A stretch of DNA of 30,509 nt. Source: Candidatus Rifleibacteriota bacterium (GTDB taxonomy: Bacteria; Muiribacteriota; Ozemobacteria; Ozemobacterales; Ozemobacteraceae). Numbering within the stretch: position 1 is the first letter of the stretch; every line of letters begins with the position of its first letter. The stretch is taken from assembly GCA_051747585.1 (NCBI GenBank), contig JBNJGH010000035.1, forward strand, positions 1 to 30,509, read 5' to 3'. This document shows positions 1 through 30,509 of this stretch, one piece after another. Under the pieces are notes generated by a model, which worked only from the letters and a program-made list of their open reading frames with translations, was not told where the DNA came from and ran no database searches. The position numbers were made by a program, and so were the translations under genes.

Positions 1-488
1 GCTTTAAAAGCTTTCAAAGAACAGCCTGTGTCTTTGATATCTTCGTCGCTGATATAATTTCTAACCGCATTGGCAAATCTTGAAGAAAGCCTTCTTATAA
101 AATTATCGTTACGTTTTATTCGCCAGCCAACAGCAGCGTCGTAGCCCTCATTGATTTTTTCCAGTAAAAGAGGAATATCTGCAGGATCATTTTGTAAATC
201 TGCATCAAGGGTAATGATAATCCTGCCGCGGGAAGCTTTTATTCCGGCAGCCATAGCGGCTGTTTGCCCATTGTTCTTAGAAAATTTAAGTGCTCTGAGC
301 TCGGGATACCTGTTTTTAAGTTCCCCCATTTTTTCAAAACTGCCATCAATTGAGCCGTCATCGACAAGAATGAGTTCCCATCGATGCTCGAGGGAACTCA
401 TTGTTTTGCTTATTTTTTCTACAAGGCCGTCAAGGCTCTCGTATTCATTATATACAGGTACAGTAACTGAATATTTTATATCAGACAT
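1..488 (-). CDS. Glycosyltransferase family 2 (DPM1/ArnC-like), truncated by window edge
   Basis: Not in the ORF track. The minus strand from ATG 488 reads MSDIKYSVTVPVYNE...LILVDDGSIDGS...NGQTAAMAAGIKASRGRIIITLDADLQNDPADIP, which are canonical GT2 motifs. It runs off the window start. Confidence 0.9.
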   Translation of the reverse strand, partial: MSDIKYSVTVPVYNEYESLDGLVEKISKTMSSLEHRWELILVDDGSIDGSFEKMGELKNRYPELRALKFSKNNGQTAAMAAGIKASRGRIIITLDADLQNDPADIPLLLEKINEGYDAAVGWRIKRNDNFIRRLSSRFANAVRNYISDEDIKDTGCSLKAFK

Positions 489-548
489 TATCGTGTCGCC
501 TATTTTAGATGCCTGATTTTAACATATTTTCAGCTTAATTGAAATAAC

Positions 549-1835
549 TCAGGCAGTTAGTCGCTCTCTAACTTTATCCATCCCTTTCATTCGATAAGTA
601 CCCTTGTAATGTTCGTATTTATGAGCAGGTAAAATAGCTTGTTGTGCTGTGTCGCCCATCTGAAGAACAATTATATTGCCCTGGCTGTCTTGTCCCTTGT
701 AGATCATCGAGTGGCCGTAGCGATTATGACCATAATCCAGAAGTATCATGTCTCCGGGTCTTATATCGGGTGGGGGAGGTGGCTTAACTCCGGGATTTAT
801 TTCGTTGGTGTAGTCTTTTGACCATAAGCCGCGAGTCGAAGTTCGCCCTTTGTTAATCGGATAATCCATACCGGTTTTTTCGTAGGCTTCTTTTTGAATT
901 CTTTGAACAAAGCCGCTGCAGTCGATGCCGCCAATTTTTTGAAATTCACGATAGGCATCGTCAGAGCGCCATTCCCAGGTACTTATATCAACAAATTTTT
1001 CATAGTATTCATCAGAGTTCAGGCCAACTCTGTTGCCACTGTTTTTCTTTTCTTGATAGGTGTTAATATCATCAAAACCACCAAACTTGAAAACTATGGG
1101 TTCATCGATATAAGGTTTAGCAATTTTATTGAGCTGGCGTGTCATGACCATATCTTCAAAATGCTTTTCAAGAATTTTTAAAATTCTTTCGGCTTCTTGA
1201 GTTTTGCCAAGCTTCGCCAGGCATTTCGCCTGCATAAAGGCAGATTCAAGTTGATTGCCGTTGGCTTTGCGTGCAAGTTTAAGAGCTCTTTCGTAATTAC
1301 CTTTTTTGAAATTACGCTCTGCACGGCTTAATCGCCACCACCACCAGAATTTTGAATAATCAAGAAGGTCGTCTTCTCCGCCCAGATGTTTTTCCCAGCG
1401 GGAAATCTGGGTGTCTACATAAGATTGAGAAGAGTCGTTTGAAGGTGCCGGAGCTGTTTCTTCAGTTTCAGGAGTACTGATTTGAGCTAAAAGCTCTGAA
1501 TAAACCCAGCCAGTAAGGCCGTTATCAAATTTGATTTTGGTCCAGTTACCATGTTGACCGATTTTTGTTCCCTTGCTGCCTCGAGGAAGAGTGTCCAGAA
1601 CTGAATTGTCCATTCCGGGGCCAGAGCGCACATTAACCCAGGACCCGTCAATTTCGAACTCGGCAGCGGCAACAGCTTCATCGGAATCAACAGAAAAAGG
1701 GCTGTCGCCCGGCTCTATATCTGTAACAGTTGTGTCCTCGTCAAATGGGCTGTTCTGCCCATAAACACTAAAAGGAACACTAACGATTAAAACTAAAATT
1801 AACAGGAAATATTTAACTGAATTTTTTCCTGGCAT
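549..1835 (-). CDS. Secreted SH3b + TPR-like + NlpC/P60 cell-wall hydrolase-like protein
   Basis: Signal peptide; SH3b motif VNVRSGPGMDNSVLDTL...WTKIKFDNGLTGWVYSELL; helical TPR-like segment; NlpC/P60 motifs GIDCSGFV, RPGDMILL and GHSMIY. Start moved to ATG 1835, which follows GGAG. Confidence 0.75.
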   Translation of the reverse strand: MPGKNSVKYFLLILVLIVSVPFSVYGQNSPFDEDTTVTDIEPGDSPFSVDSDEAVAAAEFEIDGSWVNVRSGPGMDNSVLDTLPRGSKGTKIGQHGNWTKIKFDNGLTGWVYSELLAQISTPETEETAPAPSNDSSQSYVDTQISRWEKHLGGEDDLLDYSKFWWWWRLSRAERNFKKGNYERALKLARKANGNQLESAFMQAKCLAKLGKTQEAERILKILEKHFEDMVMTRQLNKIAKPYIDEPIVFKFGGFDDINTYQEKKNSGNRVGLNSDEYYEKFVDISTWEWRSDDAYREFQKIGGIDCSGFVQRIQKEAYEKTGMDYPINKGRTSTRGLWSKDYTNEINPGVKPPPPPDIRPGDMILLDYGHNRYGHSMIYKGQDSQGNIIVLQMGDTAQQAILPAHKYEHYKGTYRMKGMDKVRERLTA

Positions 1836-1912
1836 TTTTTTTCTCCCTGATTTGAAAGTTCTCATTTAATACTACTGATATATTAAATTTCCGTCCAGTT
1901 TTTAGAAGTTTT

Positions 1913-2282
1913 CAGCAATTCTCGGTCAGCAACTATCGACTATTTTCAGAAAAAGAAACTGCCTCACACCAAGCCTCAAAGCCACAAAGAAAATAACCAC
2001 AGAGCGCACAGAGAACACAGAGAATCTTTTTCAGCCATTGTTTCCTTCTTCAGCAAGCCTTCAGAAAAACACGAGTGCTTTTCTGAAGGCTTGCTGAAGA
2101 AGGAAAAGCCAGGCGGTGAAACCGCCGGCTATTTGTCCACAGGACAAATCCTGGCTGAAAAAGATTAAAAAATCAACTCTGTGCCCTCGGTGGCCTCAGT
2201 GGTTTAAATTCTATATTTGACAGAAAGAAATAAAAACAAAACTTTTGAAAACCAGCTAATAATTAATTACCTGGAATTACTG
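1913..2282 (+). mobile_element. Nested MITE-like element, copy 1 (370 bp)
   Basis: Ends CAGCAATTCTC / GGAATTACTG; flanking direct repeat AAGTTTT (1906-1912, 2283-2289); inner IRs AATCTTTTTCAGCC (2023-2036) / GGCTGAAAAAGATT (2153-2166); perfect 28-bp hairpin arms 2041-2068 / 2079-2106. Homologous to 11387-11756 and 30052-30399. Confidence 0.85.
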
Positions 2283-3202
2283 AAGTTTTTAGAGGCGGCC
2301 AGAACTTTAAAGCCTTTTTTGGCGTCTCCTTTAAAACCGTAAAGCTTGCCGTCGCTGCATAGTTTCCAGCTTGAAAGCAGGTAAGGGGCAGGTAGAACAG
2401 GTAAAGAAATTGAGCTGAATGTTCTTTTTGCGTTGTTAAAGCACAAAAATTCCATTTTTGAAGCAGCATTGGCTTTAATTATCATCGCGACAGGGTTTTC
2501 ATTTACCATTCCCGCCATTTTAGAAAATACAACTCGTGTATCAGGTTCAAATTCCAGCCCTGTTACCATCTCCGGCTCCTGCATTTTTTCGCTGAGCTCT
2601 GCTTTAATGATTTGCCTGTTCTGACTGATTAAATCAAGCTGCATGCCATAAGCCAGGTTTGAGATTCCACATGCTTCAAGAGAGGTGGCGTGATGTTTTG
2701 TGGCCTGTTCATTTTTAACCACCCAGATTCCGCCAGACTGCTCTTCAATTAGAACAAGATCTTTGTTAAGACAGACAATTCGTAAAGGATTCTGAAAAGG
2801 CACTTTAACGATTTTTTCGACTTTTTCGCTTTTGGTATCAAAAATTATAAAACCATCGGGTTTTCGGCTGATGACATATAGTTTGCCGGCATGCCAGTCT
2901 AAATCGCCCATTTTTTCACAGCTGACCATAGCATAACGCCACTGTTTGTTTTTCCATGATTTGATTTTTCGGTTGACCGAATCTGAGAACCAAACTCTAC
3001 CATCCGGGTCTACATCAAAGCCGCCGATACACATATAGGGCGCTATCGGCAACACACCTCGGGCCGGAAAACTGATTCCCAGTTCATTATTCTCAGAGCC
3101 CCATTTTCCTGAAAATAAAGTCTCGAAATTCTGGGCCGAAACAATGCTGATTGAAATAATAAGAAAAAAAGCTAACAGAATTAAAAGTTTAAAATTTTGC
3201 AT
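2267..3202 (-). CDS. Secreted hypothetical protein, probable beta-propeller (NHL-like)
   Basis: Start ATG 3202 follows AGGAG; signal peptide MQNFKLLILLAFFLIISISIVSA; repeated beta motifs (FDVDPDGRVWFSDSVNRKI, LCSDGKLY). The upstream extension to 3361 overlaps moaA and was discarded. Confidence 0.65.
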   Translation of the reverse strand: MQNFKLLILLAFFLIISISIVSAQNFETLFSGKWGSENNELGISFPARGVLPIAPYMCIGGFDVDPDGRVWFSDSVNRKIKSWKNKQWRYAMVSCEKMGDLDWHAGKLYVISRKPDGFIIFDTKSEKVEKIVKVPFQNPLRIVCLNKDLVLIEEQSGGIWVVKNEQATKHHATSLEACGISNLAYGMQLDLISQNRQIIKAELSEKMQEPEMVTGLEFEPDTRVVFSKMAGMVNENPVAMIIKANAASKMEFLCFNNAKRTFSSISLPVLPAPYLLSSWKLCSDGKLYGFKGDAKKGFKVLAASKNFSNSR

Positions 3203-3231
3203 AATAAGGCTTTCTCCTGAATGTTTACTGA

Positions 3232-3261
3232 TTGACTTGAGGTATTTTCTAAGGATAGTAT
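3232..3261 (+). promoter_or_regulatory. Putative sigma70 promoter for moaA-ROK-PGM-like operon
   Basis: TTGACT-N18-TAGTAT, upstream of the GGAG RBS and ATG 3285. Confidence 0.4.
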
Positions 3262-3284
3262 AAACCATCAGCTTTGGAGTTTGC

Positions 3285-4241
3285 ATGTTTAAATATTTAC
3301 GTTTATCAATTACAGACCGATGCAATTTCAGATGCGTATATTGCATGCCTGAAGAAGGCATTGAAAAGCAGCGCCATGAGAATATTCTCAGTTATGAAGA
3401 GATGGTAGGGGTTGCAAAAGTTGCAGTAAAAACCGGAGTGGAACAAATACGTATAACCGGTGGCGAACCTCTGGTAAGAAAAAACCTTCCCCAACTTGTT
3501 GAAAAGCTTGCTCTGATCGATGGTTTAAAAGATTTGAGTCTGACTACTAATGGTTCATTGCTTGATCAATATGCTCAAAAACTTAAGTCGGCCGGGTTAA
3601 ACAGAGTAAACATAAGTATTGATTCTCTTAATTCAGAAACTTTTAAAAAAATTACCAGAGTCGGAAATCTCGAAAATGTTCTTGCCGGGGTTCGAGCAGC
3701 TTTAGACTGCGGTCTCACGCCTGTTAAAATAAATGTTGTATTAATACCCGGGATTAACAGTCATGAAACAGAAGATTTTGCAGATTTTGCTTACAAAAAT
3801 CCTGTAACTATAAGATTTATCGAGCGCATGCCTTTTAACGGACCTGAAAGTTCGGAACTCAAGCCTGTTGATCGTGAATATGTTCCGCAAAAAGAAGTAT
3901 TTGAGATAATTAACAGGAAATATAAGTTGCGCGAGACTCAAGAAGAAGAAACTTTTGGCCCTGCCAGAACTTATAAATTAGGTGACGGGCAAGGTAAGAT
4001 CGGTTTTATAAGTCCTCACAGCAGGCCTTATTGCCATAATTGTCTCAGGTTGAGACTGACCGCAAATGGCTTTCTGCTTCCATGCCTTGATTCAGATTAT
4101 GGTTTTAATGTCAGGGGTAAAAATCAGGCTGAAATTGAAAAAATTATTGCCGATCTTTTTAAACATAAGACAAAATGGCGAAAAAATCATGCTTGTTTTG
4201 GGACAACATATAATTCGTCATTATCAAAAATAGGTGGTTGA
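3285..4241 (+). CDS. moaA: GTP 3',8-cyclase (molybdenum cofactor biosynthesis, radical SAM)
   Basis: YLRLSITDRCNFRCVYCMP, RITGGEPLVR, LTTNG, C-terminal CxxC...RLRLT...C cluster, ends in the conserved GG. Confidence 0.95.
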   Translation: MFKYLRLSITDRCNFRCVYCMPEEGIEKQRHENILSYEEMVGVAKVAVKTGVEQIRITGGEPLVRKNLPQLVEKLALIDGLKDLSLTTNGSLLDQYAQKLKSAGLNRVNISIDSLNSETFKKITRVGNLENVLAGVRAALDCGLTPVKINVVLIPGINSHETEDFADFAYKNPVTIRFIERMPFNGPESSELKPVDREYVPQKEVFEIINRKYKLRETQEEETFGPARTYKLGDGQGKIGFISPHSRPYCHNCLRLRLTANGFLLPCLDSDYGFNVRGKNQAEIEKIIADLFKHKTKWRKNHACFGTTYNSSLSKIGG

Positions 4242-4254
4242 AAAGGAGCATAAA

Positions 4255-5205
4255 ATGCCGGAAAAAGCTAAAATGAGTGTGGGTATTGATCTCGGAGGAA
4301 CCAAAATTGCCGCTGGAATCTGCAGCAGAGGAAAAATACTGAAAAAAAGTATTTTCCCCACTAATCCATCAAAAGGATTTAACGGAATTATCGAAGTTAT
4401 TAACGAAACATTTGCTCAGGTGATTTCAGGTTACGATAAAAAACTGATCAAGGGTGTTGGCATAGGGTCTGCCGGTCAAATCGATCCCGATAGCGGGAAT
4501 GTTATTTTTTCTCCTAATTTGAACTGGCACAATGAACCGCTGGGCAAAGCTTTAAGCGAGAAAATTAATTTGCCGGTTAAAGTTATTAATGATGTTAGAG
4601 CCGCCACTCTTGCTGAGTTTAAGTATGGTAACGGTAAGGGATGCAAAAACTTTGTCAATATTTTTGTAGGAACTGGTATCGGCTCAGGTTTTGTTCTTAA
4701 TGGAAAACTTTTAAACGGAGTTACAAATACTGCCGGAGAAATAGGCCATATATGTCTCGATCCCGAAGGCCCGCTTTGCGGATGTGGTAACAAAGGTTGT
4801 CTGGAAGCTTTTGCTTCAGGAACAGGTATGCAGAATTATGTCAAAAAAATGTTAAATTCGGGACAAAAAAGTATTTTAACTTCAATGTGTGAGGGCGATT
4901 TAAATAAAATTAAAGGCCCGATGATCGGAGAAGCCGCAGCTCAGGGAGATAGCCTTGCTTTGGAATCTCTAAGCAGGGTGGGGCGGTATCTTGGTCGTGC
5001 ACTGGCAAATATACATACAATGATTAATCCGGAGGTAATTTTGCTTGGTGGTGGAATGATGGCTTTAAGTGAATACTTCATGCCCGAACTTGAAAAAACT
5101 ATTAAAAAACATATTCTTCCCGTCGCCGACCGTGGCAAAAATCTTCTTAATAATGCCAGGTTTGAAAATGATGCTGTAATAATCGGAGGAGCTGCACTGT
5201 TCTGA
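4255..5205 (+). CDS. ROK family sugar kinase (glucokinase-like)
   Basis: GIDLGGTKI, NDVRAA, GTGIGSG, GEIGH, CGCGNKGCLE. Start ATG 4255 follows AAGGAG. Confidence 0.9.
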   Translation: MPEKAKMSVGIDLGGTKIAAGICSRGKILKKSIFPTNPSKGFNGIIEVINETFAQVISGYDKKLIKGVGIGSAGQIDPDSGNVIFSPNLNWHNEPLGKALSEKINLPVKVINDVRAATLAEFKYGNGKGCKNFVNIFVGTGIGSGFVLNGKLLNGVTNTAGEIGHICLDPEGPLCGCGNKGCLEAFASGTGMQNYVKKMLNSGQKSILTSMCEGDLNKIKGPMIGEAAAQGDSLALESLSRVGRYLGRALANIHTMINPEVILLGGGMMALSEYFMPELEKTIKKHILPVADRGKNLLNNARFENDAVIIGGAALF

Positions 5206-6131
5206 TGAGTAGACCATTGTATCCTGCAATTTTTAACGCCGATGAAGCTCATGGGTTAAAATGGGCAAAAAGACCTGAAAATGAAAGTTTTTACAAGCAT
5301 TTACTAAATATCAGCAATGAGTTTCCAAGTCTTTTAATAGCTTTTTCTGCTGATGATGGATTAGCAGAAATTGCTATAGAACTGGGCAAGTCATTTATCG
5401 ATAAAGGAATCAATATTTTTCTTCCTTCTGATCCCACTCCGATTTGTGCTTTTTCTCAGTCTATAGGGGTTAGACAGGTTCCCCTGGGCTTGTATCTAAG
5501 TGTCGATAAAGAGAAGCAGATGCTTTCTTTAGCTGCTCTAACCAACCACGGCGGGCCACTCGATGAGCAGGATGTAATTGATAAAGAGCCCGAAGAAAAT
5601 GAAAGAAATGCTGTTCTTGGTGAAACCGACTATGATCGAATTTATTTAAACAATTTATCGGGCTTTGCTGACCAGTTTATCGAAGATGGTCCGGGGTTTT
5701 CTGAAATCGTCATACCATTTGCAGGGCTCGATCAAAAATTGCGAAAACAAAAAGAGTTGGATATTTTGTTTTCACCCGATAGAAACGGGCCGAGCGCAAT
5801 TTTGAGTAATGATGGGCAGGGATTGAAAATTATAGATAACGGCAAGGAGCTTGCCGACAATGTTGTGTGTGAGAAAATTATCGACTATCTGGTCAAAGAA
5901 AGAAGAGCCTCAGGCACAGTAGTCGGCCCGGCCGGGCTGGTTGAACCCGCTGATATTACCGGTGAAATTGTCGAAGTAGATGGTGATCTTTTTGATATGA
6001 ATTATCATGCAGGCTTTTCAGACCTGCTGATCGGCTGGTGGCATGGTGGAGTTATTGCACACCAGGGAAGCAGCTGCTTTGGTGATGGAATTTTAACTGC
6101 GCTTTATTATCTGGAAGCTTTGCGCAGCTGA
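5205..6131 (+). CDS. Degenerate phosphohexomutase (PGM/PMM)-like protein
   Basis: TGATG coupling to the ROK gene. Remnant PGM-like segments (PTP, GGP, DGILTALYYLE) but no recognisable SHN or DxDxDR motif; only 308 aa. Confidence 0.5.
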   Translation: MSRPLYPAIFNADEAHGLKWAKRPENESFYKHLLNISNEFPSLLIAFSADDGLAEIAIELGKSFIDKGINIFLPSDPTPICAFSQSIGVRQVPLGLYLSVDKEKQMLSLAALTNHGGPLDEQDVIDKEPEENERNAVLGETDYDRIYLNNLSGFADQFIEDGPGFSEIVIPFAGLDQKLRKQKELDILFSPDRNGPSAILSNDGQGLKIIDNGKELADNVVCEKIIDYLVKERRASGTVVGPAGLVEPADITGEIVEVDGDLFDMNYHAGFSDLLIGWWHGGVIAHQGSSCFGDGILTALYYLEALRS

Positions 6132-6134
6132 AAA

Positions 6135-7448
6135 TTATTTCTTTTCAAAAAGACAGACTGCCTCTACATGATGGGTGCGTGGATATAAATCTATACCCTG
6201 AACTTCGCTAAATTCATAGCCGGCATCTACAATTTTCTGCGAATCTCTGCTTAAAGCATTCAAGTCGCAGAAAACATATACTATTCTTTGAGGTTTTATA
6301 GTGCCGACAATTTTCTTAAGTTCATGAGTGCCAGATCTGGGCGGGTCAAGAAGAAGAATGTCGGGTTCGGGTTTGAGAGTCGGAATTATTTTAATTGCAT
6401 CGCCCTTTATCAATTCTATTTGATCATTAAATTCCGAGTTATGAATGTTCTTGTCTGCTGCTCTTACTGCACCGGGGTGAGATTCGATAGCCTGAATATT
6501 TGCTCCTTCTGCAGCCAGGGGCAGGGTAAAATTACCCGCGCCACTGTAACCTTCAATAATGCGCTGTCCTTTAAAAGGCCGGCAAAAAGAAATAACAGTT
6601 TTTATTAAAACCGGATTCTGGTAAATGTTTCCCTGAACAAAAAACGATGGTTCTGCTTCATAGGGGCCACCTGGAGCGCCCGGTGCAATAAGTCCCGTAA
6701 CTGACGGGGTGCCGTATGATTTTTTTACACTTCCGTCTGGGCCTGATACGGTAAGACCTTTTAATTGAGCTGTGCGCATAATTTTTAAAAGCTCTTTATG
6801 AAAATAGCCGGGGCTTTTGCCATGCTGCAGGGTTGCATGGCCGACAACCTTGTCAGAGTGTTTTGACGAAGAAGACATCAGCACAAGGTTTTCGAGACAA
6901 ACGGGAATCTGGTCGAGAATTTTTCTGGTTGCTACCAGCCTTTTATTGAGTTGTTGGGTGATTATTGCACATGCAGTTATTGGAACGATTCCACCGGGAA
7001 TTTTTTCCGGGTAATTTTCTGAGGCAAGATATCCTGATTGCCGGTCGCGATAATTTCTACTTTGATGCAGACGCACTTTTGGCCGGTATCTAATTAACTC
7101 TTTGGCACCGGCAAAGGGTTTAATTATTGGTTTCGTCTCTTGTTTTATTTTTGCAACAGCCCGTTCGATCATGGCTTGTTTCTCTATTTTGCGACCTTTT
7201 TCGGATAATTCAAGCAGATCGCAGCCACCACAGGGACCATGAAAAAAGCAGTCAGGCTTAACCCGGTTAGGTGATGGATCGATTAATTCAACCGATTCAA
7301 CCTTGTTATCTTTATCAAAAAAGATTTCGATTTTGTCGCCGGGTAAAAAACCGGGCAGCCTGATTGTTTTGCCGTCAGCTTTAACGAAGGCCTGCCCCTC
7401 AGGAGTCAAGCCTTCTATAATTGTTATTGTTCCGTTTAACTTTGCCAC
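6135..7448 (-). CDS. rlmD: RNA m5U methyltransferase, RlmD/TrmA family
   Basis: CxxxxxCGGC Fe-S motif, FVQGN, EGYSGAGNF, LDPPRSG, YVFCD, DLYPRTHHVE. GTG start overlaps the pfp stop. Confidence 0.85.
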   Translation of the reverse strand: MAKLNGTITIIEGLTPEGQAFVKADGKTIRLPGFLPGDKIEIFFDKDNKVESVELIDPSPNRVKPDCFFHGPCGGCDLLELSEKGRKIEKQAMIERAVAKIKQETKPIIKPFAGAKELIRYRPKVRLHQSRNYRDRQSGYLASENYPEKIPGGIVPITACAIITQQLNKRLVATRKILDQIPVCLENLVLMSSSSKHSDKVVGHATLQHGKSPGYFHKELLKIMRTAQLKGLTVSGPDGSVKKSYGTPSVTGLIAPGAPGGPYEAEPSFFVQGNIYQNPVLIKTVISFCRPFKGQRIIEGYSGAGNFTLPLAAEGANIQAIESHPGAVRAADKNIHNSEFNDQIELIKGDAIKIIPTLKPEPDILLLDPPRSGTHELKKIVGTIKPQRIVYVFCDLNALSRDSQKIVDAGYEFSEVQGIDLYPRTHHVEAVCLFEKK

Positions 7449-8653
7449 TATTTCTCAACCCTGGGGCATTGAAGCCTTTCATATTCGGGCATTCCGCCAA
7501 GAAGAGGACGGGCATAGTTTAGAAAGTCATTAGTTACACCGTTGCCGGCTGAATTAATGAAGTTGTCGGGCATAGGTTTTGTTTCTCTGGCCACTGTTTC
7601 AAGTGGGGTAAGGAAATAATCAACCGAATAATCGCCGGTGCGTTTGATGGCTACTGACCCGTCGACGTTGTTCCAGAGTGCAAACTGTGCGGCTTTTTCG
7701 CCGACTTCTCTTGCTTCCTGCTGATCAACCTCTGAAACGATACCAAGAAAACTTCTTTGCAGGTAACCAAAGGTGTCAGCGCGAACGCGTTTGATTTTAA
7801 GGTTATCTTTTACCGTCTGGCTTAAAAGATCGCCAAGTGCACCTGTTCCTGAAAGCTGAACATTGCCGTGTGCATCTTTTTCCTGTTCACCTTTAAGCTG
7901 GGTGATGATTGGTTTGCCATCTGCACCAACTATGCCCTCTGAAACAGCTATCACGCAACGGCCATATTTTTTATAAACCTTATCTACATCAGAAAGAAAT
8001 TGATCTTTATCGAAAACCCGTTCAGGAACATAGATCAGGTGCGGCCCATCATCTTCATACTTCTGTGCGAATGCGCCTGCTGCAGTCAAAAAGCCTGCGT
8101 GACGGCCCATAACAATTCCGATATAAACACCGGGAATGGCGCGGTTATCAAGATTTACGCCTGCAAAAGCAGATGCAACAAACTTTGCTGCAGAACCATA
8201 GCCGGGACAATGGTCGGTAACTCTGAGATCGTTATCGATGGTTTTGGGAATATGAATACATCTAAGTTCATAACCTGCTTCTGCTGCATTTTCGTTAACG
8301 ATGCGAACTGCATCGGCAGAATCATTGCCACCGTTGTAAAAGAAATAACGCACGTGATGTTTCATGCAGACTTTAAATATTTTTTCGCAATATTCTTTGT
8401 CTGGTTTATCTCTGGTAGAAAGCAGAGCAGAGCTGGGGGTGCAGGCAACTTTTTCGAGATTATGGGTGGTAGCCTGAGTAAGGTCAATAAAATCTTCTTC
8501 GATAATACCTCTAACACCATGCAGTGCTCCATAAACACGATCAACTTCGGGAAATTTTCTTGATTCAAGTACGGCACCAATCAGACTTTGGTTTATGACT
8601 GCAGTGGGACCGCCGCCCTGAGCAATAAGAACATTTCCATTAAGTTTAGTCAT
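7448..8653 (-). CDS. pfp: 6-phosphofructokinase, probably pyrophosphate-dependent
   Basis: QGGGPTAVIN, GGNDS (Asp typical of PPi-dependent enzymes), PKTIDNDL, MGRHAG, FGYLQR. Confidence 0.9.
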   Translation of the reverse strand: MTKLNGNVLIAQGGGPTAVINQSLIGAVLESRKFPEVDRVYGALHGVRGIIEEDFIDLTQATTHNLEKVACTPSSALLSTRDKPDKEYCEKIFKVCMKHHVRYFFYNGGNDSADAVRIVNENAAEAGYELRCIHIPKTIDNDLRVTDHCPGYGSAAKFVASAFAGVNLDNRAIPGVYIGIVMGRHAGFLTAAGAFAQKYEDDGPHLIYVPERVFDKDQFLSDVDKVYKKYGRCVIAVSEGIVGADGKPIITQLKGEQEKDAHGNVQLSGTGALGDLLSQTVKDNLKIKRVRADTFGYLQRSFLGIVSEVDQQEAREVGEKAAQFALWNNVDGSVAIKRTGDYSVDYFLTPLETVARETKPMPDNFINSAGNGVTNDFLNYARPLLGGMPEYERLQCPRVEK

Positions 8654-8743
8654 GAAAAATTTCTCCCTTTAATTTATTATTTGGCTAATTATGACTGTTT
8701 AACACCTGAAAAATCAAGCATAAAATTAGGCTTTTTTTGCTTA

Positions 8744-8772
8744 TTGACAAAGAATTTAAAGGCTCATATTAT
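8744..8772 (+). promoter_or_regulatory. Putative sigma70 promoter for DinG-like gene (possibly leaderless transcript)
   Basis: TTGACA (8744-8749)-N17-TATTAT (8767-8772), ending 7 nt before ATG 8780. Confidence 0.55.
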
Positions 8773-8779
8773 TGCCTGC

Positions 8780-11356
8780 ATGAAAGCTCGCAAAAAAAAA
8801 CAGGATTTATCATTTTACTTGACCGATGCCGATCGGCAAATTCTTGCCGGTGAAATTGAGTTTGCCGATGGTTCAGAAGTGCTTTCGGCAGCCACACTTA
8901 CACCGGACGGGACCTGGTTTTCTTTGCGAGTTCTTGCCCGCGGTAACGAAGATTCCGCTCCGGCTGTGATTAAAGGCTTAAAGCCCGGCGATATACTTTT
9001 ACACAACCATCCGTCCGGCAATCTTCAACCCTCACAGGCTGATATGGGTATAGCTTCGATATGCGGAAACTCTGGTATCGGTTTTGCAATTCATGATAAT
9101 TACTGCAACGAAGTTTATATCGTGGTAGAACCTTTCCAGGAGCAGGCTCACGAGTTGCTCGACACTGATGAGATGCAGAATTTTATTTCATCAGAAGGAA
9201 AAATTGCCGGGCTGATCGACAACTTTGAAGAGCGTGATGGTCAGAAGCAGCTGATGAATTTGGTCGTAGAAGCCTTAAATGATTCGAACCATGCTGTTAT
9301 AGAGGGTGAAACTGGAATCGGAAAGAGTATGGCATACCTCATTCCAGCAATATATTTCGCCCGAAAAAATAAATGCCGGGTCGCTGTTTCAACTAACACA
9401 ATAAACTTGCAGCATCAGCTGGTTAATAAAGATCTACCCATGATTTCTTCGGTTTTACCAATTGATTTCAGATATTGCCTGGTTAAAGGAAGACGAAATT
9501 ATCTTTGTTTGCGCAAAATTCAAGAGTATTTGAATTCGGAAACCGGTGAGTTCTTGCTCGAAAGCGAAGAACTGGGGCAGTTTCAGCGCCTTGTATCCTG
9601 GGCTGAGAAAACTACCGATGGTTCTTTGACTGATTTAAACTGGGTTCCGATTGACTCACTATGGGAAAAAGTCAGCTGTGATAAGGATAGTTGCCCGGGA
9701 ATCAATTGTGCAGATTATAATGAATGCTTTTTTTACTCCGCAAGAAGAAAGGCATCTGAAGCCGATATTCTTGTCGTAAATCATCATTTGCTTTTTTCTG
9801 ATCTGGCTTTGAGATCTGTTACCTCTGAATATAACCAGACCGCAGTTATACCGGCATGCAAGTCGGTGATATTTGATGAAGCCCATAATCTTGAAGAAAC
9901 TGCTACCCGACATTTTGGCTTTAGAACTACTGCCCTTGGAATCCAGAGATTGCTGGGAAAAATTTACAAAAAAAGAGGCCGACGCGAAAATGGCACTTTT
10001 GCAATGCTTTATTCGGCATTGAGTTTTGGTCATGGTTCATTTTCAGATGCGCAGCGAAGCGAATTCCTCGAAGAAATTAGAACCACCTTGATCCCCGCAA
10101 GGCTCGAGATTGAAGATTTGCGCAGAACATTTTTTGATGCGTTGACACACTTTGTGGTAGATCCGCAAACGGCACATTTTGGCGAGCATCGCCTGAGAAT
10201 TAAAGCCGAAGTTCAGAATCGAGAAAACTTTTCTACTCTTTCTCATTTTGCTTTTAAATTAAAAGATGAGTGTAATCGGCTTGCAAAAAACATGAAAAAG
10301 CTTTTGCGCAAATTAAAAGCTATGATAAGCGATGATGAAGAAGAGAGAAGCCATTTTGATATTCCGCTTACCGAATTGCTTTCTTATGCCGGTAGACTCG
10401 AAGAAACCGGTTGTGCCATTCAGATGATGTTTGAACTCGAACAGCCCGACAGAGATCTTTATGTTCATTTCTTTACTGTGATGGTTAGAAGAAGCGGCGT
10501 TTACCCTGCTTTTCATTCTTTACCAATAGTTGTAGCCAAGCCTATGCTCGATTATTGCTTTAAAAAAATAAGTAGTGCCATTCTCCTGTCTGGAACGCTT
10601 ACAACTCGTAAAAATTTCAGTTTTATTAAAAAAAGGCTTGGTCTTGACAGCGAAGAAATTGAAAAAACTCCTGCTGAAGGTCGTTTTATATCGCCTTTTA
10701 ACTATGCCGATCAGGCCAGATTGCTTATTCCTTCAGATATTCCCGAGCCTTCGAGCCCTATGTATACCGAGGCTTTGGCTCAGCCGCTTCTCGATATTAT
10801 ACGGGCGTCGGGTGGGGGAGCGCTTATTCTTTGCACCTCATATTCCCATTTGAACTATTTTTATGAGAATTTGTCCGGGCAACTAATGGCTGAAGGTTTT
10901 GAATGTTACCGTCAGGGAGAAATTGAAAGGCATTATTTGCTTGAGTTGTTCAAAGAAGATGGCAATGCTGTGTTATTTGCCACTCATAGTTTCTGGGAAG
11001 GGGTTGATATCCCCGGCTCGGCCTTGCGCAATCTGGTTATTACCAAGTTACCCTTTGCTGCGCCAAACGATCCGGTTTTGCAGGCACGCAACGAAAAAAT
11101 AAAAGAAGAGGGGGGCAACCCTTTTCGTGACTACCAACTGCCAATGGCTGCCATAAAGCTTAAACAGGGGTTTGGTCGTCTTATCCGTAAAAAAACTGAC
11201 CAGGGCGCTATTTGGATTTTAGATCGTAGAATTATAAGTAAAAGTTATGGCAGTTATTTTCTTGATTCACTGCCTGGTGTTCCGGTTTTAAGAGGTAAAA
11301 TCAAAGTCTTGACCAGAATGGCTCAGGAATTTTTTGAACGGCACTACGATTTTTAA
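8780..11356 (+). CDS. DinG/YoaA family Fe-S DNA helicase with N-terminal JAB/MPN-like domain
   Basis: HNHPSGNLQPSQAD (JAB), ETGIGKS (Walker A), KGRRNYLC, Fe-S cysteines, DEAH, FWEGVDIPG, QGFGRLIR. The upstream ORF extension overlaps pfp, so the start is placed at 8780. Confidence 0.9.
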   Translation: MKARKKKQDLSFYLTDADRQILAGEIEFADGSEVLSAATLTPDGTWFSLRVLARGNEDSAPAVIKGLKPGDILLHNHPSGNLQPSQADMGIASICGNSGIGFAIHDNYCNEVYIVVEPFQEQAHELLDTDEMQNFISSEGKIAGLIDNFEERDGQKQLMNLVVEALNDSNHAVIEGETGIGKSMAYLIPAIYFARKNKCRVAVSTNTINLQHQLVNKDLPMISSVLPIDFRYCLVKGRRNYLCLRKIQEYLNSETGEFLLESEELGQFQRLVSWAEKTTDGSLTDLNWVPIDSLWEKVSCDKDSCPGINCADYNECFFYSARRKASEADILVVNHHLLFSDLALRSVTSEYNQTAVIPACKSVIFDEAHNLEETATRHFGFRTTALGIQRLLGKIYKKRGRRENGTFAMLYSALSFGHGSFSDAQRSEFLEEIRTTLIPARLEIEDLRRTFFDALTHFVVDPQTAHFGEHRLRIKAEVQNRENFSTLSHFAFKLKDECNRLAKNMKKLLRKLKAMISDDEEERSHFDIPLTELLSYAGRLEETGCAIQMMFELEQPDRDLYVHFFTVMVRRSGVYPAFHSLPIVVAKPMLDYCFKKISSAILLSGTLTTRKNFSFIKKRLGLDSEEIEKTPAEGRFISPFNYADQARLLIPSDIPEPSSPMYTEALAQPLLDIIRASGGGALILCTSYSHLNYFYENLSGQLMAEGFECYRQGEIERHYLLELFKEDGNAVLFATHSFWEGVDIPGSALRNLVITKLPFAAPNDPVLQARNEKIKEEGGNPFRDYQLPMAAIKLKQGFGRLIRKKTDQGAIWILDRRIISKSYGSYFLDSLPGVPVLRGKIKVLTRMAQEFFERHYDF

Positions 11357-11386
11357 ATAACAGCTTTTAAAAAATAAATAATAACT

Positions 11387-11756
11387 CAGCAATTCTCAGT
11401 GAACCGCTATTAGCTGGTCTTCAAAAGTTTTTGCTTGATTTATTACTGTTAAATATAGAATTTTTACCACTGAGGTCACTGAGGGCACCGAGACGATTTT
11501 AAAATCTTTTTCAGCCTTTTTTTCCCGCATCAGTAACCCCTCAGAAAAACACTAGTGCTTTTCTGAGGGGTTACTGATGCCGAAAAAGCCGGACGGCAAA
11601 GCCGCCGGCTGATTGTCCAATGGACAATCATAGGCTGAAAAAGATTCTCTGTGTAACTCGGTGAGCTCTGTGGTTTTTTTCTGGCGGCTTTGAGGGTTGG
11701 TGTGAGGAAAATCCTTTTTCTTAAACGAGTTAATAATGGCTAACCGAGAATTACTA
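11387..11756 (-). mobile_element. Nested MITE-like element, copy 2 (370 bp; shell inverted relative to copies 1 and 3)
   Basis: Ends CAGCAATTCTC / GAGAATTACTA; flanking direct repeat ATAATAACT (11378-11386, 11757-11765); inner IRs 11503-11516 / 11633-11646; perfect 22-bp hairpin arms 11527-11548 / 11559-11580. Left arm matches the reverse complement of the copy 1 right arm. Confidence 0.85.
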
Positions 11757-11782
11757 ATAATAACTTGTATTTATTCGAAAAT

Positions 11783-11811
11783 TTGACCACTGAGTGCTGC
11801 TGACTTATAAT
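11783..11811 (+). promoter_or_regulatory. Putative sigma70 promoter
   Basis: TTGACC-N17-TATAAT upstream of the GGGGG RBS and ATG 11840. Confidence 0.55.
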
Positions 11812-11839
11812 GATTTTAACAAACTTAATGGGGGGAACT

Positions 11840-12094
11840 ATGAAAAGAAATATTCTTTGTATACTTGTTGGTAAAAGAAAAGATACCGCTGTAAATGTTC
11901 AAAAAATTCTTACCGCCTGGGGTTGTCTTATCAAAACAAGACTCGGATTACATGACGGAACTCTTGAAGACTGCTCAGAATCAGGAGTAATTTTACTCGA
12001 GCTTGTTGGTGAAGAAGATAAAATTAAAGAACTTTCAAGAAAACTCGAGTTGCTGGAAGATGTTCAGTCAGAACTGGTCGAATTAAAGCTTTAA
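11840..12094 (+). CDS. Small ACT-like protein (iron-only hydrogenase system regulator / TM1266-like)
   Basis: 84 aa; VQKILTAWGCLIKTRLGLHD...GVILLEL pattern as recalled for this family; RBS GGGGGA. Confidence 0.65.
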   Translation: MKRNILCILVGKRKDTAVNVQKILTAWGCLIKTRLGLHDGTLEDCSESGVILLELVGEEDKIKELSRKLELLEDVQSELVELKL

Positions 12095-12122
12095 TTAAGC
12101 AAATTAAAGAAAAATAACATGG

Positions 12123-12149
12123 TTCCGGGACGATTCATTCGTCCCGGAA
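12123..12149. terminator. Hairpin between convergent genes, possible terminator
   Basis: TTCCGGGACGA-ttcat-TCGTCCCGGAA, a perfect 11-bp stem overlapping the ankyrin gene stop. Confidence 0.5.
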
Positions 12150-13406
12150 TTGTTTTATAGCAGAAACTATTTCTGGATTCTTTGACTTCTCTGCAATTTG
12201 TCTAAGGTTCATACCGGATGAATTTTTTACATGGGTGCTTGCCCCGGCAAAGATCAAACTTTTTACTATCTGGGGCTGATTCATTTCAATTGCATAAATC
12301 AAAGCGTTGTTGCCACTTTTATCCATTCGATCGGTAAGAACGCCATATTCGAGAAGAAGAGCGACTATATCCTGGTATTTCTTTTTAACCGCAATAATAA
12401 GGCAGGTTTGCCCTTGCAGGTTTTTAACTTCAGGGTCAGCGCCAACTTCTAACAATTTTCTGCAGATTTTGACATTTCCATTTTCTGTGGCCAGCAATAA
12501 GGGCGTTACCTGGTGCTCGTTGTCTACTGCGTGAATGTCGGCATTATGGTTTAAAAGTATTTCTGTTGCTTCTTCATTGTTGCCCTTAATGGCCTCCATT
12601 AAGAGAGTCCAGCCATTTTGATCGAATTCAAAAACCAGGTCTGGAAATTCGTTGATTAGCGATAATAATTCAGCTAAGCGATTTTCTCGCAGCAACTGCA
12701 CAGCTTTTTCAAACATGCCGCTAATCAAATATTCTCGGCGATTAGCGTTTATTGCATCTATGAGCTCTTGAACCCGTGATTTTGGTAATGGCGCCGGTGG
12801 GTTTTCATAAAGTTTAGCAAGGTCTGAGAGGCTGTCATTAAGCATGGCATGAATAATCAGGCTTTGAGATTGCTTAAAGTTTGCCAGCAGGCATTCAAGC
12901 CCCTGAACATATAACACCGGCAGGTCATTACTTTTGCCGAAACCTGTTAGAAATCTGGCAAAGCCAAAGTTAAGCCTGTTTTGTTTCAGTCTTTCAAAAT
13001 AAATACAGGCGTTCTGGGCTTTTTGTATACGAATTACTATATCGTTGTCTCGAAATGCGATTGCCCATGAAAGTCTTGCCAGTTTAAGCGTCTGGGTAAC
13101 CTTTTTTAAATTACAGGCAAGTTCTGCAGCAACTGAATTCATGTACTCGGTTTGCTTTAAATTAAGCATGTAGGGGTGTTCTTCGTTGCTTAAAAATAAA
13201 GTTAAAGCTGCTGAGTCACGATGAAGCCTTACCAGCAACAAAAATTCATAAAATTTTTGCCAGCCAAGCAAAACAGGGTCAACCGGCGGATTGTCGAGCA
13301 GGCGGCTTTTCATTTCGCGGCTCAGGTCAAGGCCTTTCTCAAATTTTTCCTGTTTGAGAAGTGATGTAATCTGATTCAAATAAAAATTAAAAACATTTTC
13401 TGTCAT
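12135..13406 (-). CDS. Ankyrin-repeat protein with helical N-terminal domain
   Basis: C-terminal repeats GWTLLMEA, VTPLLLA, GQTCLIIA, GNNALIYA, each followed by LL..GAD-type motifs. Confidence 0.85.
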   Translation of the reverse strand: MTENVFNFYLNQITSLLKQEKFEKGLDLSREMKSRLLDNPPVDPVLLGWQKFYEFLLLVRLHRDSAALTLFLSNEEHPYMLNLKQTEYMNSVAAELACNLKKVTQTLKLARLSWAIAFRDNDIVIRIQKAQNACIYFERLKQNRLNFGFARFLTGFGKSNDLPVLYVQGLECLLANFKQSQSLIIHAMLNDSLSDLAKLYENPPAPLPKSRVQELIDAINANRREYLISGMFEKAVQLLRENRLAELLSLINEFPDLVFEFDQNGWTLLMEAIKGNNEEATEILLNHNADIHAVDNEHQVTPLLLATENGNVKICRKLLEVGADPEVKNLQGQTCLIIAVKKKYQDIVALLLEYGVLTDRMDKSGNNALIYAIEMNQPQIVKSLIFAGASTHVKNSSGMNLRQIAEKSKNPEIVSAIKQFRDE

Positions 13407-13408
13407 TG

Positions 13409-13783
13409 TTAATCTATGTAACCGTGGTCTATACCTTCCGGAGTTTCATTGCAGGAAACTTTAACCTTGTCATCTTCGTCTTGAATCCAGTAACTGCCGC
13501 CCGATGGGCATACGGGCTTTTTCTTCAGATAGCCCATTTCTACCAAAGTATCTACTTTTAAATCTTCGTTGTCCAGCCTTGGATGTTCGGTCTGTAACAA
13601 AAAAACAGCTTCGTGAATTATTCTCATGTTTTCACGGCAGCTTGTTTTTCGAATTTTTCTTCTTATTTCACCGAAGCTGTAAGCTGCAAGCCCTAATAAA
13701 ATAGCCATGATTGCAATTACAATCATCAGCTCGATTAAAGTGAAACCTTTTGTTTTTTTGCTTTTTATTTTGAAATCAATCAT
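13409..13783 (-). CDS. Prepilin / type II secretion pseudopilin-like protein
   Basis: KG|FTLIELMIVIAIMAIL type IV N-methylation motif; CPSGGSY. Confidence 0.9.
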   Translation of the reverse strand: MIDFKIKSKKTKGFTLIELMIVIAIMAILLGLAAYSFGEIRRKIRKTSCRENMRIIHEAVFLLQTEHPRLDNEDLKVDTLVEMGYLKKKPVCPSGGSYWIQDEDDKVKVSCNETPEGIDHGYID

Positions 13784-13914
13784 TATTGCTTTTTGGGAAT
13801 TTTGCCTAAACTTAATTGTATATACAATTTATGTAAAGAAATTTTTAATATAAAGTTGAACAATTTTAAACTTAAAGCTATTCTTTAGGCAAATAGAAAA
13901 AGGTGAGGCATTGC

Positions 13915-14958
13915 ATGAGTCTAACAAGAAAAATTATTCTTAAAACTTTAGAAACGGGCCTGATTCCGGAAAAAGCAACCAGAGCCTGGGTTAGATATTT
14001 ATGCAGGGAAGCTGTCCTGAGAGCCTCACTTGGCGACATAGAAGCCCGACATGCCGTTTACAGGCAAATAATTAAAGACTTTAAAAGAGGTATAGGCCTA
14101 AAGTTTAAAGCTGTGTTAGATGAACAGCCTGCAGATATGAATGCTGAATTTTTTGAGTTGTTTCTTGGGAAAAGGTTGTTAAACAGCAGTTCTTATTTCC
14201 CAACAGGCGCAGAAGACCTCGAAGAAGCCGAAGAAACAATGCTATGGATGACAGCAGATCGTGCCAGAATAAGAGATGGAATGAAAATTCTTGAACTGGG
14301 TTGCGGATGGGGTTCCATGTCTTTCTGGCTGGCAAGGCAATACCCCGAAGTTAAAATTGTCACAGTAACAGACTCGGTTGCCAGGCAGATTTATCTGCAG
14401 AAAAAAATCAATGAGCAGAATCTCGAAAATATAGAAGTCTTAACCCGTGATTTTGAAGATCTTGATTTTAAGCCTGAATTTGATCGTATTATTTCGGTTG
14501 GCAGGTTCGACTTTATTGCCGGTAATTCTGACTGGCAAACGAGATGCTCAAACTGGCTAAAAGAAGACGGCATGTTATTTTTACAAACTACAGCTCACGA
14601 CGAGTTTGCTTATTATCTTGAAACTGTTGGTTTAAAACATATCCCTGGTAATGTGGTTGCCAGAGAAAAGCTTTGTTTATCTGCCGATATGCCGTTGAAT
14701 TTTCAAAAAAGATTATCAATACTAGATTTTTGGAAAATTAGCGGAGACCACTATAAAAAAACTGCAGAAAAGTGGCTTGAACGTTTTTATTGTAATCGTC
14801 AGACAATTTTACCCGTATTGGAAAAAAGTTACGGCAAAAAAATGGCCTGGACCTGGTTTCAGCGCTGGCGCTTTTATTTGATAACTCTTGTAGAGCAATT
14901 TGGTTTTAATAGAGGACAGAGCTGGATCACCTGCCAATACCTTTATAAAAAGAAATAA
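13915..14958 (+). CDS. SAM-dependent methyltransferase, cyclopropane-fatty-acid synthase-like
   Basis: EFFELFLG, ILELGCGWGS, FDRIISV, HYKKTAEKW, WFQRWRFY. Putative promoter TTGAAC-N17-TATTCT at 13856-13884. Confidence 0.8.
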   Translation: MSLTRKIILKTLETGLIPEKATRAWVRYLCREAVLRASLGDIEARHAVYRQIIKDFKRGIGLKFKAVLDEQPADMNAEFFELFLGKRLLNSSSYFPTGAEDLEEAEETMLWMTADRARIRDGMKILELGCGWGSMSFWLARQYPEVKIVTVTDSVARQIYLQKKINEQNLENIEVLTRDFEDLDFKPEFDRIISVGRFDFIAGNSDWQTRCSNWLKEDGMLFLQTTAHDEFAYYLETVGLKHIPGNVVAREKLCLSADMPLNFQKRLSILDFWKISGDHYKKTAEKWLERFYCNRQTILPVLEKSYGKKMAWTWFQRWRFYLITLVEQFGFNRGQSWITCQYLYKKK

Positions 14959-14966
14959 GGGGTATT

Positions 14967-15380
14967 TTAGATTCCTTTTTCTTTTTTAATTTTTTCAAAG
15001 GCTTCGTTAAGTTTCTGGCTTTCTTTTTGGGCAGTTTTTTTTATTTCCGGCCCAAGATTTTCGACAAGATCCGGATGATATTGTCTGATTTTTTGCAGAT
15101 ACAGGGCCTTTATTGCTTTAAAATCTGCAGTTCTGCTTACTCCAAGAATTTCGTAAGGATCGGTAATATTTTCTTTTGTTTCACCTTTTGGGGCCGAACT
15201 TTTTTTTCTAAAATCATCAACTAACGGCTTGAAAAAGAAATAATAAACAACCAGTAAAATTATTAGAAGATCATCTATCCTACCCACTCTACCAAGAAAA
15301 TCCGGAATAATATCAGTTGGCAAAATAGTATAAAGAACCGCCAGAATTAAAAACAGGATCATTCTGACGGTTCTTTTCAT
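14967..15380 (-). CDS. DUF1232/YkvA membrane domain fused to J-domain
   Basis: LYTILPTDIIPDFLGRVGRIDD (DUF1232) plus DPYEILGV...YHPD...LNEAFEKI (J-domain with HPD). Confidence 0.85.
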   Translation of the reverse strand: MKRTVRMILFLILAVLYTILPTDIIPDFLGRVGRIDDLLIILLVVYYFFFKPLVDDFRKKSSAPKGETKENITDPYEILGVSRTADFKAIKALYLQKIRQYHPDLVENLGPEIKKTAQKESQKLNEAFEKIKKEKGI

Positions 15381-15389
15381 AAGTCGTAA

Positions 15390-16130
15390 CTAGTCTCTAT
15401 TAAGATATGATAGTAAACGCAGTATTTCCAGATACAGCCATACAAGTGTTACGAGCAGACCAAATGCGGCATACCATTCGAAATAGGCTGGGGCACCTGC
15501 TTGAGCACCTTTTACGATTACATCGAAATCAAGTATTAAATTTAACGCAGCTATTACTACGACAACGAGACTGAAGATGATGCCCATAGGGCCGCTGGAA
15601 AAAATAGGCGGAACTAACCCGAACATGCTTAAAACAAAAGATATGAGGTAAGTAAAGGCAATACCCATAGTAGCTGCAATAATACCGGTTCTAAACTTTT
15701 CGGTAACTCTTATGATACCGGAGCGATAAAGAAATAACATTGCTCCGGCAGTAAAAAAGGTTAAAAGAATTGCCTGAAGCACAATTCCACCATAGGCTTG
15801 ATTATATATTGCCGAAATTCCACCAATCGCCAGGCCTTCAAAGCCTGCGTAGACAGGTGCGGTAAAGCGGGCCGAAGAAGGTGAAAAAATAGTAATGATT
15901 GCGGTTATAAGACCACCGATTATGCCAAGTAGCATTAAACCTTGAACCGAGGCCGGATTGGCATAAGCCATGCGCCAGGTAAAACTGGCGGAAACAAAAA
16001 GAAGCAGCAATAAAAAGAAAGATTTATTGGTCGCGCCGTTTATGGTCATTGCGTTTGTTTGACCGGTTCCGGCTCTTTCAAAAATTTCAGGTTTCATTGC
16101 AGGATTAGAGGTTCTGCTGAATCTACTCAT
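15390..16130 (-). CDS. Bax inhibitor-1/YccA family membrane protein
   Basis: About 7 TM helices; SNP, YAGFEG, LDFD, EWYAAFGLLVTLVWLYLEILRLL. Confidence 0.9.
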   Translation of the reverse strand: MSRFSRTSNPAMKPEIFERAGTGQTNAMTINGATNKSFFLLLLLFVSASFTWRMAYANPASVQGLMLLGIIGGLITAIITIFSPSSARFTAPVYAGFEGLAIGGISAIYNQAYGGIVLQAILLTFFTAGAMLFLYRSGIIRVTEKFRTGIIAATMGIAFTYLISFVLSMFGLVPPIFSSGPMGIIFSLVVVVIAALNLILDFDVIVKGAQAGAPAYFEWYAAFGLLVTLVWLYLEILRLLSYLNRD

Positions 16131-16162
16131 AACTTTTTCCTCCTTGTAGTAACGGAAAGAAT

Positions 16163-17176
16163 TTAAATCTTCTGATACTTTTCGACCTCAATCAAACCTT
16201 TTTCAAGATCTTCGAGGCCTGATCTTATGTCGTCAACTTCTTTTACCATAGCATTTGAAGAAGCTTTTAAGGTCATAATATCAGTAAATTTAAGTGTGTT
16301 CATTTTATCCATAAGACTCGAGAACATTTCATGCATTTGAATTTTCTGCATTTTCACTCTATTTAGACATGTTTCGAGTCTATTTAGTTCCGCAATTCTT
16401 TTTTCTTTCATTTTTATTGTGGCTTTAAGTTGTTCTTTTGTTACTTCGTCTTCTGTTTCTTCTATTGTGTCTTCGAAATTTTTAATTTCTTTTTGAATTT
16501 TATCTTTATCGATACTGTTTAAAAAAGCAGAAAGCCCGGCACTTCTGACCATTACTCTTGCATGGTCTTTTTGTAGCTGTTCGACTTGTGCAATGGTTTT
16601 CTTTAAAGCTCTTTGAATAGGTTCGTTAGATTTATCATAATTCTTTTTAACTTTTACCAGTTCTCTTTCAACTTCAGTGAATTCATTAAGATCATCTTCT
16701 AAAAGCAGCTCCGGTTCGATATCGCTTTGGGAAAGTTTCAAAATTTTGCGTTTTATATAATTCTGGTTGAGATTGGTAGCCAGGCCGGTTGCCCGCGAAG
16801 CAATAGAGGACATTGTTACTCCGCGCTGAAAGGCTAAAGTAACTAATACAGCTATAATGGCTACAACAGAAGATATACTCAGGCCGGCAGCCCAGACAAT
16901 AAAAGGCGCTGTTGCTAAAACCATCGGGGTAAAGCAGTAGCTGGCATCTTTTTCTTTTATCGCTATGATGGTCGAAACAAAAAACAACAACCAGAATAAC
17001 AACGAAAGCTCTACATAGGGTGGCGAAATTTTCTGGGCAATTATCAGATAGGTATTAACCATTAAAGCAGAAAAAGAGGCCAGGGTGCGGTGAAGCTTCG
17101 AATGAGCTTCTACCGACACCGATCTTTGTAAAGGCTTAACTGAAACTGTTTGTAAATTCTTATTGCTATTTCCCAT
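16163..17176 (-). CDS. Hypothetical membrane-anchored coiled-coil protein
   Basis: 3-4 N-terminal hydrophobic helices followed by about 200 aa of charged heptad-rich helix. Confidence 0.7.
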   Translation of the reverse strand: MGNSNKNLQTVSVKPLQRSVSVEAHSKLHRTLASFSALMVNTYLIIAQKISPPYVELSLLFWLLFFVSTIIAIKEKDASYCFTPMVLATAPFIVWAAGLSISSVVAIIAVLVTLAFQRGVTMSSIASRATGLATNLNQNYIKRKILKLSQSDIEPELLLEDDLNEFTEVERELVKVKKNYDKSNEPIQRALKKTIAQVEQLQKDHARVMVRSAGLSAFLNSIDKDKIQKEIKNFEDTIEETEDEVTKEQLKATIKMKEKRIAELNRLETCLNRVKMQKIQMHEMFSSLMDKMNTLKFTDIMTLKASSNAMVKEVDDIRSGLEDLEKGLIEVEKYQKI

Positions 17177-17243
17177 TGTTTTCCCCGGCTGAAATTTTAA
17201 CTATATAATAGTCTATTGTTTATAGCTTATAAAGCAAATTTCT

Positions 17244-19682
17244 TTATTCTTTTTTATCAGCTGTATTGAATATAGAGCCAATTATTTTAAACGGCAAACT
17301 GATTATCTGGTAGATAAGCCAAAGACTGAATAATAAGCCGATAACAAACAACGGAATATTGATTACCATGCTGAGAATATCGGCAAGATAATTGTTCCAG
17401 ATTCTCGTGGTCCATGGCATAGTTTCTTTTGTCATCAATTGTGAAGTATAGCCACCCTGGCCATCGGAATAGATTGCCAATTCTTTAGTGCCTTCGGGAA
17501 TGTCTTCTACGGTCCCATGTTCCAGACAGCAGATGTAGCCGCTATTAGAAAGATCTCCAATAGTGCCATAAGCGCATTCGTTCGTCGGGTGCGTAAGCCT
17601 GGATTTTAAATAACCTTCTTGAACCAGAATATCCACTTCTTTTTCAGTGACAACGGTCATCATATCGGTGTGATCCATATTATACATTTCAACTGCGCCG
17701 AGTAATACCCTCATGTTTGCATAGCAGGCTTTTACTCTCGCCTGCCCCCTGGCTTTGCGGAAATTAGGAACCGCAACGGCAAAAGGAACAAAACCACTTG
17801 CACCCCAGAGTGAAACACTTTTAGCTTTGGTCTTTTTAACCACAACTCTCTTTTGACTTTTTGCCGCCTGCTTTTTAATATTTGCGTAAGCTGCAGATTG
17901 GTAAGATGATTTCTTTCTTTGGGGAGTTTTTGGTTTGGCTGCTATCTGCGGAACCTGTTTTTTGGCAACGGTTACAAATGATGTATAAGGGGTGGCAAAC
18001 TGATACTTTTTGCTCAATCTTATAACTTCTTCTTTAAGGTCGGGTTTTTCGCCGTAACTTTTGATCTGGTTCAGCAGTTCATTAGCTTTCGCTCTTGCCC
18101 AGTATGCCGGAACAAAACGATTTTGCTGATCTGTTTGTTCTAAAAACGCAGCATTTATTCCGAATTCTTTATTTTCTGAATTTAATTTGCCTGTAAGAGT
18201 TATTTGAGTTTCACCGCTGTTTTTATAACGCCCGGTTACAATAAGCTGAGTTCCTTTATAAACATTAGGCAGTTCTTTAGGGTAAATTCCGCTGACTTCG
18301 ATATTGCCAAAATCAAGATCGAGGTCTACAAGCAGTGGGGTGCTGATTGATTGATAAAACCCTTTCAGTTGCTTGTCCAGGTTAGCTCCTGGTTCAAGAT
18401 AAATGGCTTCTCCACGATTTTCAATGGCGAGTTGCCCGAGAAGTTTTTTATTTACTCCACGACCAACCCCTAAAGTAAAAGTTCTTACTTGAAGCTTGTT
18501 AGAAGCGGTAAAATCATCTACGATTCTTGGAGTCCTTCTGATTCCGTTACTTGCTTCGCCATCTGTTAAAAAGACTATGGTTTGTGTTCTTTCTTGATCT
18601 GATTCAAAAAAATCCAGGGCTTTATGAATAGATTCATAGATATTTGTGCCGCCTCTGGCTTCAAGTCTTTTTATATAGTTTCGGGCTTTAATACGATTTT
18701 CATAGGTTACAGGCATTAATTCGTTTTTCCAGGTTTTGACTCTGCTGGAAAAATCTACAATGCCAAATCTATCCTCGTCGTTAAGCTTGTCGACAAAAAA
18801 GTTGAAGGCTTCCTGAGTTTGCTTGAGCTTGTTTCCTCCCATACTACCGGAGGTATCCATTACAAATACAATGTCGCGATTTGCTATGTCCTGCTGATCA
18901 ATTATTTCCTGGGGCGAAAGCATAAGAACGAAATAACCATCTTTTTCAGCTTCAGGTTTGGCAGCCAGAAAATTAGTTACCATTTCGTCTGCCTTAACTT
19001 CATATGTCAAAACAAAATCTTTTTGTGGTACAAAGCTGCTTTTTTCAAAGGTTGCTTTCCAGCCTCCATCTTCAATTTTTTCTCCATAAATATCGTGACT
19101 GGGTGAGTCTATACCAGTAATTTCTTTTTGGTCTTTAATTATAAGTTCGACACTTACTTGATCGAGACTGGTTTTCTGCCAATCTGAAATATTAAAAGGT
19201 AAATTGTATTTAATTTGTCCGGATTTGTAAGTTAGAATTTCGCCGTATTCAATTACCACGGTTGCTCTTGATTCTGGTGCAATTGAACCTATGCTGGTTT
19301 CAAAAACACCAGGTTGCTTTTTTACCGCAATAGCAGCAACTTTTCCTTCATTTTTAGCCTTATTGAATTTTTGTTCGGCCCGGTTTGATTCTTCTATTTG
19401 TCCTTCATAAATTTTTCCGTCACTGTCAGTTAAAGAGAAGGATTGAACCGAAGCTCCTTCATGAACAGGAAATCTGATATTTGGATGAATCGTCGATTGG
19501 TGCGGATTATAAAATATCTGCTCCAGTCTGGTAACAGCTACCTGATTATTAATTTCAACCGAGATTTTTTGCGATACCAGCGGCAAATCGCCTTTAGATG
19601 ATACAAGATAACCGGCCGGGGCTGAAGTTATAAAGCCTGCAATCAGCAAAAGGCAAAGAAACATAATTCTGATTTTTTTCAT
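17244..19682 (-). CDS. Secreted/membrane-anchored VIT + vWA protein with pilin-like insert
   Basis: Signal peptide; VIT (VAVTRLEQIFYNP, FPV); vWA MIDAS DTSGSM, GGTN, LTDG; ITIH-like TPYTSFV; pilin-like segment; C-terminal TM helix. Confidence 0.85.
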   Translation of the reverse strand: MKKIRIMFLCLLLIAGFITSAPAGYLVSSKGDLPLVSQKISVEINNQVAVTRLEQIFYNPHQSTIHPNIRFPVHEGASVQSFSLTDSDGKIYEGQIEESNRAEQKFNKAKNEGKVAAIAVKKQPGVFETSIGSIAPESRATVVIEYGEILTYKSGQIKYNLPFNISDWQKTSLDQVSVELIIKDQKEITGIDSPSHDIYGEKIEDGGWKATFEKSSFVPQKDFVLTYEVKADEMVTNFLAAKPEAEKDGYFVLMLSPQEIIDQQDIANRDIVFVMDTSGSMGGNKLKQTQEAFNFFVDKLNDEDRFGIVDFSSRVKTWKNELMPVTYENRIKARNYIKRLEARGGTNIYESIHKALDFFESDQERTQTIVFLTDGEASNGIRRTPRIVDDFTASNKLQVRTFTLGVGRGVNKKLLGQLAIENRGEAIYLEPGANLDKQLKGFYQSISTPLLVDLDLDFGNIEVSGIYPKELPNVYKGTQLIVTGRYKNSGETQITLTGKLNSENKEFGINAAFLEQTDQQNRFVPAYWARAKANELLNQIKSYGEKPDLKEEVIRLSKKYQFATPYTSFVTVAKKQVPQIAAKPKTPQRKKSSYQSAAYANIKKQAAKSQKRVVVKKTKAKSVSLWGASGFVPFAVAVPNFRKARGQARVKACYANMRVLLGAVEMYNMDHTDMMTVVTEKEVDILVQEGYLKSRLTHPTNECAYGTIGDLSNSGYICCLEHGTVEDIPEGTKELAIYSDGQGGYTSQLMTKETMPWTTRIWNNYLADILSMVINIPLFVIGLLFSLWLIYQIISLPFKIIGSIFNTADKKE

Positions 19683-19806
19683 CTGAGCTTCTCCTTGTTT
19701 TTTTTGCCGCCTGAATTTAACCGGATTCTTAGAACAAAATAATAAATAAATAAAAATAATTTCATAATAAAATTCGAATCAGGAAATTAACGGCAATAAT
19801 TATAAG

Positions 19807-19823
19807 AGCAAATTGAATGCCAG
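19807..19823 (-). promoter_or_regulatory. Sigma54 (-24/-12) promoter facing the VIT-vWA cluster
   Basis: Minus strand CTGGCATTCAATTTGCT is TGGCA-N6-TTGCT with exact GG-N10-GC spacing, about 125 bp upstream of ATG 19682. Confidence 0.65.
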
Positions 19824-19898
19824 TTTGGCAAAACTTTGCCTGATCAGCTTATTAAGCCATTTTAAGAACCCGGTTGTGATTTTGAAAGATAAAAAAAA

Positions 19899-19914
19899 GC
19901 GACAAAGGTGACGC
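19899..19914. promoter_or_regulatory. Candidate upstream activator site for a sigma54 enhancer-binding protein
   Basis: Imperfect palindrome GCGACA-N4-TGACGC, about 80-90 bp upstream of the -24 box. Confidence 0.3.
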
Positions 19915-19930
19915 ACCATGGTCGTTTGTG

Positions 19931-20545
19931 TCATCTAACGGGTGGGCATTCTGGAAAAATAAGGTTGTTTTTATATAAATCTGCACCTGTTTTTATTCCT
20001 CTTTTATCGAGGTCATCAAGCATGTGATAAAGAATGTGCTTTACAGCTTCAGTGTCGTTCATTGCTCGGTGAGCGTCAACAAGGCTGACTCCATAATGTT
20101 TCGCTACATTTTCAAGTTTATTTGATCTCAAACCGAGGAATTTTCTGGCGAGTCGAAGTGTACATAATGATGGCATTTTAAGAGGTTTTTTTAGATGCAT
20201 TCTGTAGTTGAAATCGATAAATGACCAGTCGAAAGGTACGTTGTGAGCTACAAATATGCAATTTTGAAAAAGAGCGTCAATTATCGGTAATACCTCTTTG
20301 ATAACAGGTTTGTCTGATACCATATCCTCGGTAATACCTGTTAAGTCTGTTATTTTTGCAGGAATTGGATATTCTGGATTCACCAGGGTTTCAAATGGTT
20401 CTTCCTGACCATCGTTAATAGATATTATAGCAACTTCCGTTATTCCTGCTGCATTTGGTTTGAAGCCGGTAGTTTCAAGGTCTAAAACTACGAAAGGCAA
20501 TTCTTTGAGTGGTTTGTACATAAATTCTGGAATCATGTTTTTCAT
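19931..20545 (-). CDS. DEDDh 3'-5' exonuclease (DnaQ/PolC-exo-like, stand-alone)
   Basis: VVLDLETTG, LTGIT, VAHNVPFD, HRAMND. Confidence 0.9.
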   Translation of the reverse strand: MKNMIPEFMYKPLKELPFVVLDLETTGFKPNAAGITEVAIISINDGQEEPFETLVNPEYPIPAKITDLTGITEDMVSDKPVIKEVLPIIDALFQNCIFVAHNVPFDWSFIDFNYRMHLKKPLKMPSLCTLRLARKFLGLRSNKLENVAKHYGVSLVDAHRAMNDTEAVKHILYHMLDDLDKRGIKTGADLYKNNLIFPECPPVR

Positions 20546-20596
20546 GATCTTATGATATAACTAACAGAGCATTGGGTCAATATCCTCGCCCGCTTG

Positions 20597-20967
20597 TCCG
20601 CCATAGCCTTGGCGACGGCGGATACTCGTGCTTGCTCATACTCGTAATCATGCTCGTAATCGTAATCGTTGTCGATTTCTCTTCGATCCCGACCCCGACA
20701 AAGCAATCTCAAATTTCTATCCGTCATTGTATCTTGGTGGTTGAGCGGAGCGATGCGTTGAGCGGCGTCGAAGCGTCGAAACCACCAAATAGACGGCTAC
20801 AGGATCCCTTCGACTCCGCTCAGGGACCATATTGGCCCGTCATCGTATCTTGGTCATTGAGCGTTAGTCGAAATGACCATATTGGCCCGTCATTCCTGAC
20901 CGGTTCTAACCGGATCAGGAATCCAGAATAATTGTCGTTTATGTTATAAACAAATGGAGAGTTACTG
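20597..20967. repeat. Composite cluster of REP-like palindromes and short repeats ending in a MITE-type terminus
   Basis: TCCGCC..GGCGGA hairpin (20597-20622); (C/A)TCGTA-type hexamers (20625-20678); several stem-TGAGCGGAGTCGAA-stem units; 19-bp direct repeat GACCATATTGGCCCGTCAT (20825, 20875); terminus 20944-20967 is 22/24 identical to 27472-27495. Confidence 0.75.
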
Positions 20968-20982
20968 AGAAAGGAGCAGCTT

Positions 20983-21363
20983 ATGAAACAGATGAAACAT
21001 TTAATTGGAGTTTTGACCGATTTTTCTGACAAAGCCATGACTGTGACTGAAACCAGGTCAGGTCAGGAATTCTATTTTCAACCTGGCGACCTTGAAGAAG
21101 TAGAGCTGGGAGAGAAGATTGATCTCTTGATAGCAGATGCGCCCGACAGCGAAGGATTTTGCCAGGTTTTAATCCAGAAAAAGAAAAAGAAAACCAAACC
21201 TTTTAGAATGCCGAACTTTTCAACTTTGCTTAAACACATGATTAAGACACGAGATCGTCTTAAAGTTACTCTCGAAGAAAATCCTGAAACGGAAAACTAT
21301 TCAGAAATCAATGAGAAAATAGAATATCTCGATCGGGGCATAGAACTTTTCAAAAATGGGTAA
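20983..21363 (+). CDS. Hypothetical protein
   Basis: Strong RBS AAGGAG, 126 aa, plausible composition; no family recognised. Confidence 0.7.
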   Translation: MKQMKHLIGVLTDFSDKAMTVTETRSGQEFYFQPGDLEEVELGEKIDLLIADAPDSEGFCQVLIQKKKKKTKPFRMPNFSTLLKHMIKTRDRLKVTLEENPETENYSEINEKIEYLDRGIELFKNG

Positions 21364-21364
21364 T

Positions 21365-21964
21365 CTATTTAACCGGTGGGCAGATTAGAGGGCGCTCAAT
21401 TTCTTCTTGTACCGGAAAAAGACGATTGGCACTCATTACGACCAGGTCATCCAGTTTTAGTCTTCGTTTTGCCATTTTTTTTGAGCGAGTAAGAAGCTTT
21501 TCTATTAATTCTGTTTTGTTCGAGTATACATCTTTGCTTAAAGTTATGTGGGGTTCAAAGTTTTCCTGATCGGCATGGGGAAAAATCTCAAACCTCTTGG
21601 CAAAAACATCGCAAATCTCATTATGAAAACTTTCCAGCTGTTCATTGGGCATTACTTTTAAAAAAATTACCGAGTTTTTATTGTTGCCATAAGTAAAAGT
21701 GGAAAACCCTCTTACAAAAATACTTAAAGGCAGATATTTATTTGAAACCTTGTAAATCTCAGGTAATAATTCAATGATTTTTTCGTCATCGAGATAATCT
21801 GAAGAATGACCCAGGAACTTTACGGTTAAGTGCGCTGTTGCCAAGGGCTCAAAAGTTTTGCAAACTCTTGAAAGCTTTCGATTGCATGCCGATAAAAACT
21901 TTCTGAAATTTGAGGGAATTCTTAATGCTAATGTGTATGGCAGGTTTTGTTTGCGCTTGTTCAT
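21365..21964 (-). CDS. 2H phosphoesterase / 2'-5' RNA ligase family protein
   Basis: Two HxT motifs: AHLTVKFLG and FEPHITL. Confidence 0.8.
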   Translation of the reverse strand: MNKRKQNLPYTLALRIPSNFRKFLSACNRKLSRVCKTFEPLATAHLTVKFLGHSSDYLDDEKIIELLPEIYKVSNKYLPLSIFVRGFSTFTYGNNKNSVIFLKVMPNEQLESFHNEICDVFAKRFEIFPHADQENFEPHITLSKDVYSNKTELIEKLLTRSKKMAKRRLKLDDLVVMSANRLFPVQEEIERPLICPPVK

Positions 21965-22155
21965 AATTTAAACCAGTAATTAGAATACCCCAAAATTATA
22001 GCCTTAAAAAGCCTAAAATTTTATTTGCATTTACTTTTTTGTGAAACTCTGTATAATGACTGCTGATTTTAAATGATAAACAGCAAGGAACAGGAATACA
22101 AATTTACTTTTTTCTTGCTGTTGCATTTTGATTTAAGGAATATGGAGGGAAGTAT

Positions 22156-23106
22156 ATGAATAGTAACGGAAAACTTGCAGTTGTTGCTGTAGGTGGTAAC
22201 TCTCTTATCGCAGATAAAAATCATCAGACAGTTCCTGATCAGTATGCAGCAGCCGCCAGAACCATGGCTCATATTGCTGATATGGTAGAGGAAGGCTATC
22301 GAGTAGTTATTACTCATGGCAATGGCCCACAGGTTGGCTTTATTCTGCTGAGAAGTGAAATTGCCAGAGATCAGATTCATCCTGTTCCATTAGACAGTTG
22401 TGGTGCAGATACCCAGGGCGCGATAGGTTATAATTTCCAGATGTCTCTGGGCAACGAATTTAAAAAGCGCAAAATTGACAAACCTGTTGTTACAGTTGTT
22501 ACTCAGGTTAGAGTCGATCCTGAAGATGAATCATTTCAGCATCCATCAAAACCAATTGGCCAATTTTATACTGAAGAAGAAGCAAAAGAAAGAATGGCAA
22601 AAGATGGCTGGGAAATGGTAGAAGATGCCGGCCGAGGTTGGCGCCGTGTTGTCGCTTCTCCGCTTCCTCTGGAAATAATTGAAGAAGAAGCCGTTAAAAC
22701 CCTCAGCGAAAGAGGTTTTATGGTTATCGCAGTCGGTGGTGGCGGGATTCCGGTCGTTTATGACAAAGATAAAAATCTTACCGGAACTGCAGCTGTTATC
22801 GATAAAGATTTCGCTTCTTCGTTGCTGGCTTCTAATTTGAATGCCGATGTTTTTGTTATTTCCACAGCAGTTGAAAAAGCCTGCCTTAACTTTGGTAAGC
22901 CGGACCAGAAAGAACTTGATAAAGTTACCATGGCCGAACTGGAAAAATATTGCGAAGAAGGACATTTTAAACCTGGTTCCATGCTACCTAAATGCCGGGC
23001 GATAATTAAATTTCTTAAAAACGGCGGAAAACACGCTATTATTACTAATCCTGAAAATCTTGCCAAAGCTGTTAAAGGCGAAGCAGGAACTCATATATAT
23101 CCATAA
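22156..23106 (+). CDS. arcC: Carbamate kinase
   Basis: VAVGGNSL, THGNGPQVG, TQGAIGY, KPIG, EDAGRGWRRVVASP, GGGGIPV, VIDKD, GSMLPK. Confidence 0.95.
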   Translation: MNSNGKLAVVAVGGNSLIADKNHQTVPDQYAAAARTMAHIADMVEEGYRVVITHGNGPQVGFILLRSEIARDQIHPVPLDSCGADTQGAIGYNFQMSLGNEFKKRKIDKPVVTVVTQVRVDPEDESFQHPSKPIGQFYTEEEAKERMAKDGWEMVEDAGRGWRRVVASPLPLEIIEEEAVKTLSERGFMVIAVGGGGIPVVYDKDKNLTGTAAVIDKDFASSLLASNLNADVFVISTAVEKACLNFGKPDQKELDKVTMAELEKYCEEGHFKPGSMLPKCRAIIKFLKNGGKHAIITNPENLAKAVKGEAGTHIYP

Positions 23107-23124
23107 AAATAAGGAGCGATTGAA

Positions 23125-24615
23125 GTGCCAAAATATTCACACAAATTTAAACTTCACATAAAAGAAGACGTTCTCAAGAAAACTGTTCAAAGAGCAAGAG
23201 AAAAAAATATAATTATTCCGACCTTTGCTCAGCAGCAAAACCCGGAACTTATTCCTGAAAAAATAAAAAAACAGGTTAAGCCCCTGGACCTATGGGATGT
23301 AGACCCTAGAAACCTTTTCCGCATTACCTGGCATAATAATATCGAAACAGGTCTTTACGGTGATGCTCCCTTTATTGAATTTCCAAAAGAAATAACCGGA
23401 ACAAAAGCACGTGTTGTCGGACTTATCGGTAAATATTTTCCAACAGGTGCACATAAAGTAGGCGCAGCTTTTGGTTGCCTGGTTCCAAGACTGGTAAGCG
23501 GAGAGTTCGATCCTACAACTCAAAAAGCCGTTTGGCCAAGTACCGGCAACTACTGTCGCGGTGGCGCTTATGATTGTTCATTACTTGGAACACCCGCAAT
23601 TGCAATTCTTCCAGAAGAAATGAGTTCAGAAAGATTCACCTGGTTGAAAGAGATAGGAACCGATGAAATTTTTGCAACTCCGGGGTGCGAATCTAATGTT
23701 AAAGAAATTTATGATAAATGCTGGGAGCTTCGTAAAACGCGTGGCGATGACATTGTAATTTTTAACCAGTTTGAAGAATTTGGCAATGCAATCTGGCATT
23801 ATCATCTGACCGGAAACGCTATTCTTGAGGTTTACAATAAAATCAAAACCGATAGAAGCAGATTCTCAGCCTGGGTTTCAGCAACCGGTTCAGCCGGCAC
23901 TATCGCAGCCGGAGACAGAATTAAGAAAGATCACCCTCATTGTCGTATAGCTGCGTCTGAAGCTTTGCAGTGTCCTACCTTGCTTTCATGCGGTTTTGGT
24001 GGCCATCGTATCGAGGGAATCGGCGATAAACATGTTCCCTGGATTCATAATACCAGAAATACCGACACGGTTGTCGCAGTTGACGATGAAAACTGTATGC
24101 AGCTTTTGCGCGTGTTTAACGAACCGGCCGGTAAAGAAATGCTTAAAAATGCCGGTGTCGATTCAAAATTGATCGATAATCTTGGGTTACTTGGCATCAG
24201 CAGTATAAGCAATTTACTCTCTGCAATAAAAACCGCCAAGTTTTATGAAATGAACGAAGATGATGTCATTTTTACCTGTTTGACTGATTCAGCAGGAATG
24301 TATGAATCAAGAATTCAAGAACTTCAACAGCAGCAGGGCGAATATTGTAATGGCAGAGCTTTGGCTGACTTTGAACGATATCTGCTTGGCGAAGATACTC
24401 AGGATATGATGGAACTTACCTATCATGACCGCAAACGTCTCCATAATTTCAAATATTATACCTGGGTCGAACAACAGGGTAAGACCGTTGAAGAAATAAA
24501 CGAACTCTGGGATCTCGAATTCTGGGAAGACGTATTCTCAGATGAGATAGTTAAACACTGGGATGAACAGATCGTTGAATTCAACAATCGAACAGGTTTG
24601 TTAGACGAACTGTAA
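23125..24615 (+). CDS. PLP-dependent fold-type II enzyme (cysteine synthase / Trp synthase beta superfamily), function unknown
   Basis: FPTGAHKV (PLP lysine), PSTGNY, TGSAGT phosphate loop, HRIEGIG. GTG start follows AAGGAG. Confidence 0.8.
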   Translation: MPKYSHKFKLHIKEDVLKKTVQRAREKNIIIPTFAQQQNPELIPEKIKKQVKPLDLWDVDPRNLFRITWHNNIETGLYGDAPFIEFPKEITGTKARVVGLIGKYFPTGAHKVGAAFGCLVPRLVSGEFDPTTQKAVWPSTGNYCRGGAYDCSLLGTPAIAILPEEMSSERFTWLKEIGTDEIFATPGCESNVKEIYDKCWELRKTRGDDIVIFNQFEEFGNAIWHYHLTGNAILEVYNKIKTDRSRFSAWVSATGSAGTIAAGDRIKKDHPHCRIAASEALQCPTLLSCGFGGHRIEGIGDKHVPWIHNTRNTDTVVAVDDENCMQLLRVFNEPAGKEMLKNAGVDSKLIDNLGLLGISSISNLLSAIKTAKFYEMNEDDVIFTCLTDSAGMYESRIQELQQQQGEYCNGRALADFERYLLGEDTQDMMELTYHDRKRLHNFKYYTWVEQQGKTVEEINELWDLEFWEDVFSDEIVKHWDEQIVEFNNRTGLLDEL

Positions 24616-24638
24616 TTTAAATCCTTTGAATTAAGATT

Positions 24639-24682
24639 ACCGCCTCAAATTTTCTAAAAAGAAATTTTGAGGCGGTTTTTTA
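24639..24682 (+). terminator. Rho-independent terminator
   Basis: ACCGCCTCAAA...TTTGAGGCGGT followed by a T-run. Confidence 0.75.
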
Positions 24683-24811
24683 TCCAAATAAAAATATAGT
24701 TTTTCTAACCGAGGCTTAAGTTGTTTTAATTTACAAACTCGGTTATAATATCGCCTCTAATTGACTAATTTGGGTCTTAAAAGAAATATAAATGGCATGG
24801 AGAGTAATGAT

Positions 24812-26014
24812 ATGACAACAGCAAAAAAAATCATGGAACTGGCCGAAAAATATCGCGATTATACTGCCGCGAACCTTGGCAAAATGGTAAAAATACCTTC
24901 AGAAAGTATGAAAGAAAAAGATGTTCAAGCCGAGGTTGTTAAACAAATGAAAGAGGCCGGTTTTGATGAAGTCAGAACCGATGGTCTTGGAAACGTTATT
25001 GGCAGAATAGGCAATGGAAAAACAGTTCTGGCTATAGATGGTCATGTTGATACAGTAGGCGTTGGTAACAGAGACAACTGGGAATTCGATCCTTTTCTTG
25101 GCGAAGTTAAAGACGGTCATGTTCTTGGTCGAGGCACTGTTGATCAAGAAAGCGGCATAGCCTCAGCTATAACTGCCGGCAGAATTTTAAAAGAAATGGG
25201 ATTCGATCGTGATGTTACTTTTTATGTGGTCAGTTCGGTAATGGAAGAAGATTGCGACGGTCTTTGCTGGAAATACCTCGTTGAAGAAGAAAATCTTAAA
25301 CCTGATTTTGTCATCAGTACTGAACCCACAAATTTGAATGTATACCGCGGACACCGTGGAAGAATGGAAATGGGCGTCGATTTCAGAGGAATATCCTGCC
25401 ACGGTTCTGCCCCTGAACGCGGTAAAAATGCCGTTTATATGGCTGCTCGCTTTGCAATTGAAATTGAAAAGCTTAACGAAAATCTTAAAAACGATGAGTT
25501 CCTTGGCAAAGGTACTGTTACAATCTCAGAATTTAAATCAGGAAGCCCGTCTTTGTGTGCTGTTGCTGATTCAGTGCATATTCATCTTGATCGACGCTTA
25601 ACCTGGGGCGAAACCAAAGAATCTGCGGTAAAAGAAGTTGAAGATGCAATAACCAGAGCAGGTCTCAAGGTTAATGAAGATGCAAAAGTAGAAGTTCTTC
25701 ATTATGAAGAAGTTGCTTATACCGGACTTCGCTATGGCATGGAAAAGTATTTTCCAACCTGGAAACTCGAAGAAAGTGAACGAGTTGTTCAGACCGGCGT
25801 TAAAGCTTTCAAAGAGCTTTTCGAAAAAGATCCTAAAATAGATAAATGGACCTTTTCTACCAATGGCGTAACAATTAATGGTTACTATAAAATACCAATG
25901 ATTGGTTTTGGGCCTGGTAACGAAGTAATGGCACATGCTCCAAATGAAAAATGCCCGGTAGATGACCTGGTAAAAGCTGCTGCGTTTTATGCCCAGTATG
26001 CTTATGAAATTTAA
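24812..26014 (+). CDS. ygeY: YgeY family M20 metallohydrolase
   Basis: DGHVDTVG, GRGTVDQE, EEDCDGLCW, TEPT, GHRGRME, KWTFSTNGV, AHAPNE; adjacent to ygeW. Confidence 0.92.
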   Translation: MTTAKKIMELAEKYRDYTAANLGKMVKIPSESMKEKDVQAEVVKQMKEAGFDEVRTDGLGNVIGRIGNGKTVLAIDGHVDTVGVGNRDNWEFDPFLGEVKDGHVLGRGTVDQESGIASAITAGRILKEMGFDRDVTFYVVSSVMEEDCDGLCWKYLVEEENLKPDFVISTEPTNLNVYRGHRGRMEMGVDFRGISCHGSAPERGKNAVYMAARFAIEIEKLNENLKNDEFLGKGTVTISEFKSGSPSLCAVADSVHIHLDRRLTWGETKESAVKEVEDAITRAGLKVNEDAKVEVLHYEEVAYTGLRYGMEKYFPTWKLEESERVVQTGVKAFKELFEKDPKIDKWTFSTNGVTINGYYKIPMIGFGPGNEVMAHAPNEKCPVDDLVKAAAFYAQYAYEI

Positions 26015-26043
26015 TCAAAAATAAAATAAAAAAGGAAAGTAAA

Positions 26044-27231
26044 ATGGACGAAATCAGAGCTTTAATTAATGAAATTAAGGGTTACAAAACCGATTTACAT
26101 GGTAAAGATTTTTTACTGACCTGGGAAAAATCACCAGATGAATTAAAACAGATTCTTTCTGTAGCCAAGGCACTTAAAGAAATGAGAAATAACAATATTT
26201 CGACCAGGCTTTTTGACAGTGGCCTGGGCATCTCACTTTTCCGTGATAATTCAACCCGTACCAGATTTTCTTATGCTTCTGCTTGTAATCTAATTGGCTT
26301 AGCTGTTCAGGATCTTGATGAAGGAAAATCTCAGATTGCACATGGCGAAACGGTCAGAGAAACTGCAAACATGATTTCCTTTCTCTCTGAAGTAATAGGT
26401 ATCAGAGATGATAAATACCTGGGAGCAGGTAACGCTTATATGCGAGAAGTCGGCGAAGCCCTCGAAGACGGTTACAAACAGAATGTTTTGCCCTGTCGCC
26501 CATCTGTTGTAAACCTGCAGTGTGACATTGACCACCCAACTCAGTCTATGGCTGATCTGGCATGGCTTAAAGAATATTTTGGCGGTCTCGATAAACTAAA
26601 AGGCAAAAAAATTGCCATGACCTGGGCTTATTCACCCAGCTATGGTAAACCTTTGTCCGTGCCTCAAGGTATTATTGGACTCATGACCAGATTCGGTATG
26701 GATGTAAGCCTGGCTCACCCTGAAGGCTACAACCTTATTCCTGATGTTATAGAAACAGCAGAAAGAAATGCCGTAGAAACCGGCGGAAGTTTTAAAATTT
26801 CCAATAGTATGGATGAAGCATTTAAAGATGCAGATATTGTTTATCCTAAAAGCTGGGCACCTTACTCAGTTATGGGTCAAAGAACACAACTTCTGCGTGC
26901 CCAAGATCAACAAGGCCTTAAGGAACTCGAAAAAGAATGCCTGGCCAATAATGCCAAATATAAAGACTGGGAATGCACTGAAGATAAAATGAAACTCACT
27001 CGCGGCGGAAAAGCTCTTTATATGCATTGTCTGCCAGCAGATATTACCGGAGTTTCCTGCGAAGCCGGCGAAGTTGCTGCCTCTGTATTTGAGCGCTATC
27101 GTATAGAAACCTATAAGGAAGCCGGTTACAAACCATATATCATTGCTGCCATGATTCTTACCAGCAAATTTGCAGACTCTGGTGCAACCTTGGAAAAATT
27201 GATGAAGCAGAATATCGAAAGAATAAAATAG
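26044..27231 (+). CDS. ygeW: Knotted carbamoyltransferase YgeW
   Basis: FRDNSTRTRFS, NLQCDIDHPTQ, WAYSPSYGKPLSVPQG, YPKSW, MHCLPADI. Confidence 0.95.
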   Translation: MDEIRALINEIKGYKTDLHGKDFLLTWEKSPDELKQILSVAKALKEMRNNNISTRLFDSGLGISLFRDNSTRTRFSYASACNLIGLAVQDLDEGKSQIAHGETVRETANMISFLSEVIGIRDDKYLGAGNAYMREVGEALEDGYKQNVLPCRPSVVNLQCDIDHPTQSMADLAWLKEYFGGLDKLKGKKIAMTWAYSPSYGKPLSVPQGIIGLMTRFGMDVSLAHPEGYNLIPDVIETAERNAVETGGSFKISNSMDEAFKDADIVYPKSWAPYSVMGQRTQLLRAQDQQGLKELEKECLANNAKYKDWECTEDKMKLTRGGKALYMHCLPADITGVSCEAGEVAASVFERYRIETYKEAGYKPYIIAAMILTSKFADSGATLEKLMKQNIERIK

Positions 27232-27265
27232 TAAAATTTTAAAAACACATAAAGCTTTAAGCTTC

Positions 27266-27295
27266 AGCCGCTCGACTTCATGAAGTCGAGCGGCT
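27266..27295 (+). terminator. Perfect 30-bp palindrome after ygeW, probable terminator
   Basis: AGCCGCTCGACTTCA|TGAAGTCGAGCGGCT followed by TTGCTTT. Confidence 0.6.
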
Positions 27296-27301
27296 TTGCT
27301 T

Positions 27302-27495
27302 TAGTAATTATCCATTTAGTCATATTAGTGGGTTTCAAGACATTTTTGTTTTTTATTAAACATTAAAATTTAGAATATCAAAGATTGCTTCTTCGCGATG
27401 CTCATCGCAATGACAAATTGGGGCTGTCATTGCGAGCGAAGCGAAGCAATCTAAATGTCTTGAGACAGTTATTATAAACATATGGAGAATTACTG
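27302..27495. mobile_element. MITE-like element (194 bp) carrying an inverted pair of REP-like palindromes
   Basis: Imperfect ~43-bp TIRs (TAGTAATTATCCAT...TCAAGACATTT / AAATGTCTTGA...ATGGAGAATTACTG); degenerate flanking repeat GCTTTGCTT / GATTTGTTT; cargo AGATTGCTTC..TCGCAATGACA / TGTCATTGCGA..GAAGCAATCT. Confidence 0.7.
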
Positions 27496-27569
27496 GATTT
27501 GTTTTATGAGTAATTACAGCTGTCTAAATTTGTGTTAATATACAAAGAGAATTTTTTGAAAGGATTTTT

Positions 27570-28562
27570 ATGAATTTTATTAAAAAAAGAAAATTGATTT
27601 TTTGTTTATTGGCAGTGTTTCTGATTGCTTTACCTGTTATGAGCCAGGAACCAGAGGAGCTTAATCAAGAGGATATTCGTCAGGAATTGATGCAAAAAGA
27701 AGGCAAAGTTGTTCAGTTTCTTCAAGAGGCTTCTAAAAAACTGAATCAAAATCTTCAGAACGCTTTTGCTGAAGGAAAAGTTGATCCCAAAGATATGGAT
27801 GCTGTAAAAGGGCTTCTGGCAAAGCATACTAAAGGCGTTTTTGCTCAGGCAGAAAAGTTACGTAAAACTCTTAAAGAACCTGAAGAACGACTTAAGCTCG
27901 ATCTTGAAATGATTTCTCTGGCAGCCCAAAGTGGCATGATGGATCAAGTGATAAAAATGATCAACAAATGGAAGGGCGATGTCAGGGAAATTATGATTTT
28001 GACATCAGCTCAAAGATTAAAGTTGATGAAAGAAAATTTTTCACCAGAATTCGATGCTTTAATAAAAGAGCTAAAGAGTTCAAAAAATCCTGAGATTGTT
28101 GCAGCTGGAGAAAAAATGCTCAATGAGTTCTTTCGAGATCCTGTTGGCAAAAAATTTCCAGAATTTCCTGAAGGCTTGAAAACTACCGACGGTAAGGAAT
28201 TAAGCCTCGATCGATTTAAAGACAAAATTCTGCTCGTAGACTTCTGGGCGACCTGGTGCCCTCCTTGCGTAGAAGAAGTGCCCAACCTGGTGAAAACTTA
28301 CAATAAATACCATGAAAAAGGTTTTGAAATTATCGGGATTTCTTTTGACGAAAGTAAAGAAAAATTTGATAAATACATTGAAGAAAATAATATGCCCTGG
28401 CCCCAGTATTTTGACGGCAAAGGCTGGAAAAACGAAGTGGGACCAACTTATGGCATTCAATCAATTCCGACCATGTATTTGCTCGATAAAGATCAGAAAG
28501 TAATTTCTAATAATTTGCGTGGCGAAAACCTCGAAAAAGAACTCGAAAAAATATTTAAGTAA
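27570..28562 (+). CDS. Exported TlpA-family thiol-disulfide oxidoreductase with helical N-terminal extension
   Basis: Signal peptide; LVDFWATWCPPCVEEVP, IIGISFD, YGIQSIPTMYLLD. Confidence 0.9.
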   Translation: MNFIKKRKLIFCLLAVFLIALPVMSQEPEELNQEDIRQELMQKEGKVVQFLQEASKKLNQNLQNAFAEGKVDPKDMDAVKGLLAKHTKGVFAQAEKLRKTLKEPEERLKLDLEMISLAAQSGMMDQVIKMINKWKGDVREIMILTSAQRLKLMKENFSPEFDALIKELKSSKNPEIVAAGEKMLNEFFRDPVGKKFPEFPEGLKTTDGKELSLDRFKDKILLVDFWATWCPPCVEEVPNLVKTYNKYHEKGFEIIGISFDESKEKFDKYIEENNMPWPQYFDGKGWKNEVGPTYGIQSIPTMYLLDKDQKVISNNLRGENLEKELEKIFK

Positions 28563-28568
28563 CTAAAT

Positions 28569-28610
28569 AAAAAAAAACCGCCGGCCCATTGTGGGCCGGC
28601 GGTTTTTTTT
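28569..28610. terminator. Bidirectional rho-independent terminator
   Basis: A-run, CCGCCGGCCCA-ttg-TGGGCCGGCGG, T-run, between the convergent TlpA and ssnA genes. Confidence 0.9.
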
Positions 28611-28614
28611 GCGG

Positions 28615-29952
28615 TTAAAATCTTTCCCAGACGTTTTTAGCGATTTCTCTTGATTTTGCGCAGATCGCTTCTTCCTCTTCTTCGTCCATAAAAGTTAATT
28701 TCCCATTTTCCAGAAGAGTTTTACCCTGGCAGATTGTCATATCAACCTTGCTGTAAGGAAGCCCGAAAGTTAAATGACCAAAAGTATTGTCTGCGGTAAC
28801 CGGGGTGGGGGGAATGTAATCCCAGACAACCAGGTCAGGGGTTGAGCCTTCTTCTAATACTCCGGTTTTCTTTTTAAATAATTTATGCGCCAATCTTCCG
28901 CCATTAATTGCAAACATTTTCCAGGCTTCACCGTAAATTTTGCGAGGATCACGTGCTTCATGTTTATGTAAAATATTAGCTACCATCAGGTCTTCGAGCG
29001 GAGATGCCGACATGCCATCTGTTCCGAAGCTGACGTTAATTTTTTCTTCAAACATTTTTTCAACTGGTGCACAACCCACACCATTGTTCATGTTTGATCT
29101 GGGATTATGAATTACATTTGTCTTTGTCAGAGCAAGGGTTTGCAAATCATGCAGGTCACAGTTTACTCCATGAACAAAAATGCTGTCAGGCCCTGTCAGT
29201 TTGAAATGGTGAAGTCGGTCGACAACTGAACGATAACCTCTATTTATTGCATTTTCATTGTCAGCCTGATCTTCTGCTACATGGATATGAACTCCTGTTT
29301 TCAGGCCTTCCATTAGCTCTGCTGCTCTTTCCAGGGTTGTGTCACTTAATGTCATACTGGCATGCATACCAATCATGCCGGTAATATCAGTGTCGCTTTT
29401 AAGTTTCAGTCCTCTTATAAAGCTGGCATTTTCATTAAGGCCGGCGTCACATTTTTCTTGTCCATCACGATCTGAAACTTCATAGCAAAGATTGCCGCGA
29501 AGCCCGCATTTTCTAAATGCTTTTGCCAGAGTTTCTAAAGAACCATCGATGCAGTTCGGACTGGCATGATGGTCTATAAGGGTTGTTACGCCATTTCTCA
29601 CTGCATCGAGCAAGGGAATAATCGCAGTATAATAAAGATCTTCATTGGTTAAAGCTTTATCAAGTCGCCACCATAGTCTTTCAAGTATTTGCACGAAATT
29701 TGCGGGCGGTTCATCTTTGAGTGTAATGCCACGGGCAAAAGTAGAATACAAATGCATATGGGTATTTATAATGCCGGGCATAACCAGGCGACCTTTAACG
29801 TTTTTTATTTTGGCTTTAGGAAAACGTTCTTTTAGTTCCTTAGTCGTTCCGACTGCGTGAATCTTCTTTTCATCGTAAGCTACTGCACCGTCTTCTATAA
29901 CTTTGTGATTTTCGCCAAAAGTTAATACTGTTGCATGACCTATTATTTTCAT
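28615..29952 (-). CDS. ssnA: SsnA-like metal-dependent aminohydrolase
   Basis: INTHMHLYSTFARG, LWWRLDKAL, IDHHAS, CYEVSDRDG, HIHVAE, HNPRSNMNNGVG, GTDG. Confidence 0.9.
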   Translation of the reverse strand: MKIIGHATVLTFGENHKVIEDGAVAYDEKKIHAVGTTKELKERFPKAKIKNVKGRLVMPGIINTHMHLYSTFARGITLKDEPPANFVQILERLWWRLDKALTNEDLYYTAIIPLLDAVRNGVTTLIDHHASPNCIDGSLETLAKAFRKCGLRGNLCYEVSDRDGQEKCDAGLNENASFIRGLKLKSDTDITGMIGMHASMTLSDTTLERAAELMEGLKTGVHIHVAEDQADNENAINRGYRSVVDRLHHFKLTGPDSIFVHGVNCDLHDLQTLALTKTNVIHNPRSNMNNGVGCAPVEKMFEEKINVSFGTDGMSASPLEDLMVANILHKHEARDPRKIYGEAWKMFAINGGRLAHKLFKKKTGVLEEGSTPDLVVWDYIPPTPVTADNTFGHLTFGLPYSKVDMTICQGKTLLENGKLTFMDEEEEEAICAKSREIAKNVWERF

Positions 29953-30006
29953 TAATCAACCTCTTTTCATTGATTCTATTTTTGTTTTTACAAGGCTTAA
30001 CAAGAT

Positions 30007-30035
30007 AGTATAACCGAATTGCAAACTTCAAGCAA
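30007..30035 (-). promoter_or_regulatory. Putative sigma70 promoter for ssnA
   Basis: Minus strand TTGCTT-N17-TATACT upstream of the GAGG RBS. Confidence 0.5.
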
Positions 30036-30051
30036 AACATCCCGGTAATTA

Positions 30052-30399
30052 CAGCAATTCTCGGTCAGCGACTATCAACTTGTTTCAAAAGAGAATTTGT
30101 CTCACACCAAGCCGCGAAGCCGCAAAGAAAAGGCACAGGTAAGAAATTGATTTAGCTGGCCTTATAAGGTTTTTCATCGCAAATTCTTAGTATATTGTTA
30201 ACCACAGAGCCCGCAGAGTTGCACAGAGAATCTTTTTCAGCCTTTGTTTCTGCCATCAAATTATTAGTCAGAAAAGCACTAGTGTTTTTCTGACTAATAA
30301 TTTGAAGGCAGAAAAGCCGGACGGTGAAACCGCCGGCTGATTGTCCAAAAGGACAATCCACGGCTGAAAAAGATTAAAAAATCGTCTCGGTGCACTCTG
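30052..30399 (+). mobile_element. Nested MITE-like element, copy 3 (right arm interrupted)
   Basis: Starts CAGCAATTCTCGGTCAGC, identical to copy 1; extra ~67 bp at 30132-30198; inner IRs 30229-30242 / 30362-30375; 28/29-bp hairpin arms 30247-30275 / 30286-30314. Homology stops at 30399. Confidence 0.85.
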
Positions 30400-30509
30400 G
30401 TGCGTCAGGTTAAGCCTGACTTCTCTATTAACCTGAAAGGAGGTTAACGTGATAATTGAATGTTCGTCATGTAGCCAACCCGGCACTGAAAGGAGTAATC
30501 CCCAAAGTG
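30400..30509 (+). mobile_element. Probable 5' end (domain I) of a group II intron, truncated by window edge
   Basis: Begins GTGCG exactly where repeat homology breaks; small hairpins; TAGCCAAC (epsilon'-like) followed by CACT..GGA-GTAA-TCC..AGTG (GNRA-capped, domain Ic-like). No RT ORF or domain V is visible in the window. Confidence 0.6.

Follow-up and report, generated by a model that had tools for sequence, protein, structure and literature searches.

A 370-bp MITE with two core orientations in Candidatus Rifleibacteriota, most likely a MITE variant and not a programmed inverton

Introduction

Among the closest described systems are the bacterial MITEs (Correia/NEMIS, RUP, ERIC, Nezha). 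In the accessible part of PMC3733652 these are described as non-coding elements of 70–300 bp with terminal inverted repeats (TIRs), target duplications and strong folding, which occur in more than 100 intergenic copies and have their ends in common with autonomous insertion sequences (IS). The element studied here shares these features at a length of 370 bp, but differs in carrying a nested second repeat doublet inside and in having both orientations of its core in abundance. In the openly accessible main texts that were searched, no description was found of a bacterial MITE whose core is abundant in both orientations, nor of repeats flanking GxxExxY genes. The ISNCY-type IS are a further point of comparison: a 1564-bp IS in another genome (G022) has near-identical ends and a sister IS a 9-bp duplication, whereas the present element encodes nothing. 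With REPINs/RAYTs, as far as the accessible part of PMC3116915 describes them, there is a likeness in build only (inverted repeat doublet, fixed length, conserved ends and a compensated variable hairpin). Unlike REPINs, our element moves as a TIR/duplication unit and has a branched three-hairpin head, and by eye its aligned arms contain no GTAG tag, which the accessible part of PMC3733652 gives as a REP feature.

Three further systems bear on the inner part of the element. Template switching at short inverted repeats yields both homogenisation of the arms and inversion of the spacer, and the inverted spacers documented in the accessible part of PMC8604942 are 2–5 bp long and lie in yeast genes. 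Mirrored arm changes, flipped loops, a preference for long arms and recurrence are common to that case and to ours; here, in contrast, the spacer measures 116 bp and sits in a mobile element, by which each form is amplified. Invertons, from what is accessible of PMC11892184 and PMC10028968, likewise have a segment between short perfect inverted repeats in two orientations, but in the present element the orientations were seen across dispersed copies and not within one locus, and no invertase was found. The GxxExxY (TIGR04256) cassettes are similar in their inward CAC.GAG triplets with a 9-bp period on both sides; in our element, by contrast, the gene is replaced by an inverted repeat and three hairpins, and the doublet lies inside an unrelated TIR shell. 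New in this work are an empty site, an ISNCY-type partner, the two-layer anatomy and evidence of rare flips.

Results

Anatomy of the element

The window, i.e. the whole stretch of DNA analysed, is contig C35 (30,509 nucleotides) of a Candidatus Rifleibacteriota genome that was surveyed at 4.14 Mb in 330 contigs and 93.6% completeness. The features of its three copies of the element are collected in Table 1. The core sizes are 116, 116 and 119 bp for copies 1, 2 and 3, in agreement with the initial annotation, which had given copies 1 and 2 as 370 bp each with 116-bp cores. The common shell ascribed to all three copies was found in copies 1 and 2 but is incomplete in copy 3, where arm A is substituted and outer arm B is missing. 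Other small hairpin sequence stands in place of this arm B (30408–30509 of the window) and is also found beside copy C323:2371.

Both arms terminate in the same repeat, starting CAGCAATTCTCGGT. Folding of the whole copy 2 element gave a z of −12.8, and the blocks of inner inverted repeat (IR), core and IR from all 101 complete copies in the genome are predicted to adopt the same three-hairpin, four-way-junction shape. No ORF of 80 aa or more was found across 11387–11756, and Rfam gave no match at the gathering score in the window. A structured RNA was rejected on three counts: no Rfam match, no G-U pair in the stem of the long hairpin and a negative covariance model. Just downstream of copy 2 and outside the element, the only strong promoter-like match (11 of 12), at 11783–11811, lies upstream of a 94-aa ORF of the CPF_0552 family; 35 letters within 11766–11811 differ at many places in a related strain (X1, see below).

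Table 1. Coordinates of copy 2 and of the other two copies in the window.
Feature	Position	Strand	Remark
Whole 370-bp MITE, copy 2, inverted-core (I) form	11387..11756	-	Shell reads A to B on the minus strand
Left 9-bp target-site duplication, ATAATAACT	11378..11386	.	Same as 11757-11765; single at the X1 empty site
Terminal inverted repeat, B end	11387..11402	+	Same end on the 1564-bp IS in G022
Outer arm B	11403..11465	+	Alignment of 36 copies
b-type CAC.GAG triplet, 9-bp period, with 10-nt spacer	11466..11502	+	
Inner 14-bp IR 1, inversion boundary	11503..11516	+	
Core, 116 bp; predicted four-way junction when closed by the IRs	11517..11632	+	Folding
Long hairpin H, 34-bp arms; tip flipped and arms mirrored among copies	11520..11587	+	
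Middle hairpin M	11587..11610	+	Terminator-like on the minus strand: stem and T run, by consensus match only
Short hairpin S	11611..11629	+	
Inner 14-bp IR 2, inversion boundary	11633..11646	+	
a-type CAC.GAG triplet directly against the IR	11647..11674	-	
Outer arm A; contains a further degenerate triplet (CACCAA../CAAAG type)	11675..11740	-	Alignment
Terminal inverted repeat, A end	11741..11756	-	
Right 9-bp target-site duplication	11757..11765	.	Identical to the left copy
Copy 1, 370-bp MITE, F form (A-core-B), young core	1913..2282	+	IRs 2023-2036 and 2153-2166
Copy 3, F form, 119-bp core, arm A altered, outer arm B absent	30052..30408 (end approximate)	+	IRs 30229-30242 and 30362-30375

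Orientation of the core in the window and in the genome

The core of copy 2 with its IRs (11503–11646) is a direct repeat of that of copy 1 (2023–2166; 79%), whereas the arms of copy 1 at 2153–2283 and 1909–1993 are inverted repeats of the copy 2 arms at 11386–11516 (79%) and 11676–11760 (76%), respectively. The core of copy 2 is thus inverted relative to its shell, and the switch lies exactly at the perfect 14-bp IRs, as had been read from the sequence at the outset. The longest exact repeats found elsewhere across the two IR junctions of copy 2 are only 38 and 27 nt, which makes the assembly artefact that had been considered for this copy unlikely.

The genome contains 191 exact occurrences of the 14-mer of the IR where 0.05 are expected, so its repetition is not due to chance. 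A census of IR pairs at most 400 bp apart, with two mismatches tolerated, yielded 104 pairs, 101 of which enclose cores of 114–119 bp. Each core was read in the order H-M-S and the copy was called F when arm A adjoins H and I when arm B adjoins H. By this rule 61 cores are F (∼60%) and 40 are I (∼40%); a lone exception at copy 2, a possibility raised in the initial annotation, is not what this tabulation gave, copy 2 being one of the 40. When partial copies are included, the counts of IR junctions form reciprocal pairs (a-H 83, b-S 74, b-H 48, a-S 46, and 6 unclassified). All 101 complete cores are flanked by one a-type and one b-type arm, and a-core-a or b-core-b products were absent among them.

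The mobile unit

Copy 2 is bounded by TIRs and flanked by a perfect 9-bp target duplication. Among the 45 full-length copies the duplication is perfect in 14 and has at most one mismatch in 22, the other 23 being without a near-perfect one; three I copies have perfect duplications, and the flanking repeat of copy 1 is 7 nt only. An empty site was found in run X1, from a strain ∼99% identical to the window, where a 3865-nt contig joins position 11386 to letters that by eye match 11766 onward, so that the 370 bp and one duplicate are missing (one locus, one contig, one run). Runs X4–X9, which contained small shares, were set aside for statements on strain or habitat. This absence indicates that the whole 370-bp element is the mobile unit. 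Copy 2 is therefore a MITE by its ends, duplication, non-coding nature, multiple copies and presence/absence between strains, which bears out the non-autonomous mobile element proposed earlier. Its core is only 73% identical to the commonest core and the copy is nevertheless polymorphic between close strains, which argues that the divergent cores belong to lineages that are still live, rather than being just remnants in decay.

The earlier suggestion that the core integrates into the shell by itself was rejected, since both a and b arms are present on each complete core, the whole 370 bp is absent in the related strain and no lone core was found. The core-less shells are, by eye, microhomology deletions or carriers of other palindromic cargo, and no clean empty shell was seen among them. 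In 20 copies that lack both TIRs, pieces of the outer arms have mostly survived, and no duplication was seen where the triplets end. Internally deleted copies were noted at C4:68125-68242, C5:57153-57409, C318:58-270, C11:42995-43149 and C209:2106-2219 of this genome (G000); several have intact 9-bp duplications and some of their junctions lie at short shared sequences. The same or a sister TIR shell was also seen around unlike palindromic cargo (REP-like hairpins, CACGAG arrays), in this genome (C7:4172-4581, C203:1377-1731, C248:1388-1744, C63:17233-17451 and C13:41659-41871) and in relatives, so this MITE family seems to have captured host repeats repeatedly.

The likely mover

A 14-nt end motif of the element was found in 29 of 50 genomes of the family, with 11–61 occurrences in seven of them (0–1 for the reversed control). 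It bounds elements of 57–326 bp with other hairpin cargo, many with 9-bp duplications. In G022 the motif bounds the 1564-bp IS with a 443-aa DDE ORF, a copy that lacks a target duplication; in a second genome (G006) it is found upstream of a homologue that is truncated, and a sister IS in that genome, whose ends are related, is flanked by a perfect 9-bp duplication. The 443-aa transposase has a DDE_Tnp_1 domain (27.1 bits) and reached no NCBIfam family cut-off; of the 15 plasmid homologues listed, three carry an ISNCY annotation. An ISNCY-type DDE transposase acting in trans is the likely mover of the element. The proposal to look for a transposase or recombinase gene flanked by the element's own repeats is answered by a DDE IS with the outer ends in G022, and not by one in the element's own genome (93.6% complete), where a cognate transposase with these ends was not found.

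The 1564-bp IS possibly belongs, on our assumption, to the ISMae2 group. Members of the ISMae2 group have CAG ends and a 9-bp duplication. The accessible part of PMC2779907 gives neither the ends nor the duplication length of this group. A set of IS of 1.56–1.77 kb, L111 (G022:C71:117396-118959), L114 (G006:C55), L115 and L116 (G024), has CAG-starting ends and DDE ORFs of 440–500 aa that score below every NCBIfam cut-off. L062 (G063:C1), 835 bp long and bounded by TIRs, has a near-perfect 9-bp duplication and carries fragments of an ISAs1 and an ISNCY-like transposase.

Candidate partners within the genome itself were rejected because all lack the ends of the element: the IS1380 (C47:3320-4642), the frameshifted IS1182-like element (C194:1077-2329), the IS110-family element (C72:117-1151), the RAYT-like gene and a distant ISNCY-like ORF on C307 (21–27% identity). 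The last lies in a single-copy two-gene unit (C307:183-2629) of a 308-aa ORF followed by a 511-aa distant relative of ISNCY-type transposases. The contig end truncates the RAYT-like gene, on C196; the only flank that can be seen has neither IR nor triplets, and no IR was found on the contig. No IS256 was found in the genome.

The inner layer

Three CAC.GAG units with a period of ∼9 bp precede each inner IR. At 28 GxxExxY loci examined in relatives, among 42 matches listed, such triplets stand upstream of the gene in 17 cases and, inverted, downstream of it in 15; 13 loci have both, whereas 13 of 734 control windows were positive. As the triplets bracket GxxExxY genes in relatives, the inner module resembles a gene-less GxxExxY-type doublet with a three-hairpin head. 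By eye, outer arm A of copy 2 resembles the flanks of the GxxExxY locus L125. No GxxExxY or PDDEXK_3 gene was found in the element's own genome (93.6% complete) or in any of five congeners.

Homologues of the element were sought more widely. In 86 other genomes of the phylum a covariance model of the core gave no hit (36 candidates scored per genome), a search of 40 relatives gave only one weak 27-nt match, and scans of metagenomes and genome collections gave none. In a looser metagenome scan, triplets or hairpin tip were present in none of 80 loci among the matches listed.

Flips of core and hairpins

The tip of H occurs among the 101 copies in two mirror forms (45 and 34 copies) and two symmetric forms (14 and 6), with 2 unclassified. 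Symmetric tips need copying and not cut-and-rejoin, because conservative inversion cannot make them. Flips occur most often in the long stem, M and S being almost free of them; a loop flip was seen for S in one complete copy and possibly for M in one. Changes in the H arms of the 40 young cores are mirrored in 14 cases vs one-armed in 7. Summed over the H stems of 22 copies, there are 116 two-sided changes and 14 broken cells, and G-U does not occur, a pattern that fits DNA copying better than RNA selection. Of the mechanisms offered at the outset, template switching therefore fares best, given the mirrored H arms and the symmetric and mirror tips.

The IR pair behaves differently from the hairpin arms: over the 101 copies it shows 3 mirrored vs 52 one-arm changes, i.e. 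it is not homogenised. Its diversity, measured on 19 divergent copies and partly biased in that these were picked by their IR, is 0.015 and 0.033 vs 0.14–0.28 elsewhere, and this conservation suggests sequence-specific recognition.

Young cores are F in 35 cases vs I in 5 (n = 40), older ones F in 26 vs I in 35. Arm haplotype B1 is carried by 4 of 4 classifiable young I copies vs 8 of 32 F copies (Fisher p = 0.008; 38 of the 40 young copies had enough flank, 2 were unclassified, and the copies are not independent). On trees the orientation changes 17 times for the core (101 rows) vs 27.2 when shuffled, and 8 times for the shell (45 rows) vs 11.6; strongly supported branches force only 4 and 2 changes, respectively. 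Core flips thus look rare and, judged from these alignments, appear to be inherited along lineages, and it is likely that there were at least two inversions, one old and one within the young group. The nearest shell neighbours of the four full-length young I copies are F copies (89–92%).

Copies also differ in how their parts are combined. Each of the four possible pairings of arm haplotypes A1/A2 with B1/B2 is present in copies with intact target duplications. Seven full copies have identical cores in shells that differ by 10.6%, which requires core conversion, cassette exchange or assembly collapse. The cores of two copies, C52:1327-1518 and C92:8205-8401 (G000), measure 164 and 169 bp; each has a long hairpin at either end but no S, and the two hairpins are unlike in sequence. 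An independent collapse of a symmetric H-M-H ancestor was rejected, as S itself and the polarity of M are alike in F and I.

Gene context

One of the 101 cores overlaps a long ORF. Hairpin M with its T run is terminator-like in one direction only, so a core flip could matter to neighbouring genes. Sixty-five copies had genes on both sides (by crude ORF calls); where these neighbours are co-directional, the shell runs against them in 27 cases vs 8 (p = 0.002), and for the core the split is 23 vs 12 (p = 0.09), so gene direction tracks the shell more than the core. Divergent genes flank 23 copies and convergent genes 7, and these 7 are all of the inverted form.

Discussion

Overall, the data are probably best explained by a 370-bp MITE moved by an ISNCY-type transposase, whose two core orientations arose by rare, passive template switching or short-homology recombination and were then spread. 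The shell would have captured a gene-less GxxExxY-type repeat doublet bearing the three-hairpin core. A single-stranded state during replication, repair or transposition gap filling may expose the IRs and hairpins, and a polymerase copying the opposite arm or strand would invert the interval between the repeat pair and homogenise the long hairpin. Each new orientation could then found a lineage that is amplified through transposition, and arms and cores may be reshuffled when copies recombine or convert one another. A small number of founding inversions, two or more, would be enough, and frequent switching per locus would not be required. Several observations speak against this explanation: the IR pair is not homogenised and is yet the most conserved part of the divergent copies, a-a and b-b products, which copying beyond the IR might generate, are lacking, the inverted interval is 116 bp vs the published 2–5 bp, the seven identical cores in differing shells would call for core conversion or assembly collapse in addition, no cognate transposase was found in the genome, the IS in G022 is without a target duplication, and the strongly supported tree branches force only two to four orientation changes.

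Some of these observations would be accounted for by an enzyme-assisted flip-flop or cassette exchange, in which a GxxExxY-type PD-(D/E)XK nuclease or another nicking enzyme would recognise triplets and IR and cut beside the IRs, after which hairpin-primed repair would invert the core or swap in a donor core in either orientation. The inward triplets that bracket GxxExxY genes so much more often than control windows, the scaffold fixed in every one of the 101 cores and the switch points lying all at the IR agree with this; IRs that are conserved without being homogenised, the lack of a-a and b-b shells and identical cores in differing shells are the reasons why we keep it in play, as an unlikely alternative. 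Against it stand the failure to find a GxxExxY or PDDEXK_3 gene in the 93.6% complete genome and in the five congeners, the TIR-less copies with their outer-arm remnants and without duplication at the triplet edges, and the uniform orientation (by eye) of GxxExxY genes with a common upstream neighbour (L118-L121; L122, L125, L131). Gene conversion after one old inversion, which would have moved young core sequence into old inverted copies and so mimicked repeated inversion, appears improbable as well. It presupposes that the IR-core-IR block can be aligned to any other copy in either orientation, and it would fit the four arm combinations with intact target duplications, the merely moderate correlation of shell with core identity (rho about 0.55) and the two-long-hairpin cores, which are expected from exchange between F and I. 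However, the young I shells are nearest to F copies, so conversion must import both junctions into a young shell, and a single inversion in place is simpler.

A programmed inverton, the recombinase-driven invertible module of the initial annotation, is at best weakly indicated, and we regard it as very unlikely that a site-specific recombinase flips the core per locus to reverse a polar terminator (M and T run) or a promoter. Such a switch would agree with the perfect, conserved IRs as sole switch points, the one-directional terminator-like hairpin within the invertible part and the near lack of overlap with long ORFs. However, the 93.6% complete genome contains two tyrosine recombinases, both XerC/XerD-like, and no serine recombinase/resolvase (PF00239) or invertase was found in it; its one IS110 has a non-coding flank without a distinctive match to the IR. 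The orientations of young copies are not randomly mixed and follow lineages, gene context follows the shell more than the core, and strand-change joints were not listed in the contigs of four runs, where copy 2 was absent from X1, the best run, and copy 1 unbridged. Assembly effects, finally, are the least probable source of the pattern; repeat collapse would have to have produced part of the inverted copies as well as the uniformity of the young cores and the variation at the hairpin tip. Many of the 330 contigs end inside the element, near-perfect duplications are missing in about half of the full-length copies, and in two young I copies (C21:34046 and C314:269) the whole 144-bp IR-core-IR block is identical in other copies. 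On the other hand, in 17 of the 40 I copies, copy 2 among them, neither junction is spanned by an exact repeat of more than 40 nt, the junction counts are reciprocal, and perfect duplications flank three I copies. Assembly effects may explain a few young copies at most, and not the finding. Taken together, the element is most likely a MITE variant and not a programmed inverton.

An unlikely but bolder reading is that of a two-layer selfish element, in which the three-hairpin head of a gene-less GxxExxY-type inner layer, closed by iteron-like triplets and a fixed 14-bp stem, would be nicked and recopied or swapped between copies, to end in flip or flop, and the ISNCY-type MITE shell would have taken it over and disperse it. 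The terminal hairpin of parvoviruses, with its flip and flop forms, is an analogy for this. If it were true, the core would be an exchangeable cassette that sweeps pre-existing shells either way and reverses a polar terminator; and if a nuclease is the driver, the element would be a defined substrate for the uncharacterised GxxExxY proteins.

For the explanation by rare flips that we prefer, the finding carries a caution: two orientations between perfect short repeats need not amount to a phase-variation switch, and rare flips amplified by a mobile element can look programmed. The 101 copies form a natural dataset for studying, within one bacterial genome, how hairpin arms are copied and loops inverted. 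For the family, a widespread MITE is now tied to an ISNCY-type transposase, with a shell that takes up palindromic repeats differing between genomes.
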